Position numbers and translations under genes: made by a program
Notes under the pieces: generated by a model
What the model was told of the DNA's origin: nothing
Seen by the model: only the letters and a program-made list of their open reading frames with translations
Database searches by the model: none
In this document: in pieces, positions 1 through 64,000 of the stretch
Position numbering within the stretch: the stretch's first letter is position 1
How the letters are laid out: each line of letters opens with the position of its first letter
From: Escherichia phage EK010
Sequence record: NC_070981.1
Reading direction: 5' to 3' (one strand)
DNA length: 64,000 nt

Positions 1-30
1 TAAGGATTGATATTAGACATGCATTATTTA

Positions 31-523
31 CCCATGTATATCTAACCAGTATTCTCCCACCCGTATTTCTCTTACTCATGTTAAGGAAGGATGAAAGGCT
101 AGCACTGTACAGGCATACTAATAGAAGACTATAACTAACCGGTATTAATAGTAAGAACATTAATGATAACCTATGTAAACTATACTGTTGCTAACACTTC
201 CCCACGTTTGAATGTAATAACTTATGTGATTATTTATGAGTGGATTATTGATGTATGTATGTTTAGACTGGTTATTGTTTACTTTAGTGATTATGTTAAT
301 TCTTTCTTTTAATCTTTTTCTTTTTCAGAGATTCTTTTTTCTTTTGATGAGTAGATTTTTGACTGGTAATTTATTACCGCATGGTCTGACCTGTTACCTG
401 TAACTAACTTACATTATATCCCACCCGTTTCCCCTTCCTCGTTAGGCTTCTTACCCATTGGCTAACCTATGCGGCACGTCTTACCCATCTATCTATCCCG
501 TTGGTCTGCTACCCGTTCTATTA
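31..523. repeat. Direct-repeat motifs in ORF-free left end (TTACCCAT x3, CCCACCCGT x2) flanking a T/C-rich tract
   Basis: Motif copies read at ~31-63 and ~419-500; pyrimidine run ~301-350; no ORF >=60 aa in 1-700. Confidence 0.5.
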
Positions 524-633
524 GTGTTATAAAGTAACATTCTGTCAGTAAGCTGTACCTCTGAGTAAGAAAGTTTAGTAAATTAAACTCCTTTTAGATT
601 CAATGAGTTATGAAATAGTTTGAAAATAAGTGG

Positions 634-661
634 TTGACATGTTTTTCCTTTAATATATAGT
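634..661 (+). promoter_or_regulatory. sigma70-type promoter (TTGACA -35, TATAGT-like -10) with upstream A-rich tract
   Basis: TTGACA at ~634-639, -10 ~656-661, 40 nt before ATG 702. Confidence 0.55.
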
Positions 662-701
662 TGCGACTGTAGTTTGTAGTTCACATCAACCGAAAGGATT
701 A

Positions 702-1571
702 ATGAAAATGTCAAAGTTAGCAATTAAATACTTGAATCAAGCAAATGATGTACTTTCTCCGTTAGGTCTTTCCGTTGGTGTGCCTTCTCAATGGATGGAT
801 AACCAGCAAGCTCGTACCAGCTTTAAAAACTCTGTCATTCTGGCTTGTCTTATCATAGATTCCGCTGCGAACGCCTTACAGTGTGAAGATGAGCAGTCAA
901 TGAAAGAGAATGGTTTTACAGATATGCAAGATGCTATCAACTGTTACATTCAGGCTAATTTAGATAGTTGGACTCAGAATGATTGGCCTGAATCTTGCCG
1001 CGATGTTAACGCAGTATTATCCCGCTTGTCTGCTATGGTTGAAGCTATTCAGAACAAGAAGAAGAAAGATAGTAAGCCTTCTATTGCAAGTAAGATTATG
1101 AAGTCTGTCAACCTTGCAAGTTATGCACTGGTTGCAGCTATCGGTGTTAGTGCTATCGCTACCAATGTGCAGGCAAAAGACTCTCTTTCTACAGGTCTGC
1201 AATCCTTTGTTAGCACGTTTAAGAATGCTCCTGATATGGCTTGCCGTGACGTTGGCAGTGATGGTAATGATTCATTTTGGAAGGTGCATTTTAACTCTGT
1301 AACCGTAAAAGATGTGCGTGTCACTCTTACCCCGTTAGGTGAGAAATCAGGCGTTCAGTCGGTCATTAATTTGAAACGTGCTGACAGTGATCACGACATG
1401 GTGACTTATTCTCTATATCAGAAGATTGAGAAAGAGAAATTACAGTTTGTAACTAATCTCGTTAGCTATGGTGATGTTAGTGAAACTGTACTCGCTACCA
1501 CTGCTTATAATGACGGTGTAGCAGTTTATACAACCTTTATTAACTTTGCTAATTGTGAGGCTATTCAGTGA
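702..1571 (+). CDS. hypothetical protein (289 aa)
   Basis: Track ORF; ATG start after promoter; no recognisable motif. Confidence 0.7.
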   Translation: MKMSKLAIKYLNQANDVLSPLGLSVGVPSQWMDNQQARTSFKNSVILACLIIDSAANALQCEDEQSMKENGFTDMQDAINCYIQANLDSWTQNDWPESCRDVNAVLSRLSAMVEAIQNKKKKDSKPSIASKIMKSVNLASYALVAAIGVSAIATNVQAKDSLSTGLQSFVSTFKNAPDMACRDVGSDGNDSFWKVHFNSVTVKDVRVTLTPLGEKSGVQSVINLKRADSDHDMVTYSLYQKIEKEKLQFVTNLVSYGDVSETVLATTAYNDGVAVYTTFINFANCEAIQ

Positions 1572-1816
1572 ACGAATCATTTGCAACCGTGATAAACGCC
1601 TATATGTGCATCCAGCACGGTGATTTGGTTATCAGTGGTAAATATGGCCTTGTACTGATTCCTATCCGTGCTTTGGCTTCCTTGTCTTCAGCACATGCAC
1701 GCATGACTATTGCCCGATTGTCCGGCCTTGATCCCATGACCGCTAACGAGTATCGTGATTTGCTGGTTAAGTCTGGTTTATCGCTGGAAGAACTGTTAAC
1801 CGTCGAGGATAATTAA
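1568..1816 (+). CDS. hypothetical protein (82 aa)
   Basis: Track ORF; start overlaps upstream stop (ATGA coupling). Confidence 0.55.
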   Translation: MNESFATVINAYMCIQHGDLVISGKYGLVLIPIRALASLSSAHARMTIARLSGLDPMTANEYRDLLVKSGLSLEELLTVEDN

Positions 1817-1818
1817 CG

Positions 1819-2091
1819 ATGGAAACTATTGCCATTATTGAAACACATAATTACGGCGTAGGCATTACACTGAATTATGATGCTATGGCTGACGTTGGTA
1901 ATTTGTTATTGATCACCCCTAGCGATATGAAAATTATTGCCTTCACTGGTATTATGCTTATTGGTGCGGATTATCTTGAGCTAGCCCAATTCTTTGCCCG
2001 TAATGGCCTACTATTGGACGTTGACGAGGTGCAAGCCATTTGTGAAACCTTTGATAACTATCTAGATAAGGTAGTAAGTGGTGAGCAATGA
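1819..2091 (+). CDS. hypothetical protein (90 aa)
   Basis: Track ORF tightly following previous gene. Confidence 0.55.
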   Translation: METIAIIETHNYGVGITLNYDAMADVGNLLLITPSDMKIIAFTGIMLIGADYLELAQFFARNGLLLDVDEVQAICETFDNYLDKVVSGEQ

Positions 2092-2105
2092 TTCATAAAT
2101 ATTTC

Positions 2106-2134
2106 TTGCATTGCCTGATTGCTTTCTGTATCAT
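2106..2134 (+). promoter_or_regulatory. possible sigma70-type promoter (TTGCAT-17-TATCAT)
   Basis: Hexamers read in intergenic region before 2191 gene. Confidence 0.35.
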
Positions 2135-2190
2135 GTTATTTACCTATGACATGATTTCTTATGTTGCACGTTCCTTGTAAGGGTTGGATT

Positions 2191-2517
2191 ATGAAAATTA
2201 AATTAGCTGTATGTGCTGCCTTGTTCGCTGTTTCTTCCGTGTCACATGCTGCCGTATTCAATGAGGCTAGCCTTGATGGTCTGCAATGCACCTATCTAAT
2301 GGAAAATTACGACACTGGCAAAAAGTCTAGCAAGGTAGTATTGATTGACCTGAATGATTATGATCATCGTGTCGTTGATGGCAAGCATGCAATGCTAGTC
2401 AATGAAACTACAGGCAAGCAAATTACTATTGATCACATGATGCGATCTAGCATGACGTTGTTCGATGAGTCGATGAACGAAATATCATCCGGTAACGGCA
2501 CTTGCACCAATCCGTAA
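2191..2517 (+). CDS. small exported protein with N-terminal signal peptide
   Basis: Internal ATG of track ORF 2161-2517 gives MKIKLAVCAALFAVSSVSHA signal-like N-terminus. Confidence 0.55.
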   Translation: MKIKLAVCAALFAVSSVSHAAVFNEASLDGLQCTYLMENYDTGKKSSKVVLIDLNDYDHRVVDGKHAMLVNETTGKQITIDHMMRSSMTLFDESMNEISSGNGTCTNP

Positions 2518-2536
2518 CCAATCCGTAAGACTCTCT

Positions 2537-2562
2537 AAGCGCCCTTTTGAGGCGCTTTTTTC
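2537..2562 (+). terminator. intrinsic terminator
   Basis: AAGCGCC/GGCGCTT stem, 7-nt loop, T-tract, directly after stop at 2517. Confidence 0.7.
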
Positions 2563-2766
2563 ATTTCTAAGGTGATTGTATGCCTTACTCCCTTTTAGCT
2601 CGTTGTGATGCGTTACAGGACGCTTATTATTGCTTTACAAGCCATTTCCTGTGATGTATCACGCGTGCACGTTCCTTTACCTCCTGATTTCTTTGTAGTT
2701 CCTATCCTCCCTAAAATAAATTCCTTTATAAAACAGTGAGATATAAAATAATTTGAAAAAAGGGTA

Positions 2767-2795
2767 TTGACAGGGTTTTCCTGTATAGTAATATG
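2767..2795 (+). promoter_or_regulatory. sigma70-type promoter P1 (TTGACA-16-TAATAT)
   Basis: Consensus -35 hexamer plus A-tract UP-like element upstream. Confidence 0.6.
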
Positions 2796-2922
2796 AATCC
2801 CGTAGTAAGCAGTAAGTAACAACAAGTAGTAAAAACTCCTCGATAGGTGATTAGCATCACGGTAAAAGGCTTCAACGGGGAGCGGTAGGAATACCGACAG
2901 TAAGACGCACAATGAAGTGCTA

Positions 2923-2936
2923 CGCTCTTTAAAAAT
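2923..2936 (+). promoter_or_regulatory. boxA-like antitermination motif CGCTCTTTAAAAAT
   Basis: Matches lambda nutL boxA (CGCTCTTAAAAA) and rrn boxA (GCTCTTTAACAA) consensus. Confidence 0.5.
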
Positions 2937-2970
2937 CAGGCTAGAAAGTGAAAATACTTTAAAAATAGTA

Positions 2971-2999
2971 TTGACACCGAAAACAGCCTGATTCATAAT
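2971..2999 (+). promoter_or_regulatory. sigma70-type promoter P2 (TTGACA-17-CATAAT)
   Basis: Near-consensus hexamers, A-rich upstream. Confidence 0.65.
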
Positions 3000-3032
3000 A
3001 AGCACTCAGTCAGCGATGACTTAAAATATCCC

Positions 3033-3046
3033 CGCTCTTTAAAAAT
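3033..3046 (+). promoter_or_regulatory. boxA-like motif CGCTCTTTAAAAAT
   Basis: ~30 nt downstream of P2 -10. Confidence 0.55.
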
Positions 3047-3095
3047 ATGATTTGTCTTACAGGTGGCGGCGACGTCATTACTATAAGGCGCTTAG

Positions 3096-3124
3096 TTGAC
3101 CACTAGAATTGATTCCTGATTCAT
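3096..3124 (+). promoter_or_regulatory. degenerate copy of the P2/P4 promoter module (TTGACC ... CATACG)
   Basis: Aligns with P2/P4 but -10 hexamer is degraded. Confidence 0.25.
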
Positions 3125-3302
3125 ACGTGAAACAGGCGGACGATGAGCAACAAAATAAGCCTCATTTGTTCGATACTTTCAAATGGTCGATGCTTGAAAG
3201 CGCACTAGATTCCTAAAAGACAAATCAGACTTATCATCTTGCCCTTTCGCATAGATTCACGCGAGATAAGGGAACGGAATAAAAGAAGACGATAAAAAAG
3301 AG

Positions 3303-3330
3303 TTGACAAGGTGAAACGTTCTGATAGAAT
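3303..3330 (+). promoter_or_regulatory. sigma70-type promoter P3 (TTGACA-16-TAGAAT, TG extended -10)
   Basis: Hexamers read directly; A-rich UP-like tract upstream. Confidence 0.65.
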
Positions 3331-3353
3331 GTTCACTAAGCAGTAAGAAACAC

Positions 3354-3367
3354 CGCTCTTTAAAAAT
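3354..3367 (+). promoter_or_regulatory. boxA-like motif CGCTCTTTAAAAAT
   Basis: ~20 nt downstream of P3 -10; followed by TAAGCG-CAAC-CGCTTA hairpin. Confidence 0.55.
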
Positions 3368-3469
3368 ATGAATCAGAAAGTTAAGCGCAACCGCTTACAA
3401 TCTTGTTAATCCAATGCGTGATTAACTGGTCATTCGAAAGAATAGACGAGAAAAAGATTTAAAAAGTGG

Positions 3470-3498
3470 TTGACACGCTAAACAGGATGATTCATAAT
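3470..3498 (+). promoter_or_regulatory. sigma70-type promoter P4 (TTGACA-17-CATAAT)
   Basis: Near-identical module to P2. Confidence 0.65.
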
Positions 3499-3587
3499 GA
3501 GCACTCACTAAGCAAATCACCGCGAAGTGAACAGCGTAACAACGGCTAACAGTTGCATAGTGTGAGAAAACACACTGATAGATTTAC

Positions 3588-3600
3588 CGCTCTTTAACAA
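3588..3600 (+). promoter_or_regulatory. boxA-like motif CGCTCTTTAACAA (rrn-type)
   Basis: 12/13 match to E. coli rrn boxA as I recall it; followed by TTTAAACA. Confidence 0.55.
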
Positions 3601-4414
3601 TTTAAACATTCTCCTATATCGGTTGAATATGCTAGATGATAATAACCATCGGATAGCATACCAGATAAAACGGTGTAAGATTCTCTAAACTATCAGAGTA
3701 AACAACCTTACAATCCCTTAACTGGAAACGTCACCACTGATAAACAGATTCATCGAGTGCACGCAAAGACTTAAGCTAATCGCCCACGGTTAAGGGTAGC
3801 GGCGGTCATCGCTAACAAGGCGCTACGGTGAAAGAAGTTAATCGGGGTAGGCAATTCCGACGAATACAAGCTCAATTGAGAGCGGCGGTGAGTGGTTAAA
3901 GAGTAGCAAATTGCTATTTAACAATAAGGTTTAGTGTGAACGTTTACGAAGTGAATGATTTGAGGCCACTATTGATGGCGTACATAATCAGTTTATGTAG
4001 TAAACCTGCTGAAAGATATAAAACGTCAATGTATCAGGCGGCTAATGACTCTTTCGCAATAACCTCCCGTAGTGGGCGATGGTTAGCGATTGAGAGTTAG
4101 TATAAAAGGATAGGCGGGAGCGAAAGCAAAGTAAACGATATTACCGACGGTTACAATAAAGTAACTAATTAGAGTCGGGCACACTGCCTTATTGTGATGA
4201 TTGATCATCGCTGGCAAATCGGCTTTGTTTATAGCGATTAGTTGAATCCACCAGATGAAACATCACGGCAAGTTAGGCGGCAAGGTTAACTCCTGATAAG
4301 ACCGCCTGATTTACCACTGGTTACTAATAGTTAGTGATTAGTGTTAAGTCATTGTGACTTGAATAGCTCATAGAGAGCGGCGCATAGTGCGTTTACAATT
4401 GAAAGGTGAATATC

Positions 4415-5317
4415 ATGGCTAAAGTTTTTAATCTGGTTAACGAATCCGGCTTTAATGCACTGGCTAACAACATTCGTAGCAACAACGCGGCAATCAAACA
4501 AGATGTTTCTAATTTCCTGTTAGGTCATTTGCAGCACTTCCGCACTAACGGTAAGAAACTTCATGTATTGCAGGCGGCGGTTGATTTTCTGTTAACTGAA
4601 CGTTATCGTGATTTAGATGTGATTGCAGTTGCAATCTCTTTCCTCACTCCTATCAAGTTTAACACCGATGCGGCAAATGGTCGTAAAAAGTGGATTAATC
4701 TGGAAGGTGAGGCGAAAGCGAAAGAAGATGCGAAAGAAGCGCAAATTAAGGCCAAAATGGAACAAAACCGCGCTCGCTGGTCAAACTCCTTTGAACGCTT
4801 TGCTAAAGGTGAAGACGTGCAGGTTGATAACCCAGCATTCTACAAAGGTTGCAACGACAACGTTCCGGTAGCAAACCAGATCAACCAGAAGGTTAACGAA
4901 AACTTTAATCAGGATATTTATGCACTGGTTGACCGTCTGGCTGCAATCCGTATTGAATCGGCATTACTAGCAGATGAACGCAATGGCGCATCTTCTGATA
5001 ACACTATCGCATTGAGTGAAGAAGTAGGCAAAGTTAAGAAAACTTTCGATTCACTCCTTAAGAAAGTAACCGCTTCAACTGTATCTATCAGCGATGACTA
5101 CCTGATTAATGCCTCGACTAAAGAGCTTGAATCTTTGGACTCATACGCCGATGAAATGGAAAAGGCGATCAACGAAATGACTGAAAAATTGTCTAACCTT
5201 CGCGGTCGTATCTCAAATGCTTCAACTATCAAAGCTAATGAGAAAGCTGCGCAGGAAGAAGAAGAAGTGTTGCGCAAAGCTGCCGAAATCATGGCGGCAC
5301 GCCAACAAGCTGCATAA
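4415..5317 (+). CDS. hypothetical early protein (~300 aa, charged, coiled-coil-like C-terminus)
   Basis: Track ORF 4406-5317; ATG 4415 preceded by AAAGG SD; first gene after promoter/boxA leader. Confidence 0.7.
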   Translation: MAKVFNLVNESGFNALANNIRSNNAAIKQDVSNFLLGHLQHFRTNGKKLHVLQAAVDFLLTERYRDLDVIAVAISFLTPIKFNTDAANGRKKWINLEGEAKAKEDAKEAQIKAKMEQNRARWSNSFERFAKGEDVQVDNPAFYKGCNDNVPVANQINQKVNENFNQDIYALVDRLAAIRIESALLADERNGASSDNTIALSEEVGKVKKTFDSLLKKVTASTVSISDDYLINASTKELESLDSYADEMEKAINEMTEKLSNLRGRISNASTIKANEKAAQEEEEVLRKAAEIMAARQQAA

Positions 5318-5338
5318 CCCATAATAAAGAACAAGTAA

Positions 5339-5371
5339 GGCGCTATTCGAAAAGGTAGCGCCTTTTCTTTT
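5339..5371 (+). terminator. intrinsic terminator
   Basis: GGCGCTA/TAGCGCC stem with T-tract after stop 5317. Confidence 0.7.
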
Positions 5372-5416
5372 ACTAGTGCATTGATTCAGTGTGCTAATCA
5401 AAGAAACTAAAAAGAG

Positions 5417-5650
5417 ATGATCACCATGCCAAAATTGAAAACAGAAGTTAAGATGTATCGTAATATCTTAAACAATATGACCTATCGTAAAACCGATAGA
5501 TATGGAATCGAATGCAAATGCACCCTTACCGGTGAATGGTATCCGTCACCGATTCAAGAACAAGCCTTGATTGATAACTCTGTCACTTATACTATCACGC
5601 AGGAAACTAAGTTAGGTCGTCTACTTCGTAAGCTAGGGCTTCGCAAATGA
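5417..5650 (+). CDS. hypothetical small protein (77 aa)
   Basis: Track ORF with AAAGAG SD-like sequence. Confidence 0.5.
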   Translation: MITMPKLKTEVKMYRNILNNMTYRKTDRYGIECKCTLTGEWYPSPIQEQALIDNSVTYTITQETKLGRLLRKLGLRK

Positions 5651-5868
5651 TTTTAACTCAATCCCACCTTTGCCCCATCTGTAAGAAAGCACGTGCTAAC
5701 AACAACCATCGCAAATGTAGCAGAATCTTACAACGTCGTCGTAATGATGCCGAGATGGATAAGATTCGAAAGAATCAGCATGAGCACGAAAGAAAACAAG
5801 CGGCGATTAGTGCATCTTCTGTAATGTATCGTCGTGTAAGAGCACTCCAATATAAAGAGGTTGTTTAA
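5647..5868 (+). CDS. hypothetical small basic protein with CxxC motif (73 aa)
   Basis: Track ORF; start overlaps upstream stop. Confidence 0.5.
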   Translation: MILTQSHLCPICKKARANNNHRKCSRILQRRRNDAEMDKIRKNQHEHERKQAAISASSVMYRRVRALQYKEVV

Positions 5869-6078
5869 ATGACTAGTTTAAGCACGTTAGAGAAGAAAGC
5901 GACTCGACTGTTAGGGCGTCGTGTCCGCTACCACTACCTGAATAAAGGTAAGGCATTAACCGGACGTATTACCACGGTATCCAGTTGTCGCGGTAAACTG
6001 ATCTCTGTAAGTGTTCTCTTTGATGGTGAAAAGGTAGCAATTACACGTAGTTGGAAGTCATTTAGTTTAATTGATTAA
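5869..6078 (+). CDS. hypothetical small protein (69 aa)
   Basis: Track ORF adjacent to previous gene. Confidence 0.5.
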   Translation: MTSLSTLEKKATRLLGRRVRYHYLNKGKALTGRITTVSSCRGKLISVSVLFDGEKVAITRSWKSFSLID

Positions 6079-6148
6079 GTTATTTGGTTAAGCCTTGCTG
6101 TGTGGTAAGGCTTGCACGATATAATTTATCAGCGAAAGGAATAAAGCA

Positions 6149-6592
6149 ATGGCTAAATCTAAAATCAGCATGAAAGGCGGACGAGTGTTCTCTATGAGTG
6201 AGCTGGAAAAAGAAAAGCCAGCCGCTGTTAACCATATTAGCAAACGTAGCCTTAAACGCAGGGCTATGAAACAGGCCGCTCAAGAACATAAAGAATCTCC
6301 TGTACCAAAGGTACTAGGTCGCCGTGTTCATCGTGCTGATGCGCTTCTTCTTGCTGATCACAAGCGTTCCTTGTTAACCAACGGGGCGGCGAAAACGGAA
6401 CAAGAAAAGCGTTTAGAAATCTTCTGCAACGGTCGCACTAAAGGTAAGCAGAAGAATAAAGGTAGCACTAAGCCGCCGAAAGCATTCCCTACTACTAGCC
6501 AATGTGCACCTGATGTTTTCTACGCTGATAGCAAACACAAGTGGGGAGTTGAAAAATATATTGACCCAATCAAAACAGCAAGAGTTAAGTAA
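6149..6592 (+). CDS. hypothetical basic protein (147 aa)
   Basis: Track ORF; Lys/Arg-rich. Confidence 0.6.
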   Translation: MAKSKISMKGGRVFSMSELEKEKPAAVNHISKRSLKRRAMKQAAQEHKESPVPKVLGRRVHRADALLLADHKRSLLTNGAAKTEQEKRLEIFCNGRTKGKQKNKGSTKPPKAFPTTSQCAPDVFYADSKHKWGVEKYIDPIKTARVK

Positions 6593-6622
6593 GCCCCTTC
6601 TGTACCAGTGGTCAACTACTAT

Positions 6623-6646
6623 GACGCTCTTCTTGAGCGTCTTTTT
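6623..6646 (+). terminator. intrinsic terminator T1
   Basis: GACGCTC/GAGCGTC stem, TTTTT. Confidence 0.75.
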
Positions 6647-6650
6647 GTCT

Positions 6651-6671
6651 GCCGCCTTTGTGCGGCTTTTT
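6651..6671 (+). terminator. intrinsic terminator T2
   Basis: GCCGC/GCGGC stem, TTTTT. Confidence 0.7.
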
Positions 6672-6752
6672 GCGTAGCTAGTGATGCCTAAAGGGAACTC
6701 CCTTTGTGAATCATTGGCATGGTTCAATTCCTATTGGATGGTCATTTGACCG

Positions 6753-6776
6753 GGCCTTTAACGAGGCCTCTTTTTT
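6753..6776 (+). terminator. intrinsic terminator T3
   Basis: GGCCT/AGGCC stem, TCTTTTTT. Confidence 0.55.
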
Positions 6777-6800
6777 AAGAGTCTTTACGAGGATTCTTAA

Positions 6801-6932
6801 ATGAGTGAGGTCATGTTCACTCTTTCAGGTCGCCCCGTCTTCGGATGGGGCTTTTTTATGCCCGTAAAACAGGGGGTAGTAAGTTCTGATAACGACAGCC
6901 CAGCTACTTTTGACATTGACTATTTATTATGA
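6801..6932 (+). CDS. possible short leader ORF (43 aa) spanning terminator T4
   Basis: ATG with GAGGA SD; overlaps start of 6910 gene in another frame; below track size cut-off. Confidence 0.2.
   Translation: MSEVMFTLSGRPVFGWGFFMPVKQGVVSSDNDSPATFDIDYLL
6832..6857 (+). terminator. intrinsic terminator T4
   Basis: GCCCC/GGGGC stem, TTTTTT. Confidence 0.7.
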
Positions 6933-7296
6933 GGCAGGGAATCAGCCAACCGCTTGCAAAGCATTAGTAGCGGATACCGTAATAAACAGAATGTCACAAC
7001 GAAAACTGACTGCCGAGCAGGTTATAAACCAACGAAACCAGTTCGAGTGGATACCCGTCCTATTAAAGAAGGAGAAACCTTTTAAGCGTTATGTAAAGCT
7101 GATTCGTGATGATAATCCTCTGATAAAGAAAGCAATCAGAGAGAGCGAGGAGCTTGCAAGACGTGCACTGAAGAAGGGTTATGTGCCTTTATATAGCGGT
7201 ACATACTTTCAGAGTAAGAGCGAAGGGGTGCCAAAGTGGTATACCAATCCAATGTATTGTGGTGATTTAGTGTTCAATAATAGTGCCCGTGACTGA
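6910..7296 (+). CDS. SleB/CwlJ-like cell-wall hydrolase domain protein
   Basis: IYYEAGNQ...CKALVADTVINR...QVINQRNQFEW motifs typical of Hydrolase_2 family; apparent TTG start. Confidence 0.55.
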   Translation: MTLTIYYEAGNQPTACKALVADTVINRMSQRKLTAEQVINQRNQFEWIPVLLKKEKPFKRYVKLIRDDNPLIKKAIRESEELARRALKKGYVPLYSGTYFQSKSEGVPKWYTNPMYCGDLVFNNSARD

Positions 7297-7497
7297 TTCA
7301 TAGGTGCCAAGATCGACAAACTAAATTCCCTTATAAATCACCTACTTATGATTTTCTCTGTAAAAAGTGGTAGTGATTCGGAACCAGAGGTAATGACTGT
7401 ATATAGACCTCTGAAAATTATTGATAGAAATTAAGTTTAGAAATAATAAATTCTAAATAATATTTCTTATAATATCTTACTTTAAGAGGATAAAGAT

Positions 7498-7803
7498 ATG
7501 ACTTTAGAGGTTTATAAGTTCCTTCTCGTACTCACTGTAACGATCTCTACTCTAGGATTTATTGCTTTAAGTAATAAATCAGCAAGCTGGAAGCGTCGTT
7601 ACGAGTTCCTTCTTAAGCAAGAGGAAGTCTTTAATGCTGATGTTCGTTCCAAACTGCTCAAGATGCAGGAGCAAATTGAAGCACGTAATGATCGTTTGGC
7701 TTCTTTGGGTTGGGAGATTAAACGTATTCAAGATCTCAACAAGCAACTCACTGAAGAAATTAAACGCCAGAATGAGGAAACAGAGGATGCGCTCAAAGGT
7801 TAA
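7498..7803 (+). CDS. membrane protein with N-terminal TM helix and coiled coil
   Basis: Track ORF; hydrophobic FLLVLTVTISTLGFIAL. Confidence 0.55.
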   Translation: MTLEVYKFLLVLTVTISTLGFIALSNKSASWKRRYEFLLKQEEVFNADVRSKLLKMQEQIEARNDRLASLGWEIKRIQDLNKQLTEEIKRQNEETEDALKG

Positions 7804-7963
7804 GTTTACCACTGGTAACACTGTTCGCCTTGTTGGCGGTACTCAAACAGGTGTTATTCGTCGGAGAACAACGATTGATGGTGTTCTCTGTTATCTTGTT
7901 CAGTGGAATGGTGAATCTTCTCCTTCCTTCGAACGTCGTACTGATTTGGTGTTAATCAAATGA
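7787..7963 (+). CDS. hypothetical small protein
   Basis: Internal ATG of track ORF 7634-7963 with GAGGAAACAGAGG SD. Confidence 0.4.
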   Translation: MRSKVKFTTGNTVRLVGGTQTGVIRRRTTIDGVLCYLVQWNGESSPSFERRTDLVLIK

Positions 7964-8190
7964 AAATTAATCTCTTCTCTGTAGTTGTTACCAAAAAGCT
8001 CAGTGAGTTACGTCCTGGCGATGTGTTCCGTTTACCAACTAACTCTGAAAATGTCTACCTAAAGACAGACACTAGACTTAACGATATGCATCGTGTGGTT
8101 GGTCTTAGTCAGGGGACACTGTTCCAATTACAGGAAGACCATGAAGTTATCCCTGTACCTGATGTTCAAGTAACTCATATCGGTGGTTAA
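7960..8190 (+). CDS. small protein, paralog family A (LRPGDxF ... EDxEVxPVP)
   Basis: Track ORF; shares motifs with 13142-13390, 9245-9496, 11500-11754. Confidence 0.55.
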   Translation: MKINLFSVVVTKKLSELRPGDVFRLPTNSENVYLKTDTRLNDMHRVVGLSQGTLFQLQEDHEVIPVPDVQVTHIGG

Positions 8191-8499
8191 ATGATAAATC
8201 TTAATATCCGTAGAGGTTTTTACCCTAAAGTCTCTTTCCGTGCTCAACTGGAGCAGCTTCCTGGTGTAACTTTCTTAGAGTTTACCTACAGCTGCGGTCG
8301 AGACAATCCCGGTTTCACTGTCACAATTGAATCTGGTTGGTTTAATATGACCATCATGCCAGAAGATGTTAACAATGCACTCCGTGGTATTAAGTCCGGC
8401 GGCCTAAACCTTTTAGCTCCCAAGGTGGGTGATGAACTTCTCACTGTGATTCGTAATGGTGTGGATAAAACAGCTAAGATGGTTGAAGCTCTTAAGTAA
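8191..8499 (+). CDS. hypothetical protein (102 aa)
   Basis: Track ORF. Confidence 0.55.
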   Translation: MINLNIRRGFYPKVSFRAQLEQLPGVTFLEFTYSCGRDNPGFTVTIESGWFNMTIMPEDVNNALRGIKSGGLNLLAPKVGDELLTVIRNGVDKTAKMVEALK

Positions 8500-8507
8500 C
8501 ATCGACT

Positions 8508-8580
8508 TATAGCCCTTGTGTTTATCAGAGGGCTATGTGAGGGTGTTCCTCAATTAACTATAATCTCAACGCCATATGGC
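8508..8580 (+). repeat. conserved intergenic hairpin element, copy 1 (TATAGCCCTTGTG..TATCAGAGGGCTATGTGAG ... CTCAA.TAAC)
   Basis: About 32/34 identical to copy at 13395; 8-bp inverted repeat ATAGCCCT/AGGGCTAT. Confidence 0.6.
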
Positions 8581-8728
8581 TCACCGCTAGGGCGAGACTT
8601 GTCTCAAACATCCGGTGATAGACTAAAACCTGTTAATTTTCGAACAGCTTTCCGATATGTAGGGGTATGTATCGGTTTGGGATAGAGAACAATCTAGGGG
8701 TAGAGAGTTCTCGACAGTTAGTACAAGC

Positions 8729-8762
8729 GGAAGCCTTAACGTGTAGGGCTTCCCTTTATATT
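8729..8762 (+). terminator. intrinsic terminator
   Basis: GGAAGCC/GGCTTCC stem followed by CTTTATATT. Confidence 0.45.
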
Positions 8763-8801
8763 AACTGGCAATCCTGCCTTCACCAACAAAGAGAGAACGA
8801 T

Positions 8802-8942
8802 ATGAAGAAGACAACCAAACGTATGAACCGTCCTGAGCGTATGGAAGCAGTGGCAAATGGTGCTCTGAAGATTGAGTCTGCCATGCTTCGTCTGACAACT
8901 AACATCCGTAAGCGTCAAGGTGATTGGTTCTACGGTGGATAA
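8802..8942 (+). CDS. hypothetical small protein (46 aa)
   Basis: ATG with AAGAGAGAA SD after terminator; track ORF 8667-8942 would span the terminator. Confidence 0.4.
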   Translation: MKKTTKRMNRPERMEAVANGALKIESAMLRLTTNIRKRQGDWFYGG

Positions 8943-9025
8943 TTAATAATGGGCTGCCCTTAGGGGTGGCCTTTGTTGTTTTAATTAAGGGACAACTCTT
9001 ACTTAAACTAACAAGAGAGGTTGTT

Positions 9026-9235
9026 ATGAACATTCGTTTAGTTCGTGAGCAAGATGGCAGACAGGTTGTGCTAGGTGAGATTATCCGTGCTGCACACAAC
9101 CTACTCCCTGAAAAAGATGAAACTGTCTGGGTTGATGGAGAGTATCGCCGAGTGTTGTCGGTTGTTAAGTCCTTTGAACCAAAGCGTAACAATGAAAAAG
9201 CTCTTACCTGCTGGTTTGAGGTTAATATTACATAA
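9026..9235 (+). CDS. hypothetical small protein
   Basis: Internal ATG of track ORF 8924-9235 with AGAGAGG SD. Confidence 0.45.
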   Translation: MNIRLVREQDGRQVVLGEIIRAAHNLLPEKDETVWVDGEYRRVLSVVKSFEPKRNNEKALTCWFEVNIT

Positions 9236-9244
9236 GGGGTTGAT

Positions 9245-9496
9245 ATGTTCAATCGTTTATTTGACCGTAAAGGTCGCACTGACATACTGATACCTTCTAT
9301 CGGTGTGCCAGCTAAGTTCGGTGAGATACGTGCTGGTGATTTCTTCATGGAATCAGGTCGTCTTCATCTGAAGATCAACCTTGAACACGCTGTTGAAATC
9401 CTTAGTGATGATAAGCCAATCATCGGCACTTCGGTGTACAGTGCAAACCATACTGTATTTGTTGTCAATGTTCAGATTGAGATTAAATCACCATGA
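9245..9496 (+). CDS. small protein, paralog family A
   Basis: Track ORF; FGEIRAGDFF ... LHLKI motifs. Confidence 0.5.
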   Translation: MFNRLFDRKGRTDILIPSIGVPAKFGEIRAGDFFMESGRLHLKINLEHAVEILSDDKPIIGTSVYSANHTVFVVNVQIEIKSP

Positions 9497-9750
9497 AGAC
9501 AAACTTCCGAGCAGCAGTTATTACTAAAGTAATAGCAGTTGGTGATGTAATGATGCAAGTTCCTCTGAACACTCGTTACATTGCCATTGACCGAATGGGT
9601 TATGTGTGGGCTTGGAAGTGGAAGCCTACTTACAATGAACTGTTCGACGAATACCAGTGCGCTGGGCCTTACATGCCAACGTTGGTTGGTGTGTATGAAG
9701 ACGGTCCTTGTCGTACTCCTCAGTTAATTGAACTACCGGCGTGTGCTTAG
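9493..9750 (+). CDS. hypothetical protein (85 aa)
   Basis: Track ORF. Confidence 0.5.
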   Translation: MKTNFRAAVITKVIAVGDVMMQVPLNTRYIAIDRMGYVWAWKWKPTYNELFDEYQCAGPYMPTLVGVYEDGPCRTPQLIELPACA

Positions 9751-9751
9751 T

Positions 9752-9916
9752 ATGATTAAATGGTTCAAGCGTCTTGTGCACCTGCATGATTGGGTAATCC
9801 TTGAAAAATATACGCTGAAGATTACTGACGATCACGGTGGGACAAAGCACAAAGGTCTTCGCTATATTATGCAGTGTAAAGTGTGTGGTCATGTTACCAA
9901 GCGTGACATGATCTAA
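9752..9916 (+). CDS. small CxxC protein, tandem paralog 1 (MIKWFKRL...)
   Basis: Internal ATG of track ORF 9728-9916; near-identical N-terminus to next gene. Confidence 0.5.
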   Translation: MIKWFKRLVHLHDWVILEKYTLKITDDHGGTKHKGLRYIMQCKVCGHVTKRDMI

Positions 9917-9925
9917 GGGATCATT

Positions 9926-10090
9926 ATGATTAAATGGTTCAAGCGTCTCTTTCATTTCCATGAGTGGGAAGATCTTTCTACTTATGAATTGACGATCACA
10001 AATAAACTTACTGACAGAGAGCGACAAGGGTTGCGTATCTACTCTCGCTGTAAAGTGTGTGGTCTGCACAAGAAAACAGATCTGATCTAA
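9926..10090 (+). CDS. small CxxC protein, tandem paralog 2 (MIKWFKRLFHFHEW...CKVCG)
   Basis: Hand-translated 54-aa ORF below track cut-off; paralogous to flanking genes. Confidence 0.5.
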   Translation: MIKWFKRLFHFHEWEDLSTYELTITNKLTDRERQGLRIYSRCKVCGLHKKTDLI

Positions 10091-10098
10091 GGGGTGTT

Positions 10099-10308
10099 AT
10101 GTTCTTTCGTAAGAAAAAGCCCGAAGATTCTGAGTGTAAGCATGAGTGGGTGATCACTGAAAACCTACATATCACTCACGCTAAAGACACTCCAGTCGAG
10201 AGAAAAGAGTCTCGTGTATCTCGTATCTGTAAGCGCTGTTTGAAAATAGAACAGCATAAAGTTCCCGGTCATATTGGTCATGATGTGGCCTTGCGTATTT
10301 TCAGTTAA
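10099..10308 (+). CDS. small CxxC protein, tandem paralog 3
   Basis: Internal ATG of track ORF 10057-10308; shares HEW ... CKRC pattern. Confidence 0.5.
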   Translation: MFFRKKKPEDSECKHEWVITENLHITHAKDTPVERKESRVSRICKRCLKIEQHKVPGHIGHDVALRIFS

Positions 10309-10317
10309 ATAAATATA

Positions 10318-10395
10318 GCACCCTTAGCTCAATTGGATTAGAGTAGCGACCTTCTAAGTCGTCGGTTACAGGTTCGAATCCTGTAGGGTGCACCA
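10318..10395 (+). tRNA. tRNA-Arg (anticodon UCU)
   Basis: Hand-folded cloverleaf: 7-bp acceptor stem GCACCCT/AGGGTGC, anticodon loop CUUCUAA, T-arm ACAGG-TTCGAAT-CCTGT, encoded CCA. Confidence 0.85.
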
Positions 10396-10413
10396 ATTAA
10401 CGTAGGAGGGCAT

Positions 10414-10740
10414 ATGAGCTGGGGTGGTGTAATTACCTTAACCTGTATCTTTATCGCCTGTGTAGCTCTTACAGGCTGCGTACAGCATCGTCCTGATGGA
10501 TGGTGTGCATTATCGGTAGAAGGTGTCTGTGTTTCCCGTTGGCATAGCGGGGAGAAGATTCCTAGTGGTGAAATTGATATGCGTTATGCTGGTGCTTCTT
10601 GTTCTAATGGCGGTGCTGTTGACGAGAAGGCTTATGCAGAGCGTAACATGGAAACCCAAGGTGATTGGTCACGTTATGACTTCATCTCCCGTGGTGTACA
10701 GTGTAGTGGCTCTGTGACAACAACAGGTAAGGAGTGGTGA
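10414..10740 (+). CDS. Cys-rich lipoprotein (lipobox LTGC)
   Basis: Signal peptide VITLTCIFIACVALTGC; track ORF. Confidence 0.6.
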   Translation: MSWGGVITLTCIFIACVALTGCVQHRPDGWCALSVEGVCVSRWHSGEKIPSGEIDMRYAGASCSNGGAVDEKAYAERNMETQGDWSRYDFISRGVQCSGSVTTTGKEW

Positions 10741-10741
10741 T

Positions 10742-10996
10742 ATGTCTGGTCATTATTCTGATACGAAAGCTTTACTGGAAACAGCGGCTCAGACTTCATG
10801 CCAACAGCAAGTAAAAATGTTGTTGGTTGATATTCGTAATCTGCGTTGGCTTATCAAAGAAGGTCATATCGGAAACGCTGCCTATTACAACGTTAAAGAT
10901 ATCCTTCGCCGCCAGCACTTTCTTATCCACGGAAACGTGGTCACTCGCAACTATCAATGGAACGGTCAATGGTTACAGCAGCGTATGTCCTCCTGA
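10742..10996 (+). CDS. hypothetical protein (84 aa)
   Basis: Track ORF. Confidence 0.5.
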   Translation: MSGHYSDTKALLETAAQTSCQQQVKMLLVDIRNLRWLIKEGHIGNAAYYNVKDILRRQHFLIHGNVVTRNYQWNGQWLQQRMSS

Positions 10997-11223
10997 TTTA
11001 TGTTATTGGTTGGTGGTTGGCAGCCATTGTAGTTAAATGGTGCTTCAAAACCAATACACTCTACAACTTCTTCCATTCCTCATGGAGTGGTAAGCCTGAT
11101 GAATACTCTATTTGGACGGTGATATTCTTCTGGCCTTTTATGCTGATCTTTATCCTCTTCTTACCTTTACTTATGTTGATAGGTTGGGTAATGGATAAGG
11201 TGACAATCTTTGTTACTAAGTAA
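10957..11223 (+). CDS. membrane protein (2 predicted TM helices)
   Basis: Track ORF; hydrophobic segments; start uncertain. Confidence 0.45.
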   Translation: MERSMVTAAYVLLIYVIGWWLAAIVVKWCFKTNTLYNFFHSSWSGKPDEYSIWTVIFFWPFMLIFILFLPLLMLIGWVMDKVTIFVTK

Positions 11224-11414
11224 TATCGTGAAGGATTCTTACGAGAGTCCTTTGAGATAGGACTTCAGATCTCCTATCAACTAACCGCTCAATGTTGAGC
11301 ATTTTATTCACATAAGCCCCTCATGGGCTGGGTTTAATGCCGGTAAGCGTTTTACGCTATCCACTACAGCATCGGATTGTTAGGTCTTACATGCAACATT
11401 AATTAATAGGATAT

Positions 11415-11444
11415 GGGAGGATTCGTCCCCTCCCCCTATTTATG
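11415..11444 (+). terminator. possible terminator hairpin
   Basis: GGGAGG/CCTCCC stem, weak T-tract. Confidence 0.3.
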
Positions 11445-11499
11445 AAAGCATTCTTCCGAGAGTTCTCTCATAAATTGGTCCATAACTAAAGGTGGTAAA

Positions 11500-11754
11500 A
11501 TGAAAGTTAACAAACCAGCCAGTAAGAACGCAATACCCCTCAGTGCTTTGCGACTTGGGGATTGCTTCATGTACCCTAACAGTGAAGATGGTGATTTGTA
11601 CATCTTACTGTCTACCGAGTTCTCAACTCGACTCTGCATCAAGGGCGCGGACGAGCATAGACTTGTAGCCTGTCTTAACACAGGCCGAGCGACAGCTCCT
11701 CGTAAAGATGTTGCTGTTATTCCTATTAAAGCTGAAGCAACTATTAAGGAGTAA
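11500..11754 (+). CDS. small protein, paralog family A
   Basis: Track ORF; AAAGGTGG SD; LSALRLGDCF motif. Confidence 0.55.
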   Translation: MKVNKPASKNAIPLSALRLGDCFMYPNSEDGDLYILLSTEFSTRLCIKGADEHRLVACLNTGRATAPRKDVAVIPIKAEATIKE

Positions 11755-11757
11755 GCA

Positions 11758-12021
11758 ATGGCTCTGACCATTAACAAAACTCGTATTGCGGATATTCCTC
11801 TAATGGTGGCAGGTGTTTCTATCGGTTCTTTCTTTACTTTGAAAGAAGATAAAGAACAAACCATTTACATGAAAGTGAACAAAAGCTCTAATGGTTGTGA
11901 ATACCACCGAGCTGTGTCTATGCAGAGTGGATACGTTCGTAATATGGCATCCAATATGCCAGTTGGTATTGTGTTTGAATCAGCAACTCTGGATTTAGTG
12001 GAGAAGATCAGTGAAACATAA
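11758..12021 (+). CDS. small protein, weak paralog family A member
   Basis: Track ORF. Confidence 0.5.
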   Translation: MALTINKTRIADIPLMVAGVSIGSFFTLKEDKEQTIYMKVNKSSNGCEYHRAVSMQSGYVRNMASNMPVGIVFESATLDLVEKISET

Positions 12022-12268
12022 AGACCATCCAAAGTATGTATCGCTATTGGATGCAGCCCTTCTCTGCACGTACTGGCTCCTTATTATTATTGGGGTTGTG
12101 CTAATGATATGTGGTGTCGTACAGTTCTTTATGTATCTACAAAGCGTGTTAGATATCACATTAGCTAACACTATAATCCTTGCAATTCTCGGTGTTATTG
12201 CTTTCTGTGTGATTGTCTTCTTCGTTTGGTTATCTATGAACGACGACTCTACACACACCTTCTATTGA
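12011..12268 (+). CDS. membrane protein (2 TM helices)
   Basis: Track ORF; strongly hydrophobic. Confidence 0.5.
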   Translation: MKHKDHPKYVSLLDAALLCTYWLLIIIGVVLMICGVVQFFMYLQSVLDITLANTIILAILGVIAFCVIVFFVWLSMNDDSTHTFY

Positions 12269-12281
12269 CAGGAGAAAATCA

Positions 12282-12398
12282 ATGAGAAAACGTGCCTACT
12301 CTGAAGAAGAAATGGTTAACTTGAAAGGCTTCGGTCAACGACAGCCTGACGGCTCAGTTATCTGGTACATTAACGGACAGAAAAAGGCAAGTAAATAA
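12282..12398 (+). CDS. possible small protein (38 aa)
   Basis: ATG with GGAGAAAA SD; below track cut-off. Confidence 0.3.
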   Translation: MRKRAYSEEEMVNLKGFGQRQPDGSVIWYINGQKKASK

Positions 12399-12467
12399 GC
12401 CCTCTTCTCTCCTCCTTTTAACTACTATGACGCCTCTCTTTTCGGCGCTGTTTTGGAGCTTCAAAAA

Positions 12468-12881
12468 ATGGCTGGGAAATTCCCCAACGTAAGCAAGAAA
12501 TTGGCTTACCTCACGTATAAAGAAAACATTGATCTTCTGGTCAAGCTATATCCGGCTTCATTCAACAAGCAATTCCCTCTTCCTTTGGAGCTTAATGTCC
12601 ACAAGGAAATCGCCCGCAAGACTGGTTGGTCAGCGGAGAAAACAAGCATGGTGCTCAACATCTGGACTACTCGTATGGAGTATGTGATGATGGCCTGTAG
12701 CACTGGTAAACGCTTCAAGCTGCACTCTGTAGCTATGAAGATTCATAGCCCTATTGACCCTGAGCCGATGGCTGGCTTTATTAGCCGTCTGAAATCTTTC
12801 CGTGATCGTGGTCGTGTAGTGAAATTCAAGCATGACTTCTCTTACAAGTTTGGATACGAAGCGTTCCAATTTGTTGTTTAA
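12468..12881 (+). CDS. hypothetical protein
   Basis: ATG inside track ORF 12453-12881. Confidence 0.55.
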   Translation: MAGKFPNVSKKLAYLTYKENIDLLVKLYPASFNKQFPLPLELNVHKEIARKTGWSAEKTSMVLNIWTTRMEYVMMACSTGKRFKLHSVAMKIHSPIDPEPMAGFISRLKSFRDRGRVVKFKHDFSYKFGYEAFQFVV

Positions 12882-12908
12882 TCTCTCTTTAATGTAAGGT
12901 AATAAAAC

Positions 12909-13142
12909 ATGTCTAAAGTTAGCGCAATTGATGCCATCCGTCAGCCGTTCCAGTTCCAGTCTAAATCAACTCAGACCCACAGCGAACCGCGTCAGATTCG
13001 TCTGGGCGGTACAGAGAAGTCTGTGTTTGATATTGCGAAAAACAAAAGCGTAACCATCGTCGAAGGCGGCGAGCTGGTTAATGTTTCCCATCGTATCCGC
13101 ACTGGCAAAACTGCCAAAGATCGTGCTAAGAAAGGTCTGTAA
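12909..13142 (+). CDS. hypothetical protein (77 aa)
   Basis: Track ORF. Confidence 0.5.
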   Translation: MSKVSAIDAIRQPFQFQSKSTQTHSEPRQIRLGGTEKSVFDIAKNKSVTIVEGGELVNVSHRIRTGKTAKDRAKKGL

Positions 13143-13390
13143 TGCAAATTGCTGATAAAATTCCTAAACAAACTTCCAAAATAAAGGATCTTTATTCAGG
13201 GAGTGTGTTCCGCTCTGTTAAATATCCAGAAGAGTTCTTTATCAGAGTTCCTTCCATACAGGCTGGAGGCCACTCTAAACCAGTAACAGCTGCAAATTTA
13301 AGTACAGGACATCTATACCGACTGGATGAAGATCTGGAAGTATACCCTGTCCCAGCAGCAATCCTCCGCTTCGATGGAGCCACAGAGTAA
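13142..13390 (+). CDS. small protein, paralog family A
   Basis: Track ORF; LDEDLEVYPVP motif shared with 7960-8190. Confidence 0.55.
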   Translation: MQIADKIPKQTSKIKDLYSGSVFRSVKYPEEFFIRVPSIQAGGHSKPVTAANLSTGHLYRLDEDLEVYPVPAAILRFDGATE

Positions 13391-13394
13391 CATC

Positions 13395-13465
13395 TATAGC
13401 CCTTGTGAGTATCAGAGGGCTATGTGAGCTATTCTGGCTCAACTAACCTAAACTTAATTTAATCT
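13395..13465 (+). repeat. conserved intergenic hairpin element, copy 2
   Basis: Same sequence module as 8508-8580, again directly after a stop codon. Confidence 0.6.
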
Positions 13466-13586
13466 TACCCGTATGGGGCCGATGCTAGGGAGAGGGATAA
13501 TCCTCGAACATCCGTCGGATAGAATATTTTAAGAGCAGGTTATCCACAGATATTGGGTGATATCTATTTAATTGGCCTTAAAGCTT

Positions 13587-13611
13587 GGCTCTCTTAGGAG
13601 AGTCCTTTTTT
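13587..13611 (+). terminator. intrinsic terminator
   Basis: GGCTCTC/GAGAGTCC stem with one bulge, TTTTTT. Confidence 0.55.
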
Positions 13612-13631
13612 AAGTTCAAAGAAGAGGTTGT

Positions 13632-13799
13632 ATGGATAATAAGTTGAAAGCTAAATTCTTATTGGCAGCAATCTTTATTTGCTTAGCCACTGTGGGGTTT
13701 GCCCGTGTGACTTCCTTTGTATCTTGTGAGTTAAGCAAGAATAACAGAGGGTCTTATGACTGGCTAACCAATCAATGTGACAAACAGGAGAAGTTATGA
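13632..13799 (+). CDS. small exported protein (55 aa, signal peptide)
   Basis: ATG with GAAGAGG SD; stop overlaps next ATG; below track cut-off. Confidence 0.4.
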   Translation: MDNKLKAKFLLAAIFICLATVGFARVTSFVSCELSKNNRGSYDWLTNQCDKQEKL

Positions 13800-14158
13800 A
13801 CCTACGCCCCATTAAAGGCCATGTAAACCTGTCTACGCTTCATAAAGTAGCAAATGATTTAGGTGGTATGGATGAAGAAGATCTGAAGCAGAATTTGCTC
13901 TGGATTGCTAATGGCATCAAGGCGGCAAAGGCCAAAATGGCTCGTGCACAAGGTAAACTAAAAGCGAATAAATATCTTATTCGCCGTCGTAATACCTTAC
14001 CTCAGGATGTGGTAAGTTTAGCTTTATCAGGATATAAAGCAGCAGAGGTAGAGCTTCAGGAAGCAGAGTTTGAAAAGATGCGCTTCCAAGAGAACTATCG
14101 AAACTTCCGTAGTATTGACTACATTCGCAAGTCTCTGAGCCTTTTGGTAGCAGAGTAA
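13796..14158 (+). CDS. hypothetical protein (120 aa)
   Basis: Track ORF. Confidence 0.55.
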   Translation: MNLRPIKGHVNLSTLHKVANDLGGMDEEDLKQNLLWIANGIKAAKAKMARAQGKLKANKYLIRRRNTLPQDVVSLALSGYKAAEVELQEAEFEKMRFQENYRNFRSIDYIRKSLSLLVAE

Positions 14159-14169
14159 AGAGGTAAAAG

Positions 14170-15387
14170 ATGTTCCCTGTAACACTTCAAAGCTGGAAAG
14201 AATCAGAAGACGTTGTAACTGTTTGGCCTCCTTGTTATGGTTTCCTGAAAGCAGGTTACTATCAGGGTGGTGATTATGATGAAGATGAAGATGGCTATCC
14301 TGACTACTACAACGCATATGACAGCAACTACGGCTGGAATATCCGCATTAAGGTGTGGAGTGAGGGTATGATGGTTCGTCAAGGCACTGCTGAAGAGAAC
14401 GTTCTTGAAAACATGATGCCCATGTCTGAAATCAAGTACATCTGGAACTCTGGTACACACCTTCCCGCTTATGGTGTAAAACGTTATGGTGATAAAGAGC
14501 CTATTACCACCCAGTATTTCCGCGAAGGGTTGGAGAATGGAGACCCTCGTCCTCCTTCTCACGTAGAAACATGGGCAGAAGAAAACAATCGCCCGGATGT
14601 TACTGATCGTGCTGTAATGGAAGCCTTTGAAGCATTCATGGATAAAGATCTTGACTCGTGTCTGGTATGGCATGAAGTAGGGTTCATGGGTGTTTGTACT
14701 GATGGTTGCCCTGCTGATCGCGCTCTGTTCTATCTAATGCTGAATCGTACATTCTATACAGATGATGAAAAATCTGCTGTGTATGAAATGTTGAACAAGA
14801 TGTATAAGAAAGGTTGGTCTCCTTTAGCCTCTCTTGCATTCAGCCGACTGATCAACCCTTCAGTGGATGTGTTCGGTAACGAACGTGTTGCTTTAACAGG
14901 GAATGATTACGATTCGTGTATCTTCCAAGCATCTCTGTATACAGTAGGTGTTGGTAGTACGATGATTGAGCCTCGCCAGACCAAATGGCGACAGTGTGAA
15001 TACACTGAAGGTGAGGGACACCTACGTGATGAAGACTTCTCCAGTCTGATCTACCGTAGTGAAGGTGTGCGTGATTGTCGAGTGAATAACTCGATGTTCT
15101 TACCAATCCTTCTTCCTCAGTATTGTAATCTACCAGAGGGTGAGCGTCCGGTCATCACAGAGAAGTCACTCTTGGTTGAATTTATCCGAGAAGTGGCTGA
15201 ATCTGAAACATCTTTTGCTAAAATTGTATTCGGTTATAACTGGAACAATGAAACAGCTTCAGCTCGAAGCTATAATATGTATAACATTATTAGTAACATG
15301 TCCAATGGACTAACCGATAGTGTTTATGCAGTACGTCCCTCAGAAGAGTGGGAAAACATTTTGGAAAAATTATTCTTCAATAAATAG
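14170..15387 (+). CDS. hypothetical protein (405 aa), first gene of ligase cluster
   Basis: Track ORF. Confidence 0.65.
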   Translation: MFPVTLQSWKESEDVVTVWPPCYGFLKAGYYQGGDYDEDEDGYPDYYNAYDSNYGWNIRIKVWSEGMMVRQGTAEENVLENMMPMSEIKYIWNSGTHLPAYGVKRYGDKEPITTQYFREGLENGDPRPPSHVETWAEENNRPDVTDRAVMEAFEAFMDKDLDSCLVWHEVGFMGVCTDGCPADRALFYLMLNRTFYTDDEKSAVYEMLNKMYKKGWSPLASLAFSRLINPSVDVFGNERVALTGNDYDSCIFQASLYTVGVGSTMIEPRQTKWRQCEYTEGEGHLRDEDFSSLIYRSEGVRDCRVNNSMFLPILLPQYCNLPEGERPVITEKSLLVEFIREVAESETSFAKIVFGYNWNNETASARSYNMYNIISNMSNGLTDSVYAVRPSEEWENILEKLFFNK

Positions 15388-15395
15388 AGGCGAAT

Positions 15396-16346
15396 ATGTC
15401 AATCTCCGCATCGATTGCTCCGGTAACACCAGCAGAGAACTTCGGTGAGTCAGTGTTCAAAGGAAGAGCTTGCTTTGGTACTTTTAACTGTATGCACATG
15501 TACTCTGTTACAGACATTAATGGTGAAAGTCTTAACCAAACAAGCCTTCGTGACAGAACTTCAGAAATTGAAGTTATTAACTTCTGGCCTCACAATTTTT
15601 ATGGCGTACCAGCTAAAGATATCGAAAATGCTTTAGTTGAAGCAACAGACATTTTTAATTCAATGTCTTGCTATAAAGATATGTTCTCTGTCACTTCGGT
15701 GAATTCAATTGCCGTGAACCTTCGAAACCATCCAGCAGACAAGGTGTTTACTGGACTAATGACCATCCGTAGCTATTTGGATGGTGATTTTAATGGAATG
15801 GAGTTCCTTCAGGAAGGCGTACAAGACAAGGAAGAGTTGCTTAAGCGACAACGAATCGGTTTAGCTCTACGCCTAGCTGGTTTAAGTCGTAACTTCTTTG
15901 GTCGCTGGTGTTATAGTAATGACGTAGACTCAACTGATGAGTCAGCAGCGACTTATTTTGATGGTGACATGAGTGCAATTGCATTTCTGCCACTAATTTG
16001 CACCACTGATGAATTTTCTGAAAACGTATGGGTTCAGAATGTGTTCGGTGTTGATGATAACCTAGATGGTTATGTACGAAACCATAATGATGGAGTTCTC
16101 CGTCGTATGGCACGTCGTCGTGACCAAGACCCTGACCATTACGAGAGTATGAGTGAATGGTTACGTCTCTGGTCAACTTGTGCAGGTCACAAGAGAGAAG
16201 TATTAGATCAGCGTATGGATAGAATTACTGTTCGTAGTTTTATTGAACGTCTGATGCAAGCAGTACCTTCCTCAATGACACCAGAAGAAGCTGGTGCCCG
16301 TGTTGTTTCCCTTTTTGATGAACTCGTGGAGTATTACAATGACTAA
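15396..16346 (+). CDS. hypothetical protein (316 aa)
   Basis: Track ORF. Confidence 0.65.
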   Translation: MSISASIAPVTPAENFGESVFKGRACFGTFNCMHMYSVTDINGESLNQTSLRDRTSEIEVINFWPHNFYGVPAKDIENALVEATDIFNSMSCYKDMFSVTSVNSIAVNLRNHPADKVFTGLMTIRSYLDGDFNGMEFLQEGVQDKEELLKRQRIGLALRLAGLSRNFFGRWCYSNDVDSTDESAATYFDGDMSAIAFLPLICTTDEFSENVWVQNVFGVDDNLDGYVRNHNDGVLRRMARRRDQDPDHYESMSEWLRLWSTCAGHKREVLDQRMDRITVRSFIERLMQAVPSSMTPEEAGARVVSLFDELVEYYND

Positions 16347-17145
16347 GCGCGCTTTCCTTATTGGCTCTGACCCTGAAATGTTTGTTCGTACTGCTTCCGG
16401 TATTATCACCTCTGTGGCTGGTAAGCTGGGCTGTTCTAAAGATAATAAAATTGATCTGGCTCCTGATGTTCGTCTTCAAGAAGACAACGTTCTGGCTGAG
16501 TTTGATATTAACCCACAGAAAGGGTTTGAAGCGTTTGATGATAATATTCAGCGTGGTATTGATCTGACTAACAAAGTTCTCAATGAACGTGGCATGGAGG
16601 CAGCACTTGGGATTAGCTCTCATGTGTTCACTTCAGAAGAACTTGAATCATTCCACCCGTCAGCTTTTGTATTTGGCTGTACTCCTGATTTCAATGCCTT
16701 CACTGGACAAAAGAACCCTTCACCAGTCGCAACCGATAAGGGTTTGCGTACTGCTGGGGGTCATGTGCACCTTGGTGTCTCCGGGACTTTAGAGATTACT
16801 CGACAAACTCAAATGATGTTGGGTGTGTTGTGTGATTACTTCCTGTCCTTGCCAGCTGTGATCATGGATAAAGACACTCGTCGTAAAGAGTTGTACGGAA
16901 AGGCTTCTGCCATTCGCTACAAAGATTACGGTATTGAATATCGTTCTCTTTCTAACTTCTGGATTGGTGATAAGTCCACTCGCAAGTTTGTTTATGAGCA
17001 AGTGGATAAGGTTGTTCAGGGTTGTGATATGGAAGTGTTGATGTCACTTCACTCTCGCCTTCCAATTGAAAAGCTTCATAACATCATCAACAGCAACGAT
17101 GTTAAAGAAGCGGATAAATTCTCCTCTAAACTCCAGATTGTATAA
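16339..17145 (+). CDS. amidoligase-like protein (GSDPE ... GGHVHLG motifs)
   Basis: Internal ATG of track ORF 16294-17145; HxH motif and pattern similar to 17778 gene. Confidence 0.45.
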   Translation: MTKRAFLIGSDPEMFVRTASGIITSVAGKLGCSKDNKIDLAPDVRLQEDNVLAEFDINPQKGFEAFDDNIQRGIDLTNKVLNERGMEAALGISSHVFTSEELESFHPSAFVFGCTPDFNAFTGQKNPSPVATDKGLRTAGGHVHLGVSGTLEITRQTQMMLGVLCDYFLSLPAVIMDKDTRRKELYGKASAIRYKDYGIEYRSLSNFWIGDKSTRKFVYEQVDKVVQGCDMEVLMSLHSRLPIEKLHNIINSNDVKEADKFSSKLQIV

Positions 17146-17154
17146 GGTGATATT

Positions 17155-17781
17155 ATGAGCTTGTTAAGAGATTTTCAACACTATTATTGTGGAACATGGA
17201 TTGCTCAGCGATCACCTGATGGTAAAAACCTCCCTCTATATGTGCTTGATGTTCGTCAGCAAGGTAACTTTGATATCGACGACTACTCACACGACGCTGA
17301 AATGTCTTTAGTGTTTGAGGCGGAACGCTGGACTAAAAACTCTGAAGGTCAGTTTGAACGTCAGATTGTTAGTAATATCCCAGTGTTTGATCACAGCCTC
17401 ATTCTAGAGTCTCCAGATGTAGGATACCTTCAGCATGGTAATAACATGGTGAGCTGGACCCATATCAACCCTGTTCGTCAGCGAGCTAAAGGCTTGATGG
17501 GGAATAAACTTCGTGGTGCTGCACCTTCTCTCGGACGTTCGATTCCGGGTGATTTGGTGTACAACTTGTTTAATCCAGAGTTTGAAGGGTTGGTTACTCG
17601 TTTCATCTATATCAACCCTGTCGATGGAAAAGTGTATTACAAAGGGGCTTACGTTGGAAACGTGCTTCTTGAAGCTGGCTATGGCGACAACGGTCGCCAA
17701 TCTTTAAACCTTCTGGAGAAGTTCAAGCATATTTCTTCAGACCTGTCATCATATAATGTAGAGTTGGTGGAATCATTATGA
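17155..17781 (+). CDS. hypothetical protein (208 aa)
   Basis: Track ORF. Confidence 0.6.
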   Translation: MSLLRDFQHYYCGTWIAQRSPDGKNLPLYVLDVRQQGNFDIDDYSHDAEMSLVFEAERWTKNSEGQFERQIVSNIPVFDHSLILESPDVGYLQHGNNMVSWTHINPVRQRAKGLMGNKLRGAAPSLGRSIPGDLVYNLFNPEFEGLVTRFIYINPVDGKVYYKGAYVGNVLLEAGYGDNGRQSLNLLEKFKHISSDLSSYNVELVESL

Positions 17782-18878
17782 CAACCGTAGCACAAGTTTT
17801 TGGATACCGTAACCCTCGCTTATCTGAACCACATCCAAGTATTGCTTTTCAGTGTGGTGTAGGTATTGAGTTAGAAGTCGAAGGTACAATTGACATTGAC
17901 GCTGATATGTGGGTTTGTACTGAAGATGGCTCTCTTCGTGATGGTTGTGAATTAGTGTGTGCACGACCTTACAACGGTGAAGAATTACTTCGTGCTATTA
18001 ACAATCTGAGTGAAGCAGTACAGGACTCTGGAGCCGAGGGAACTTGGCGCTGCTCCACTCACGTTCATATGGATATGCGGGACGCTGATAGTAATATCCT
18101 TAAGAAAGTTATTCTTGGGTGGACGTTCTATGAAAAGATGATGTTCAAATGTTCTGGATATCATCGTTACCGTAGTAACTTCTGCCCAGCTTTTGCTGTT
18201 GTTCAAGCTCAAGTTATGAATGCTTCATCAGCGTTCAACCGAGATGGGGAAGATTTCTTCCGTACTCTTGTTAATAGCTGGGACAAGTATACCTCCCTTA
18301 ACCTGTTGCCTCTATCTCAGTTTGGTTCTGTTGAGTTTCGTATTTCAGAGCCGAAGTGGAAAAAGAGTCAGCTGCTAAATCTGGTCAATCGCTTCTTGGT
18401 TCTCAAGAAACTGGCTGTTGAATATGCAGATTTAGATAATGAAGCTTATGTTGAGAAGTTGAATGAGCTGCGCTTCGCTCCTATGATTCAACATCTACCT
18501 CTAGACTATACTCCAAGAGATAGCGATCTCACTGAAGGGTATCGTCTTGCCCGTGATATTCTGTTCTGTCGTGAGCAATCTGTAACTTTGGTTGGTCGTG
18601 TTCGTGTGCAACAGACTGGCCCTGATGGTGAAGTCCTTATCAACTTACGTGATATGAATGACTTCTATGGTTTCTTGGGATATGTGCGCGGTAATGCCAA
18701 CACTGTCTATGAAGAGATCATGACCTACTACACTCCTCAGATTGAAAGCACTCGAATCGCAACGGTTCGTGAAATTCGTCACATGTTTGCATTGATGCGT
18801 GAATCAGGTAGCAGTGATAATAACATCACTGATTACATTCCAGACCATCTGGAAATGCAATTAGAACGACTGCTGTAA
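17778..18878 (+). CDS. putative amidoligase (GS/GCS-like, Amidoligase_2-type)
   Basis: GVGIELEVEG and STHVHMD motifs; sits next to a GATase and an AIG2-like gene. Confidence 0.55.
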   Translation: MTTVAQVFGYRNPRLSEPHPSIAFQCGVGIELEVEGTIDIDADMWVCTEDGSLRDGCELVCARPYNGEELLRAINNLSEAVQDSGAEGTWRCSTHVHMDMRDADSNILKKVILGWTFYEKMMFKCSGYHRYRSNFCPAFAVVQAQVMNASSAFNRDGEDFFRTLVNSWDKYTSLNLLPLSQFGSVEFRISEPKWKKSQLLNLVNRFLVLKKLAVEYADLDNEAYVEKLNELRFAPMIQHLPLDYTPRDSDLTEGYRLARDILFCREQSVTLVGRVRVQQTGPDGEVLINLRDMNDFYGFLGYVRGNANTVYEEIMTYYTPQIESTRIATVREIRHMFALMRESGSSDNNITDYIPDHLEMQLERLL

Positions 18879-18955
18879 CACAATGGGCGCTCTGATAAAG
18901 GGCGCATTTAAAGGTTAATTAGATGAAAGGGTTTACCCTTCAGGTGGATTAGAAA

Positions 18956-20989
18956 ATTTGTGGTATCGTATTAGCTGGCGGCAACATGACCTCAACAGAT
19001 TTGGATATTTTCAACCAACTTCTGTATGCTGGTGTTTTCCGGGGACAGCACTCAACTGGTGTGTTTGGTCAGCGTAAAGGTGAAAAGCAAGTCTTCTCTT
19101 ATAAAGAAGCTCTTCCTTCTTATGCTTTTATGCTCCAGACAGAATATACAAATATTACCAAAGGGCTTACGAACTACGTGGTTCCTCCTTCGTGGATTGT
19201 TGGTCACAGCCGACATGCCACTCGTGGGGCTGTCAATGCTCGAAATGCTCACCCATTTACTCACGGGGATATTACTCTGGTTCATAATGGAACCCTGTTA
19301 GATCAAGATCTCCTTCCTGACAGTAAGCGTTTCGAAGTTGATAGTGAAAACATCTGCCACTCAATTAATACCATTGGAGCAGCAGAGACTATCCAAAAAC
19401 TGGATGGTGCATTCACTTTAATCTGGCATGACGCCAAAGATAACACGCTTCACATTATCCGTAATGATGAGCGTCCTTTCCACCTAGCCCGTTGTGGTTT
19501 AGATTGGTTTGGGGCTTCTGAAGAAGCTATGCTTATGTGGATTTTAGAGCGTTCTAAATCCCACAAGAACCGTATCAATGACCACTTCGAGTGTAAAGTG
19601 GGAACTGAGTATATCTTTGATGTGTCTAACAGTCGTATGACTCTGGTTCAAGAGGTGGAGCACAAGCTTCCGGTTTTTACGGTAACGAGTCGCTGGGGCG
19701 GCTATTACTCGAACTCCTCTCTATATCAGAACCAACAGACAAACAAATCAAGCAGCAGCACAAGCGACATTTACGGAAACAAAGACGACAAGCCCGGCGT
19801 GACAAGCGGAGACATTCGTCGTCGTAAAGCGATTGAAGACCAGAACAAACTGGCTGCCGATCGTGGTCTTCCTTATCGTCGTGATGGTCGTGTGGATATT
19901 ATTCCTCACGAGTTCCATGCTTATAACAACACAGATCGTGGTAAGATGGTTGGTTACATCTACGACGATAAAGCCCAAGAGTATGTCGAAGGGGATGTTC
20001 ACAACGTAGCCAAAGATGAATATCTTAAGGCTCTTGAAAACCCAAAGGTAGTATATCGCGGGACGATTGCTTGTATCTCCGAAGTGGACAGTATGATTCG
20101 CCTCGTACTAACTTCAGGGCTGTTTGTTGATGCTACAGATAAGGAGCCTCAAAGCACTACTGCTGATTTTGATGATGATATCCCTTTTGATGCAGAGGAC
20201 TCCTTCATCACTAAAAATGGTGTAGAAGTCACTCGTAAGTTCTGGGAATCTCACTCTCATGGTGATTGTGGTGGTTGTGATAAGCACATTGACTGGAAAG
20301 ATGCTCGTAAGGCTGTGTTTGCTTATCAAGCATACTGGCATCCAGAATGCTTCGAAGCGTTATCTAAAACCTCTGAAGATGAAGAAGATGTGCCTTTGGG
20401 TGTATGTGCTATCTGTGGTGAAGTCAAGACTGATTTCGAGTTTGACAACGAAATGAGTAAACTTCGTGGTGAAGACGTTTGTTATATCTGCTCCAAAGAA
20501 ATCAAAGATAAAGTAAAGAATGTTACTCTATCTGAAGGTTATATTTGGACTAAAGCAGTAGACACAACCAACCCACGTCGTCCTGAAGTAGCTGTTCGTG
20601 TTGATGAACGTATGCTTAGCCGTATGATCGTAATGGTTAGCTCAGCAAAACGTTCAGGGGATATCACACTTGCAGATGTTCCTAATTCGTATTTGGAAAA
20701 ACGTGGTGGTGATACTTATGCCATCTCTGTTTATGGTCCAAAGAATGCCCCAAAGGAGGTACCCGCTGAGAAAGCGGAGACATTTCCAGAAAAGTCAACC
20801 TCTCTCCGAAAAACAGTTGTCAGTTACGATGGACAACGAACAGCTGAGTTTACAAAAGCCCTCTGGACTTCAATTGGGTTTTGTGCAGTCTGTTATAAAC
20901 AAATTCCGTGGCGTGATGCAGAAACTTGCTCACTAAACAAAGAAAATAGAGTGATCTGTAATTCAGATTACTGTAAAGGTAAACACTAA
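18956..20989 (+). CDS. class-II (Ntn) glutamine amidotransferase with Cys-rich C-terminal extension
   Basis: CGIVLAGG...LQ-like RGQHSTGV...HSRHATRG...NAHPF motifs; Cys nucleophile lies 9 codons upstream of the first ATG (18986), implying ATT start at ~18956 after AGGTGG SD. Confidence 0.8.
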   Translation: MCGIVLAGGNMTSTDLDIFNQLLYAGVFRGQHSTGVFGQRKGEKQVFSYKEALPSYAFMLQTEYTNITKGLTNYVVPPSWIVGHSRHATRGAVNARNAHPFTHGDITLVHNGTLLDQDLLPDSKRFEVDSENICHSINTIGAAETIQKLDGAFTLIWHDAKDNTLHIIRNDERPFHLARCGLDWFGASEEAMLMWILERSKSHKNRINDHFECKVGTEYIFDVSNSRMTLVQEVEHKLPVFTVTSRWGGYYSNSSLYQNQQTNKSSSSTSDIYGNKDDKPGVTSGDIRRRKAIEDQNKLAADRGLPYRRDGRVDIIPHEFHAYNNTDRGKMVGYIYDDKAQEYVEGDVHNVAKDEYLKALENPKVVYRGTIACISEVDSMIRLVLTSGLFVDATDKEPQSTTADFDDDIPFDAEDSFITKNGVEVTRKFWESHSHGDCGGCDKHIDWKDARKAVFAYQAYWHPECFEALSKTSEDEEDVPLGVCAICGEVKTDFEFDNEMSKLRGEDVCYICSKEIKDKVKNVTLSEGYIWTKAVDTTNPRRPEVAVRVDERMLSRMIVMVSSAKRSGDITLADVPNSYLEKRGGDTYAISVYGPKNAPKEVPAEKAETFPEKSTSLRKTVVSYDGQRTAEFTKALWTSIGFCAVCYKQIPWRDAETCSLNKENRVICNSDYCKGKH

Positions 20990-21000
20990 GAGGTATAGTT

Positions 21001-21234
21001 ATGGAAGTTCGTAAACTGATGTTGGATAACGTGGTAACTACCCGTCGTATTCCGATGACAAGCACAGGATGTGATAACCTCCGAGCAATTCAGAAGTGGA
21101 TGCAAGAAGGTATTGGGAAGCTGGTTGACTCTCCAGTAGAAATCCCTTTTCCAACCGTCATTAATAACGTGTTGGCTGACTATGTTAAAATGAAGGGGAT
21201 TAAAGTTGAGCCTCATGTCAAGCAAGGGAGCTAA
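21001..21234 (+). CDS. hypothetical protein (77 aa)
   Basis: Track ORF. Confidence 0.5.
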   Translation: MEVRKLMLDNVVTTRRIPMTSTGCDNLRAIQKWMQEGIGKLVDSPVEIPFPTVINNVLADYVKMKGIKVEPHVKQGS

Positions 21235-21436
21235 GCCTCACCTGACAATGCTGGAGTATCAACAACTCCGACTTCAACAACTGGTAACGGAGCAGCGAAA
21301 GCTGTATCCGTTTGCTTTTAACCTAATTGATTCACCAAGCGATGACCAAGAAGACGAGATGTTCGCCAAGTATTGGGAAATCGAAGTTAAAATTCAATCC
21401 TGTCGTAACGAAATTCTTAAACTAAAAGGTATCTAA
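21206..21436 (+). CDS. hypothetical protein (76 aa)
   Basis: Track ORF; start uncertain. Confidence 0.45.
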   Translation: MSLMSSKGAKPHLTMLEYQQLRLQQLVTEQRKLYPFAFNLIDSPSDDQEDEMFAKYWEIEVKIQSCRNEILKLKGI

Positions 21437-21438
21437 AA

Positions 21439-22674
21439 ATGACTACTCGTATCCGTGTTCTTCCGTATGGCCCTTCTGATTCTGTTAACGCTCTGGTAAC
21501 TGCCATTAACGATACTATCCGTGATGAACGTATCAACGCTAACATAATGGGTCTTCTTTCAGAGAACAGTCGCTGGCGTTCTCGTGAGGGTGATGTGGTT
21601 GTGAACTACGGGAACCGTCGCTATCCTGAATCCTTCTTTGGTTCTGCAACTGTCCTTAACCGTACCGCAGCCTTACATATGGCAGCGAACAAACGTCGTG
21701 CTTTCAGCGTGATGGACCAAGCAGGTGTTAAAACTGTTGAGTATACAGATGTTCAAGAGATTGCTCAGGAGTGGTCAAACTCTGGCAACATTGTGTATGA
21801 ACGTCATGAACTGACTGGTCACTCTGGTTCGGGTATCGTTGTTGTTGAGCCTCGTGATTCAATTGGTCAAGCTGAACTGTACACCAAAGGTATTCAAGGT
21901 CCACGTCGTGAATGGCGTGTCCATGTGTTCAAAGGTGTTATCACCTATGTTCAGAAGAAGATTCGTCGTAACGGCTATCGTGAAGACCCTAACTATCGTG
22001 AAGATGTTCGTAACCATCACACTGGTTGGGTTTACTCAAGTTCCTTCACAGACGCTCCAAATGATGCATCTCTGATCAACGCAGTGAAAGCTGTTGAATC
22101 AATGGGTCTGGATTTCGGTGCAGTTGATATCATCACCAAAGGTCAAGAAGCGTGGGTACTGGAAGTTAATACAGCACCGGGCCTGACTGGTACAACTCTG
22201 GATACCTACCGTCATAACATTCTTGAGTTTGTTAAAGCTCAAAACCCTCTCTATACCCCTCAGTATAAAGTGGTTTACCAGACTCCGATTGAAGATGGAG
22301 ACGGTGAGTTGGTGGATGATATTGAAAGTGCTGATGATGAAAACTTTGCACTGGAAGGACAAGTAGCACAGCCGATTGATTCAGTTGATGTGGTTCCTGA
22401 AGAAATGCAACTGGAAGGTCAGATGAATACTCAAACTATTCGTAATGCACCTACTGGCTACACTTTGTCTCGTGGCTACTGGATTGCAAATATCCGTCAT
22501 GTCCACAACAACCTGCAACCGAATGCAATGTCTGCCAATGTCATCCTGTTCTGTGATGGTCGTAACTTCTACCGCAGTGGTTGGAACGTTCCGGTCAATC
22601 CAGTCCAGATTCATAACCCTCGCAAGTTAGAGTCTGTCAATGTTGAAGGTAGCGAAGTAGCAGTAACTCTGTAA
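21439..22674 (+). CDS. ATP-grasp family ligase
   Basis: GHSGSGIVVV, EWRVHVF, WVLEVNTAPGLTG motifs. Confidence 0.7.
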   Translation: MTTRIRVLPYGPSDSVNALVTAINDTIRDERINANIMGLLSENSRWRSREGDVVVNYGNRRYPESFFGSATVLNRTAALHMAANKRRAFSVMDQAGVKTVEYTDVQEIAQEWSNSGNIVYERHELTGHSGSGIVVVEPRDSIGQAELYTKGIQGPRREWRVHVFKGVITYVQKKIRRNGYREDPNYREDVRNHHTGWVYSSSFTDAPNDASLINAVKAVESMGLDFGAVDIITKGQEAWVLEVNTAPGLTGTTLDTYRHNILEFVKAQNPLYTPQYKVVYQTPIEDGDGELVDDIESADDENFALEGQVAQPIDSVDVVPEEMQLEGQMNTQTIRNAPTGYTLSRGYWIANIRHVHNNLQPNAMSANVILFCDGRNFYRSGWNVPVNPVQIHNPRKLESVNVEGSEVAVTL

Positions 22675-22705
22675 TTAAATTAAATTAAACAAAAAGGAAT
22701 TTGTA

Positions 22706-22948
22706 ATGTTGTCTATCGAAGATTTGATCAGCCGTGGAATGACCGAAGAAAAAGAGCCTCTGATTGTAGGCTCTCGTAAAGCTATCAACCAACTCTGTGA
22801 AGAGTTCGGAATCACAAATAAGAGAATGATTGGTAATCAGTTCTCTGCAATCATCACCTTCCTCAAACGAGGTGATAAATATTCAATGGAATGTGCTGAG
22901 CGTATCATCGCAATTGCACAAGCAGATAAGGGAGTAACAAATCTATGA
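22706..22948 (+). CDS. hypothetical protein (80 aa)
   Basis: Track ORF. Confidence 0.5.
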   Translation: MLSIEDLISRGMTEEKEPLIVGSRKAINQLCEEFGITNKRMIGNQFSAIITFLKRGDKYSMECAERIIAIAQADKGVTNL

Positions 22949-23130
22949 ATAAATACACAATCATGTTTCGTACAATGTCAGCAGAAGGAAATATTCAATC
23001 TCTGGACATTCAAGCAGATCGCTTTGAATCACTTGGAACAAGTGTTAACTTCTTCCGAGGTACAGAGCTAGTGGGTACATTCCAATCTGATGTGTTGACT
23101 GGTGTGATCAAACACTTCGAAGTAGAATAA
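22945..23130 (+). CDS. hypothetical protein (61 aa)
   Basis: Track ORF. Confidence 0.45.
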   Translation: MNKYTIMFRTMSAEGNIQSLDIQADRFESLGTSVNFFRGTELVGTFQSDVLTGVIKHFEVE

Positions 23131-23189
23131 TTTGCTTTAGCCTCTTCGAAAGAGGGGGCTAGTTCGAATTTAGCTTACAAAGGAGTTTT

Positions 23190-23726
23190 ATGGAATGGAG
23201 AGAACTTCCCGGATATGAGGGACAGTATTCAATCTCTGATAAAGGGGATATCCGTAGTAATTACCGATGGTATCTTAACCCTAAGACACTAACACGCCAT
23301 AAGAAAGATCGTGAATTGATTATGACACCCAATGTTGGTTCAGCGGGTTATGCTCGAATCAAATTAAGTGATCAGATTTTTCATCCGTATCACAGATTGG
23401 TAGCTATTGTTTGGGTAAGCAATCCAGAAAACAAACCTTTCATCAACCATAAAGATGGAAACAAACTGAACAACAACCCTTCTAATCTAGAATGGGTTAC
23501 TTGTCAGGAAAACAATATACATGCATATCAGACAGGTTTAAACTCTGGTATGCTAAGAGCAGAAACCCTTTCACATGTGTGGAATTTTATATCTCCCGAA
23601 GGGGTTCAAACCGAAATCACTAACCTTTGTAAATATTGTAGAGAGAATGATTTATCTAAGTCCTCTATGATAGCAGTACACAAAGGAACTCAATATCAAC
23701 ATAAGGGTTGGAAAAGAAATGAGTAA
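23190..23726 (+). CDS. HNH homing endonuclease (NUMOD4-like N-terminus)
   Basis: WRELPGYEGQYSISDKGDIRS and NHKDGNKLNNNPSNLEWVTCQENNIHA motifs. Confidence 0.8.
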   Translation: MEWRELPGYEGQYSISDKGDIRSNYRWYLNPKTLTRHKKDRELIMTPNVGSAGYARIKLSDQIFHPYHRLVAIVWVSNPENKPFINHKDGNKLNNNPSNLEWVTCQENNIHAYQTGLNSGMLRAETLSHVWNFISPEGVQTEITNLCKYCRENDLSKSSMIAVHKGTQYQHKGWKRNE

Positions 23727-24153
23727 TGAGAAAGTTTTAGTAGCAACTTACGGCAGCTTGAGAAAAGGTCAACACAACCACGCTATCAATGCTCGTGCAG
23801 GTGGTGTGTCTATCGGTGAAGGGTGGACAGTAAACAACTGTAACCTGTATCAGTATTGCACAGCATACTTCCCAAGTGTATCTCTGGTGCATAACAGCAA
23901 TGGTAAGCCTGTTCGTGTAGAGGTCTTTGAGACAACCCAAGCTGGTCTGGAAGGCCCATATGACGGTCTGGAAGGTCACCGTGGCAATGATAACCCATAC
24001 ACCTTTTACAAACGTACATTGATCCCAGTATTATTGGACAGTGGTGAAACTGTGGAAGCGTGGATTTACCATATTGACGAAGAACAAGATGTTCTTGTTG
24101 AATCTGGTGACTGGACAGCATATCTGGCAGGTGAGAAGGATGACAGTAACTGA
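23719..24153 (+). CDS. gamma-glutamyl cyclotransferase (AIG2/GGCT)-like protein
   Basis: N-terminal VATYGSLRKG motif. Confidence 0.65.
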   Translation: MSNEKVLVATYGSLRKGQHNHAINARAGGVSIGEGWTVNNCNLYQYCTAYFPSVSLVHNSNGKPVRVEVFETTQAGLEGPYDGLEGHRGNDNPYTFYKRTLIPVLLDSGETVEAWIYHIDEEQDVLVESGDWTAYLAGEKDDSN

Positions 24154-24346
24154 CAGGCAGAAGTTAAGAAAGCTGGAATCTGACTACTTGAAGATGCGGT
24201 GGAAAATTAATCGCTATGAAAAGTTTGTCAGTATGCTCACACCTGATAAGCACTCTGAAGAATTTATTCACAGAACAAAGCAAACCTTGCAGGGTTTTAG
24301 AAACTTGCAAGATGATGTGTGGGAAGAAATACGATCGTTTTACTAA
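24140..24346 (+). CDS. hypothetical small protein
   Basis: Internal ATG of track ORF 24041-24346 with GAGAAGG SD. Confidence 0.4.
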   Translation: MTVTDRQKLRKLESDYLKMRWKINRYEKFVSMLTPDKHSEEFIHRTKQTLQGFRNLQDDVWEEIRSFY

Positions 24347-24381
24347 GAAGATTGCTCAAGGAATTCCAAGGAGGATAGAGC

Positions 24382-26172
24382 ATGTCAAAGATCATTTTGG
24401 GAGACACAGGCTGTAAAGAGTGTATCTCTCATGGTCGTGATAAGACCCGCAATCACATGATTCTCTTCCGAAATGAAGAGTCCGGTGAGGAGTGGGGTTC
24501 ATGTAACAGATGTGGTGCGTATGAAATCTTCGAGAAAGGAACGACGCCCACTCCTAATGAAAAGAAAGAGCTGTCCCCTGAAGAACTCCGAGAAGTCTTA
24601 GACGATTGCTTAGAGCTTCCTCAGGGAGAGTTGACTCGTCGCTTAATTCCTAAAGCTGTATCTGAACGTTATGGATGCCGTATCGGTTTAAGCCAAACAG
24701 ATGGTCAAACTCCTGACAGCTACTTCTTCCCTCGTGAACGTGATGGGAACATTGTTGGATATGAAGTAAAACTTCTAGACAGCAAGAAGTTCTATTATGT
24801 AGGTAATGTGAAAGAAGCCGACTTGTTTGGTATGGCTCAAGCACAACGTGGTGACGTATACAACAAGAAACTCTTCATCTTTGAAGATCCTCTCTCTTGT
24901 ATGTCTGGGTTCCACGTACTTACCGCGTTTACAAACGCAACTAACATCAAACCTGCTTGCGTCTCTCTTCCGTTCGGTGCAGGTTCAATCTCTTCTGTAT
25001 TATCAAGAAACCGTGATTTTATTAATGGTTTCGAGGAGATTGTACTCTGCATGGACAATGATGATGCAGGTGAGATTGCTTTAACTAAGGGTCGTTCTCT
25101 GTACCCGCATGTTAAGTTTGCAAGGATTCCAAAAGGTACGTTCACTTATAACGGACAAGAAAAGGAAATCAAAGATGCAAACGACATGTTACTTGCAGGG
25201 AGAGGTCAAGAGCTTTTCAACAATCTGAAATATTCAGCTAAGCGGGAATCTCCTGCTGGAGCTGTTACAGTTTTTGATTGCCTCGAAGATGCTCTGAAGA
25301 AAGCGGAATGGGGTATCCCTTATCCGTGGAAAACTCTCAATGACATGACCTTTGGTATTCGTTGGGGAGAGATGGTTGCAATCGGTGGTGGTGTTGGTTC
25401 AGGTAAAACCTTAATCGCACATGAACTGGTAGCATGGCTTTGCCTTGAGCACGGTTTTAATGGTGGTGGCTTCTTCTTGGAAGAGAAGGTAGGCATGTCT
25501 GTTAAGAACATTGCAGGTAAATCCGCATCCATCCCATTCCACCGACCAGATGTTGAGTATGAAGAAAGTCAGCTACGAGATGAAGCACTTCGATACGCTG
25601 ATAAGTTTTTCTTGTACGACAACTTTGGGCAGAATGAGTGGGAAGACATTAAGCAGTGTATTCGCTTTTGGGTAGTTGAGAATCAGTGTAAATTTATCAT
25701 TCTTGATAACATCACTGCATTGGTATCTCACTTAACTCCGTCTGAGGTAAATACAGAAATCAGCAAGATTGCTTCAGAGCTTGCTGGTATGTGTAAGGAA
25801 CTGGACTTCACTGCTTTTGTGTTATCTCACTTGAATGCTCCGGCGGGCGGTGCCCCTCACGAAGAAGGTGGTCAGGTTAAAGAAGTACAGTTTACTGGCT
25901 CACGTTCATTAATGCGCTGGTGTCAATGTATTATCGGTTTCGAACGTAATAAACAAGCGGATGGGTTAGGTAAAAACTTGTCAATCATACGTCTGCTCAA
26001 AGAACGTAACTACGGACAGACAGGGGTTTGCTATACCAAATACATTAACGAAACAGGTCGTCTTGTGGAACGAGAAGATCATGAAGTTGATGAAGATAAT
26101 CCGTTTACAGTCACCAATGGAGAAGATGCAGCTTCCTTACTTTCACAAGAAGGGGAGGCACGTCCATGGTAA
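24382..26172 (+). CDS. DNA primase/helicase (T7 gp4-like)
   Basis: N-terminal Cys4 zinc ribbon, Walker [10 protein letters not shown], Walker B FIILDNIT. Confidence 0.85.
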
Positions 26173-26714
26173 AGAAACTGTATGCGTTTGATATTGAAGG
26201 TGATAACCTCTATGACGGTATTCAGAATGTCTGGTGTATATGGATATTTGATGTACTGTCTGGAGAACGGTGGGGGTATCGCCCTCACCAAATTGAAGAA
26301 GCACTACACAAACTGAAAGAAGCTGATGTAGTAATAGGTCACAATATTATTGATTTTGACCTTCCTGCTTTGTTTAAATTCTACTCTCATGTGATACCTT
26401 TTCGTTTTAATGTCTTTGATACCCTGTGCCTGAGTCGATACCTCAAGCCTGATCGTATTGGTGACAGTCCAGAATACCCCAAAGGCGACCCTAGACATGG
26501 ACCTCGCGGTCATGGCCTCAAGCAATGGGGCGAATTTCTGGGAGAGCTGAAGGGTGATTATGGCGAACAGGAAGAAGCATGGGATGCATTCACTGAAGAC
26601 ATGTTCACATATTGTGAGCAAGACGTTAACTTGACAGTTAAGGTTTACATGTGTCTTTGTCAAATGGCAGGATTTGATTATAAGAATCCCCCATCTCTCA
26701 ACTGGAAAATGTAG
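26166..26714 (+). CDS. DnaQ-like 3'-5' exonuclease (separately encoded proofreading domain)
   Basis: Exo I FDIEGD, Exo [13 protein letters not shown], Exo [11 protein letters not shown]. Confidence 0.8.
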
Positions 26715-26716
26715 AA

Positions 26717-28177
26717 ATGATTAAGATTCCATTATCTGAATTGAACCTTCAAGAAGGAGAAGCCCTCAGTGTAGGGCTTGACCTGATTCGTAATTTGATC
26801 AGAGATAACGTAGTCCCTGATGGTATCTATCCTGTTATTGCAGGTGGTGCTATCCGTGATACGTTCTTCCAAAATCGAACTCCGAATGATGTTGATATCT
26901 TCCTAGTTCAAGGAGGGCTTCGTTGGAACACTCGCCAGGAAAATAGCCCTGCTAACGTAGGTAATGCTGCACTGTTCCTTGACAACTTCTTATCTTGGAC
27001 AGAAAGTAAGGGGCTTCAGGTTACATCTCGCCTAGTTCAGCCTGTTAACGGGACAACCTATGCTGAAGCGCTTTTCACTTTCCAAGAGATTCTGGAAATT
27101 GAGATTGATCAAGTGAAGATTCAGATGATGATTAATCTCCCTCTGGATATGGATACTTTGAGTCGTCGCTTTCCTATGATCTGTCAAGGGTTTATGACTC
27201 TTGGTGATTTGTATGTGTCAAACGAAGGTTTGTTTGCAATGTCATACACTCGTGACATTCCTGTGGTATCTAGTCGTGAAATGAAGTATGTTCACAAGAA
27301 GTGGCCTGAAGCAACTGTTGCAGTTTATAGCAGTTCTACCGAATATATGCACCTTGCAATGGGAGCTTTCGGTGAGCCAGAAGTTCACCTGATTAGTGAT
27401 TTAGTTGGACCTATGGCTGGTGTAAATTTATATCAGAATCAGCGTCGTCATTATACCCTGAAGATGATGGAAACTATATTAAACATTCCTCAGGAAAGGG
27501 GTCGTAGCTATCTGGACGAGGAAGTTAACCTACAGACAGAATGGTCTAGTGGATTAACCACTATAGGTGCTGAAGCAATTACGCAGCCTTGGACTCCGGG
27601 AACTAACAGACGAGATCTTCAAGCTTTTAATGAAGAAACTTCTCGAACTGTTCGAGGAGGTGTTGTAGGGTATAACGTACAACCTCATGAAAGACCTCGT
27701 GACACTTTTACTGGCAGTTTTGGTAGTGCACACTCTTCTGGAATGGATACTCGTACATGGCATGTCCAAGGAGGAACTGCTCGTCCTATTCCTTCTCCGT
27801 CAATGGATGATTTGCAGCGTTCTCGTCGTTCATGGGAAACAGTAAGCTCTGTTGTTCAGGGTCTACGTGCTAGTGATGTAGAACGTGTAGAAGTTGGCGA
27901 TGTGCTGGAAGATGGATTGCTGGCGATAGCGGCTCGTGAAGCTGCTCGTACTGGCTTTGCATCTTTAGCTAATGATGCTAACGAAGCTCCTCGCCCTCGC
28001 CGTCGTAGCGGTTTAGCTCACTCTAACACTGAACTAGGTTCAGAACTCCGATCTGCTGCTCGTGAGCTATCTGGTGAGCTTCACAACAACCTAGCAGGTG
28101 TTACACTATCTCGTGAAACAGCTCGTAATATGATTAATAATTTGGCATCATCTGTACAAGGAAACAGAAACTCATGA
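26717..28177 (+). CDS. Pol-beta superfamily nucleotidyltransferase (tRNA-NT/poly(A) polymerase head-like) with R/S-rich C-terminal tail
   Basis: IAGGAIRDTFF...DVDIF matches GGxVRD...DxD head motif. Confidence 0.5.
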   Translation: MIKIPLSELNLQEGEALSVGLDLIRNLIRDNVVPDGIYPVIAGGAIRDTFFQNRTPNDVDIFLVQGGLRWNTRQENSPANVGNAALFLDNFLSWTESKGLQVTSRLVQPVNGTTYAEALFTFQEILEIEIDQVKIQMMINLPLDMDTLSRRFPMICQGFMTLGDLYVSNEGLFAMSYTRDIPVVSSREMKYVHKKWPEATVAVYSSSTEYMHLAMGAFGEPEVHLISDLVGPMAGVNLYQNQRRHYTLKMMETILNIPQERGRSYLDEEVNLQTEWSSGLTTIGAEAITQPWTPGTNRRDLQAFNEETSRTVRGGVVGYNVQPHERPRDTFTGSFGSAHSSGMDTRTWHVQGGTARPIPSPSMDDLQRSRRSWETVSSVVQGLRASDVERVEVGDVLEDGLLAIAAREAARTGFASLANDANEAPRPRRRSGLAHSNTELGSELRSAARELSGELHNNLAGVTLSRETARNMINNLASSVQGNRNS

Positions 28178-28707
28178 GTCTTTTAGGTTCTCAAGAATTA
28201 CACAGCGTTATTGATAGTGGCTTTTTAGATGCGGAGCATAAATATGTTAACGCTGCTAGTGTGGATATCCGTATTGGTGATACTATCCTTGTTGAAGAAC
28301 AGGCTGATGGTATTGTTGACATTGATGCTAAAGAAAACCTCAAGTGGAAAGAAGTGAAAATCCCTGAAGATGGCATTGTCATTACTCCGGGACAGTTCTT
28401 CTTAGCTCACTCTATGGAAGAATTTAACCTTCCAGATAACATCTCAAGCCTGTTTGTACTCCGCTCCTCGATGGCTCGTTGTGGTTTGAACCACCTACAT
28501 GCTGGTTGGGCTGATGCAGGGTTTAACAGCAGTAAGCTAACCTTTGAGTTCCATAACGTTACCCACAATCACAGCTTACGAGTTCGTGCTGGGATGCGTG
28601 TTGGTCAAATGGTTATGTTTGAACACTCTCACGCTGGTGATGATTCCTATGCAGTGAAGGGTCGTTACAATGGCAGCAATGGTGTAGTTGCTTCTAAAGG
28701 TGTATAA
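28174..28707 (+). CDS. dcd: dCTP deaminase family protein
   Basis: SSMARCGL...GWADAGF...LTFEFHN motifs of dCTP deaminase/dUTPase fold. Confidence 0.8.
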   Translation: MSLLGSQELHSVIDSGFLDAEHKYVNAASVDIRIGDTILVEEQADGIVDIDAKENLKWKEVKIPEDGIVITPGQFFLAHSMEEFNLPDNISSLFVLRSSMARCGLNHLHAGWADAGFNSSKLTFEFHNVTHNHSLRVRAGMRVGQMVMFEHSHAGDDSYAVKGRYNGSNGVVASKGV

Positions 28708-28923
28708 TTGATGGAGTTTGGAACAATGAAAAGACGTTGGGTAGTTCGTGTTCACTGGAGCAGTGGTGCAGAGTCAATGGGTATTAGAAACACCCGTCAA
28801 GAAGCTCGCGCTCATAAGAAGTTCTTGTTAAGTTGTGAAAGCACAATTAATAAGATCACTATCCACAAAGCTCAAGACTTTAAATCAGGTCGTTTCTATA
28901 TCAGCGGAAAGGTACATTACTAA
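28708..28923 (+). CDS. small protein, paralog family B (WxVxVxW ... TRQEAR ... KVHY)
   Basis: Track ORF; 4 paralogs in window. Confidence 0.5.
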   Translation: MMEFGTMKRRWVVRVHWSSGAESMGIRNTRQEARAHKKFLLSCESTINKITIHKAQDFKSGRFYISGKVHY

Positions 28924-29129
28924 TGGCTAGATTATGGGCAGTTCGCGTTAAATGGGCTAACAAAGACCTTGGTGGTGATTGTATTAAATTATTCGACACT
29001 CGACAAGAAGCTCGTCTTGCTAAGAAAGCTACAAAAGCTTTAGGTCTCGCTGAAAAAGTAGAGATTCATCGTTGGTTTCAAAATGACAATAACAGTGCAG
29101 GATCCTTGACTAGCAAGGTTCATTACTAG
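28923..29129 (+). CDS. small protein, paralog family B
   Basis: Track ORF. Confidence 0.5.
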   Translation: MARLWAVRVKWANKDLGGDCIKLFDTRQEARLAKKATKALGLAEKVEIHRWFQNDNNSAGSLTSKVHY

Positions 29130-29153
29130 TTGGTAGTAGATATGATAACTCTC

Positions 29154-29162
29154 AAATGTATA
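29154..29162 (+). promoter_or_regulatory. AAATGTATA motif (8/9 match to recurring TAATGTATA element)
   Basis: ~38 nt upstream of ATG 29200. Confidence 0.3.
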
Positions 29163-29199
29163 TACAGTATAAGAATATTGTATGAAACAGGAGAGAGTT

Positions 29200-29529
29200 A
29201 TGTTAGATTTGAGTAAAGTGGCCCCGCCATCTGAAGAGATTAGCAAAGCTAAAGTTATGCAGCAGTTCTATCATCGGGATATGCTTGGTCGTTATATCAA
29301 GAATCGTGATGTTGTTGCATGGTCTATTGGAAATCAAGGTTATCTTCTCAAAGTGTTGCAAGTTACTGGCTCAACAGCCAAGCGAGTCAAAGTCTATGAC
29401 CCTGAAATGGGGCGTTCTAAATCAGTAGACCCTCAGAATTGCATTGTTATCACACAACAGGTCATGGATAACATTGCTCGTAATGTAGCTAATTCAACTA
29501 ACTTAGAAGGGGATGCACCTAATGCATAA
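29200..29529 (+). CDS. hypothetical protein
   Basis: ATG with CAGGAGAGAG SD inside track ORF 29182-29529. Confidence 0.5.
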   Translation: MLDLSKVAPPSEEISKAKVMQQFYHRDMLGRYIKNRDVVAWSIGNQGYLLKVLQVTGSTAKRVKVYDPEMGRSKSVDPQNCIVITQQVMDNIARNVANSTNLEGDAPNA

Positions 29530-30088
29530 TAATGTCTTCGACTTACCTGAACTAACACGAGTGGGTTCTAGCAACCCATTCTCTACTACTGACTCTTCTA
29601 TTTCTCGTCTTGAGGGAATGAATAAACTGATTAGTGGTAACAGCTTAGAACACATCTTATGTGATGTGCAAGCTAACCTTGAACTTCTACACATCAAAGC
29701 AAAGAACTACCACTGGAACGTCTCTGGAGCTGGTTTCCAAGGTGTTCATGGTATGTTCGATGAACTAGAAGATTATGCTCGTGAGGCAGGCGACCGAATA
29801 GCAGAGCGTATGCGCTTCCATTGTGTTAAGGTGGATGCCACTGCCAGTAACTATTTAGGTCACGCTTGGTTCCGAGAAGGTAACGCTGATCTCGACATGG
29901 ACGGTATGCTTTCCGACATGTGCATGACTCTTATGTGTATCATTGAGAAGATGGATGAGTTTGATTCAGACTTGTGCACCTATCCAGTGGACCAGAGTAT
30001 GCTTCAAGAAATTAATGAAGGTCTTGGCAAGTTCTGTTACTTCGTCAAGAGCAACATGTCCCACTCCAGTGGTGATGTGTCTTACTAA
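29513..30088 (+). CDS. Dps-like ferritin-fold protein
   Basis: KNYHWNVSGAGFQGVHGMFDELEDYAREAGDRIAERM matches Dps ferroxidase-site region. Confidence 0.7.
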   Translation: MHLMHNNVFDLPELTRVGSSNPFSTTDSSISRLEGMNKLISGNSLEHILCDVQANLELLHIKAKNYHWNVSGAGFQGVHGMFDELEDYAREAGDRIAERMRFHCVKVDATASNYLGHAWFREGNADLDMDGMLSDMCMTLMCIIEKMDEFDSDLCTYPVDQSMLQEINEGLGKFCYFVKSNMSHSSGDVSY

Positions 30089-30152
30089 TCAAACCTCCGC
30101 CCTGTCTCGTTTGTTCAAGAGGTGGGGCGAACTTTTTTATAAGGATGTGAAT

Positions 30153-30332
30153 ATGTTTTCAGCAATCGTATGGTCTGTGTGGGCAATTCTTGTTGGCGGT
30201 ATCGTTTATCTGGCTCAGAAGCAGATGCTTAAAGAGAATCCGAATGATGCTAAAGCCATTAAACATGGCAGCATTGCTCTGGTAGTCTTCTCTGTTGTTA
30301 TTCCTTTCCTTCTTCACCTATGGACTGCATAA
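30153..30332 (+). CDS. small membrane protein (2 TM)
   Basis: ATG with AAGGA SD inside track ORF 29943-30332. Confidence 0.45.
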   Translation: MFSAIVWSVWAILVGGIVYLAQKQMLKENPNDAKAIKHGSIALVVFSVVIPFLLHLWTA

Positions 30333-30508
30333 TGAAATTAAACCTCCCTGAAGAGCTACAAGCACATGCTATTATTGTTAGTGGCTGTGTAATGGGTCTT
30401 GGTCAGACGAAGAAGATTGCCCATGATTTAGCAAAAGGGCAGTATAAATCTTTTATTGTTGTTCCTGCTACCCAACGTCATATCAATCTGTTTATTAACA
30501 AGGAATAG
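30332..30508 (+). CDS. hypothetical small protein
   Basis: TAATG overlap with upstream stop; track ORF 30320-30508. Confidence 0.4.
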   Translation: MKLNLPEELQAHAIIVSGCVMGLGQTKKIAHDLAKGQYKSFIVVPATQRHINLFINKE

Positions 30509-30509
30509 A

Positions 30510-30785
30510 ATGAGTAAAGTGATTAAGTTTTATAGTAACTCCTGTGCTCCGTGTGCAGCTATGGCTCCTGTGTTTAAGAAGGTTGTGGCTGACTATAACG
30601 TTGAAGTTGAAGAGGTAAACATCTCTGAAGGTGATGGTCGAGAGCGGGCCATTGAGTATGGTGTTCGCAGTATCCCAGCCTTCATAGTCCCTGATAATAA
30701 CAGTGGTGCTCACTATAGTTTGTCAGGTATGCAAACTGAATCTAATCTCCGTGCATTTTTAGACACGGCTCTGAAAGGTAAGTAA
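30510..30785 (+). CDS. thioredoxin-like protein (CxxC active site)
   Basis: FYSNSCAPCAAMAPVF; ATG with AAGGAA SD inside track ORF 30456-30785. Confidence 0.7.
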   Translation: MSKVIKFYSNSCAPCAAMAPVFKKVVADYNVEVEEVNISEGDGRERAIEYGVRSIPAFIVPDNNSGAHYSLSGMQTESNLRAFLDTALKGK

Positions 30786-30786
30786 T

Positions 30787-30999
30787 ATGTCCGAATGTAA
30801 ATGGGCTTTACAAGTAAATTGGGGTGGTAATAGAAGTGACATTGCCGCCACTATCTCGTTACAACGAACCCGTGAAGCTGCTCGTACACTTCGTCGTATG
30901 TTTATCAGTGGTGGTCAGAAACCATGTGATGTTAAAATCTACAAAGTTAAACATACCAACGGTGTTATGCAAATTGACACCAACGTAAATTATCGCTGA
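30787..30999 (+). CDS. small protein, paralog family B
   Basis: Track ORF. Confidence 0.5.
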   Translation: MSECKWALQVNWGGNRSDIAATISLQRTREAARTLRRMFISGGQKPCDVKIYKVKHTNGVMQIDTNVNYR

Positions 31000-31006
31000 G
31001 GCAGAT

Positions 31007-31222
31007 ATGGAAAAGAAACCTTGGGTTACTTTTTGGGTAGTTAAGTGGTTTAATTTTGATAGTACAATCCCTAGCTTCTCAACATACTCCACACGGAAAG
31101 AGGCTCGTCGGTTTAAGCGAGCTTTAAAAATTGCTAATACCGGTGCTTCTAAGATTACAATCCAGAAAGGGATTGAAACAGAAAGCGGAAGCAACATGGT
31201 TTATAAAAAGATTCACTATTAA
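31007..31222 (+). CDS. small protein, paralog family B
   Basis: Track ORF. Confidence 0.5.
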   Translation: MEKKPWVTFWVVKWFNFDSTIPSFSTYSTRKEARRFKRALKIANTGASKITIQKGIETESGSNMVYKKIHY

Positions 31223-31229
31223 GGAAGAA

Positions 31230-31697
31230 ATGATACAAGACGACTTGGAATACAACCCTAAGACTGGAGACTTCTTCTGGAAGAACACAAAAGGTCGAAG
31301 GGTTAAAGGAAATCAAGCTGGGTATGTATCTTCTCTAGGTTATCGTTACATTGAGCATGAAGGGAAAAGCTACAGAGCTTGTCGCCTTGCTTGGTTCTTT
31401 GTTCATGGAAAGTTTCCTGAGTTTGAAATTGACCACATCGACCAGAACAAACTTAATGACTCAATTGATAACCTAAGAGATGTGAATCCATCTACTAACT
31501 GCCATAACAGAAGGCAGTACGATGTTGATAACAAGATAGGAAATCTTCCTAGAGGTGTGTATCTTCGTAAGACAGCTTCTGGTGATAAATATCGAGCCAT
31601 TATCGGCGTCAAAGGTAAGAATATATACTTAGGGACTTTTGCTTCTTGTGAAGAGGCAGAAGAAGTTTACAACAAGGAGAAGTTGAAGTATGTCTGA
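31230..31697 (+). CDS. HNH homing endonuclease with AP2-like DNA-binding domain
   Basis: EIDHIDQNKLNDSIDNLRDVNPSTNCHNRR; paralog of 42035 gene. Confidence 0.8.
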   Translation: MIQDDLEYNPKTGDFFWKNTKGRRVKGNQAGYVSSLGYRYIEHEGKSYRACRLAWFFVHGKFPEFEIDHIDQNKLNDSIDNLRDVNPSTNCHNRRQYDVDNKIGNLPRGVYLRKTASGDKYRAIIGVKGKNIYLGTFASCEEAEEVYNKEKLKYV

Positions 31698-32340
31698 TTT
31701 TTTAAAAGCAACACTGGTAGAGCACATGGGTTCCGACAAATCTGTGGTCAATGCAGCAAGGGTTTCCTTTGGTGTGACACGAGATGGTGATCTGAACGAA
31801 CGTGACGAGCGGTTGATTAAATTCTTAGCTCGGGAACGTCATGTGACTCCTTTTCGACACCCTCAAATCACCTTTCGGTGTAAGGCTCCCATTGCAATTG
31901 CTAGACAACTCAATAAACACCAAGTTGGATTCTCATGGAACGAAATGTCCCGGCGGTATAAAGATGGAGCAGTTGAACTCTTCATCCCTAAAGAGATTTT
32001 TGAAAGACCTTCGGACCTCCATGCAGGTGCGGGGAATCTCCTTACCACAGGAGCACAAAACTCTGCACTAGTTCTGATTAATCGGGCATACGAAACAGCT
32101 CTTGAGTCGTATGATGAATTGATTAAGTTTATCGCTCCAGAGCAAGCTCGATTTGTTCTACCTCAAGGTATGATCACGGAGTGGGTGTGGACAGGTTCTT
32201 TATATGGCTGGTCAGAGTTATGTCGTCAGCGACTGTCCGACCATGCTCAGTATGAAGTACGAGTGTTCGCATCAACGGTCGATGAAGAGCTTCGTAAACT
32301 TTTCCCAATCTCATGGGATGCACTACGTGAAGCCCACTAA
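31690..32340 (+). CDS. thyX: ThyX-family (flavin-dependent thymidylate synthase) homolog with divergent active-site motif
   Basis: Aligns along its length with ThyX (AARVSF...TPF.H...KAPI..ARQ...S.NE.S.RY) but canonical RHR is K-H-Q here. Confidence 0.75.
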   Translation: MSDFLKATLVEHMGSDKSVVNAARVSFGVTRDGDLNERDERLIKFLARERHVTPFRHPQITFRCKAPIAIARQLNKHQVGFSWNEMSRRYKDGAVELFIPKEIFERPSDLHAGAGNLLTTGAQNSALVLINRAYETALESYDELIKFIAPEQARFVLPQGMITEWVWTGSLYGWSELCRQRLSDHAQYEVRVFASTVDEELRKLFPISWDALREAH

Positions 32341-32347
32341 AGTATGT

Positions 32348-32378
32348 AGCTTCTGTCAAAAGCAGAAGCTTCTTATCA
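32348..32378 (+). terminator. intrinsic terminator
   Basis: AGCTTCTG/CAGAAGCT perfect 8-bp stem, T-rich tail. Confidence 0.6.
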
Positions 32379-32511
32379 ATTTCAAGCTGAACGAGGAAAC
32401 AGGTTTGGGTCATGCTTTTTGTCATGATTGCAGGCACTACCTTGAACAGAAGCAACACATAAACTGGTTGCATTACTACCATCCAACAACATTCAAATTT
32501 AAGGTTGTTAA

Positions 32512-32715
32512 ATGAGAACATTGTGGACTCTTGACTGTCAAGATGATGAAGGAGAGCGTTGGACTTGGAAATATTTCCTAGATAAACCAACACCTGATAA
32601 CCCTGCTTTAGATTTTACTTCATATGAAGATGCTAAGAAGTTAGTAAACGGAGAAAAGGTTTGGTCTCCGGATGATGAAGTTCAATACTTTTTAACAGAA
32701 CGGAAATTTTCATAA
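32512..32715 (+). CDS. hypothetical protein (67 aa)
   Basis: Track ORF. Confidence 0.5.
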   Translation: MRTLWTLDCQDDEGERWTWKYFLDKPTPDNPALDFTSYEDAKKLVNGEKVWSPDDEVQYFLTERKFS

Positions 32716-33035
32716 TGATTGACAGTAATACATTTAGGACTGGTAACGGAAACGAGATTAGTCCTGCTGAAGTGATTAAACGACACAGAACGCAGATGCT
32801 TATCCATTCCTATCTGTATTATTGGTTGGATGACCCAATCTGGTCTGATGACAAATGGCAACAAGTGGCTGATGACTTAACCACTTTGCAAGAGATGTAT
32901 CCTGAGCCTATCGGATTCTTTGATTCAGAGTTCAATGGATGGAATGGCTCCACTGGTATGCATCTTCCTCATGACGAGCGTATAGCTTGTATGGCTACTG
33001 AAGTATACCGTTTACATAAGGACAAATCAATCTGA
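32715..33035 (+). CDS. hypothetical protein (106 aa)
   Basis: Track ORF. Confidence 0.5.
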   Translation: MIDSNTFRTGNGNEISPAEVIKRHRTQMLIHSYLYYWLDDPIWSDDKWQQVADDLTTLQEMYPEPIGFFDSEFNGWNGSTGMHLPHDERIACMATEVYRLHKDKSI

Positions 33036-33213
33036 AATGTTTTAAATGTGAATCAACTCTTCTCCATTTGGACTCGAAAGTAATACGGGAGCTTGCCAAA
33101 GGCTCCCCGACTAAAGGGAAGAATAAGAAGTTTGTCGAAATTAAGGTTATAGGTATCCATTGCTCAGAGTGTAAATCCTGTAGCTTCTTATATGAAGAAC
33201 ACGGAGGTAGGAA

Positions 33214-33951
33214 ATGAGTCGTAGAGAATCTCGGAAAGCATCACGGAGAGAATTACGTCGTGAAGCTCTCGTCACCAAGAAAGGAAAGCGGGAATTTGAA
33301 GAAGTAGTTCTTGCTAAGCCGGTAGTACCTCAGAACCAATTCCAGAGTGAGCTGCTTAATGCAATTAAAACCAAACAGGTTGTATTCACAGATGCTCCTG
33401 CTGGTTGTGGTAAGACCTTCGTAATCACTTCTACAGTGATTGATGCTCTGAAGAGTGGGAAGATTGAGAAGATTATCCTAAGCCGACCTGCTGTTGGTAT
33501 GGGTAATAGTCTTGGATTACTTCCCGGTGGACTTCGTGAGAAGTTTGAACCATACCTAATGCCAATCGTTGATGTTATTACTCAGCGCTACGGTAAAGGT
33601 TTCTACGAATGTCAAGTAGGTAATGGTAATATTGAGTTCGTACCTCTGGAATATCTACGTGGTCGCTCGTTCAACGATGCTATCGTGATTGTTGATGAGT
33701 TCCAGAACACTACTCCTGATGAAGCATATTCAATCATGACACGTCTTGGTGAAACCTCTCAGATGTTCTGCATGGGGGACACTAACCAGCACGACATGCG
33801 TGGTGAGAGCGGTCTTGATTGGGCTACTGATTTCATCTACCGTCACCAGTTATTTGAATTTGCCGCTCTAGTAGATGGCGAATCAGATGATATTGTTCGT
33901 TCAGGTTTCTGTAAAGCTATTGTTAAAGCAATGGAATCTGAAAAATCATAA
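33214..33951 (+). CDS. phoH: PhoH-like ATPase
   Basis: Walker A APAGCGKTF, Walker B-like IVIVDEFQN. Confidence 0.8.
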   Translation: MSRRESRKASRRELRREALVTKKGKREFEEVVLAKPVVPQNQFQSELLNAIKTKQVVFTDAPAGCGKTFVITSTVIDALKSGKIEKIILSRPAVGMGNSLGLLPGGLREKFEPYLMPIVDVITQRYGKGFYECQVGNGNIEFVPLEYLRGRSFNDAIVIVDEFQNTTPDEAYSIMTRLGETSQMFCMGDTNQHDMRGESGLDWATDFIYRHQLFEFAALVDGESDDIVRSGFCKAIVKAMESEKS

Positions 33952-33954
33952 ACA

Positions 33955-33963
33955 TAATGTATA
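33955..33963 (+). promoter_or_regulatory. TAATGTATA motif, candidate phage-sigma promoter element
   Basis: Exact 9-mer 33 nt upstream of ATG 33996. Confidence 0.4.
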
Positions 33964-33995
33964 CTCCTTAGTGTACACTGATATATTAAGGAGTT

Positions 33996-34319
33996 ATGAT
34001 GACCGATAAGGCGAAACGTGATTATGCACAAGAACGAAGAACTGCAATCGCAAGGGGTGAAACCGGCGTTGGTAGCAAGAGCGGAGATGCTCAGCGCCAC
34101 CGTGCACGTCGCATCGTTGAAAAGCGCGATGGAAAAGCTGCTGTCCGAGGTAAAGATGTTGGACATAAACGATCAATCAAGTCGGGAGGTTCTAATGCGT
34201 CAAGTAACTTACGTGTTGAATCAGTCTCTCGAAATCGCTCGAACGGCGGCAAAAGTGGAGATCGTGCTGGAAAATCAGCAGGAGGAGTCAAATCGAGAAA
34301 AGGCGCTCTAAGTCAATGA
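33996..34319 (+). CDS. highly basic Gly/Arg/Lys-rich protein
   Basis: Track ORF with AAGGAG SD; chosen over overlapping frame 34018-34311. Confidence 0.5.
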   Translation: MMTDKAKRDYAQERRTAIARGETGVGSKSGDAQRHRARRIVEKRDGKAAVRGKDVGHKRSIKSGGSNASSNLRVESVSRNRSNGGKSGDRAGKSAGGVKSRKGALSQ

Positions 34320-34810
34320 TTCCGATTTCCGACTACTTGTCATACGACCCGGATACTGGTTTATTGATTTTTACCGAATCTAGCTCTAAAGGTAAGAAAT
34401 GGAATAAATCACATCCGGGAAAAGTGGCAGGGGCTGTTGATGAAAAAGGATATATCAGAGTTTACTTTGAAGGGAGGAGATGGAAAGCTCACAGACTTAT
34501 AGCTTCTGTGCTCATACCTAACCCTGAAAATAAACCACAAATTAACCACATCAATGGTAACAAAAGTGATAATAGGTTAGAGAACCTAGAGTGGGTCACT
34601 GGTCATGAAAATATACAACATGCTTTTTCAACAGGTCTTAATGTTGGTAAAGAGAGGGATGCTAATGGAATGACTAAAATCAACACATTGGATGTGGAGA
34701 AGATCAAGAGTTTATATGTTAAAGGCTCTACCACTCACGGAACAAGAGCACTAGGTAAGATGTTTGGCGTAAGTCACACAGCTATCCGACATGCTTTAAG
34801 CTCAAGTTAA
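34316..34810 (+). CDS. HNH homing endonuclease
   Basis: INHINGNKSDNRLENLEWVTGHENIQHA. Confidence 0.8.
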   Translation: MIPISDYLSYDPDTGLLIFTESSSKGKKWNKSHPGKVAGAVDEKGYIRVYFEGRRWKAHRLIASVLIPNPENKPQINHINGNKSDNRLENLEWVTGHENIQHAFSTGLNVGKERDANGMTKINTLDVEKIKSLYVKGSTTHGTRALGKMFGVSHTAIRHALSSS

Positions 34811-34814
34811 TATA

Positions 34815-34845
34815 AGGCTACCCATTTCGGGTGGCCTTTTCTTTT
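34815..34845 (+). terminator. intrinsic terminator
   Basis: 9-bp stem AGGCTACCC/GGGTGGCCT (one G-U), TTTTCTTTT. Confidence 0.65.
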
Positions 34846-34866
34846 ATGTAACCTAAGGTAATAAAT

Positions 34867-35118
34867 ATGTCTAAAGTAACTTACATCACTGTAACTGATT
34901 TCCTCCCTTCTCTGAACACAACTGAGAGCTATACTTTTCCTGTAGAAAATGTTACAAGCTCTGTTGAGATGATTCAGTTTAACAAAACAACAGCTCGTAC
35001 TAATGTAGCCCTTCGTGGTCCTGATGGCAAGTTCATCTCCTTCCGTGATAAGGCTGTTCCTAAGTGTATTGCTAAGTCTATTGAAAATCTGAAACCTTTC
35101 CCTAACTTTGGTGCATAA
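34867..35118 (+). CDS. small protein, tandem paralog pair C (KTTARTNV ... DGKF ... NLKPFP)
   Basis: Track ORF. Confidence 0.55.
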   Translation: MSKVTYITVTDFLPSLNTTESYTFPVENVTSSVEMIQFNKTTARTNVALRGPDGKFISFRDKAVPKCIAKSIENLKPFPNFGA

Positions 35119-35377
35119 TATGAAGATTAGCTTAATCCAAATTCGTGATCATCTCTTTAATGGTGACGCTCAGACTCATGACTACAAGGTTAATCAAGGA
35201 CAACACCCTACCAACCATCTTATTGGAGGGATTTCTTTATTGCCTAATAAAACAGCACGGACTAATGTAATGATTCGTGGTAAGGATGGTAAATTCCTCT
35301 CTTATCGTGATCCTGAAATCTGTGCTGATGTTCGTACAGCCATGAACAACCTAAAACCATTCCCGACAGTGGAGTAA
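35108..35377 (+). CDS. small protein, tandem paralog pair C
   Basis: Track ORF. Confidence 0.55.
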   Translation: MVHNMKISLIQIRDHLFNGDAQTHDYKVNQGQHPTNHLIGGISLLPNKTARTNVMIRGKDGKFLSYRDPEICADVRTAMNNLKPFPTVE

Positions 35378-35380
35378 GTT

Positions 35381-35734
35381 ATGCCAGTACCTCAACGCCT
35401 AGAACGTCACTGCGTTCTCAAATGGGATAATATTCATGATAACCTCTCTATTCAAGAGTTTCGTCAGTTTATCGAATTGACAGCGAAGATTAACCGAAAC
35501 CAACCAGCTCGAAACTTTGTGGTGGTTAGTGATAAGTATCCAGAGCTGTATGAGCAGGTGTGGGGGATGAAACTAGCACAGGTTCAGAGGAATAGTAATG
35601 AACGGAGAGAAGCTCGTAGACAGCGAGCAGAAGATGTTCCAGCAGTCTTTTATGTGGATGAATTGGCTGATTCATATGAAGCTTTAGATATTGTTGAAGA
35701 CAACCAAGCATTCACAGATTTAATATACCAATAA
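35381..35734 (+). CDS. hypothetical protein (117 aa)
   Basis: Track ORF. Confidence 0.55.
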   Translation: MPVPQRLERHCVLKWDNIHDNLSIQEFRQFIELTAKINRNQPARNFVVVSDKYPELYEQVWGMKLAQVQRNSNERREARRQRAEDVPAVFYVDELADSYEALDIVEDNQAFTDLIYQ

Positions 35735-35747
35735 CTATAAGGAGTGG

Positions 35748-37595
35748 GTGATGGATAACCCTGATAAGTTACCTTTCATAACGGAGATGACAGTCGCTGA
35801 TATAATCTCAAAACAAGCGAAGCATGGAGTCAACTTCAACAGAAGAAACGCTCGGTGGTTTGTTCACCTTCTCAAAGAGATTATTGTCAATATTGATAAA
35901 GAACTGATTCCTCTCCTCCCCAAAATGCGGGTGGATGGTTCAACTTATGCTAAGCCTTTTAAGAAATCAGGTGCTTTACAGAAGTGGCCTCAACTCTATT
36001 GTGATAGGGTTGGTCTTAAAAGAGAAGATATCGGTGGGGCGTTTACTTGCGTTGAGTATGTAGACTTTGACCCATCAAAAGATGCACGTATCAAAGAAGC
36101 CTTGATGGATGAAGGTTTTATACCTCCAGAGTGGAATTATTCTAAGAAACCTTGGAATACTTTTGAAATTCGTAAAGCTATGAAGAAGTATGGTACATAC
36201 TCTGCATGGTATTCTGCTTGGATTCGAGGTAACGCTAAAGAGAAACAGACAGCAGAGATGATAGATGCTGATATCCGAAGGTTTTTGGATAAGCACTTCC
36301 GTTATCACACTGTCAACTATATGAAAGCCTATGTCAGCGGTTTAGGTCTTAACCCTAACAGGAAGAAGCCTGTAACCTTTGATGAAATCAAAAAAGCTTT
36401 GGCTACATCAAACAAGTGGCCTACAGCCCCTACAAACCTTGAGGAGACTCTTGAAGAGGGGCTTGGGGGTGAGCTAGGGGGTGTAGGAAGTTTGCTTAAG
36501 AGACGCGTTGTAGCGGCTCACAGGCTAGGTTTGATTAGCGGGCTTATCGACAAGGAACGTAAAGATGGTAAGTTGTCCGCCGAAGCTAATAGCTGCGCTA
36601 CTCCGACATTTCGTTTTAAACATCGCATTGTTGTTAATATTCCTTCTCGCGGTTTGTTTGGTCACGAGTGCCGCAGTCTTTTTCAATCTGACTATTCCTC
36701 AGACGATAGTCATAACCATCCTTTCATCATTACCAACCATATCCCTGATGGGTGTTACGTACGAAAGGGTACTAACATTATCTACGAAATGGGAAAACCG
36801 GGCAAGAAAGACAAACCAATAGGTGCTTATAAATTTTATGTACCTGCTGGTCGTGAAATCTTCTTAGGTTACGATGGCTCTGGTCTTGAGCTGAGGATGC
36901 TTGCTCATTACCTTATCAAAGAATGTCGTGAGATGCTCGCTGAAGCAGAGCAGGAAAACAACCCAGCTAAGAAACGAGAAGCTGAACGCGGTCTAGCTTC
37001 TGCTGTTATGTACAGAGATATTCTTTTAGAAGGAGATATTCACTCACACAACCAAAAACTTGCTGGCCTTCCTACTCGTGATAATGCTAAAACGTTTATC
37101 TACGCATTCAACTACGGAGCTGGTGACGCTAAGTTAGGAAGCATCGTAGGTGGTGGCTCTGATGAAGGGGCTGTCATGAGGGCAAGATTCTTAGCAGAGA
37201 ATCCTTGTATTGCAATTCTTATTGAACGTATGACAGAGAAAGCACAAAGTGGATACATCTACGGTGTGGATGGACGTCGTATTACAATGAGAAGGGATGC
37301 AACTGGAAAGGTTATGGTTCATAAAGCCTTAAACACCCTCTTACAGAGCGCTGGGGCGATTGTTATGAAGTATGCAATGCTATTCCTTAATAAATGGATT
37401 GAGCGTGATGGTGTTCGTTGTGCGAAGGTTATTGACATGCATGATGAAGGCCAGTTCACTGTACATCGTGACGATGTTAACAAACTTCGTACCCTCACTG
37501 AAGAGTGTGTTCGTAAAGCAGGTGAATACCTCAAAATGGAATGTCCTCTTGCATCTGATTGTAAGATTGGGTTAAACTGGAATCACACTCACTAA
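35748..37595 (+). CDS. family-A DNA polymerase, polymerase domain
   Basis: Motif A DGSGLELRMLAHY, motif B KTFIYAFNYGAG, motif C VIDMHDEGQF. Confidence 0.9.
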   Translation: MMDNPDKLPFITEMTVADIISKQAKHGVNFNRRNARWFVHLLKEIIVNIDKELIPLLPKMRVDGSTYAKPFKKSGALQKWPQLYCDRVGLKREDIGGAFTCVEYVDFDPSKDARIKEALMDEGFIPPEWNYSKKPWNTFEIRKAMKKYGTYSAWYSAWIRGNAKEKQTAEMIDADIRRFLDKHFRYHTVNYMKAYVSGLGLNPNRKKPVTFDEIKKALATSNKWPTAPTNLEETLEEGLGGELGGVGSLLKRRVVAAHRLGLISGLIDKERKDGKLSAEANSCATPTFRFKHRIVVNIPSRGLFGHECRSLFQSDYSSDDSHNHPFIITNHIPDGCYVRKGTNIIYEMGKPGKKDKPIGAYKFYVPAGREIFLGYDGSGLELRMLAHYLIKECREMLAEAEQENNPAKKREAERGLASAVMYRDILLEGDIHSHNQKLAGLPTRDNAKTFIYAFNYGAGDAKLGSIVGGGSDEGAVMRARFLAENPCIAILIERMTEKAQSGYIYGVDGRRITMRRDATGKVMVHKALNTLLQSAGAIVMKYAMLFLNKWIERDGVRCAKVIDMHDEGQFTVHRDDVNKLRTLTEECVRKAGEYLKMECPLASDCKIGLNWNHTH

Positions 37596-37612
37596 TTTGT
37601 AGTGGAGGAATA

Positions 37613-37804
37613 ATGACTAGACACGTACATGAAACATGGGCCATTACGGGAGCAAAAGATGCAATTGTTTGCTGTAATGGACATTTCTGCATCTATAACA
37701 CAGAAAGAAAAGCTATTCAAGAAGCGGCTGAGTTAATGGAAGAGTTTCCTGATAAAGATTTCTCTATTAAGAATCTAACCATCAACCTTCCGTGGAAGAG
37801 CTGA
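37613..37804 (+). CDS. hypothetical protein (63 aa)
   Basis: Track ORF. Confidence 0.5.
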   Translation: MTRHVHETWAITGAKDAIVCCNGHFCIYNTERKAIQEAAELMEEFPDKDFSIKNLTINLPWKS

Positions 37805-37819
37805 ATCATATTACGAAAT

Positions 37820-37847
37820 GAACTAGTCTTATTGATTAGTTCTTTTT
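37820..37847 (+). terminator. intrinsic terminator
   Basis: GAACTA/TAGTTC stem, TTTTT. Confidence 0.5.
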
Positions 37848-37861
37848 AAGGAGACAAGGAA

Positions 37862-37996
37862 ATGGAAGAAGTAAAAAGTTCTGAATGGTGCTTGAAGCAA
37901 CAAAAACTCGCACAGGAAGAAGGACGTTTTGATGATGCCAAAGTGTATGGGGAGCTTTTTCATACATGGGTTGAACGAGAGGAGAAAGATCAATGA
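37862..37996 (+). CDS. possible small protein (44 aa)
   Basis: ATG with AAGGAGACAAGG SD; below track cut-off. Confidence 0.35.
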   Translation: MEEVKSSEWCLKQQKLAQEEGRFDDAKVYGELFHTWVEREEKDQ

Positions 37997-38160
37997 TGGA
38001 TTTGATTCGTAAACCTGCTCCAAAATGGAATGTATATTTCCAAGATGCTACAGGAAAATTTCACAACCAACTGGTTTATTCTGATGAAGAACGCGATGAA
38101 GTCGCTGCTCAGATTAAAGCGGATGGTGGTACAGTTCTCAAAATTTATGAAAGGGAGTAA
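37993..38160 (+). CDS. possible small protein (55 aa)
   Basis: ATGA-coupled to previous ORF; below track cut-off. Confidence 0.35.
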   Translation: MMDLIRKPAPKWNVYFQDATGKFHNQLVYSDEERDEVAAQIKADGGTVLKIYERE

Positions 38161-38162
38161 TA

Positions 38163-38405
38163 ATGACTTTAACATCTAAAGAATTGAAAGAGACTCTAGA
38201 AACAACTGAAGGTAAGCAATTCTTTGTTGCACAGATTCATTCTATGGGCAAAGATTCACTACGTCAGGCTTTGTATGAACTAACTACTGCGGTTCTTCAA
38301 ACAGAAGCTGACGCTGAAGAAGCTCTAATTAAGCTAGAAGCCGCTCAGGCTGAAATTAATGGTTTGAAAGTTCGTATCAGTGAACTGGAAACACAGAATA
38401 AATAA
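38163..38405 (+). CDS. hypothetical coiled-coil protein (80 aa)
   Basis: Track ORF. Confidence 0.5.
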   Translation: MTLTSKELKETLETTEGKQFFVAQIHSMGKDSLRQALYELTTAVLQTEADAEEALIKLEAAQAEINGLKVRISELETQNK

Positions 38406-38428
38406 GCTACCTTCGGGTGGCTTTTCTT
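38404..38428 (+). terminator. intrinsic terminator
   Basis: AAGCTACC-TTCG-GGTGGCTT hairpin, T-tract. Confidence 0.6.
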
Positions 38429-38443
38429 GTCTAAGAGGCTAGT

Positions 38444-38836
38444 ATGAATATTGGTTTAGATTATGATGACACTTTTACAGTGGACAAGGAGATGTGGACC
38501 CACATTGTAGGTCTTATGAAATCTCGTGGACACGATGTTCGTATTGTCACTTATCGTTTTGCTCAGCCCAATGGGTATTCAAATGAAGAGCTTCTAGCAG
38601 ATGCAGCAAGTCTAGATATTCCTGTTATTTTTTGCAACGGTGTTCAGAAGGATTCTGTCACTCAGAGCTTGGGTTTCTTTGTGGATGTTTGGATTGATGA
38701 CTTCCCTGTCGGTATCCCTAAAATGGACCACCTAGATGGTATGCTGAAGGGCGTAAGGCTTAATGACCTTAGAGCAGCACCTCCGGTAGAAATAGCCTCT
38801 CCTGTGTACTCTGAAGAGCCTCTGGTGATACGATGA
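38444..38836 (+). CDS. possible HAD-like phosphatase/nucleotidase
   Basis: N-terminal LDYDDTF resembles HAD motif I (DxDxT); weak. Confidence 0.4.
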   Translation: MNIGLDYDDTFTVDKEMWTHIVGLMKSRGHDVRIVTYRFAQPNGYSNEELLADAASLDIPVIFCNGVQKDSVTQSLGFFVDVWIDDFPVGIPKMDHLDGMLKGVRLNDLRAAPPVEIASPVYSEEPLVIR

Positions 38837-39012
38837 AGAAGTTTCTAATCTGGTCTATTGTAATTGCTCTGTTTCTTTGGGTGATGGATGCTCTTGGAGA
38901 TTATAGCAAAGAAGACTGTGAGACTCGAATCTCTCAAGAGTTTAAATCAGAGACCAAGTGGGTTGATGGTCGCTGTTACATCAAGGATTGGGGAAGGGTC
39001 TTATCAAGATGA
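38833..39012 (+). CDS. possible small membrane protein (59 aa)
   Basis: ATGA-coupled; hydrophobic N-terminus; below track cut-off. Confidence 0.35.
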   Translation: MKKFLIWSIVIALFLWVMDALGDYSKEDCETRISQEFKSETKWVDGRCYIKDWGRVLSR

Positions 39013-39188
39013 AGAGATACAGCATGTGGTTCAATGAGGTAGAAGAGGGTTTTGATGAAGTTGGTGGTTGGGTTAATATCCTAAACACAGACGATATAGA
39101 AGAGGCCGAGAAATGCGCCCTAAACTACAACTCTGGATATTATGAAAGAAATTGGGAGCACGATGAAATACTACAAAGTAGTTTATAA
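39009..39188 (+). CDS. small protein, paralog pair D (KRY..W ... GW ... TDDxEEAE ... NY..YYE)
   Basis: Internal ATG of track ORF 38988-39188. Confidence 0.45.
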   Translation: MKRYSMWFNEVEEGFDEVGGWVNILNTDDIEEAEKCALNYNSGYYERNWEHDEILQSSL

Positions 39189-39348
39189 GTTAAATTTATA
39201 CCTTCGTGGAACAGGCAGTCTTGAAGTGTCAGGGTGTAAAGTTGTAGAAGAAGAAAACCCTATTAAAGCTGTTGAGAAGGTTAAAGAGATTATTAAGCTT
39301 GAAGAAATAGGAAGTTTTGAATTAGTTGATATTGAGGAAGTTAAATGA
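39163..39348 (+). CDS. hypothetical small protein
   Basis: Internal ATG of track ORF 39142-39348. Confidence 0.4.
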   Translation: MKYYKVVYKLNLYLRGTGSLEVSGCKVVEEENPIKAVEKVKEIIKLEEIGSFELVDIEEVK

Positions 39349-39569
39349 TTTGGGTTCATACTTATAAGATTGGAAAGAAAACAGTTGACCGAATTCACTA
39401 TGATGAAGCGGAAGCTCAGGCTTCTCTAGCGGTTCTTGGTGGCAAAGTTAAGAATTACATAGAGGCTGATAAAACAACTAAGGGTGTCCCTGTTCTAGAA
39501 TATCTTGGAACAAATAATCCAGTCACAGCGATGACAGTCATTAACAGCAAACAAAGGGAGATCTTATAA
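39345..39569 (+). CDS. hypothetical protein (74 aa)
   Basis: Track ORF. Confidence 0.5.
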   Translation: MIWVHTYKIGKKTVDRIHYDEAEAQASLAVLGGKVKNYIEADKTTKGVPVLEYLGTNNPVTAMTVINSKQREIL

Positions 39570-39772
39570 TGTCTAAAGAGTATATTGTTAAAGCTGAAGG
39601 TAAAGGTTTGTTTCAATTCGTCACTGATGCGACGGATTATGGTCAATTGATAAACTTCGTAGAACTTGCAAAGCTCAAGGAAGAAATTGATGCTCTGTAT
39701 GCCGATGAGCAATCTCGACTCCTACAAGAGTCTCTCAGTGGAGATTACATCTGCGATGGTTGCACAATCTAA
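39569..39772 (+). CDS. hypothetical protein (67 aa)
   Basis: Track ORF. Confidence 0.5.
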   Translation: MSKEYIVKAEGKGLFQFVTDATDYGQLINFVELAKLKEEIDALYADEQSRLLQESLSGDYICDGCTI

Positions 39773-39923
39773 ACGATACAAAGTCTGGCTAGACGAAGGA
39801 GCTGAATATCCTGATGGTTCTGGCTGGAAAGTTGTTCTAGAAACAGACGACAGGGAGGAGGCTGAAACGAAAGCTGAATCCTTCAACTACTCATATTACG
39901 AGGACACATACGAGAATGGCTGA
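39756..39923 (+). CDS. small protein, paralog pair D
   Basis: Internal ATG of track ORF 39666-39923; paralog of 39009 gene. Confidence 0.45.
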   Translation: MVAQSKRYKVWLDEGAEYPDGSGWKVVLETDDREEAETKAESFNYSYYEDTYENG

Positions 39924-40536
39924 AGTTTATTTTGCAGGTGATGGTCACCTAGGCCATCGTAACATCTGTAACTTTAGGAAGAAGTTTAGTAGTATTGAAG
40001 AACATGATAAAGCTATCTTAGCAGCGTTTGATCATGTTACTAAACGCGATAAAACTTTCTTTACAGGTGACTGGGTGTTTGAGAAATATGCACTTGATAT
40101 TATCGCTGAAGTAAAGGGAGAGAAACATCTTGTCTTAGGGAACCATGACAGATTAGAACTTCTCCCTGATATGATGAAAGTCTTTAGACATATCAGCGGT
40201 GATTATAAGTACAAAGAATTTTGGGTAACTCATATTCCTATCCACTCTGATGAAATGAGAGGAAAGTATAATATCTATGCTCATACTCATAATTCTACTA
40301 TCAGAGATTGGAGATACTTCTGTACTTCTATGGAACAAATTGATTACAGAGCTGTGTCTCTGCAAGAGATTAGAAAAGAACTGGAAAGTAGGAAAGAGTG
40401 GGTAGCTTCTTTATTACAAAAAGATCATCCAATTACCAGCGAAGTACAAGAGATGTTAAGTAAACAAGCTGAATCTAACTTACCTTTTCAGAGAACAGTA
40501 GAACAAACTAGCTTTAAAGGTCTTTTAGAATGGTAG
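39916..40536 (+). CDS. calcineurin-like metallophosphoesterase
   Basis: GDGHLGH, FTGDWVF, LGNHD motifs. Confidence 0.7.
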   Translation: MAEVYFAGDGHLGHRNICNFRKKFSSIEEHDKAILAAFDHVTKRDKTFFTGDWVFEKYALDIIAEVKGEKHLVLGNHDRLELLPDMMKVFRHISGDYKYKEFWVTHIPIHSDEMRGKYNIYAHTHNSTIRDWRYFCTSMEQIDYRAVSLQEIRKELESRKEWVASLLQKDHPITSEVQEMLSKQAESNLPFQRTVEQTSFKGLLEW

Positions 40537-40730
40537 AAGTTATTGTTTTAAGTTAAGTTTTCTTTTGATTTTAATAGAGAATCAAAGTCCTAGGAGTCCT
40601 CAACCTAAATCAAGGATTTCCTTAATTCTCTATTTTTATCTCGCAGGTGTCTCCTGCCCTTCGGTACTTGCAAGGGTTACGATGATTGCCCAATATACAA
40701 GCCTGCAATAGCTTTACTAGCTATACCATA

Positions 40731-40739
40731 TATACATTA
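40731..40739 (-). promoter_or_regulatory. TAATGTATA motif on minus strand
   Basis: Plus-strand TATACATTA; orientation opposite to neighbouring genes. Confidence 0.25.
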
Positions 40740-40801
40740 CTACTTACTGTTATCTACTACCAAAAAGGTTATAGTATAATAGAACCTTATCTGTATAAGT
40801 G

Positions 40802-40810
40802 TAATGTATA
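40802..40810 (+). promoter_or_regulatory. TAATGTATA motif, candidate phage-sigma promoter element
   Basis: Exact 9-mer ~60 nt upstream of ATG 40870. Confidence 0.4.
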
Positions 40811-40869
40811 TAGTATACAAACCGCTCAAAGAGAGCAACAATCTTAAATCTATATAAGGAAATATTAAT

Positions 40870-41610
40870 ATGTCTATGATCCCTGAACTGTCTGTATCCC
40901 GTAAATCCAACTACGATGTAATCCCTGATGGTGAGTACGAAGCACGTATTGTTCGTGTTGTAGGTTTGGGTGTTCACAATCGTGACCCTTGGATTGACCC
41001 TAAAACCAAAGCAGTTACTCCTAAGAACCCAGCTTTCCGTATGGACTTAGCTTTTGAGCTGATTGGCGTAGATGCAACAGGGACTGATAATGAAGGCAAA
41101 CCTCTGGACCCTCGCCCTGCTTGCCAGTTTAAATCTTTCGATGTAAATCCACGAGCTAAGAACTCTGGTATTCTGAATCTGATTAAAATGATCGACCCAA
41201 GTGTTCAAGCACTGAAAGGTGATTTGGGTTGGTTTAAAGATATGCTGTTAGGTCAGCCTGTTAACATTCTGGTTAATTCCTATGTAAACAAAGCTGGTGA
41301 GAAGAAAAACTCTATTAAGAGTATCACTCCAATTCCGACCAAATATCGTGATGCTGTAGGTGCTCCTCGTAGTGAGTTGATCTTCTTCGAACCGTATGCT
41401 GAGACTGATGCTAACTTAGCTGCTTATCAAGCAATCTTCCCATTCCAACGTAACCTCTTGACTCAAGCTAACGATGCTAAGAACATTCCTCTGGCTGGTC
41501 GTGAAGTTACCAAAGCTTCTGACACTGAACAGAAGGACGCAACTCCGAGTATCCCTACTATTAATGAAGAGCCGCAGTCTACCTTTGAAGAGGACGACTC
41601 TCCTTTCTGA
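40870..41610 (+). CDS. possible single-stranded DNA-binding protein
   Basis: Acidic C-terminal tail ending EEDDSPF, reminiscent of SSB C-termini (DDDIPF); no fold evidence. Confidence 0.4.
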   Translation: MSMIPELSVSRKSNYDVIPDGEYEARIVRVVGLGVHNRDPWIDPKTKAVTPKNPAFRMDLAFELIGVDATGTDNEGKPLDPRPACQFKSFDVNPRAKNSGILNLIKMIDPSVQALKGDLGWFKDMLLGQPVNILVNSYVNKAGEKKNSIKSITPIPTKYRDAVGAPRSELIFFEPYAETDANLAAYQAIFPFQRNLLTQANDAKNIPLAGREVTKASDTEQKDATPSIPTINEEPQSTFEEDDSPF

Positions 41611-41633
41611 TGAATCTCTCCTTGTAATAGCTT

Positions 41634-41657
41634 AGCCACCTTCGGGTGGCTTTTTTC
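41634..41657 (+). terminator. intrinsic terminator
   Basis: AGCCACC-TTCG-GGTGGCT hairpin, TTTTT. Confidence 0.75.
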
Positions 41658-41669
41658 GTTGGAGTTAAA

Positions 41670-42011
41670 ATGGAAAAGCTTCAAAACAATATAGGCTTTC
41701 TTATTTTCACAGCTCTTATTTTCTTTGGTGGAATGAAGTTTGAGCAATATCGAAACGATAGCAGTGCTCTTGACCAAGAGAAGAAACAACAAGAGATAGA
41801 GATTGAGAGAGCCAAGGCTGCTGATGAAGTAGCTCAGAAAGTTCTTACCGGTTTAACTAACTGGAAGAAGAACACGGAAACTATTTACAAAGAGATGCAT
41901 TATGAAAAGACTAAGCCAGTTTTTTACAATGTGTGTGCTAGCGATGAGTATGTCTCTTTATTTAACCAAAGACAGGAAGAAGCTAAGAGGGTTTTAAAAT
42001 CGAAGGAATAG
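41670..42011 (+). CDS. membrane protein with N-terminal TM helix
   Basis: ATG inside track ORF 41646-42011. Confidence 0.5.
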   Translation: MEKLQNNIGFLIFTALIFFGGMKFEQYRNDSSALDQEKKQQEIEIERAKAADEVAQKVLTGLTNWKKNTETIYKEMHYEKTKPVFYNVCASDEYVSLFNQRQEEAKRVLKSKE

Positions 42012-42034
42012 AAGAGTTTTTATCCTATGATGAA

Positions 42035-42493
42035 ATGTCAGGAAAACTAACGTGGAGAAGCTCTGAAAAGAAGAGCAATCAATGGAACTCTAGGTTTGCT
42101 GGAAAAGAGGCTGGCTGTTTGATAGATGCTGGATACATTGTTGTGAGGTTTAATGGGAAAGCACATAAAGCTCACAGAGTGGCTTGGTATTTAAAAACAG
42201 GAGAAATCCCTGATACTGATATCGACCACAAAGATCAGATTAAATCTAACAATTCTTGGACCAACCTGAGAAAAGCAACCAATGCGCAGAATCAGATGAA
42301 TACATCTGCTCAGAAGAATTCTATAACAGGTATAAAAGGTGTCGGATATAGAAAGGATGTTAACAAGTGGACTGCTCGAATAGGGTTTGAGGATAAAGTT
42401 ATTTGGCTTGGTTTTCATGATACACTGGAAGGAGCTAAGTGTGCATATAAAGAAAAAGCTATTGAGTTGTACGGGGATTTTGCTAGCTTTTAG
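42035..42493 (+). CDS. HNH homing endonuclease with AP2-like domain
   Basis: IDHKDQIKSNNSWTNLRKATNAQNQMN; paralog of 31230 gene. Confidence 0.75.
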   Translation: MSGKLTWRSSEKKSNQWNSRFAGKEAGCLIDAGYIVVRFNGKAHKAHRVAWYLKTGEIPDTDIDHKDQIKSNNSWTNLRKATNAQNQMNTSAQKNSITGIKGVGYRKDVNKWTARIGFEDKVIWLGFHDTLEGAKCAYKEKAIELYGDFASF

Positions 42494-42707
42494 TTTATCA
42501 GCTTGTTCAACGAGCGACAACAGCAGGCAATCAATGCCCTTACCAACAAACCTAAAAGCTGAATGTAGAGTTGACCTACCTCTTTTAGAGAGTGCTCAAG
42601 GGAAGGCACTAGCCACTACGTTGGAGTGGTATCAGGACCAGTACACAGAATGTGCTGCTAATCACAATGGATTGTTAGAAGCTCTGAAAGAGCGTGGAAT
42701 AGAATAA
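42417..42707 (+). CDS. putative lipoprotein (lipobox LSAC)
   Basis: ATG inside track ORF 42387-42707; overlaps 3' end of HNH gene. Confidence 0.4.
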   Translation: MIHWKELSVHIKKKLLSCTGILLAFSLSACSTSDNSRQSMPLPTNLKAECRVDLPLLESAQGKALATTLEWYQDQYTECAANHNGLLEALKERGIE

Positions 42708-43045
42708 TGGAAGTCCTTAATTTCTACAAAGAGGGGTTGAAGATTCCAGAAGGCGCTATTTACATAGGAAGATATAGTGCCAAGCATGGTCTACCACAAT
42801 CTAAGTATCACAACCCAATAAAGCTCCAAGAGGGTGAGCCAAGAGGTTCTACTCTGGATAAGTATAGGAAATATTTATGGGGTGAGATAAAAGCTGGCAG
42901 AATAACTGTGGAAGAGCTTGCAAATCTGTATGGAACAAACCTTGTGTGTTATTGTAAGCCCAAACCTTGTCATGGGGATATCCTTATGGCTGCTATAAAA
43001 TGGGCAAAAGAAGAAATGGATAATGCTATAACTAAGGAAAGATGA
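42707..43045 (+). CDS. DUF4326-like protein (CYCxPxPCHGD motif)
   Basis: Track ORF; motif [15 protein letters not shown]; assignment from memory. Confidence 0.45.
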
Positions 43046-43695
43046 TGGCGAAGAAGACAACACCTACAAGATATCGAATTCATGGAATCCCTATTAAGTA
43101 TATCTCAAACTATGAAGAGTTTTACAGAGTGAACTGGAAAGTGGTTCACAAGTTCTTCATGTATGATATCAGGGATTATCATGAAGCAGAAGATGTGGCA
43201 CAAGAAGTGCTCTTGAATGCTTGGAGATTTGTCTTCGCTAAGCAGGATGAGAGAGTCCTAGAGGATGAGAAAGACCAAGAGCATATGACTTATCGAGTCA
43301 AGAACATTATCTGGTCGATTCGTTCTAATCGTCAGACAGTTGGAGACCGACGTATCTACTCTATTCCAGAGGCTGATATGTTTAGACCTCCTGAGATGAA
43401 CTCATGGGAAAGTCCTTTAGAAATTGCGATGGATAAGCATGATTCTACTGGAGACCCATTCTTGGAATCTAGAATCTTTTTCTTCTTCCAAGACCTGAGT
43501 GACATTATGGAAAACCGTAAGATGGCAAGCATGTTCTCAATGCTCTTTCTCGGCATCCCACATGATCACATCCAGCAGGAGCTGGGAATTTCACACGGAA
43601 CCTTCTATCGCCGTTATGCAGAGAATCGTGATCTGTATGAAGCGGTAGTAGAGAAGCACTTTGATAAAGAAGATCTTCAAGGGATGATTCAATAA
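43042..43695 (+). CDS. phage-encoded sigma factor (sigma70/ECF-like)
   Basis: Region-2-like [15 protein letters not shown] and C-terminal HTH-like region. Confidence 0.65.
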
Positions 43696-44291
43696 TGAGT
43701 AAACCATTAGTAGTAATTCTGAATGGACCACCGGGTTGTGGTAAAGATACAATCGCTAATGCTTGGCTAGAATTCACTAAAGAGAACATTGAATTTAAGC
43801 CACATATAAAGGCTTTTAAGGAGCCTATGTACCGAGTTGCTGCTGCTGCATTAGGTATTCCTATTGACGAGTTCATGGAGCTGTATAGCGACCGTGAGTG
43901 GAAAGAACGAAGCCGTCCTGAATGGGGCGGTAAGTCAGTTCGAGATTTGATGATTGCAACTAGTGAGAGCTACTTGAAGCCAATGTTTGGTGATACCTGT
44001 ATGGGTAAGTTGGCTGTTAGTAGTATCAAACGACAACTGTTAGGACAGAAAGATGTTATCGTCTTCTCTGATGGTGGATTCAAAGCAGAAGTTTCAGAAC
44101 TGGAAGAACAATTCCATGTTCAAGTAGTTCAGATTCTTCGTGATGGTTGCACTTTTGAAGGAGACTCTCGGTCTTACATCGAAGGCAGTCAGAGAAACAC
44201 ATATTACCTAGTAAACGATTCTACTGTAGAAGATGCAATAGACTATTTAAATTGGATTGTTGTACGGACACGGAGAGATCTCTATGTCTGA
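43695..44291 (+). CDS. P-loop kinase (possible dNMP kinase)
   Basis: Walker A GPPGCGKDT. Confidence 0.55.
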   Translation: MSKPLVVILNGPPGCGKDTIANAWLEFTKENIEFKPHIKAFKEPMYRVAAAALGIPIDEFMELYSDREWKERSRPEWGGKSVRDLMIATSESYLKPMFGDTCMGKLAVSSIKRQLLGQKDVIVFSDGGFKAEVSELEEQFHVQVVQILRDGCTFEGDSRSYIEGSQRNTYYLVNDSTVEDAIDYLNWIVVRTRRDLYV

Positions 44292-45105
44292 TGTAATTTA
44301 TCCTGAAGTAGCAATTGTGGATGCAGATGTTCTGCGATATGAAGTCGGTGCTCTTACACAAGAGCATCCTTTTCTAGACACAGGTCGTGTTCCAGTTGAT
44401 TATGGATTCTTGATTGAACGACTTCAACATAAAATAGATGTAATCATTGCAAGGTCTGGTTGCGAGAAAACAATCTTTTACTTCAGCGAAGGTGGTAATT
44501 TTCGGTTTGATATTGCTAAGCAGCAAGGTTATAAAGCTAATCGACCACTGGGAGAAAGACCTCATCATTGGCAGAACGTTAGTGATTATATTAAAGAAAA
44601 TTACGAGTATGTAGAAGTTTTTGGGAGAGAGGCAGATGATGCCTTAGCTGAAAGACAGAGACGTGATAAGAACACTATCATTTGCACCCGTGATAAAGAT
44701 TTGTTAATCACCCCCGGATGGCATTACCGTTGGGCTTGCGGGGAGAGACAGAAAGAAGTACCTCCTCATTATGTATCAGAGGAAGTAGCATGGCAGAACT
44801 TCTTCTACCAGATGTTGATTGGGGATAGGACAGATAATATTCCCGGATGTGGTGAGAAGGTTGAAATGATGTGGGGTGGCAACCTAGTGATGCGTCGTCA
44901 AGGTGTTGGCAGCAAGGCTGCAATCGAACTTATTGAGAAGGTATTCGATAAGTGGACTCTTTATCATATTATACGAATGGAATACTATAAGAGGTTCGAG
45001 GAAGAAGCAGAAGCTAAGATGTTAGAAAACGCTCGATTGCTCTTCGTTGGACAAGCTGAAGGCGACCTCTTTGATTGGTCGTGGTTAGATAAAACTTGGG
45101 AATAA
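44284..45105 (+). CDS. 5'-3' exonuclease / flap endonuclease (FEN family)
   Basis: GREADD, TRDKDLL, GDRTDNIPG motifs. Confidence 0.8.
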   Translation: MSDVIYPEVAIVDADVLRYEVGALTQEHPFLDTGRVPVDYGFLIERLQHKIDVIIARSGCEKTIFYFSEGGNFRFDIAKQQGYKANRPLGERPHHWQNVSDYIKENYEYVEVFGREADDALAERQRRDKNTIICTRDKDLLITPGWHYRWACGERQKEVPPHYVSEEVAWQNFFYQMLIGDRTDNIPGCGEKVEMMWGGNLVMRRQGVGSKAAIELIEKVFDKWTLYHIIRMEYYKRFEEEAEAKMLENARLLFVGQAEGDLFDWSWLDKTWE

Positions 45106-45115
45106 GGATATTATA

Positions 45116-45307
45116 ATGGGTAAATTTGACTATCGTTCGTATGATGAAAACTCCTCTACTCGTGAATCTCGTAAAGATCAAAAGATTAAGCACCAAGCAT
45201 TTGATCGTCGCACAGGCCGTATCCCTCGTGCTGATAAAGAATCACACCGAGTCAATAAACGCATTTGGGAAGACGCTGATATGGATGTAGGTTATGGCGA
45301 AAGCTGA
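45116..45307 (+). CDS. hypothetical protein (63 aa)
   Basis: Track ORF. Confidence 0.5.
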   Translation: MGKFDYRSYDENSSTRESRKDQKIKHQAFDRRTGRIPRADKESHRVNKRIWEDADMDVGYGES

Positions 45308-45698
45308 GAAGACAAGATGCTCTGGTCAGTGGACTGAAGCACGTTATAACTCCTTCATTAAGTCAGGGATTCGTTCTCTGACTAGGAAATGGAAACCTAT
45401 GTTTGATTCTCTCAAAGAGGCTCAGACAGAACGTAAAATCAACCCTAAAACTGGCAAAATGGCAATGCATTACAAGTGCGCCATGTGTGGTAATGATTCT
45501 CCTCTTAAAGACGTAGCAGTAGACCATATAGAGCCTATTGTTCCAGTGGACCATGAAGCTACTTGGGATGAAATCATCGAGAGGGCTTTAGTTGAGAAAG
45601 ATGGTTTTCAAGTCTTATGCAAAGAGCCTTGCCATAAGATAAAAACTAAGGAAGAGAATGATGCAAGACGCGAATTTAAAAAATCTAGAGACTTCTGA
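45294..45698 (+). CDS. HNH endonuclease
   Basis: CAMCGN ... DHIEPIVP ... CKEPCHKIK motif. Confidence 0.65.
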   Translation: MAKAEKTRCSGQWTEARYNSFIKSGIRSLTRKWKPMFDSLKEAQTERKINPKTGKMAMHYKCAMCGNDSPLKDVAVDHIEPIVPVDHEATWDEIIERALVEKDGFQVLCKEPCHKIKTKEENDARREFKKSRDF

Positions 45699-45960
45699 AG
45701 AAAGAGAAGTCTTTGAATCTATGAACAAGGAAAACACATATGATCAAGTATCTACGAAACAAGTTCTTCGCTTTAGCTATCGTAATTGGAGAGGCGAAGT
45801 TGCAGACCGCTCCGTTATTCCTTTACGAACCTCAGTTGCTTCTTCCCGCTATCATAATGGGGGCAAACCTTGTTGGATAATGACCGCTTGGGACAATGAT
45901 AAGAATGACATTCGAGAGTTCAAACTCTCTGATATTATTAAGTATTATGACTTAATCTAG
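45658..45960 (+). CDS. hypothetical protein (100 aa)
   Basis: Track ORF. Confidence 0.45.
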   Translation: MMQDANLKNLETSEEREVFESMNKENTYDQVSTKQVLRFSYRNWRGEVADRSVIPLRTSVASSRYHNGGKPCWIMTAWDNDKNDIREFKLSDIIKYYDLI

Positions 45961-45968
45961 GAGAACAA

Positions 45969-46235
45969 ATGGATTTTAGTTCAGCACTTATTAAAGTAAA
46001 AGAAGGTAAGAAGATTGCTCGTTCTGGTTGGAATGGTGCAAATCAGTTCGTCATCAAAGCAGGTGGATATGAAGTAGAAGAAGCTCGACCGGGTTCTGAT
46101 TATGAAAAAGCTGGCATCACAGGTCGATTCACTATCGCCCCTCATTTAGACTTAAAGAATGCTCAGGGTATTATGCAACCCGGATGGGTTCCATCTCAGG
46201 GTGATTTATTTGCAGATGATTGGGAGGTCTTATGA
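45969..46235 (+). CDS. DUF2829-family protein (Tad2-like candidate anti-Thoeris factor)
   Basis: N-terminal ALIKVKEGKKIARSGWNG and C-terminal DLFADDWEV match DUF2829 signature as recalled. Confidence 0.5.
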   Translation: MDFSSALIKVKEGKKIARSGWNGANQFVIKAGGYEVEEARPGSDYEKAGITGRFTIAPHLDLKNAQGIMQPGWVPSQGDLFADDWEVL

Positions 46236-46417
46236 TTGACTTCGAAGAAGAAAATTGGGATGTGTGATGAATTCGATGGATTCTAGTAGCCTTGGGTTTT
46301 CTCTTTGTTCTAATAGTTCCTATTAAGAGTAAGGACACACCCCCTACTGTACAGTAGATATGGCAAGAGAAGTGATAAAGGTTTGATATAAAACGTCGAA
46401 CCTGTATCTAGAAATAA

Positions 46418-46450
46418 AGAAGCCCCCTTCCTTTCGGTTGGGGGCTTTTC
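46418..46450. terminator. bidirectional terminator between convergent plus- and minus-strand gene blocks
   Basis: AGCCCCC/GGGGGCT stem with T-rich tracts on both strands. Confidence 0.65.
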
Positions 46451-46454
46451 TTGT

Positions 46455-49400
46455 TTACTCCTTAGCTCGAACTCTAACACGAAGTTTAGCTTGACGCTTA
46501 CTTCTCTCCAACTTGTCAGACAGAGAACCACGTTTGACTTTCAACTCTCCCTCGTCATTATACTTCTCCAAGAACTGTAAATACTCTTGTCGAGTAGTTG
46601 TCTTGTAAGAAGGAATCTTAGCATTAGGATTCGCTTCAATCACACGTCTAATCTTAGCTACATCATCCCTCCCTAAAAGTTTCCCTTTAGCTTGTTCTGC
46701 TGTAGAACCAAAGATTTTCTCAAGTGCTCGAGATTTGTTACCACCTGCCGAAGCAGCACCAAGTTTCGCAATAGCAGAATAATCATCAGCACTAAACCAA
46801 GCCACTGGATTATCTCCATAACGTTTCTTGTTCTCAGCAGCAGTCTGTAGAGCACGTACAAATCGACGGTTGTTACCAGCCTTATCTGCACCATGAACCC
46901 TATCTAGAACCTCTGCAACACTCGCCAACTCCTGCAAGTCTTTCCCTTCAATAAAAGCTTTCTCTGCTTTGTTAGCAAAGTCGTCTTCCTGCTTTTTAAT
47001 ACTTTCAAGAATATCAGAGTTAGCCTGAGATCTTTCATCCTCAGGTAGAGCGGAACGAATCTTCTCCATTTCTTTCTCTTCATCTAAAAGTTTCTTAAAG
47101 TCAGAATCAACTTTACGAGCATCTTCGATAGCTTTTGCTGTTTCTGCATCAAGGTCAGAAGCTTTCCCGTCTGCATCACCAGTTGCCTTAGCAATCTCTC
47201 TTTCGATTGGAGTAGCTGTTTCATACTTCTTAACAAACTTCTCTACGTCAGATTCGATACGAGCACGAGCATTCTGATGTTCCACTGGAGTCATAGGTTT
47301 CTCTAACAAAGCATACCGATTATCCATATAAGAACCAGCATACGCTTCAGCATCCTCCCTAGAAACCCCCTTCTCTTCCAGAGTGTTGACTAAACGCTTA
47401 TGAATGTCATCACGTTGACGTTGAACTGCCATTAGGTCATTCTCCCGTTCCTGAGCTTCTTTCAGAGCCTTATCTCTCTTCACTCTAGAATCAATATCAA
47501 ACCTACGGTTCATTTCCTCAGCCTGTTCATACATTCTATTCCACTTAGCCTCACGAGCATCTTCCTCTGCTTCGGTCAAACGTCGTTTGCGATCGAGGTA
47601 ATCACTCTCAGCGTTGTGAATACGTTCAATAATACTACGGAAACGCTCTGGTGGTACTGGAGAGTTTTTATCATGGTGAGCAGCAAGCTGTTTCAAAGTA
47701 CGACCTTCCTGAGCTTCTCTGACACTTTCAGGCAACTCTTTGAACATCTTCTCCATCTCGGATTTCTGAGCCGCTATAGCTTCCAAGGACTGCTTTTCAG
47801 CTTCCATAGCTGCCTTGGCATCATTACGAGCCTTAGCTCTGTTACGGAGCGTCTCAAGACGTTCTTGACGTGCTTGCAAGTGTTTAGCCGCTGCTTCGTA
47901 TTGAGAGTTCTTGTTAGCCTTGTTGAACATGTTAACTTCTCGGTTATAGGTATTGATAAACCCATCCCACACATCCTTCATTTGACCAACTTCCAAAGCC
48001 TCAACCCTTCCAGCTTTTTCTGAAGATTTAAACTTACTCTCCACAAAGTCTTCCATAATCCTACGCATAGCATCTTTCTGAGCAGGACGTAAAGGTTCTG
48101 CATCAAGCAGTGTACCAATTTCATCCTGAAGCTCTTTCTTCTGATCTACCAGTTTAGGAGCATCTTTCTTGTCAAAAGCTTTATTCTCTTCCAGAGCCTC
48201 TCGATAGAGACGGTCAAATTCATCATCTCTCTGTTTCTGATATAAACGCTCAGCTCTTCGTTTCAGTGAATCTAGGCTTGTGACGTTTCCACCCAAACCC
48301 TTCTCTTCAGCACGTAAAGCCTTAGTAGCAATATCAGAAGGCAATCCACGCTCTTTTACCCAATCAGCAAAAGAAGAACGAACATGTTGAGACTTAGCAG
48401 AAGCAATACCTTGCTGTGAAGCTAGCTGGTTTCTAGCCATCTCTTCATGACGCTGTGTGTTGTTTGCTTGGTCTTCCTGACGGATACGACGCATAAGCTC
48501 TTTAGGGTCTCCTTTATAAGAAAGGAAGTTTTCCGCAGTAGCTTTAGCTTTAGCAGCAGCCGAATACAAAGAACGAGCAAATCGGTCAGCACGATCTTTT
48601 GTTGCCTGACGGGCAGCAGTTGACATAGAAGCCAGACGCTCTACACCGAGTGATGGTTTAACAGGCTCAAGAGCCTTCTCAGGAGCTTTAGGCGCACGAG
48701 CAGGTAATGGCTCAGGTTTCTCTTGAGGTTCCTCTACGGTCTTCTCAGGAGCTTCTTTAGCACGTTCCGCTTCCTCTGCTTCTTGACGTTTCTTCGCTTC
48801 TGCTACAGCTCTGCGCTGAGCTACTAGCTCTCTTGCTGTAAGAGCTTCTTGCTGTGGTTCAGGTTCTGGTGTAGCACTTTCTTGAGCCTGAGCAGCTTCA
48901 GCTTCTTGACGTCTAAGCTCTGCTTGTTGGAGAGCACGTCTTTGAGCAACTAGATCCCTCGCAGTAAGAGGTGTTTCAGTTGGAGCTGGAGAGGAAGGAA
49001 TTTCTTCCGTCACAGTAGTAGCAGAAGGCTCCTCACGAACCGGTTCGGAAGGTGCATCATTTTGAGTACGGAATTTGATGTCTTCTGTGGTTGGTTCTTC
49101 TTCCATTTTTGCTCTTGCTTCTTCAGCCTGAGTCCTAGCTCGTTGTACTTCTAAATCAGCCCTAGCCAAAGAGCGGATAGCTTCGCTATTAGCTGACTGT
49201 TGCTTCTCACGTTGAGCACGAGCACGATCGGAAGTAAAGCGGTTAAGTACATACTTGGCTGCACCGAGAGGATTCTTAACTAACACAGGAGCCGGAGCTT
49301 CACGAAAACCGTCATCAGTCAGAGAGGTCCAACCACGGTCTTGGTTACTCATGAACTTAGCTGTATTATTCAGAGTGAAAGCATCTTGGATAGGGTTAAA

Positions 49401-50900
49401 ACCTTCAGGCATACCTTTTAGTTTCTTTAATCCACCAATGGCCTTCTTCATTTCTGGAGAAACATTTTCAGAGAGCTTCTGCAACTGAGTAGCTTTATCA
49501 ATGAAGTTGTTTAGGTCTTCACCATCACGAGCTTTGAAACGATTAGCTTCACTGTAAAAAGTTTTATAAGCATCAATAAAATCACGATCAGCTTGAGTAC
49601 GGTTTTTAATGTCAATAGCACTACCAGTAAAATCACCACTTGCTCTCAGAGCTACTAACTCTCGGTCTAGATTGTCTAGAACATCAGTAAGAGCTTTGGT
49701 GTTATCTTTAGTGTAGTCAGCCATTGCATCTTTCATTGCCACAGCTTGTTTCTGGTTGTACTCATTGTCAGCAAAAGCTTTACCTTGAGTCTTCTTAGGA
49801 GAAGCTAAAGGATTAAGACCGGGAACGTTAGAACTATCTTTCTGAACCGTAGCAGCCTTCTCTGCACGACTTTGATCTGTATTTAATATACGTTGAACAG
49901 CAGGAGAGTCCATAGCAACTGCATCTGTGATTCGGAAACCATTTTCATCCAGAAGGTTTAAAGCAGAGGCAGCATTAGCATTCTCAGCTTTAGCATAGGC
50001 TTCACGAAGTTCATCAGCGTTAGCAGCTTTACGAATAGCCTCATCTTCAGCAGCAATGTCAGTCTTAACATGCTCAGGAGTACGATCAAACACTTGAGGA
50101 CTAGGACGACTTATTAACCCATGAACCCCACCAATCGCCCCACCATAAGCGGCACCGAGTGCACCTTCTTCAATAGCCCCTTCTAAGACATTAGCTAGAG
50201 TAGTGTCATCCCCATATTTGTTCTGAGCTTCAGCAGCACCAACAATAGCACCACCCTTAGCACCAGCAACTGCGTTAGAGGCTACGCTTTGTCCTACACG
50301 ACCAAGAGTAGTAGAAGCTGTACCAGTCATGCCCGGAAGTATCTTCTGAGCAGCGTAGTTAGCACCACCAACAAGAGCAGCATCTAAGACTGACTTATCT
50401 TCATCTTCTTTAGGAGTTTGATCAGCATAAGCACGACCTGTTTCACGAGCTGCAATCACAGCAGCAGCAACAGCAGGGTTTGCAACTGTCAAACCAATAT
50501 CAGCAGCAACACCAGCATACTGACCAGCTGTTTTACCAAAACCATCTTCTATCTTGGATAAGCGTTCTTCCAGCAATTGCTTAGAGTTCTCTTGAATGCG
50601 CTTACCGTAGCTTGTTTCCGAACCAGTTAGATTTTCACCAATCTCTACCAGCCCACCTAAACCTTTAGCAGCACTAGCTGCAATGTTAGCACCACCTGAT
50701 TGAAGAGCGTTAGACACACCTTGAGCAAACTCCCCAATAGCACCTCGTTCTTCTTGTTGTGGTTGCTCTTGTGGTTGAGTCTCAGGAATAGTGCCCCCTG
50801 CTGCCTTGTATTGTTCTCTCATTTGAGCCTGTTGCTCTGGAGAGGCATTCAGATACGCAGGAGCTTTGGAAGCTTCTTCCCACGATTTTAAATTAGCCAT
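46455..50900 (-). CDS. large internal virion / ejection-type protein (1481 aa)
   Basis: Track ORF; Gly/Ala-rich hydrophobic N-terminal region, long coiled-coil-like region, internal repeat LTAR(D/E)LVAQRRA. Confidence 0.6.
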   Translation of the reverse strand: MANLKSWEEASKAPAYLNASPEQQAQMREQYKAAGGTIPETQPQEQPQQEERGAIGEFAQGVSNALQSGGANIAASAAKGLGGLVEIGENLTGSETSYGKRIQENSKQLLEERLSKIEDGFGKTAGQYAGVAADIGLTVANPAVAAAVIAARETGRAYADQTPKEDEDKSVLDAALVGGANYAAQKILPGMTGTASTTLGRVGQSVASNAVAGAKGGAIVGAAEAQNKYGDDTTLANVLEGAIEEGALGAAYGGAIGGVHGLISRPSPQVFDRTPEHVKTDIAAEDEAIRKAANADELREAYAKAENANAASALNLLDENGFRITDAVAMDSPAVQRILNTDQSRAEKAATVQKDSSNVPGLNPLASPKKTQGKAFADNEYNQKQAVAMKDAMADYTKDNTKALTDVLDNLDRELVALRASGDFTGSAIDIKNRTQADRDFIDAYKTFYSEANRFKARDGEDLNNFIDKATQLQKLSENVSPEMKKAIGGLKKLKGMPEGFNPIQDAFTLNNTAKFMSNQDRGWTSLTDDGFREAPAPVLVKNPLGAAKYVLNRFTSDRARAQREKQQSANSEAIRSLARADLEVQRARTQAEEARAKMEEEPTTEDIKFRTQNDAPSEPVREEPSATTVTEEIPSSPAPTETPLTARDLVAQRRALQQAELRRQEAEAAQAQESATPEPEPQQEALTARELVAQRRAVAEAKKRQEAEEAERAKEAPEKTVEEPQEKPEPLPARAPKAPEKALEPVKPSLGVERLASMSTAARQATKDRADRFARSLYSAAAKAKATAENFLSYKGDPKELMRRIRQEDQANNTQRHEEMARNQLASQQGIASAKSQHVRSSFADWVKERGLPSDIATKALRAEEKGLGGNVTSLDSLKRRAERLYQKQRDDEFDRLYREALEENKAFDKKDAPKLVDQKKELQDEIGTLLDAEPLRPAQKDAMRRIMEDFVESKFKSSEKAGRVEALEVGQMKDVWDGFINTYNREVNMFNKANKNSQYEAAAKHLQARQERLETLRNRAKARNDAKAAMEAEKQSLEAIAAQKSEMEKMFKELPESVREAQEGRTLKQLAAHHDKNSPVPPERFRSIIERIHNAESDYLDRKRRLTEAEEDAREAKWNRMYEQAEEMNRRFDIDSRVKRDKALKEAQERENDLMAVQRQRDDIHKRLVNTLEEKGVSREDAEAYAGSYMDNRYALLEKPMTPVEHQNARARIESDVEKFVKKYETATPIEREIAKATGDADGKASDLDAETAKAIEDARKVDSDFKKLLDEEKEMEKIRSALPEDERSQANSDILESIKKQEDDFANKAEKAFIEGKDLQELASVAEVLDRVHGADKAGNNRRFVRALQTAAENKKRYGDNPVAWFSADDYSAIAKLGAASAGGNKSRALEKIFGSTAEQAKGKLLGRDDVAKIRRVIEANPNAKIPSYKTTTRQEYLQFLEKYNDEGELKVKRGSLSDKLERSKRQAKLRVRVRAKE

Positions 50901-50936
50901 AACGTCTCCTTATAAATAAAAATGTCCTACCTCCTA

Positions 50937-50945
50937 TATACATTA
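50937..50945 (-). promoter_or_regulatory. TAATGTATA motif, candidate phage-sigma promoter element
   Basis: Exact 9-mer on minus strand 37 nt upstream of start codon at 50900. Confidence 0.4.
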
Positions 50946-50970
50946 TAAGAGATAGGACTTAGGTCTTAGA

Positions 50971-52638
50971 TTACTGTAACATCCAACTCGTGTCCGCTGG
51001 AGCAGAAGAAAGAGCGCCTGTTAATCGAGGATTTGTAGCATCTCCACCAACAGCTGCTTCAGCTTCACTCTCAAACGTACCGAATGGGTCATAGAAACCA
51101 GCAGAAGGAATAGCACGGTTGACAAGAGCTGTCGCTCGTTTCTTATCCATACCAGAACCGATATATGCCTCAATTGTTGCTTTCTTAGCATCCTTCACAC
51201 CTTTCTCAGCAGAAGTAGCACCAACAGTTGCCTGCTTACGAGCATATGACAGAGCAGCATCAGAAGGACGATAACCTGCTTTAAGGGACCATGTATTACC
51301 CAACTTAACAAAGATGGACGGGTCTTCTGCAAAGTGGGCTAAGTCATCAGCTTGGAGAGAACGGTTAGCACCGATTTCTGCCCTTGCGGAGTTCATGATA
51401 GCCTGCATGTAAGCAGAACGAGCAGTTTGGTAATCCTTATCCTTAACAGCTTTGTCTGCTAAATCCAAGTCCTTATGAGACTGGTTGAACAGACCTGCTT
51501 TCTCTGCCCACTGCTTAGCAACTGTACCTTCTGCTGTGTTCTGAGCAAGACGAACTTCTTTCGGATTGAAAGTAAAGCTCTGAGCAGCTTTCTCTGCACG
51601 ATCTGCTTTAACTTGATCACGATATCCAATAAGTTCTTTCTGTTTCTCGAACTGAGCATTAGCACGTTCTTCAGCAGCACGACGAGTTTCAGCAGCACGT
51701 TCCCGCATCGAATTCTCTTGAATCTGTTGACGTCTATCCCACTCACGATTGGCACGTTCTTCATCCTGAGCAGCAAGAGCCATTTTCTCCTGAGGACTCA
51801 TCTGACGCATCTTGAGAAGAGAAGGATCTCCCGAAGCAATTGCAGCAGCAACTGAATCTTGAGAGTAGCCTTGTTCTAACAGAGCATCACGGTTGGCTTC
51901 TAGTTGTTGTTTAGTTTCATCCTGAGCAGCTAAGCCAGAACCAATCTGGAAAGCTTCAATAGGGGATTTACCTGACATGATAGAAAGACCAACACCCATT
52001 AAGCCAGTATAGAAACTAGACTTCTGGTAGAATGGTTGCTTCTGAAGCTCATTCCAAGCTTGTGCTGGATCTTTAGCTTTAGCTACTTCCATAATATCAT
52101 TATTAATACGTTCTTGGTCTTTAGCACGAGTTGCACCAGCCATACCTTCAGGAGCTGGATTACTATTAGCTAGAGTGTTAATAACATTCTGAGCCTGTTC
52201 CACTTGAACTGGAGAGAACTCTTTATCTGTTTCTTCCAAAGGTTTACGAGGAGGAGTAACAGGAAGTGGGTCACTAGGCATCAATCCAGCAGCTTGTAGA
52301 CCTTCATCAGAGGATAGATCTGGGTTATTTATAGCAGGAGCTGGTTCGCCAATATCAATACCCTGAAGGCTTGTAGGAGTCCCTTGATTCTCTGCTTCCA
52401 TAAGGCGCTGTCTAAATCCCGGATTTAACATAGCTTCTTGGTCCTCTTGAGCAGTAGCAACAAGAGAGGATAAACCTACAGGAGAAGCAGGAGGTCTCCG
52501 GTTATACATAGAAACATCAGCAGCTGGGTAAGTAGGTCTTGCCATGTATGGAGAGGCCGAAGCGGCCCCTTGTTTAACACCATAGATCTGATTTCTTGGG
52601 TCTTGACTGCGAAGATACGCATAAGAAGTTTGTTGCAT
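50971..52638 (-). CDS. virion-associated protein (555 aa)
   Basis: Track ORF in structural block; AATTAGGAG SD upstream. Confidence 0.6.
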   Translation of the reverse strand: MQQTSYAYLRSQDPRNQIYGVKQGAASASPYMARPTYPAADVSMYNRRPPASPVGLSSLVATAQEDQEAMLNPGFRQRLMEAENQGTPTSLQGIDIGEPAPAINNPDLSSDEGLQAAGLMPSDPLPVTPPRKPLEETDKEFSPVQVEQAQNVINTLANSNPAPEGMAGATRAKDQERINNDIMEVAKAKDPAQAWNELQKQPFYQKSSFYTGLMGVGLSIMSGKSPIEAFQIGSGLAAQDETKQQLEANRDALLEQGYSQDSVAAAIASGDPSLLKMRQMSPQEKMALAAQDEERANREWDRRQQIQENSMRERAAETRRAAEERANAQFEKQKELIGYRDQVKADRAEKAAQSFTFNPKEVRLAQNTAEGTVAKQWAEKAGLFNQSHKDLDLADKAVKDKDYQTARSAYMQAIMNSARAEIGANRSLQADDLAHFAEDPSIFVKLGNTWSLKAGYRPSDAALSYARKQATVGATSAEKGVKDAKKATIEAYIGSGMDKKRATALVNRAIPSAGFYDPFGTFESEAEAAVGGDATNPRLTGALSSAPADTSWMLQ

Positions 52639-52652
52639 AATTATTCTCCTAA

Positions 52653-53621
52653 TTAAGAGCTAGCTAAGCCACCGATAACACCGCCAGCTAAAGCGCCCCA
52701 AGGGCCAAAAGCTGAACCAGCAGCAGCACCACTCGCAGCACCACCTAGGAAGCCTCCACTACCACCAGATGTTTTAGTAGTTGTGGTTGTCCCTAAAGCT
52801 CCATTAAGAACCCCGGCAGCACCTAGTTGATTGTTAATATCCTGCCAACCCCAATTAGCAGCATTCTGAGCATTCTCATAAGCATTGTTCAAATCAGACT
52901 GCTGTTGTTGCTGCTGTTGCAGTCCTGCATTCCACTGATTCATCATTTGCTGTTGTGATAGCTGACCAGCTTGGTTTCCTAGATTAGCAAGGTTGGAGCC
53001 AATGTTAGATAAACCACCCAAAGCAGATGCTTGTGTTTGTCTATTACCAGAAAGAATGTTCTGTGCTTGAGTTAGAGCGGAGTCATAAGCACTATTAGTA
53101 ATATTAGTTGCTGTGTTCTGCATCTGGTTCAGAGCATCACCCTGAGCAAAAGATTTAGCCATACGTGCACCAGAACCTTGCTGACCAGCAAACTGCTGAG
53201 AGATTTGAGGAAGTGCATTCCTAGCCAAACTCTGTTGGGTTTGTTCATTATTCGCTGCAATAGCTGCTTGCACAGCCTCGTCGTCATAGAGCTGGCCTGC
53301 AAGAGCACCAATCTGTTCTCCAGTGATTTGACCAGAGTTTGAAAGGTTATTGTATCCAGAGTATGCATTATCTAGATAACCTAAGCCAGATTGAGCAGCA
53401 TCCATATACTGAGAAGAAAGTGCACCTAATGCACCAGATTGTGATAGATTGTTCAGAGCCTCTTGCTGGTTTTGATTAAGTCCAACATTTTCTCGATACA
53501 CATAATCGCCTGAACTAGTGTTATTAACCTGATTGACCAACTGATCAATATAGGATTGAATGTAGTCAGGTCTTGTCATTTTAGAAGTAGTCTTGCTACT
53601 CCCACCACCAAATAAAGCCAT
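52653..53621 (-). CDS. Q/N/G-rich virion protein
   Basis: Track ORF; N-terminus MALFGGGS paralogous to next gene. Confidence 0.6.
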   Translation of the reverse strand: MALFGGGSSKTTSKMTRPDYIQSYIDQLVNQVNNTSSGDYVYRENVGLNQNQQEALNNLSQSGALGALSSQYMDAAQSGLGYLDNAYSGYNNLSNSGQITGEQIGALAGQLYDDEAVQAAIAANNEQTQQSLARNALPQISQQFAGQQGSGARMAKSFAQGDALNQMQNTATNITNSAYDSALTQAQNILSGNRQTQASALGGLSNIGSNLANLGNQAGQLSQQQMMNQWNAGLQQQQQQQSDLNNAYENAQNAANWGWQDINNQLGAAGVLNGALGTTTTTKTSGGSGGFLGGAASGAAAGSAFGPWGALAGGVIGGLASS

Positions 53622-53630
53622 AGCTCCTCC

Positions 53631-54683
53631 TTAATTTGCTCCAAAGGCTCCTAGAACACCACCTAAGATATTACTCCCTGCGGTAGATAACCAGTTGCTC
53701 TGACTATTCTGTTGAGACAGGTTTGAGCCACCAATCATAGGACCAGCCATCCCAGCTTGACCTCCAGAAGCATTGTACGAATTCCAAGCATTAGTAGTTT
53801 GCTGGTTAGGGGTAAAAGCACCTAGACGACCAGCAATACCAAGACCAGTAATCCCAGCACCAAGGATTTGTTGTGAAGTATTAGGGGCAGCACCTTTATT
53901 AGTAATAGTGTACCCAGCCATTGGACTTACTGAGTTTAATACATTAAGCTGATTGTTAAGCCGATTCCAACCATACTGCTGACTGCCAATAGTATTCTCC
54001 CAATTGTTGTTAGCTTGGAGTTGATCTTGCTGCTGTTGAAGGTTTCCAGCAGTGAGCTGATTCTGTATTGCTTGTTGACCAGCTTGTACTCCAGCAGCAC
54101 CTAGATTCAAGTTCTGACCTGCTAGACCAGATTGAGCATTTAGCAAACCTTGCTGATAAGAGCTGTTATTCAGAAGATTACTAACACCCATATTTTTACC
54201 CTGAATAGAGCGAGAGAGGTTAGTATTCGCTGAAGAAAGAGCAGCACCTTGGGCAGCAGCACGTCTCAGAGAACCTGAGTCAGATCCATTGCCAAGGGAT
54301 ACATTAGCAGCAGCTTTACCTGTAGACTTAGCTAGTGCAGAATTATTCAATCCAGAACTAAAGTTATTAACATCCTGAGCAGAGATACCACCTTTATTAA
54401 CTAGGTTTTGGTATTTCTGAGCCAACTCATTCATCTGGTCTAGCCCTTGTTGAGTTCGAGGAGTATACATCTGACTAAATTGGTTAAGTGTATTAGAGTT
54501 TGCTAAATTAGAAAGAGCTGCCGTTTGGCCTTCATTGAAGCCCGCTATATTACGACTGATGAACCCTTGGTCATTTTGATTCATAGCTTGGGCATTGGCT
54601 ACAATCTGTTTCAGAAGAGCATCAACCTGAGAAGACGGAGCTACCGTAGTCTTAGATTTAGGAGCAGAACCGAAAAGAGACAT
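53631..54683 (-). CDS. Q/N/G-rich virion protein (paralog)
   Basis: Track ORF; N-terminus MSLFGSAP. Confidence 0.6.
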   Translation of the reverse strand: MSLFGSAPKSKTTVAPSSQVDALLKQIVANAQAMNQNDQGFISRNIAGFNEGQTAALSNLANSNTLNQFSQMYTPRTQQGLDQMNELAQKYQNLVNKGGISAQDVNNFSSGLNNSALAKSTGKAAANVSLGNGSDSGSLRRAAAQGAALSSANTNLSRSIQGKNMGVSNLLNNSSYQQGLLNAQSGLAGQNLNLGAAGVQAGQQAIQNQLTAGNLQQQQDQLQANNNWENTIGSQQYGWNRLNNQLNVLNSVSPMAGYTITNKGAAPNTSQQILGAGITGLGIAGRLGAFTPNQQTTNAWNSYNASGGQAGMAGPMIGGSNLSQQNSQSNWLSTAGSNILGGVLGAFGAN

Positions 54684-54692
54684 ATGTCCTCC

Positions 54693-55490
54693 TTATCTGT
54701 AAATGTCAGTGCCTATGCTAGACAGACGTCTAAGCACGGCTTGTGTTTGTGGACTATATCGAGAACCTGCCTGAGTGGGAGCATGTGCTCTTTGCACAGT
54801 TTGAGAGTTAGGTTGCTTTCCTGCAAGCATAGAGGCAGCTGCCAATACAGCATTACCAAAATTCTGTTGAGGTTTTTGATCCTCTCCGGAAGATTGTTCG
54901 TCAGAGTAAAACTCTACAGGACTACCACCTAAAGCTCCAGCCTTACTTGCAGCTATCTCTGCCTGAGTTGGAGCATTAGCAGCTCCTTCTTTAGTAAGTG
55001 TGTTAGAGCCGAATTGGTCTACAGGTTGTGCTGCTTTCAAAGCACCGACAGGGTTAGCCACTTGAGATGCTGCTGTATTCTTATCAAAGAATGGTAAGAA
55101 TAACTTGTTGTTCATAGAATCTAAAGCTTGAGGAGTAAACCCACGCTTACCAGAGAACATCTGTTTTGCACCACCAGTCCCTTCTGAATATCCCACCAAA
55201 GCTTTCCTCACATCACCATCAAAAGCTTTTAGGTTGTCTCTCAAATACCTAGCACCCATATCAATATTCTTTGCAGGGTCTAATCTATCTTCTAGTTTGT
55301 AACCATAATCTTTAGCCAACCCTTTACTGATTTGCATTAAACCTACTGGCCCTGTACCTGATGCAACAGAGGGTCTACCACTAGACTCCCTCTGGATAAC
55401 TGCATGGATAAGAGCAGCAGGAATGCCGTACTTCTTAGAAGCTTGCTGGACCATAGGATCTAGCTCAGACACTCCCATTCTTATTGTCAT
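54693..55490 (-). CDS. lytic transglycosylase (SLT domain)
   Basis: HAVIQRESSGRPSVASGTGPVGLMQI motif. Confidence 0.8.
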   Translation of the reverse strand: MTIRMGVSELDPMVQQASKKYGIPAALIHAVIQRESSGRPSVASGTGPVGLMQISKGLAKDYGYKLEDRLDPAKNIDMGARYLRDNLKAFDGDVRKALVGYSEGTGGAKQMFSGKRGFTPQALDSMNNKLFLPFFDKNTAASQVANPVGALKAAQPVDQFGSNTLTKEGAANAPTQAEIAASKAGALGGSPVEFYSDEQSSGEDQKPQQNFGNAVLAAASMLAGKQPNSQTVQRAHAPTQAGSRYSPQTQAVLRRLSSIGTDIYR

Positions 55491-55502
55491 ACGTCCTCCT
55501 TG

Positions 55503-56537
55503 TTATATACTTGCAAAAATTTTAGTTGCATCTAATACAGGAACGGAGATCCCTATAGTTGAGTTAGAGCCTAGGTCGTAGGAGTTATCCCACTGGAACA
55601 TATACCTCCCATACCCTGTACCAAAAGAAGAACCATTCATAGTGTGTGACCTAGCATGTTGGAAATACCAACCACTACCATTACCTCGGATAGCACCTAC
55701 ACCAGAAGATAAAGGTATCATTGGGTATGAGATTCCTGTATTCCCACCACTATAAGGCATAAAATTGTGAATCATCATTGGTGTTCTGTAAGTAGAGAAT
55801 ACACACTGAGAACCGTTAGGAGAATAAATGTTCAGTCCACCGTTGTGAGTAGGAACACTGCCACCATCACAGAACACTGCAACCCTAACTGTTCCGATGT
55901 TACCACCTGCGTTGTTGTTTCCGTTGTTGTAAGATCTGTTTTGATATACCCGAATAGTTCTATCACCAGCTGTGTATAGAAGACCTGCACCACTGTTTGA
56001 CCAATTGGCAAATACCATGTATCTGTTAGAATCAAACCCACTAATCGCAGGTATCTGCATAGAACCGTTGATTGTGCCCTCCCAAGCATAAATACACTGA
56101 CCAACCGTACCACTATCAGAGATAGAGAAGTAGTCAGCTGTGTTTGAAAAAGTAATACCGTAGTTTCTGTTAGCTCTAGGCCAAATCTGGTATACGTTAA
56201 ATCCACAGTCAAACAGAGGGTTACTTCCGGGGTTCTGGTTGATGCTGACCCTGAAGGTAGAGTTATTGATTACAGAAATTCCAGTGACACAATAAACATC
56301 AGGAATTAAGTTAGGAGGAACTTCCCATTGCCAGCACAAACTGCCAATCGGAGCAATAACAATTTGACCTGAACCGTCCCATCCCGATATAGGGAAATCT
56401 CTGCTTCCTCCATTGAAGTTGTAGTTACCACTCACTCTATTCTTGAATTGAGGGAAAGTTGAACCACTATCAATAAAAAGTTCAGAAGGAGTTGCTGGTC
56501 CCGGCCCTACTGGTTTAGTCCAAATTCCATATGCCAT
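55503..56537 (-). CDS. tail-associated protein (344 aa)
   Basis: Track ORF in structural block; Gly/Asn/Ser-rich. Confidence 0.55.
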   Translation of the reverse strand: MAYGIWTKPVGPGPATPSELFIDSGSTFPQFKNRVSGNYNFNGGSRDFPISGWDGSGQIVIAPIGSLCWQWEVPPNLIPDVYCVTGISVINNSTFRVSINQNPGSNPLFDCGFNVYQIWPRANRNYGITFSNTADYFSISDSGTVGQCIYAWEGTINGSMQIPAISGFDSNRYMVFANWSNSGAGLLYTAGDRTIRVYQNRSYNNGNNNAGGNIGTVRVAVFCDGGSVPTHNGGLNIYSPNGSQCVFSTYRTPMMIHNFMPYSGGNTGISYPMIPLSSGVGAIRGNGSGWYFQHARSHTMNGSSFGTGYGRYMFQWDNSYDLGSNSTIGISVPVLDATKIFASI

Positions 56538-56538
56538 A

Positions 56539-57552
56539 TTACCATGTCCCTATTCTAATTCTTAACGTACCACTGCCGTCATAGAAATCTATACGGCTTC
56601 CATTCATCCACAACCTGTTACCACCAGAGGTTGGACCTAATTGAAAATCTCCACCAACTGTAAGTCTCCAGTTAGACCCACTCATTGCACCAGCAGTAAT
56701 CTTGTTAGCTGACAAGTTTTGAATCTGAGCATTACTAACAGACACATTATCAATCTGTGCCCATTGGATTCGAGCATTTGATATCATTGCTGTCGTTATG
56801 TTGACGTTCTTGATATCAGCAAACTCCATCCTAGCTCGACCATTCTCAAAGACGAAAGGTGCATTACCTGATGTACCATTACCGACAATAAACTTATTCG
56901 CTGTAACTTGAAACTGACTATTCGTACCATTGTTGGTAAGCTTAACTCCAGCATACTGACCGTTAACAGAAGAGTTAACACCCCACGTAGCTTCATAGGA
57001 GGAAAGTTTCATATATTGAGACAGAGAGTTCTGAACTGTAGTAACTTTACCATCTACCGTTGCTATCTGTTGACCTTGAGCGGTAAGCTCTGTTTGAACT
57101 AAAGCAATCTCTTGACCTTGGTCATTTACAATACCTTCTACCGTTTGAATCTTAAGATTAGTCCCTTCAATAGAGGTCTTGAAGCCTGCTACCGTCCCAT
57201 CTAGTTTGGTAGGAGGAACAGTTGAGTTATCCCAAATATCTTCAGTGGACAGATTACCCATTTGTGTCTGGATATCAGCAATAGCTGTTTCAATCTCTGT
57301 AGTAATTCTATTCTCAAGTTCGTCAAATTGAAGATTCATTGCATTAAGAGCTTTGATTCGAACATCAATCTCATCATGTATCTCATCAATTGCTTGGAAC
57401 ATTTGGTTTGTAGCGGTGCTGACTTTCTGGAGTTCATCATAAACCGCAACGTTGTATTTATCCGTATCCTCTACATTGTTGAGAAAGCCAACGTTGTAGG
57501 GAAGCGTGGTGTTGTTTCTTCCAGTATTCTTACGAAAACCTCCAGCACCCAT
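56539..57552 (-). CDS. tail fibre-like protein
   Basis: Track ORF; coiled-coil N-terminal region then beta-rich Gly/Asn region. Confidence 0.55.
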   Translation of the reverse strand: MGAGGFRKNTGRNNTTLPYNVGFLNNVEDTDKYNVAVYDELQKVSTATNQMFQAIDEIHDEIDVRIKALNAMNLQFDELENRITTEIETAIADIQTQMGNLSTEDIWDNSTVPPTKLDGTVAGFKTSIEGTNLKIQTVEGIVNDQGQEIALVQTELTAQGQQIATVDGKVTTVQNSLSQYMKLSSYEATWGVNSSVNGQYAGVKLTNNGTNSQFQVTANKFIVGNGTSGNAPFVFENGRARMEFADIKNVNITTAMISNARIQWAQIDNVSVSNAQIQNLSANKITAGAMSGSNWRLTVGGDFQLGPTSGGNRLWMNGSRIDFYDGSGTLRIRIGTW

Positions 57553-57570
57553 AAGTACCTCCCATTATAA

Positions 57571-57596
57571 ACAATAAAAGGGGCCGAAGCCCCTTG
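57571..57596 (-). terminator. intrinsic terminator (minus strand)
   Basis: GGGGC-CGAA-GCCCC hairpin with T-tract on minus strand. Confidence 0.6.
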
Positions 57597-57599
57597 TCG

Positions 57600-60599
57600 T
57601 TACCTTCGACCGCCAACAGCAAACTCTATAGTGAGTCCATTCATAGATGCATTACTGTTAACATCATTATCTATAACATTATAGAATAGGTATGGATGGT
57701 TCAATCTTACTGACACATGACGGTCTACCCCAACCCTAAACTCTTTAGTTGAGTGATTATGTCCATACTCATTAGAGAATTGACTTCCACCTGCTTCGAA
57801 CATATAAGTGCCTGTTCCTGTCACTTGTGGTCTAAACCTGTTGATGTGTTTTTGATTCCATTCATTAGTGACATTATCAAAGTCAATACCAGTCCTCTCT
57901 AGCCTCATTTCTAAAGGCCTTTCTATGACTGTATCGTTTGATCTGTCATAAAAATAATCTAAAGCACCAACATCTACTTGATAGAACCCTCTCAAGAAAG
58001 AACCTACTATTGTAACCCTCTGACGGAAGTTTGTTGCATCCTTTCTCCAGACAAGTTTATCAATAGATGGATCATCCCAAGTGACTTCTTGAAAATCTGC
58101 CCAAATAGGACCACGCTCAAGAACAGGAGGATCAACCAAACCAATACAATAAGAGTGTGGAATAGTACGGAAAGACCAAGTATCAAATTCGTAGTTCCAA
58201 ACAGCAGCTTTGGTACAAGCGAAACTCTCTTTTGGCTCTCCCGGTCCTACGTATAGAATCCAAACTTCTTTCTTATCTTGGTGTAGGTGAACTTTAGTAG
58301 CTATGGGATTAACTAAACAAATCTCATTGATTAGCATATTCTTAACACGATTGGAAGCAATTGACTTCTTAGATGCCCCATTATGAAGAATAACATCGTT
58401 CTGAGTAACTACAAAATGACCACCCTCTACTTCCACAACACATTCGGGAGCAAGAATTCCTGAATCGTTAAACAACTTCTTAAACATCAGAGGTTGATAT
58501 GTGTTATTAGTGGGTGACCCAATGTATGTCTCAAATTCAGTGTAAACAAACAAATAGTCCTTCAGAGGTAACACTTCTATAAGACTACCGTTCGAATCTG
58601 CAAGATCAATATACCCTGCATACCCATTCTCAAGAGCTTCAGTCTGTCCGACAATATTAGCAGCAAGATCAGAGCTGACAGCCCTATCATATGCATAATC
58701 ATCCCACAGCTCTGGAGCCTTGTTCTCTTCTGCAAAATTAGACCAACGAAGACGCAACGGGTAATGTGTTGTAACGCCAGAAGCATTAGATTCTCTCATA
58801 TTCAGAGCAAACAATCTGTTGTTAAATGCACGAATGCGCTCACACTTCCAGTTATACTTCTTAACAGAAGGGTTCCCTGATGCATCTACTACTGTCTGTT
58901 CGCCCCATCCCGGCAAGTCAACAAAGTATTCAGAATCAAACTCTTTAACTTGAGGAGTTTCATAATGGGTGGTTGCAACTGCACAGTTAGAGATGATAGT
59001 ATGATACCACGGGTAATCTTCAAAAGCATCGTAGTCTTTTTGAACCATCTGACTTACAGTGCAGGTAACTTTCACTTCACCCTTACGGAGAGCTGTGAGC
59101 TTGAGAGTAGGGCTACTAGTGTTGGTAGTAGACACATAACCACTCTTATCTACAGTCCATTTATAGGAATAGTTACCAGTCGGAGAAGCTGTTGCTGTCA
59201 ATACAATCTCTTCACCAACATCCAGAGAGGCATCTATAATATCCAAAGTCACGCCACTTAAAGGAGGGTCATTAGCTAGAAGAGCAGCTCTGCCAAAACC
59301 TTCAAGGTCCATTACGTTAGAGTAGTCATAGAAATTGTTACCTTCTGCCATACCTGTTGTATCAATTCCAGTGTTCTCTGATGCAAAATATACCACATCT
59401 TCTTTCTCAATCACAGGCTCTTCTACCGGAGCTTCAGGAGTAATAGAGTAAGACAAAGAACGAGCCATTCTAGAAGCCAAACCAACTTGAACTTCACAAG
59501 TAGCGGTACGTTTACCTTCTACAGTTGTTGCCGTGATTTGAGTATACCCCGCTACTAGGCCAGTAATGGTTGCTTCTGTACTAGAACCACTAACAGTAGC
59601 AATGTTGGGGTTAGAACTTGTCCAAGTGATTGCTTTGTTAGGGGCATTGGCTGGATTAACCGTAGCTGTTAGTATGTACTGAGTCCCCCTATTCATTGTT
59701 ACATTCTCTTGACTTAAAGAGATGCTATCAATCTGAGGAATTGCAGAAACTACACAAGATGCAGTTTTTGTCCCATTATCAGCTGTAATGGTTACGTTAC
59801 CTTCTCCTGAAGCCCTCAACACTGCGGTTAAAGAGTTTGAGTTAGGAGTGACTGACACAATACTTGGATTAGAGCTTGTCCAAGTGACGCTTGGTTTTCC
59901 TGTAATAGCAGTAAGTGTTGAAGTTCCTCCTTTTCTCACTGTCAATGTATCCTGACTTAAGAAGATTCCAGAATCTCCATCAATAATGTTAACTGCAATC
60001 TGAGTAGAAATGGATTCATCTGCCGTTCGAACTGTAACTACTAAATTACCCTCAACAGCTTTAGAAGTAAGAGTTGCTCTCTTAGAATCTGTAGGATCAA
60101 CAACAATACTGCCATAGGCTGAGTTACTTACTGACCAAACTAGGTTAGTATTTTGTGCATCTTCTGGAGTTACACTAACTTCCAAAACCTTTGTTTTATT
60201 GAAAGTCATAGAAACAGAGGATTCTTTAGGGGTAATAGAAGATACTACCGGATAAATCTTAAGTGTCGCTGTTGCTTTCTTAGTTGCTGTAGCAACCTTG
60301 CGACTGATGTCAGTAAGCCCTTCATCAGTTAATTTGTACAACTTCTTATCTGTACCAACTACAAGGAAACTGTTGCCAGCGCTATAATAGTCAAAAGGCA
60401 TAGAGATGAAAGAGAGGGGGGTAAGCTCCTTATCTTCATCAACGTAAGAAAGAGGGGCATTGCCCCCCGTCTTAAAAACCCTTTGCTCAACAAAACGAGC
60501 ATTAATAGCGTTAGTGAAAGCATTTGGTGCTAAGTCAGTAGGTGCTTGGTCAGCGATAACCCCAACTGCCCCTAATGATTTTATTGGATATAAAGCCAT
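57600..60599 (-). CDS. large tail protein with tandem bacterial Ig-like (Big_2) domains
   Basis: Repeated Big_2-like segments (e.g. QENVTMNRGTQYILTATVNPANAPNKAITWTSSNPNIATVS). Confidence 0.7.
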   Translation of the reverse strand: MALYPIKSLGAVGVIADQAPTDLAPNAFTNAINARFVEQRVFKTGGNAPLSYVDEDKELTPLSFISMPFDYYSAGNSFLVVGTDKKLYKLTDEGLTDISRKVATATKKATATLKIYPVVSSITPKESSVSMTFNKTKVLEVSVTPEDAQNTNLVWSVSNSAYGSIVVDPTDSKRATLTSKAVEGNLVVTVRTADESISTQIAVNIIDGDSGIFLSQDTLTVRKGGTSTLTAITGKPSVTWTSSNPSIVSVTPNSNSLTAVLRASGEGNVTITADNGTKTASCVVSAIPQIDSISLSQENVTMNRGTQYILTATVNPANAPNKAITWTSSNPNIATVSGSSTEATITGLVAGYTQITATTVEGKRTATCEVQVGLASRMARSLSYSITPEAPVEEPVIEKEDVVYFASENTGIDTTGMAEGNNFYDYSNVMDLEGFGRAALLANDPPLSGVTLDIIDASLDVGEEIVLTATASPTGNYSYKWTVDKSGYVSTTNTSSPTLKLTALRKGEVKVTCTVSQMVQKDYDAFEDYPWYHTIISNCAVATTHYETPQVKEFDSEYFVDLPGWGEQTVVDASGNPSVKKYNWKCERIRAFNNRLFALNMRESNASGVTTHYPLRLRWSNFAEENKAPELWDDYAYDRAVSSDLAANIVGQTEALENGYAGYIDLADSNGSLIEVLPLKDYLFVYTEFETYIGSPTNNTYQPLMFKKLFNDSGILAPECVVEVEGGHFVVTQNDVILHNGASKKSIASNRVKNMLINEICLVNPIATKVHLHQDKKEVWILYVGPGEPKESFACTKAAVWNYEFDTWSFRTIPHSYCIGLVDPPVLERGPIWADFQEVTWDDPSIDKLVWRKDATNFRQRVTIVGSFLRGFYQVDVGALDYFYDRSNDTVIERPLEMRLERTGIDFDNVTNEWNQKHINRFRPQVTGTGTYMFEAGGSQFSNEYGHNHSTKEFRVGVDRHVSVRLNHPYLFYNVIDNDVNSNASMNGLTIEFAVGGRR

Positions 60600-60610
60600 T
60601 ATAGCCCTCC

Positions 60611-61414
60611 TTAGCTAATACGTCTCCAAATGTGTGCTGCTCGGAACGGAGGCAATGTGTTAATAGGTTGGCGAGATGTATCATCACGACCAAAACTAAC
60701 AGAACCTGTGATTGTGTGTGAGTGAGTATTAGTGTCAGTCACCTGAGTGTAACCACTACCCGGACTATACCAGTTAGGGCTGCTGTTATGACCACTTGCA
60801 TCACCTCGTCCCATTCTGATATTGTGTGAGTGGGAATAAGAACTAACTTGGAAACTAGAACCGTTGATTGTGGTTAGAGGGATATTATCAGCACGAATCG
60901 TATTGAATACGCGACCACCTGTACCACCTGCTTGAAATTCTACACGTTGGGCGTTAGGAACAGACCCATCAGGGTTAACAACACCAGTACCCATAATAAC
61001 ACCTGTTACTTTGGCCCAAGAGCCAAAACCAAGAGATGCGGAATCACCCGGATTGATATCTTCTTCAGTGATGTAATAAGAACCAATACGGTACAACTTA
61101 TTCTGCATCCAATTCAACATGAAAGCTTCCATCTGACCTTTGGTTACAGCATCTTTGTCTCCAGTTCCCGGAGTAAGATTTTTAATCATAAGATTACCAA
61201 CATCCATAGCATCACCAGTAAAAGTAATCTTCTCTGATAGAGCTTTAAAAGACTCAGAAGAGAGGTCTACCGGCTCTGTAATATTAGGGAATGTGTTAAT
61301 CAAAACCTGCTTAATGAGGCGGAGTTGAGCCGCCCCTTCGTAAATGTAATCCCTGTCCCGAGGGTACAGAGGGTTTAAATCGGTAGTCACTACCGCAGTT
61401 GTTTCGATAGCCAT
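60611..61414 (-). CDS. tail fibre protein
   Basis: Track ORF; DAVTKGQM motif typical of fibre N-terminal regions. Confidence 0.55.
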   Translation of the reverse strand: MAIETTAVVTTDLNPLYPRDRDYIYEGAAQLRLIKQVLINTFPNITEPVDLSSESFKALSEKITFTGDAMDVGNLMIKNLTPGTGDKDAVTKGQMEAFMLNWMQNKLYRIGSYYITEEDINPGDSASLGFGSWAKVTGVIMGTGVVNPDGSVPNAQRVEFQAGGTGGRVFNTIRADNIPLTTINGSSFQVSSYSHSHNIRMGRGDASGHNSSPNWYSPGSGYTQVTDTNTHSHTITGSVSFGRDDTSRQPINTLPPFRAAHIWRRIS

Positions 61415-61426
61415 AAGGCACCTCCA

Positions 61427-61951
61427 TTAATATTTTCCTGTGGTGTATAGGTCTGCTTCTGCAACCCTACGATTGTGAAGTCCCGGACTCTGTTGTTTTA
61501 CACCCTTAACAGTTATCTTATCCCAACGCAAGAATTCTGAATAAACATCACCCTTTACGTCCCCGTTAATCACTTTCCTAAGTTTTGAGGTTGATAGAGC
61601 ACCACCACCAACATTAAAGTTGAACGAGGTGACAGCATCAAACTCATGGGCTAACATAGGAACTCTTATGTTTTTCTGAGTAGCACGAACAGAGTCTTGT
61701 GTGTCTCTATCTAGCAGAGCTAGACAATCCTCTATAGAATACGTTAATCCTTGTCTTACTGGATACCCATTCATATCGCGCGTAGCCCCTACACATATTG
61801 TCCAGATTCCAGCGGAGTCTTTATAGGCTTTAGTTCTCATGCCTTCATGTTTCATGATAAACTCCATACCGTCTGGACTCAGGCTCATTTGTACAGGTGG
61901 CAATGCGATAGCGTCCATCTTGACCTCCTTTTTGTTATTATGATAGGTCAA
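61427..61951 (-). CDS. GH24 (T4-type) lysozyme
   Basis: EGMRTKAYKDSAGIWTICVG catalytic E/D/T motif; true start may be an internal Met. Confidence 0.85.
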   Translation of the reverse strand: MTYHNNKKEVKMDAIALPPVQMSLSPDGMEFIMKHEGMRTKAYKDSAGIWTICVGATRDMNGYPVRQGLTYSIEDCLALLDRDTQDSVRATQKNIRVPMLAHEFDAVTSFNFNVGGGALSTSKLRKVINGDVKGDVYSEFLRWDKITVKGVKQQSPGLHNRRVAEADLYTTGKY

Positions 61952-62170
61952 TTAAGGAAGAATTTTTCTCAGAGCTGAAGATTGAGCATCTGGGCAAATA
62001 ACAACCAAATTATTTTGAATGGTCCTTTGTTTACATTGAGAACTGAGCTTCTCTACGGGAGCTTCTATAACAGAATGAGAGCTTACCGCATTTACAGGCA
62101 CTGCCGTAGAAATCACAAAACCAGTCCCTAAGCAAGCAAGACCATAAGTTACTTGTTTCATCATTTTCAT
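61952..62170 (-). CDS. small exported/TM protein (possible holin or lysis accessory)
   Basis: N-terminal signal/TM segment with VNA cleavage-like site, immediately upstream of lysozyme. Confidence 0.4.
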   Translation of the reverse strand: MKMMKQVTYGLACLGTGFVISTAVPVNAVSSHSVIEAPVEKLSSQCKQRTIQNNLVVICPDAQSSALRKILP

Positions 62171-62240
62171 TTTCTTCTCCTTTTCGTTTTCCTTTTGGAT
62201 ATAGTAGTTTCATTACTTATTCACCAGTTTCACTCCTAAA

Positions 62241-62256
62241 AGCCCCCGAAGGGGCT
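62241..62256 (-). terminator. GC-rich tetraloop hairpin after tail-fibre stop (possible attenuator)
   Basis: AGCCCC-CGAA-GGGGCT; only 3 T on minus strand. Confidence 0.3.
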
Positions 62257-62260
62257 TATC

Positions 62261-64000
62261 TCACTTCTCTGCTAACTTCGCTTCTAGAACTTCAATACGC
62301 TTCAGCAGATCTTGAACAACCTGCATGGTATCTAAAAGCATTGGAGTTGCATCCAACTCTTTCTGTTCCTGCTCTACCCCATCGTTGTCATGGAATTTAC
62401 GAGTTTTAACATAAAGAGGTTCAACTTTCTCTGCCTGCTGTGCAATGATACCACGACGAGTTCTTCCTTGATTATCATTGTTGTACACAAACGATTTGAA
62501 ATCCAAACCTTTTATCGCACGAATTGCTTCATCAGGAGAGATATCTTGGATGTTATGTTTCAACCTTTCATCAGATACAGGATTCATAGCAAGAGTATAA
62601 GTTCCAGCGGAGCCGGGCTGCCATGTGTAATAGAAAATCTCATTTCTGTTTGGTCGAAGGGTTAAACGACACCCGAATTGGTTATTTTCATCACCAGAGA
62701 CATGCCAACAGGAATCAGCAAAAGATCCAGCATCATTGTGAATCATCCCTACATGGGTAGTAGTTTTGTATCCACCTTGAGATGCTTGGGAAGCACTCAG
62801 TATAGAGTTAAAAGAGTAGTTAGCACCAATCCCTTGGTTATCTATAGAAAACGTCCCTCTGCGAATTCCTGTTTCGTTCCAAGACATCAATGTTCTAGAC
62901 CGAGCAGCATACCTATCAGAGTTCAGGGTTCCAGAATCGTCAAAAGCTAATTGCTTGGTAACACCTTTGGTTTTATTATAAACACCAATAATCCCATAAT
63001 AAACTCCGTCGATATAAGCATCAGTTTGGAGCGTAGTAGAAGCCTCTACTTCTGAACCAATTTTATATTCAGCAACAACAGAACCACTAGTTACTCGAGT
63101 TCCACCAGCAGGACGGTTTGCATCACTATTAATAACTGACCAAGAAGTGTTAGCTGCTACAAAAGCACCTTTAGCTCTGATAACCCAAACGCCGATGAAT
63201 GAATTTGTTCTAACCTCAGAAACGTCGTCCTTACCGTAGACCGGACTTGAGCGCGATGCGTCGAGCCTGAATGAGATATACCTAGTCCCAGCTTCGGGGG
63301 TTGTTAGATTTAGCACCCCTTGAGCAACTGGTGTAGGGAAGTAAACGGCCCCTCCTTGTTGCGCATTGTTGTAGGCATAAGATTGCCACTGACCAGTTAT
63401 ATTTGGCGCGGCGGCCTCGTGGATCTTTCTGGTGAAATCTCCTGACCCACGACCATATAGACCCTTTATACTTCCCGGTTGAACACCATTCTTATCAGGA
63501 ACTCGGAATGTGGTAGAGCCATCGCCTAGTGAATATTGAGACCTTTTCAGAGGATCTGCCAGCCAATCAGCATCAGAGATAGGTGTTATCATTTGCGCGT
63601 ATGCCCAAAGCTCTGGATAATCTGTACGAGAAAGAAGTTGACCATCTGACGGGATATCATTAGATGGGATATAAGCTCTACTGTCAATTAAACGGAAATC
63701 ACCAATGTTGAAATTGGAGATACCATTCATTGTAGGGCCACCAGAACCTCCACCACTGTTACGAAGCTGCCTTAGTGTAACTGCATCATAGTCACCTACA
63801 GCATCTGCTACAGTAACCGGTTGCTGAAAGGTAACTTTCTCGGTAAATTGTTTGATATCAGAGTTGATACCAGTTCGAGTTACACCAATGGTGCGTCCTT
63901 TGGAATCTTTTACATAGGAACCGATTGAAGCGAAAGGTAAATCCTCGATCTCAGGACGATAACGTTTAGAGTAAATAGGATACTTGGTTTCTATACCACC
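62261..64000 (-). CDS. tail fibre with collar domain and C-terminal S74 intramolecular chaperone; 5' end beyond window
   Basis: SDERLKHNIQDI chaperone motif, DGQLLSRTDYPELWAYA collar motif; hand translation upstream of the track Met (63730) stays open to 64000 and contains VTVADAVGDYDAVTLRQL. Confidence 0.7.
   Translation of the reverse strand, partial: GGIETKYPIYSKRYRPEIEDLPFASIGSYVKDSKGRTIGVTRTGINSDIKQFTEKVTFQQPVTVADAVGDYDAVTLRQLRNSGGGSGGPTMNGISNFNIGDFRLIDSRAYIPSNDIPSDGQLLSRTDYPELWAYAQMITPISDADWLADPLKRSQYSLGDGSTTFRVPDKNGVQPGSIKGLYGRGSGDFTRKIHEAAAPNITGQWQSYAYNNAQQGGAVYFPTPVAQGVLNLTTPEAGTRYISFRLDASRSSPVYGKDDVSEVRTNSFIGVWVIRAKGAFVAANTSWSVINSDANRPAGGTRVTSGSVVAEYKIGSEVEASTTLQTDAYIDGVYYGIIGVYNKTKGVTKQLAFDDSGTLNSDRYAARSRTLMSWNETGIRRGTFSIDNQGIGANYSFNSILSASQASQGGYKTTTHVGMIHNDAGSFADSCWHVSGDENNQFGCRLTLRPNRNEIFYYTWQPGSAGTYTLAMNPVSDERLKHNIQDISPDEAIRAIKGLDFKSFVYNNDNQGRTRRGIIAQQAEKVEPLYVKTRKFHDNDGVEQEQKELDATPMLLDTMQVVQDLLKRIEVLEAKLAEK

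Follow-up and report, generated by a model that had tools for sequence, protein, structure and literature searches.

The sigma factor gp36 of phage phiEco32 and the tAATGTAtA promoters that it reads are reportedly to be credited to Pavlova et al. 2012. In phiEco32, six promoters, located upstream of genes 6, 13, 26, 40, 58 and 68, are read by the gp36 holoenzyme, to which all six were assigned by in vitro transcription (PMC8948821). These promoters have a single conserved element, tAATGTAtA, with transcription starting 6-8 bp downstream of it (PMC8948821, PMC4331800), and they comprise the middle promoters of genes 40, 58 and 68 and the late promoters of genes 6, 13 and 26 (PMC4331800, PMC4281155). 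In the six phages of the published Table S3, the element reads TAATGTAgA in P6, TAATGTATA in P13, P26, P40 and P58, and aAATGTATA in P68 (PMC8948821). AATGTA covers positions -14 to -9. In P68, the C-terminal domain of gp36 makes contact further upstream, with -37G and -34A (PMC12276001). As visualised by cryo-EM, residues of gp36 bond with the AATG bases, and mutating these residues impairs activity (PMC12276001). The RNAP clamp helices are contacted by D44, E47, E49, D50 and E54, the -10 element by E79, H80, Y83, R84, W90, S91, S94 and N95, and the -35 region by Y186 and R187 (PMC12276001). A second phage protein, gp79, displaces region 4 of sigma70 and stabilises the C-terminal domain of gp36; it is an inhibitor of the sigma70 holoenzyme and an activator of the gp36 holoenzyme, and the late promoter P26 is stimulated by gp79 in vitro (PMC12276001).

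Here, we analysed a stretch of 64,000 nucleotides from Escherichia phage EK010 (NC_070981.1), referred to as the window. Over the 6 kb around its sigma factor gene, the sequence matches Escherichia phage E20-1 (OP293233.1) with 100% identity and ~96 other phiEco32-like coliphages with 80-93%; window position w is position 77851 - w, reverse strand, of the E20-1 record. E20-1 is a phiEco32-like podophage (Caudoviricetes, Gordonclarkvirinae) filed under Kuravirus. Plus-strand genes up to ~46 kb of the window are early and middle genes, and the structural genes beyond ~46 kb are on the minus strand. The phage is a sequenced relative that carries the phiEco32 gp36/gp79 transcription switch, a system that is already characterised. 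The sigma factor and its promoters are known down to the cryo-EM open complex. The value of the original prediction is in annotation: names can now be given to the sigma gene, its co-factor and four promoters, the latter with predicted start sites (Table 1). The only possibly new detail is an extra, conserved promoter copy that points backward, here called Pdiv.

The original prediction had placed a phage sigma factor at 43042-43695 (+). This frame is indeed open and encodes 217 aa; the second ATG at 43045 (216 aa) is favoured by the annotation of E20-1 and by the N-terminus of phiEco32 gp36 (MAKK). The product is 87% identical to gp36 over 215 aa (E=2e-146) and matches chain F of PDB 9M7Y, i.e. 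gp36 in the cryo-EM open complex (E=1.1e-127), as well as PHROG 1740, "RNA polymerase sigma factor" (E=3e-42). All 15 of the gp36 residues listed above, with their contacts to DNA or to the RNAP clamp helices, are identical, and those of the flap-tip-helix and the gp79-binding groove are identical save for M138, which is replaced by L; the window protein also differs from gp36 by a 2-residue insertion in the inter-domain linker. A sigma70 region-2-like segment had been claimed from the letters, and it lies inside a match to Pfam Sigma70_r2 (PF04542; residues 25-63, E=0.0013), which is itself sub-threshold with 18.9 bits against a cut-off of 24. NCBIfam TIGR02937 (sigma70-ECF) aligns over nearly the full length (residues 23-191) with 20.4 bits against a cut-off of 42.9, and the protein is below both of these curated sigma-70/ECF family cut-offs. 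In other words, it is a distant sequence relative of the sigma-70/ECF family, and the resemblance in fold rests on the published structure. The C-terminal HTH-like region of the original prediction corresponds to the sigma4-like domain, for which the cryo-EM structure shows contacts with the -35 region (PMC12276001).

Based on orthology, conserved contacts, motif enrichment and the syntenic, intergenic placement of the promoters, we suggest, with a probability of roughly 0.93, that this gene encodes the phage's own sigma factor, a two-domain, distantly ECF-like orthologue of gp36 that would use the gp36-type promoter mechanism. For this phage, the dependence on sigma, the points of initiation and the timing are inferred from the experiments on phiEco32. 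In E20-1, SU7, ECBP2 and others, the gene is labelled "hypothetical protein" (records OP293233.1, MZ342906.1); the SU7 genome paper reports having been unable to identify an alternative sigma factor, and the SU7 copy is 92% identical to the protein described here. Immediately upstream, a DUF4326 gene (42707-43045, +; E=1.9e-17) occupies the position of the phiEco32 macro-domain gene 37, which it replaces, with a stop codon that runs into the sigma start (ATGATG). This overlap suggests translational coupling.

Table 1. Coordinates of the sigma factor gene, its partner, promoters and associated elements in the window
Feature	Position	Strand	Details
gp79 orthologue	22706..22948	+	80 aa, 76% identity to phiEco32 gp79, E=2e-47; PHROG 8339
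P68 orthologue, middle	29130..29162	+	-35 block TTGGTAGTAGATA 29130-29142; -10 AAATGTATA 29154-29162; predicted start ~29169
P58 orthologue, middle	33955..33963	+	TAATGTATA; predicted start ~33970; 47-bp intergenic gap
Predicted non-coding Pdiv transcript	40560..40724	-	includes ~100-nt block 40570-40665
Pdiv, predicted gp36 promoter, divergent from P40	40724..40763	-	-35 TTGGTAGTAGATA 40751-40763; TAATGTATA 40731-40739; predicted start ~40724
P40 orthologue, middle	40802..40810	+	TAATGTATA; predicted start ~40817; before gp40-like gene 40870-41610
Strong intrinsic-terminator-like hairpin	41634..41651	+	directly after gp40-like gene, upstream of sigma gene
Putative phage sigma gene, phiEco32 gp36 orthologue	43045..43695	+	216 aa; alternative start 43042 (217 aa)
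P26 orthologue, late	50937..50968	-	TAAGACC 50962-50968; TAATGTATA 50937-50945; predicted start ~50930; upstream of 1481-aa gp26-like gene

In the phiEco32 genome, the motif is found upstream of the published genes. For the window, exact copies of TAATGTATA had been claimed at 33955 (+), 40802 (+) and 50937-50945 (-) together with an 8/9 copy at 29154, and a likeness to the promoters of phiEco32-type sigma factors had been pointed out. All of these copies are present, and the likeness is correct, as the gp36 orthologue, the published consensus tAATGTAtA and the syntenic sites all attest. By synteny, these four sites are the orthologues of P26, P40, P58 and P68, four among the six phiEco32 promoters that were mapped by experiment: in-register alignment pairs 50944 (-) with P26, 40803 (+) with P40, 33956 (+) with P58 and 29155 (+) with P68, and the tAATGTAtA elements are co-oriented with the orthologues of genes 26, 40, 58 and 68. 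The distance from motif to start codon, given as 33-60 nt, is 33 nt at 33955, 60 nt at 40802 and 37 nt at 50937-50945, and the predicted leaders are 31 nt (from 29169), 26 nt (33970), 53 nt (40817) and 30 nt (50930) long. The gene downstream of 33955 does encode a basic protein (107 aa, at 33996, pI 11.6). P6 and P13 are outside the window; the remainder of the E20-1 record has them where they would be expected, P6 as TAATGTAGA at 1385 and P13 as TAATGTATT at 9371, the latter being a difference from P13 of phiEco32.

Beyond the -10 element, the promoters differ in their upstream sequences. P68 of the window is almost base-for-base identical to P68 of phiEco32 from -39 to -5, with the same AAATGTATA variant, and has both -37G and -34A. 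P40 of the window has T at -37 where P68 has G, and phiEco32 P40 has A; recognition of the -35 region may thus differ between promoters. TAAGACC-N16-TAATGTAT is common to P13 and P26, which are late promoters, in phiEco32 (9078-9110 and 25991-26023) as well as in E20-1 (record positions 9349-9378 for one site, the other having its TAAGACC at 50962-50968 (-) of the window). In P68, a middle promoter, and in Pdiv, the common sequence is TTGGTAGTAGAT-N12-(T/A)AATGTATA, and -34A is the sole upstream feature common to P13, P26, P68 and Pdiv. Such class-specific upstream elements, TTGGTAGTAG in middle and TAAGACC-N16 in late promoters, might be the basis of middle versus late timing. Knowledge could be gained from two sources here, namely Pdiv with its structured RNA and, second, these middle and late upstream blocks.

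Pdiv is marked by a fourth exact copy of TAATGTATA (40731-40739, -), which was missing from the original prediction. Pdiv and P40 are 62 bp apart and point in opposite directions. Pdiv and P68 agree in the block TTGGTAGTAGATA, in spacer length (12 nt) and in the -10 element, and Pdiv has the determinants of P68 activity, i.e. AATGTA at -14 to -9, -37G and -34A. When scored with a weight matrix that includes the -35 columns, Pdiv is the best site in the window (25.2 versus a maximum of 19.3 in 30 shuffles). In a conservation alignment of 11 genomes from three genera (Kuravirus, Suseptimavirus and Nieuwekanaalvirus), the -10 element of Pdiv is invariant in 11/11 and the -35 block in 10/11, the spacer varies freely, and the pattern TGGTAGTA-N16-AATGTATA is present at Pdiv in every genome (11/11). 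The element is also carried by phiEco32 itself (36681-36712, plus strand). Complete phiEco32-like genomes in IMG/VR have at most two copies of the exact full Pdiv/P68 element. Two copies are present in phiEco32, NJ01 and ECBP2, and in phiEco32 and E20-1 these are P68 and Pdiv; two other complete IMG/VR genomes have the exact bipartite pattern only once. Three short IMG/VR contigs that also match the bipartite element were rejected as representing one unrelated phage, in which the match, with its 12-nt spacer, is inside coding sequence and due to chance.

Pdiv is absent from four later papers that restate the list of six promoters (PMC8948821, PMC4331800, PMC4281155, PMC12276001). A search for a Kuravirus transcriptome returned none. 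A divergent promoter was also sought upstream of the gp40 homologue in phages 7-11 and GAP52, with a forward promoter as the only one found, and in the Proteus and Aeromonas relatives the gap before the gp40 homologue is only 54-75 bp. The Pdiv arrangement is specific to the phiEco32-like subfamily.

The region into which Pdiv would direct transcription has several features of its own. A block of ~100 nt (40570-40665) hardly varies between the three genera. On its plus strand, a long hairpin is followed by a T-run, and this strand reads as a terminator for the upstream genes. Upon folding, the minus-strand RNA is more stable than expected, with z=-3.8 (0/200 shuffles as stable) versus z=-2.5 for the plus strand. 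The consensus fold of the eight sequences with version A of the adjacent cassette (see below) has a 5' hairpin at the predicted Pdiv start in which two pairs have compensatory double changes; in other stems, G-C is changed to G.U in three sequences and A-U to G.U in one, changes that are tolerated solely in the minus-strand RNA. Because the sequences are closely related, these covariation and strand-specific G.U signals suggest a conserved RNA fold but do not prove it. No conserved ORF was found downstream of Pdiv, and an Rfam scan of 40000-41200 gave no match. Between the invariant block and Pdiv (~40666-40705) is a short cassette that occurs in two unrelated versions, version A in E20-1, SU7, phiEco32 and others, and version B in ECBP2, MN05 and myPSH2311; myPSH2311 also has an extra insertion of ~130 bp between Pdiv and P40.

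Taking these observations together, we tentatively propose that Pdiv may be a seventh working promoter of the P68 class, which would direct transcription against the direction of the middle genes and produce a conserved, structured non-coding RNA of ~160 nt or more. A competing reading, also a serious one if somewhat doubtful, is that Pdiv is not a promoter and is either left over, in conserved form, from a duplication of P68, or serves as a further binding site for the holoenzyme whose only effect is to modulate P40. The likeness to P68 spans -39 to ~+3, as fits a duplication, and the lack of a gene downstream, of a detectable terminator for such a transcript and of a place among the six promoters reported for phiEco32 all agree with this reading. 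Against it, both elements are kept across the 11 genomes while the 12-nt spacer between them is free to change, as would result if selection acted on a functional bipartite promoter; Pdiv also retains all determinants with a demonstrated role in P68, and the region downstream carries strand-specific signals of RNA structure. If Pdiv does produce an RNA, this product could shield the gp40/sigma operon against read-through from upstream, serve as an antisense regulator, or prime an origin of replication, and the gp40-like neighbour weakly matches replication-initiation proteins. At oriF and oriG of phage T4, transcripts from middle promoters prime replication. The GC skew around 40.7 kb of the window follows gene direction only, with no origin-like switch.

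A further question is whether the phage sigma factor reads these sites at all. In SU10, predicted sigma70-type promoters overlap three middle promoters and dual recognition has been suggested (PMC4281155), and the sites in the window could, accordingly, be promoters for host sigma70 or of dual specificity that the phage sigma-like protein does not read. We consider this very unlikely: a consensus scan finds no good sigma70 promoter at P40 on the plus strand, the six promoters of phiEco32 were assigned to the gp36 holoenzyme in vitro, the bonds between gp36 residues and AATG have been visualised and mutation of these residues impairs activity, and the sigma70 holoenzyme is shut off by gp79, for which the window has a gene as well.

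The original prediction had asked for a comparison of the motif with shuffled sequence, and the exact 9-mer does exceed the expectation from composition, with four copies in the window versus 0.58 expected (Poisson P ~0.003; 0/100 dinucleotide shuffles reach four). The four exact copies, like the 8/9 copy at 29154, all fall in annotated intergenic gaps which, as taken from the deposited E20-1 annotation and summed by hand, make up 4.9% of window 25851-64000. When both strands (128,000 positions) were scanned with a weight matrix for which the six phiEco32 promoters were the sole training set, these five sites ranked 1-5 on the -10 region, with scores from 17.4 to 13.75 and the next site at 12.25; the maximum of this -10-only matrix in shuffles was 17.5. 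One-mismatch copies are, as a class, not enriched (19 found versus 19.0 expected), and the copy at 29154, which is real and reads AAATGTATA, is therefore validated by its orthology to phiEco32 P68 and not by statistics. That the copies are mere chance occurrences of an AT-rich word without promoter function, as the chance rate of one-mismatch copies, a best -10-only score within reach of shuffles and accidental-looking intragenic near-copies at 38028 and 17754 could be taken to mean, is refuted in practice by synteny with the experimentally mapped promoters, and it also has against it the excess of exact copies, their confinement to intergenic sequence and the invariance of the motif between variable flanks in 11 genomes, leaving this reading with next to no credit. 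Three near-copies were set aside, all on the plus strand, as not conserved in phiEco32 and probably due to chance or coding constraint, i.e. GAATGTATA at 38028-38036 inside ORF47, TAATGTAGA at 17754-17762, which is 16 nt before the start codon at 17778, and AAATGTAGA at 26707-26715 at a stop/start junction.

The partner of gp36 is encoded in the window as well, and the contact residues of this gp79 orthologue are identical or conservatively replaced. Together with the phiEco32 experiments, this leads to the following model for the switch in transcription. The N-terminal sigma2-like domain of the phage sigma factor would bind the clamp helices of RNAP and read AATGTA at -14 to -9 of tAATGTAtA, and its C-terminal sigma4-like domain would sit on the flap-tip helix and touch positions ~-37 and -34. 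The gp79 orthologue would displace region 4 of host sigma70, by which host and early transcription would be turned off, and would also stabilise the C-terminal domain of the phage sigma factor. The phage holoenzyme would then initiate ~7 nt downstream of each TAATGTATA, giving middle transcripts from ~29169, 33970 and 40817 (+) and a late transcript from ~50930 (-).

The sigma gene itself is 1.4 kb downstream of the terminator-like hairpin that follows the gp40-like gene. This hairpin (AGCCACC-TTCG-GGTGGCT) has a 7-bp stem with five G-C pairs and a 4-nt loop and is followed by a T-run. A search directly in front of the sigma gene found no promoter, including no good sigma70-like one, and we infer that the gene belongs to the P40 transcription unit. 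Because of the hairpin and the lack of a sigma70 promoter before the sigma gene, the first sigma protein would come from read-through of upstream transcription, and P40 would then provide sigma with positive feedback.

The gp40-like gene behind P40 had been described as SSB-like. One GenBank record of a homologue does name a ssDNA-binding protein; no Pfam match was found for the product (pI 5.1), and the label is weak. The protein aligns over nearly its full length with NF046043 (phage replication-initiation), below threshold at 23.5 bits against a cut-off of 75. The order gp40, sigma, exonuclease is kept out to phages of Proteus, Aeromonas, Salmonella and Cronobacter. In the leader of the gp40-like gene, the segment 40820-40846 (+), AACCGCTCAAAGAGAGCAACAATCTT, is almost invariant in the 11 genomes and more conserved than the start of the coding sequence, and it may be a translational or RNA-stability element.

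The closest known system is gp36/gp79 of phiEco32 (PMC8948821, PMC12276001), to which the window corresponds in both orthologues (87% and 76%), in the 9-mer, in the synteny of the promoters and in genome layout. Salmonella phage 7-11 shares the module of gp40 homologue, sigma (SaPh711_gp47) and exonuclease, and its promoters occupy similar places in the genome, one of them in front of the gp40 homologue. However, its late promoters are bipartite, GTAAtg-(16)-aCTA, unlike tAATGTAtA (PMC8948821), its sigma protein is only ~15% identical, and it is without gp79, a middle class and a divergent second promoter.

Like the gp36 type, bacterial ECF (group 4) sigma factors are two-domain proteins with sigma2 and sigma4, as echoed by the weak TIGR02937 alignment, and "ECF sigma factor" is the name of the homologue in several GenBank records. 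By contrast to ECF sigma factors, the gp36 structure has a rotated first helix and a shortened sigma4-like helix (PMC12276001), the AATGTA -10 element of the gp36 type is read partly as duplex DNA, and the gp36 type is without an anti-sigma partner and has the co-activator gp79 instead. In phage T4, AsiA/MotA and the late sigma factor gp55 follow a similar design in that a phage protein remodels or displaces region 4 of sigma70 and RNAP is redirected to phage middle or late promoters, a comparison drawn in PMC12276001. In the system described here, however, a separate phage sigma factor replaces sigma70 altogether, and there is no sequence relationship between the two systems.

Follow-up and report, generated by a model that had tools for sequence, protein, structure and literature searches.

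The last five late genes of Escherichia phage EK010 as a probable ejection-protein module of the SU10 type

What do the proteins whose genes close the late operon of Escherichia phage EK010 contribute to infection, and do they act as a set? The 64,000-nt stretch analysed here (NC_070981.1; the window) carries, at 46455-55490 on the minus strand, five late genes with products of 265, 350, 322, 555 and 1481 aa. The initial annotation had described four of them as an ejectosome-like internal virion protein set. Their open reading frames are present on the minus strand at the positions given here, but the gene for the 555-aa product, which lies inside the same interval, had been left undescribed:

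54693..55490, minus strand: predicted 265-aa virion-associated lytic transglycosylase, orthologue of SU10 gp20 (Pfam, PHROG, BLASTP)
53631..54683, minus strand: likely 350-aa Q/N/G/A-rich ejection protein (MSLFGS...), orthologue of SU10 gp21 (PHROG, BLASTP)
52653..53621, minus strand: likely 322-aa Q/N/G/A-rich ejection protein (MALFGG...), orthologue of SU10 gp22, the 'DNA injection protein' (PHROG, BLASTP)
50971..52638, minus strand: likely 555-aa ejection protein, orthologue of SU10 gp23 (PHROG, BLASTP)
46455..50900, minus strand: likely 1481-aa giant ejection protein, orthologue of SU10 gp24 (PHROG, BLASTP)

Over the block, nucleotide identity is 100% to Escherichia phage E20-1 and 96.6% to SU7 (Suseptimavirus). 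PHROG families match the five proteins end to end, and all five have syntenic full-length orthologues in SU10 (Kuravirus), at BLASTP identities of 75-82% and with nearly the same lengths (260/350/322/551/1473 aa in SU10 versus 265/350/322/555/1481 aa here). Orthologues are also found in phiEco32, SU7, YF01 and Bas86. Farther away, at 29-45% identity, the cassette order of SLT protein, two paralogues, mid-size protein and giant protein is kept in contigs from Enterobacter and E. coli, in which it adjoins capsid and portal genes of the SU10 type. An element in the E. coli assembly GCA_023211535.1 (contig DAHCAP010000002.1, about 204-225 kb) may be an integrated prophage. A tail-fibre-chaperone-like C-terminal extension considered in two distant homologues (P0047 and P0048) had no Pfam support and was dropped.

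The initial annotation had named absence from purified virions as the observation that would count against it. In the close relative SU10, mass spectrometry of purified virions found all five orthologues, gp20-24 (PMC4281155 Table 2). Genome-release intermediates of SU10 lack gp20-24 as well as the tail needle, and it was because of the absence of gp20-24 from these intermediates that the SU10 authors labelled them 'ejection proteins' (PMC9509320). The same work names gp20 as a transglycosylase, finds that gp19 is not a virion protein and resolves none of gp20-24 by cryo-EM (PMC9509320); the ejection-protein reading was also adopted for phage YF01 (PMC9965538). Orthology and synteny with these virion proteins, which are lost at genome release, bear out the proposed ejectosome-like set, and the block is very probably the ejection-protein (internal virion protein) module of the Gordonclarkvirinae, whose five late proteins would be packaged with the DNA and expelled via the tail. 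Expulsion would follow formation of the tail nozzle and loss of the tail needle. No observation speaks against this assignment.

The virion and ejection data come from SU10 alone. The ejection-protein reading is already known through the SU10 experiments; it is an ordinary finding that leaves current understanding unchanged, and the main thing confirmed is that an ejection-protein module can be recognised by reading the sequence alone. The roles suggested below for the individual proteins are tentative, drawn by analogy with T7 and P22 and from the order of the genes and the size and composition of their products.

In the 265-aa protein, aa 13-115 (nt 55146-55454) match the SLT domain PF01464 in Pfam with E 8e-25 and 87.1 bits, far above the curated cut-off of 21.3 bits, in agreement with the SLT domain first claimed for it. 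The protein also matches phrog_12507 (transglycosylase) and shares 82% amino acid identity with SU10 gp20. The domain aligns with aa 10-113 of T7 gp16 at 36% identity (E 7e-15), and this alignment places Glu35 (QRESSG; motif QRES) opposite T7 gp16 Glu37 (WTESRF), which is reported to be the catalytic residue (Moak and Molineux 2000). Sequence matches in the PDB were to T7 gp16 and MltC/EmtA, and the C-terminal 150 aa gave no domain match. In Pfam searches, none of the other four proteins of the block has an SLT domain; the proposal that the peptidoglycan hydrolase sits on a polypeptide of its own therefore holds. By its sequence, the 265-aa protein is a virion-associated lytic transglycosylase, predicted to be muralytic, that would cut peptidoglycan locally.

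The two proteins that follow were correctly recognised as related. BLASTP aligns about 280 aa of the 350- and 322-aa products with 30% identity (E 1e-11), and comparison of their sequences identifies them as true, ancient paralogues. Both match phrog_4287, 'DNA ejection protein' (E 8e-102 for the 350-aa and 4e-99 for the 322-aa protein), and Q and N together make up 24.5% and 26% of the pair. Identity to the SU10 orthologues is 78% for the 350-aa protein with gp21 and 82% for the 322-aa protein with gp22, and in the Enterobacter contig L004 the 350-aa protein has an orthologue of its own, 333 aa long and 41% identical. The uncharged, Gly-rich hydrophobic segments of the 350-aa protein lie at aa 273-291 and 331-349, without a PWGA core. 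The 322-aa protein ends in a candidate glycine zipper, aa 284-322 (nt 52656-52772; GGFLGGAASGAAAGSAFGPWGALAGGVIGGLASS), which contains PWGA; 56 homologues were found, and the family alignment shows this C-terminus as its best-conserved part. Distant homologues gave sub-threshold Pfam matches to Gly-zipper families.

The C-terminus is also where the family meets P22 gp7. Comparison by hhalign gave 30-31 low-complexity columns at 61-63% identity with a probability of 42-56%, against 0.6% for a reversed control. The profile of gp7 relatives from IMG/VR covers sequences of 86-100% identity, with almost no diversity, and the gp7 match is confined to the C-terminus. For the body of the 322-aa family, BLASTP against P22 gp7 and T7 gp14 was not significant, and the hhalign probability with T7 gp14 was 0.08%. 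An AlphaFold2 model of the 322-aa protein from a 33-sequence alignment was all-helical at pLDDT 45, too poor for a fold search. For these two nearly uncharged paralogues, the role may be membrane insertion, with the outer membrane as the most likely target and a hetero-oligomer as a possible form.

In the 555-aa protein, the N-terminal third is rich in Pro and the centre is charged and looks helical; there is no hydrophobic segment, the hydropathy maximum being 0.85. The protein matches phrog_12130 (unknown function) with E 0, is 75% identical to SU10 gp23 and has a 490-aa counterpart at the same position in L004 (34% identity). Pfam gave no match, and phmmer against the PDB returned nothing at E below 0.6, gp15-type proteins included. 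By analogy, it may be the builder of a periplasmic tube.

The last product, the giant protein, matches phrog_14629 with E 0 and is 81% identical to SU10 gp24. A word-indexed search returned only close relatives among its top results (the best 120 of 152 matches are all at least 80% identical), and an exhaustive search of 1.84 billion proteins found only 14 clusters at 50% identity. It has no match in Pfam or the PDB, nor to T7 gp16 or P22 gp16 by sequence, profile or fold, and its fold matches in BFVD are only to the prolate podophages EP335, Vp_R1 and 7-11. The following regions can be distinguished:

50106-50738, minus strand: conserved Gly/Ala-rich N-terminal region, aa ~55-265 (family alignment)
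49326-50093, minus strand: confidently predicted all-alpha domain, aa 270-525 (AlphaFold2)
48591-49103, minus strand: Pro/Glu-rich variable linker, aa ~600-770
48933..48968, minus strand: motif copy 1, aa 645-656, LTARDLVAQRRA, conserved in SU10 gp24
48807..48842, minus strand: motif copy 2, aa 687-698, LTARELVAQRRA, degenerate in SU10 and phiEco32 (PLPARNPLEERRA)

The composition of the protein is as the initial annotation had it. Gly and Ala make up 29-34% of the N-terminal 300 aa, where aa 131-149 form the sole 19-mer that reaches a classical transmembrane value (Kyte-Doolittle 1.71; others about 1.0), and charged residues make up 29-47% from aa 400 on. The charged C-terminal half ends in a basic tail, KLRVRVRAKE, that is conserved across the family. 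The AlphaFold2 model of aa 1-620 is all-alpha, with pLDDT 75-95 over aa 270-525. The linker is the most diverged part relative to SU10 gp24, at 63% identity. On this layout, the conserved Gly/Ala-rich region would anchor the protein in the inner membrane or cross it, the linker would extend across the periplasm, and the basic tail may touch DNA, a contact also proposed for T7 gp16.

The LTAR(D/E)LVAQRRA motif, first reported as a tandem near-duplicate, sits inside the linker. The duplication is real, as the best 14-mer self-match of the giant protein is 11/14 and that of 100 shuffles at most 9/14, but it is not strictly tandem, the two copies lying 42 aa apart. Their 14-codon cores share only 29 of 42 nucleotides; the duplication is therefore old and has been kept at the peptide level. 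Copy number ranges from one (SU10, phiEco32) through two (here and in P0058) and three (P0177) to four (P0178). The 14-mer TATAATGTATATAG proved non-specific and useless as a probe for viral contigs. The peptide has been kept while synonymous sites diverged, and one to four copies occur in a spacer of variable length. The motif might be a functional short helical module, and not a relic, that tunes the periplasmic reach of the giant protein or its binding to DNA, the nozzle or a component of the host envelope; we regard this as a quite doubtful proposal. If it were true, the giant protein would be a TonB/TolA-like trans-envelope element of adjustable length, peculiar to prolate podophages like SU10.

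A related reading takes the giant protein not as an inner-membrane channel former lining the DNA path but as a TonB/TolA-like strut or ruler that spans the periplasm and braces or extends the nozzle, with an N-terminal glycine-zipper anchor, a Pro/Glu-rich spacer of varying length and a long charged helical rod as its parts. Several features are in line with it: Pro accounts for 10-11 of every 100 residues in the linker (aa 600-770), which also has EP/KP-type runs (EPEKTVEEPQEKPEPLPARAPKAPEKALEPVKP), linker length and motif copy number vary strongly among homologues, orthologues have been deposited as 'TolA protein', and in SU10 the ejection proteins have been proposed to lengthen the nozzle (PMC9509320). 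The similarity to TonB and TolA is nevertheless one of composition only, and neither family is matched in Pfam. We consider a strut rather unlikely; it would in any case be compatible with the ejection-module explanation and not exclusive of it.

Two further readings would replace that explanation, and the SU10 data weigh heavily on both. A core or scaffold inside the head, organising DNA packaging and retained in the capsid, would fit the presence of the SU10 orthologues in the head, where they are not resolved in the maps (PMC9509320), and the GenBank annotation of one protein as 'internal (core) protein'. It is very improbable, however, because gp20-24 are missing from the SU10 genome-release intermediates, which refutes it for SU10; the family moreover has a separate scaffolding protein (SU10 gp8), and an SLT enzyme would be without a role inside the capsid. 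Just as improbable is a mere late-operon neighbourhood, with the SLT protein as lysis endolysin and the Q/N-rich proteins as tail or adhesin parts: the genes do come directly after tail genes in the late operon, and PHROG matches of the SLT domain include 'endolysin' and 'lytic tail fiber' families, but a separate pair of holin and endolysin is annotated elsewhere in the late operon (Bas86, SU7, SU10), the atomic tail of SU10 consists of gp6, 11, 12, 13, 16, 17 and 18 without gp20-24 (PMC9509320), and SU10 gp20-24 exit the particle with the DNA.

The ejection-protein module, the preferred reading, also has predicted transcription signals before and after the giant gene:

50924..50958, minus strand: conserved 15-bp hairpin before the giant gene, dG -21.2 kcal/mol, z -2.8
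50937-50945, minus strand: phage-sigma late-promoter motif, TAATGTATA, spanning the hairpin loop and the adjoining stem pairs
46420..46447, no strand assigned: predicted bidirectional terminator, GC-rich hairpin AAGCCCCC...GGGGGCTT; both strands carry T-runs

The first hairpin lies in a 70-nt gap, the one gap of any size within the block, and is followed by a U-rich tract. It was found in 10 phages, with pairing kept at all five of the five variable stem positions. The promoter motif inside it occurs four times in the window, against 0.58 copies expected. Both the identity of this motif and a promoter between CDS 23 and 24 of SU10 have been reported (PMC4281155), and the SU7 record has an annotated promoter at the site equivalent to the hairpin. 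The hairpin is probably a terminator or attenuator for upstream read-through, combined with a separate promoter for the giant gene. The giant gene would then have its own phage-sigma late promoter within a hairpin able to stop read-through from upstream; transcript 3' ends in this region would map to the U-tract, and a new 5' end would appear 6-8 nt downstream of TAATGTATATA. The second hairpin starts 7 nt past the stop codon of the giant gene, and a terminator-like match was found there on the plus strand. At the equivalent site, the SU7 record has terminators annotated on both strands and the SU10 record on one. As judged from its sequence, this hairpin serves as a bidirectional terminator where the late (minus strand) and middle (plus strand) gene blocks converge.

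The question for the field is how the five SU10-type ejection proteins assemble beyond the nozzle. For mutagenesis or multimer modelling, the block adds several handles, namely the free-standing SLT protein, the old paralogue pair, the glycine zipper, the variable-copy motif, and the promoter with its hairpin.

Ejection proteins have been placed in a common framework of outer-membrane, tunnel and inner-membrane proteins, among which the hydrolase domain moves between polypeptides (PMC8954989). T7 has gp14 in the outer membrane, gp15 as the periplasmic tunnel and gp16 in the inner membrane, the last with an N-terminal lytic transglycosylase. As in T7, the internal virion genes of EK010 close the structural operon in order of increasing size, the SLT domain shares homology with the N-terminal part of gp16, the presumed catalytic Glu being aligned, and the last protein is very large, with Gly/Ala-rich, weakly hydrophobic segments and a basic tail (...LRERRK in T7). 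Unlike in T7, there are five proteins and not three, and the hydrolase is a free-standing 265-aa protein that is not fused to the giant one. The likeness to T7 gp14-16 put forward in the initial annotation is thus sound for function and architecture but does not extend to homology of the four non-SLT proteins: the 350-, 322-, 555- and 1481-aa products have no detectable similarity to T7 gp14, gp15 or gp16 (for the 555-aa protein, by phmmer and Pfam only), and the 322-aa and giant family alignments gave negative results in profile comparisons with gp14 and gp16 of T7 and gp20 and gp16 of P22.

In P22, the set has no virion SLT protein, and P22 gp20 and gp16 have no matches here. P22 gp7 is a single-copy protein of 229 aa, in contrast to the paralogues of 322 and 350 aa, and belongs to a different PHROG family (598 versus 4287 here). 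It is similar in composition, with 18% Q+N, 31% G+A and 10.5% charged residues against 25%, 25-28% and 7-8% in the paralogues, and it ends in a glycine zipper with the PWGA core also seen in the candidate zipper of the 322-aa protein. SU10 lacks the ordered core stack that T7 has on its portal (PMC9509320); in this the module resembles P22, in which the proteins are dispersed in the head without an ordered core. From SU10 itself, EK010 differs in genus and in the second motif copy, which is intact here and degenerate in SU10 and phiEco32. The two phages have in common that the five genes are the last of the late operon, placed after those for the tail needle and gp19 and ending at a terminator, with a promoter motif between the fourth and the fifth.

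The block at 46455-55490 (minus strand) comprises five tightly packed late genes, with spacers of 9, 9, 14 and 70 nt in the order listed.

Genes of the block
54693-55490, minus strand: ORF of the SLT protein, 265 aa
53631-54683, minus strand: ORF of the first Q/N-rich paralogue, 350 aa
52653-53621, minus strand: ORF of the second Q/N-rich paralogue, 322 aa
50971-52638, minus strand: ORF of the mid-size protein, 555 aa
46455-50900, minus strand: ORF of the giant protein, 1481 aa

The five proteins have full-length orthologues, encoded in the same order, in phage SU10 (KM044272): gp20 (260 aa), gp21 (350 aa), gp22 (322 aa), gp23 (551 aa) and gp24 (1473 aa), with 82, 78, 82, 75 and 81% identity, respectively (BLASTP). 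The nozzle, tail needle and gp19 upstream of the block are likewise orthologous to those of SU10. Mass spectrometry of purified SU10 particles identified all of gp20-24, gp24 with 116 peptides and 73% coverage (PMC4281155). A cryo-EM study found gp20-24 and the tail needle gp18 in virions and not in genome-release intermediates, and its authors concluded that gp20-24 are five ejection proteins, of which gp20 is the transglycosylase; none of the five is resolved in the maps (PMC9509320). The same reading was taken up for phage YF01 in a later comparative paper (PMC9965538). The initial annotation had proposed an ejectosome-like block, a proposal to be abandoned if the proteins were absent from virions; in SU10, where this experiment has in effect been run, they are present and are lost on genome release, which supports the proposal. 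The block is a real feature, correctly interpreted and already established by experiment in a close relative, and we are highly confident that it is an ejection-protein module. Its earlier description is borne out by the ORFs, repeat, composition, paralogy and SLT domain, the sole omission being the 555-aa gene, which is a member of the block.

Two neighbouring late genes were also noted. Between the tail-needle gene and the block, 55503-56537 (minus strand) encodes a 344-aa DUF6453 protein (PF20051; PHROG 'membrane protein', moron category). Its SU10 orthologue, gp19 (70% identity), was undetected in virions and is not a virion protein (PMC9509320); a non-structural gene therefore sits inside the structural operon. 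Outside the block, the 489-aa late protein at 62261-63730 (minus strand), whose C-terminus (...RRGIIAQQAEKVEPLYVK...) is typical of tail-fibre/spike chaperone domains, is probably the distal long-tail-fibre protein.

The window phage belongs to the prolate (C3) podophages, kin of phiEco32 and SU10. By megablast, 46455-55490 has a 100% identical, full-length match in Escherichia phage E20-1 (OP293233.1), and the block is 94-97% identical to SU7, Bas86, Bas87, PAS59, NC-B and IME267 and about 81% identical to ECBP2 and Bas88; the 97 records matched all come from phages of Escherichia or Shigella. SU7 is classified in its database record as Gordonclarkvirinae, Suseptimavirus. This phage group is known from lytic isolates. 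Two distant contigs carry the cassette in the same order (SLT, paralogue, paralogue, mid-size, giant) at 29-45% identity, adjoining genes for an SU10-type capsid (PF17236) and portal (PF23899): L004, a 59.9-kb contig of SRR24679947, one of whose proteins is named Enterobacter cloacae by NCBI, and L214, contig DAHCAP010000002.1 (389.6 kb) of the E. coli assembly GCA_023211535.1, with the cassette at 204-225 kb. SU10-type terminase genes also lie beside these cassettes. Finding the cassette well inside a large bacterial contig hints that the phage group has relatives that are integrated or resident in some other form.

The GC skew of the window changes sign at ~46 kb: plus-strand replication and middle genes lie to the left, and minus-strand late structural genes run from 46455 to the window end. 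Two hairpins flank the giant gene.

Hairpins flanking the giant gene
50924-50958, minus strand: hairpin with promoter motif, 15-bp stem, -21.2 kcal/mol, z -2.8, followed by AUUUUUAUUU (U-tract)
46420-46447, both strands: GC-rich hairpin AAGCCCCC...GGGGGCTT, T-runs on both strands, 7 nt past the giant stop codon

The second separates the plus-strand from the minus-strand gene block where the two converge; its equivalent in the SU7 record is annotated as a bidirectional terminator, and it likely ends both transcription units. The first lies in the 70-nt spacer that precedes the giant gene and contains TAATGTATATA (50935-50945, minus strand). According to the SU10 genome paper (PMC4281155), the motif tAATGTATAtA marks promoters of the phage sigma factor, phiEco32 gp36, and a late promoter of this kind separates CDS 23 from CDS 24. 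TAATGTATA occurs four times in the window (0.58 expected) and here covers the loop and adjoining stem pairs; none of the other three copies (33955+, 40731-, 40802+) lies in such a hairpin. The element has 92% conservation per column among ten related phages, and 5/5 variable stem positions carry one-sided changes that keep pairing through G-U, a pattern that is suggestive, with few haplotypes only. The element may combine a terminator/attenuator with a promoter. If the transcription start, as in phiEco32, lay 6-8 nt past the motif, the promoter's own transcripts would lack the 5' arm, so that the hairpin would affect only upstream read-through.

The giant protein is rare: queried exhaustively by HMMER with aa 1-1200, 1.84 billion cluster representatives yielded only 14 clusters. 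Five regions are seen in their alignment.

Regions of the giant protein family
Region 1, N-terminal: conserved, with Gly/Ala-rich motifs ...DIGxTVAxPxVAxAxIAARETGRAYADQ..., NAVAGAKGGAxVGAAEA and GAAFGGAIGG
Region 2, aa 270-525: all-alpha domain predicted by AlphaFold2 (pLDDT 75-95)
Region 3: Pro/Glu-rich linker of very variable length
Region 4: charged C-terminal half
Region 5: basic C-terminal tail, in all members

The Gly/Ala-rich hydrophobic N-terminus and long charged region of the initial annotation were recovered: residues 1-300 are 29-34% Gly+Ala, with aa 131-149 the sole clearly hydrophobic 19-mer (Kyte-Doolittle 1.71), and 29-47% of residues are charged from residue 400 on. Its tandem repeat is a genuine near-duplicate, LTARDLVAQRRA at aa 645-656 and LTARELVAQRRA at aa 687-698 (best 14-residue self-match, 11 identities versus ≤9 in 100 shuffles), and is not strictly tandem, since the copies are 42 aa apart. 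At the nucleotide level the 14-codon cores match at only 29/42 positions, which points to a putative old duplication maintained by peptide-level selection. Both copies are in the linker, the least conserved stretch relative to SU10 (63% identity). With a relaxed pattern, SU10 and phiEco32 have one copy, the window phage and homologue P0058 two, and homologues P0177 and P0178 three and four, and none was found in the most distant homologues; members of the family differ in how many copies of this short helical motif they carry. The linkers of P0177 and P0178 are up to about 270 aa longer (a P0178 copy reads PRGISAQELADIGRRVRES).

The 350- and 322-aa proteins are true paralogues (30% identity, E 1e-11, BLASTP). 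Both match phrog_4287 'DNA ejection protein' and contain about 25% Q+N, 25-28% G+A and 7-8% charged residues. Each has its own orthologue in the Enterobacter cloacae-derived L004 (41% and 45% identity), so the duplication is old and neither copy was lost, consistent with separate roles or a hetero-oligomer. The AlphaFold2 model of the 322-aa protein is all-helical, with a pLDDT of just 45. The best-conserved part of the family (33 aligned members) is a C-terminal glycine zipper, LGGAMSGAAAGSAFGPWGALAGGVIGG. In two distant 322-aa homologues, P0047 (391 aa) and P0048 (423 aa), an ~80-100-aa extension past the zipper (...GVLAQEVAK...VDY) resembles the terminal part of intramolecular chaperone domains of tail fibres and has no Pfam match.

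The analysis of the window itself establishes that the proteins are orthologues, that the active-site motif of the SLT domain is intact and that the cassette is conserved, as well as the composition of the proteins; the SU10 orthologues are packaged in the head and exit with the DNA (PMC4281155, PMC9509320). A tentative division of labour, doubtful in its individual roles, would have the SLT protein open the murein. The nearly uncharged paralogues, one with the C-terminal glycine zipper (322 aa) and the other with Gly-rich hydrophobic segments (350 aa), would enter a membrane, for which the analogy with gp7 and gp14 makes the outer one the most likely. The 555-aa protein, which has no hydrophobic segment, might form a periplasmic tube, and the giant could anchor in or cross the inner membrane via its N-terminal Gly/Ala-rich region, its proline-rich linker spanning the periplasm.

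P22 gp7 is also Q/N- and G/A-rich. In profile comparison only the zipper segment aligns, with the gp7 C-terminus (ASGAIAGAGLAKLIGSSTPWGAAIGGGIGLLGS; 61-63% identity, probability 42-56%, reversed-sequence control 0.6%), the protein bodies fail to align and the PHROG families differ; this is therefore resemblance rather than membership. The 265-aa protein carries an SLT domain (PF01464, E 8e-25, Pfam). Its residues 8-106 align with T7 gp16 residues 10-113 (36% identity, E 7e-15), pairing Glu35 (QRES) with Glu37 (TES), and its PDB sequence matches are a phage tape-measure SLT domain, T7 gp16, MltC and EmtA. No Pfam domain was found in the 350-, 322-, 555- and 1481-aa proteins, and the hydrolase is thus a separate polypeptide, as first proposed, whereas in T7 the domain is part of gp16. 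A review of ejection proteins records this domain as moving between gp15- and gp16-like proteins of different phages (PMC8954989), and the free-standing SLT protein is one more variant of this mosaicism.

Follow-up and report, generated by a model that had tools for sequence, protein, structure and literature searches.

At the edge of the DNA analysed here – 64,000 nucleotides of Escherichia phage EK010 (NC_070981.1), hereafter the window – a list of open reading frames places an ATG-initiated frame on the minus strand, 62261..63730, that begins at its first in-window ATG. If this ATG is the true start, then the gene encodes a protein of 489 residues; if it is not, then the gene runs off the end of the window and its beginning must be sought elsewhere. 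An earlier note, made from the letters alone, had favoured the second possibility, and had proposed that the frame encodes a tail fibre that ends in an S74 chaperone domain and is matured by autoproteolysis. The locus thus raises three questions: where the gene begins, what its product is, and whether that product is likely to be processed. Our reading – which we consider very probably correct – is that the region encodes the C-terminal 579 of the 718 residues of the distal long-tail-fibre protein of a podovirus of the Gordonclarkvirinae, a protein whose folding would be templated by its S74 domain and which would then cleave itself. Nothing in the sequence contradicts the assignment to a distal long tail fibre. 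The features of the region are collected in Table 1.

Table 1. Features of the fibre gene, in window coordinates; residue numbers are those of the 718-aa protein.
Feature	Position	Strand	Basis or remark
Partial CDS, residues 140-718 plus stop	62261..64000	-	E20-1 ORF14, UYE89918.1; start equivalent to 64417, outside the window
End of N-terminal anchor/shaft, residues 140-200	63818..64000	-	Conserved among Gordonclarkvirinae distal fibre proteins
VTVADAVGDYDAVTLRQL junction motif, residues 201-218	63764..63817	-	Start of horizontally shared receptor-binding module
Internal Met230 codon (false in-window start of the gene track)	63728..63730	-	ORF list, full CDS
Receptor-binding module 1, residues 236-415 (approximate bounds)	63173..63712	-	Matches T4-gp12-like 'collar' region of EP335 gp13 / Bas87 fibre
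Receptor-binding module 2, residues 416-614 (approximate bounds)	62576..63172	-	Distal tip, 'T5-like RBD2' in PMC11990801
Peptidase_S74 intramolecular chaperone, residues 615-718 (104 aa, ~12 kDa)	62264..62575	-	Pfam, homologue alignment
SDERLK (within SDERLKHNIQDI): Ser615 at 62573-62575, Lys620 at 62558-62560	62558..62575	-	Translation
Fibre gene stop codon	62261..62263	-	Translation

The open frame and the true start of the gene

Translation of the minus strand from 64000 to 62261 gives 579 sense codons followed by a stop codon, and the stretch 63731-64000 is free of stop codons in the fibre frame, in agreement with the hand translation reported earlier. On uniform-codon arithmetic the probability that 90 codons upstream of Met230 are open by chance is ~0.013, while for all 579 codons it is ~1e-12. 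An open frame due to chance is excluded because the frame is identical to a deposited gene: a megablast search with 61000-64000 gives 100.0% along the entire query to the genome of Escherichia phage E20-1 (OP293233.1; 77,938 bp, a member of the Gordonclarkvirinae that carries the label Kuravirus). Base-by-base comparison of 55000-64000 with the same record gives 1 mismatch in 9001 nt, located at window 61414 and thus outside the fibre gene; it bears on whether the short-fibre gene starts with ATG or TTG. The E20-1 record annotates the gene as ORF14, "tail fiber" (718 aa), and the protein is identical to the one deposited for phage EK010.

Extension of the sequence beyond 64000, which the earlier note had named as a check, was made by way of OP293233.1. 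In window numbering the full gene runs from 62261 to 64417: its ATG lies outside the window, at a distance of 417 nt, follows TAAGGAGAATTAAAT with an AAGGAG ribosome-binding site (Shine-Dalgarno), has an in-frame stop 5 codons upstream, and opens a protein that begins MSRELMPKSG. The first 139 codons of the gene are thus missing from the window, just as had been supposed when the start was placed outside it, and the ATG at 63728-63730 encodes an internal methionine, residue 230 of 718. An independent indication comes from the PHROGs database, where phrog_6921 ('tail fiber') matches the window fragment (E = 4e-184) over profile positions 137-734 of 738; since the alignment starts at position 137, some 136 N-terminal residues are missing.

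The truncated frame is a window-edge artefact over an annotated, well-understood gene family, and as such is already known: gene, domain, layout and processing can all be found in the GenBank entry and in the literature on SU10, EP335, DT57C and the BASEL collection, and no open question is advanced by a fibre gene cut at an edge. What it does illustrate is a consequence for annotation. A gene caller that is given the window alone produces a 489-aa protein from an internal methionine and drops the 229 residues that precede Met230, among them the part by which the protein is attached to the virion.

Identity and mosaic anatomy of the fibre protein

Over its length the protein is 57% identical to SU10 gp13, 79% identical to the fibre of AnnaHegner/Bas87 and 51% identical to EP335 gp13. 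Its neighbourhood is equally informative. In E20-1 the genes follow in the order SU10_adaptor-like, a 1073-aa fibre (ORF13), ORF14, holin, lysozyme, a 267-aa Gp10_C protein, a 999-aa Big_2 protein and Phage_Tail_Tip, an order that matches the tail module of SU10: adaptor, proximal fibre, distal fibre, holin, endolysin, short tail fibre, nozzle and needle. The gene two places upstream of the fibre gene matches PF24175 (SU10_adaptor), and the other neighbours carry Phage_lysozyme, Gp10_C, Big_2 (nozzle) and Phage_Tail_Tip domains. In SU10, cryo-EM has assigned the adaptor to gp11, the long tail fibre to gp12 (proximal) and gp13 (distal), the short fibre to gp16, the nozzle to gp17 and the needle to gp18 (PMC9509320). 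Judged by synteny and sequence, the protein encoded here is the distal long-tail-fibre protein; its position in the distal half of the long fibre would follow from the SU10 assignment, which was made by cryo-EM together with micrographs (PMC9509320). A search of the protein against NCBIfam found no family. Between the fibre stop codon and the holin gene (61952-62170) lies a gap of 90 nt, in which nothing turned up when 61800-62400 was scanned for promoters and terminators. The same scan detected only a hairpin, situated inside the coding region.

Segment-wise BLAST shows that conservation is distributed unevenly along the chain. Residues 1-235 form a conserved anchor and shaft common to SU10 gp13, EP335 gp13 and Bas87, of which residues 1-139 fall outside the window. 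Over residues 1-200 identity is 83.5% to SU10 gp13 and 86% to Bas87; the first 48 residues, also outside the window, are 71% identical to residues 1-48 of DT57C LtfB and include a peptide of ~45 residues shared with it, in line with what has been observed for phiEco32 gp15 and LtfB (PMC4728585). For residues 201-235 identity is 97% (SU10 gp13), 94% (Bas87) and 80% (the paralogous ORF13 of E20-1). Module 1 (residues 236-415) is, by sequence, the most divergent cassette: identity is 47% to SU10 gp13, 47% to Bas87 (for its RBD1, E = 7e-53), 52% to DT57C LtfA and 57% to ORF13. Pfam Collar matches over this module (21.4 and 20.7 bits) lie below the cut-off of 24, and sub-threshold Collar matches recur in 17 of the 36 homologues. 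Residues 416-614 are 27% identical to SU10 gp13 and 88% identical to Bas87, and for residues 615-718 the corresponding values are 75% and 99%. In nucleotide alignments many relatives follow the gene at 80-91% no further than window ~63193 (about residue 408), beyond which they diverge, a pattern consistent with cassette exchange.

The motif VTVADAVGDYDAVTLRQL deserves separate mention. The earlier note had reported it and had taken it for a typical N-region motif of fibres. The motif is indeed present, but the label does not hold: occupying residues 201-218 of 718, it is not an N-terminal marker. Homology to the fibres of unrelated phage groups – the T5-like LtfA, LtfB and fp01, and the 45-kb siphovirus Sloth – begins at residues ~203-205, at this very motif, which therefore marks the start of an exchangeable receptor-binding module some 200 residues into the protein. 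Seven of its positions (D205, V207, D209, D211, A212, T214 and R216) are invariant in the 36 homologues. The region also gives a weak match to the Pfam family YadA_stalk (E = 0.026; 15 bits where 28 would be required); membership was rejected, and the match is taken only as a resemblance to a stalk motif of fibres or adhesins.

Claims about the fold of these modules rest on homology and on the literature, given a poor model and an empty structural search. An AlphaFold2 monomer of the 718 residues, built on an alignment of 36 sequences, reached a mean pLDDT of 43.3 and a pTM of 0.25, with moderate confidence only over residues ~430-610; a monomer is poorly suited to the task, since it cannot represent an intertwined trimer. 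When the PDB was searched with this model by Foldseek, nothing matched at E <= 0.001, and the hits returned (PCNA and fHbp, for example) were noise. Searches with the fibre protein itself, by sequence and by profile, did not reach T4 gp12, T5 pb1 or K1F endosialidase in the PDB. They did give one strong match, to chain d of 8HQZ (DT57C LtfA), which is a match to the deposited sequence only: 8HQZ models just the N-terminal part of LtfA (PMC10713586), so that the region homologous to the fibre protein is without a solved structure. Membership of the 'T-shaped' class at fold level would likewise depend on sequence homology to the published exemplar, Bas87.

The S74 domain and its predicted self-cleavage

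Pfam Peptidase_S74 (PF13884) matches residues 476-529 of the fragment, that is, residues 615-668 of the full protein, with a score of 53 bits (cut-off 22; E = 4.3e-14), which bears out the earlier recognition of a C-terminal S74 intramolecular chaperone (IMC). The domain is present in all 36 aligned homologues, with Ser615, Asp616 and Lys620 invariant among them; S615 and K620 are also invariant in five fibre proteins. It comprises the last 104 residues, at the extreme C-terminus of a protein that PHROG and orthology identify as a tail fibre, and it ends in a predicted helix at residues 697-717. A profile of five IMC regions, searched against the PDB, matches solved IMC domains with the serine and lysine columns aligned: S16 gp37 (6F45), a tail fibre (8JOV), MYRF (7DC3) and the GA-1 neck appendage (3GUD). 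S615 and K620 align with the motif SD..(I/L)K of 6F45 (SDRRIK) and 8JOV (SDERLK), and with the corresponding position of 7DC3.

The spacing of the two residues, Ser and Lys at +5, is the same as that of Ser1264 and Lys1269 in T5 pb1. In that protein Ser1264 is activated by Lys1269 and cleavage needs correct folding of the trimer (PMC4690869); upstream, Arg1250 and Asp1239 from a neighbouring chain serve as a 'folding sensor'. Arginine and aspartate residues also occur upstream of Ser615 (in CRLTLRPNRNE and SGDENN), and their equivalence to Arg1250 and Asp1239 is a matter for a reliable trimer model (the AF2 monomer has a pLDDT of 43). Uncleaved T5 pb1 does not compete for adsorption (PMC4690869), which suggests that in T5 cleavage is needed to unmask the binding site.

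A closer precedent is EP335 gp13, an orthologue for which the mass-spectrometric check of C-terminal processing already exists: LC-ESI-MS showed the loss of 11.8 kDa through cleavage between Ser621 and Asp622 (PMC8217332). Ser621 aligns with Ser615, TSDERIK of EP335 being matched to VSDERLK here. Cleavage of the 78.3-kDa full-length chain is predicted to yield a mature fibre of 66.34 kDa and a fragment of 11.95 kDa, to be compared with the 11.8 kDa lost by EP335 gp13. By analogy with this orthologue we infer, on good grounds, that the fibre protein matures by autoproteolysis, and the proposal made earlier to that effect was sound. The predicted scissile bond is ambiguous: it would be Ser615|Asp616 on the analogy with EP335 and Val614|Ser615 on the analogy with T5, because the serine stays with the fibre in EP335 and leaves with the chaperone in T5.

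These precedents suggest the following course of events. Three fibre chains would trimerise, with the C-terminal domain acting as an intramolecular chaperone and template for folding of the trimer; Ser615, activated by Lys620, would then cut the chain at or next to itself, releasing the ~12 kDa fragment and leaving a mature fibre of ~66.3 kDa with its tip exposed. The mature trimer would dock onto the proximal fibre protein through an N-terminal peptide of ~48 residues, as has been proposed for phiEco32 gp15 on gp14 and for DT57C LtfB on LtfA (PMC4728585). The two variable modules (residues ~236-614) would bind surface glycans, probably O-antigen; such binding would constitute the first, reversible step of adsorption, which would trigger the rearrangement of short fibres and nozzle described for SU10.

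How do other accounts of the region fare? Were the gene to start at the in-window ATG, 63730, as the ATG-initiated entry in the ORF list implies, its product would be the 489-aa protein and the open frame upstream would be incidental. Yet this frame is open for 90 further codons to the window edge and, in E20-1, for another 139 to an ATG that has both an AAGGAG and an upstream stop; conservation of residues 1-229 amounts to 84-97% in SU10, Bas87 and EP335, phrog_6921 aligns the fragment from profile position 137 onward, and Met230 lies inside the conserved GGPTMNGISNF as an internal residue invariant in the 36 homologues. We give a start at 63730 practically no credence. Scarcely more probable is a tailspike with enzymatic activity, namely that of an endosialidase-type depolymerase, in place of a non-enzymatic fibre. 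The S74 chaperone was first described on endosialidases, PF13884 is named 'Chaperone of endosialidase', and genes of the related PAS59 are annotated 'tailspike'; but Pfam, PHROGs and NCBIfam reveal no beta-helix, sialidase or lyase domain in the protein, all of its strong homologues are fibre proteins, EP335 gp13 binds cells, and the paper on PAS59 counts the absence of a plaque halo as further support for a lack of enzymatic activity.

An S74 domain that is present and yet uncleaved – a retained structural cap, or simply inactive – has somewhat more to recommend it, and is still unlikely. Processing in E20-1 is a prediction, and the relative Bas93 has a truncated IMC, so that the integrity of this domain varies within the group (PMC11990801). 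Against this, the domain is of full length and scores 53 bits, S615, D616 and K620 do not vary among the homologues, the IMC has 99% identity with its Bas87 counterpart and 75% with that in SU10, the orthologous EP335 gp13 cleaves itself, and the T5 protein, when uncleaved, fails to block adsorption. A distal long-tail-fibre protein that begins outside the window and removes its own chaperone is the reading that we retain.

Relation to known fibre systems

The proximal fibre gene of E20-1, ORF13, lies a short way beyond the window, and its product has a complete receptor-binding module and S74 domain of its own, like DT57C LtfA. It is Kuravirus-like over residues 1-477, LtfA-like over 200-1071 and paralogous to the ORF14 protein over 554-1073. 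Both long-tail-fibre proteins of E20-1 carry the complete module of junction, RBD1, RBD2 and S74. Among deposited relatives the ORF13 type of proximal fibre is found in few – LAMP, SDYTW1-F1-2-2_3 and possibly PAS59 – and this form of ORF13, just outside the window, is the sole mildly unusual point of the locus. Each of the six fibres might then be branched in the manner of DT57C, with four different receptor-binding trimers and self-cleaving chaperones, the ORF14 protein docking laterally by way of its 48-residue peptide: a tentative reading, to which we would grant slightly less than an even chance. If true, docking of the ORF14 protein would be lateral rather than end-on as drawn for SU10.

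The protein is a determinant of host range in a group of phages used in studies of therapy and biocontrol, and its build – two exchangeable binding cassettes between a conserved anchor and a chaperone of the self-cleaving kind – bears on the engineering of fibres. EP335 gp13 occupies the same genomic position, is highly conserved over the N-terminal ~240 residues and has the same layout: a gp12-like central segment (Phe236-Ala422, matched to T4 gp12 by HHpred) and a C-terminal IMC of 114 residues (PMC8217332). In experiments it bound cells of serotypes O157 and O26 (Witte et al. 2021, PMC8217332). Both its distal receptor-binding region and its IMC are far more divergent from the E20-1 protein, and given the divergence of the receptor-binding region the specificity probably differs. 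SU10 gp13 (Siborova et al. 2022, PMC9509320), an orthologue by synteny and sequence although only 27% identical in RBD2, makes up the distal half of the six elbowed long fibres by which the phage first touches the host; the cryo-EM model of SU10 shows no more of the proximal gp12 than its first 90 residues, and hence no experimental structure covers gp13. With Bas87 (AnnaHegner), RBD2 and the IMC are 88% and 99% identical, whereas RBD1 is only 47% identical and appears to have been exchanged as a cassette, and in the Bas87 group the DNA similarity to the fibre gene stops at window ~63193. The Bas87 fibre has been described as a single polypeptide with two receptor-binding domains, RBD1 being Gp12-like and RBD2 T5-like, that is attached to a proximal fibre (Humolli et al. 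2025, PMC11990801); its T shape is an AlphaFold-Multimer prediction, and 'T-shaped' fibres are reported from Gordonclarkvirinae, Wifcevirus and some Tequintavirus phages (BASEL paper, PMC11990801).

More distant, but instructive with regard to assembly, are LtfA and LtfB of DT57C (Golomidova et al. 2016, PMC4728585), both of which have a C-terminal S74 domain. LtfB matches residues 29-716 at 34% identity, and residues 559-1071 of LtfA match residues 203-717 (E = 1.7e-102). The logic of docking is the same, with a distal protein attached to a proximal one; the setting differs, in that the branched, L-shaped fibres of DT57C sit on the tail tip of a T5-like siphovirus and those considered here on a podovirus adaptor. 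With T5 pb1 and K1F endosialidase (MEROPS S74) the protein shares the C-terminal position of the domain, a serine nucleophile with lysine at +5 and, by prediction, release after folding of the trimer (PMC4690869). Similarity to these two proteins does not reach E <= 1 in PDB searches, even with profiles, and the domains that precede S74 in them are unrelated in sequence to the fibre protein.

The RBD1/RBD2 boundary of the distal fibre gene

Between 61000 and approximately 63193 the window shares 80-91% nucleotide similarity with many Gordonclarkvirinae, among them 101114UKE3, Bas87, TH43 and EC.W2-6; there the similarity ends. This position corresponds roughly to residue 408 of the 718-aa distal long-tail-fibre protein, at the boundary between RBD1 and RBD2. 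Judged from these alignments, the site looks like a recombination breakpoint, with the RBD1 cassette being exchanged separately from RBD2 plus the intramolecular chaperone (the S74 domain).

A terminator-like hairpin found on both strands within the S74 coding region (stem of 6-7 bp, three GC pairs) is probably due to chance. Neither a promoter nor a terminator was predicted in the gap between the fibre and holin genes.

Coordinates of the features discussed (window positions)
Feature	Position	Size	GenBank product name	SU10 counterpart
Proximal long-tail-fibre protein, ORF13 (outside the window, upstream of the distal fibre gene; 9461-12682 of sequence L001)	64460-67681	1073 aa		
Terminator-like hairpin	62343-62360			
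Fibre-holin gap	62171-62260	90 nt		
Gp10_C protein (short-tail-fibre gene, minus strand)	60611-61414	267 aa	baseplate protein	short tail fibre gp16
Big_2 protein	57600-60599	999 aa	tail fiber	nozzle protein gp17

Product names and the short-tail-fibre start codon

The GenBank product names at 57600-61414 conflict with the structure of SU10. Over the 9001 nt compared, the window differs from the record of Escherichia phage E20-1 (OP293233.1) at a single position, 61414, where the window has T and the record has A; this is the first base of the short-tail-fibre start codon. The codon is ATG in the window and TTG in the E20-1 record, SU10 and Bas87, the latter three sharing the context GCCTT-TTG-GCTATC. 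The mismatch could reflect a difference between isolates (EK010, for example), a sequencing difference, or an edit.

The proximal fibre protein and fibre architecture

Residues 203-717 of the distal fibre protein match the deposited full-length sequence of LtfA (PDB 8HQZ chain d; E = 1.7e-102). However, because 8HQZ models LtfA in its N-terminal part only (PMC10713586), the region homologous to these residues has no experimental structure. ORF13, the proximal long-tail-fibre protein of E20-1, carries an S74 domain together with a sub-threshold Collar match, and its residues 554-1073 are paralogous to the distal fibre protein. Full-length matches to ORF13 among phage records are restricted to LAMP, SDYTW1-F1-2-2_3 and, as two pieces, PAS59. 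Over residues 1-477, ORF13 shares 75% identity with SU10 gp12, and its residues 200-1071 give a 36% match to residues 187-1070 of DT57C LtfA. Both SU10 gp12 and Bas87_0008 lack the C-terminal module present in ORF13. Taken together, the S74 domain, the likeness to LtfA and the paralogous C-terminal module suggest, at the level of sequence, that the E20-1 fibre may take the branched form of DT57C, with two self-cleaving tips.
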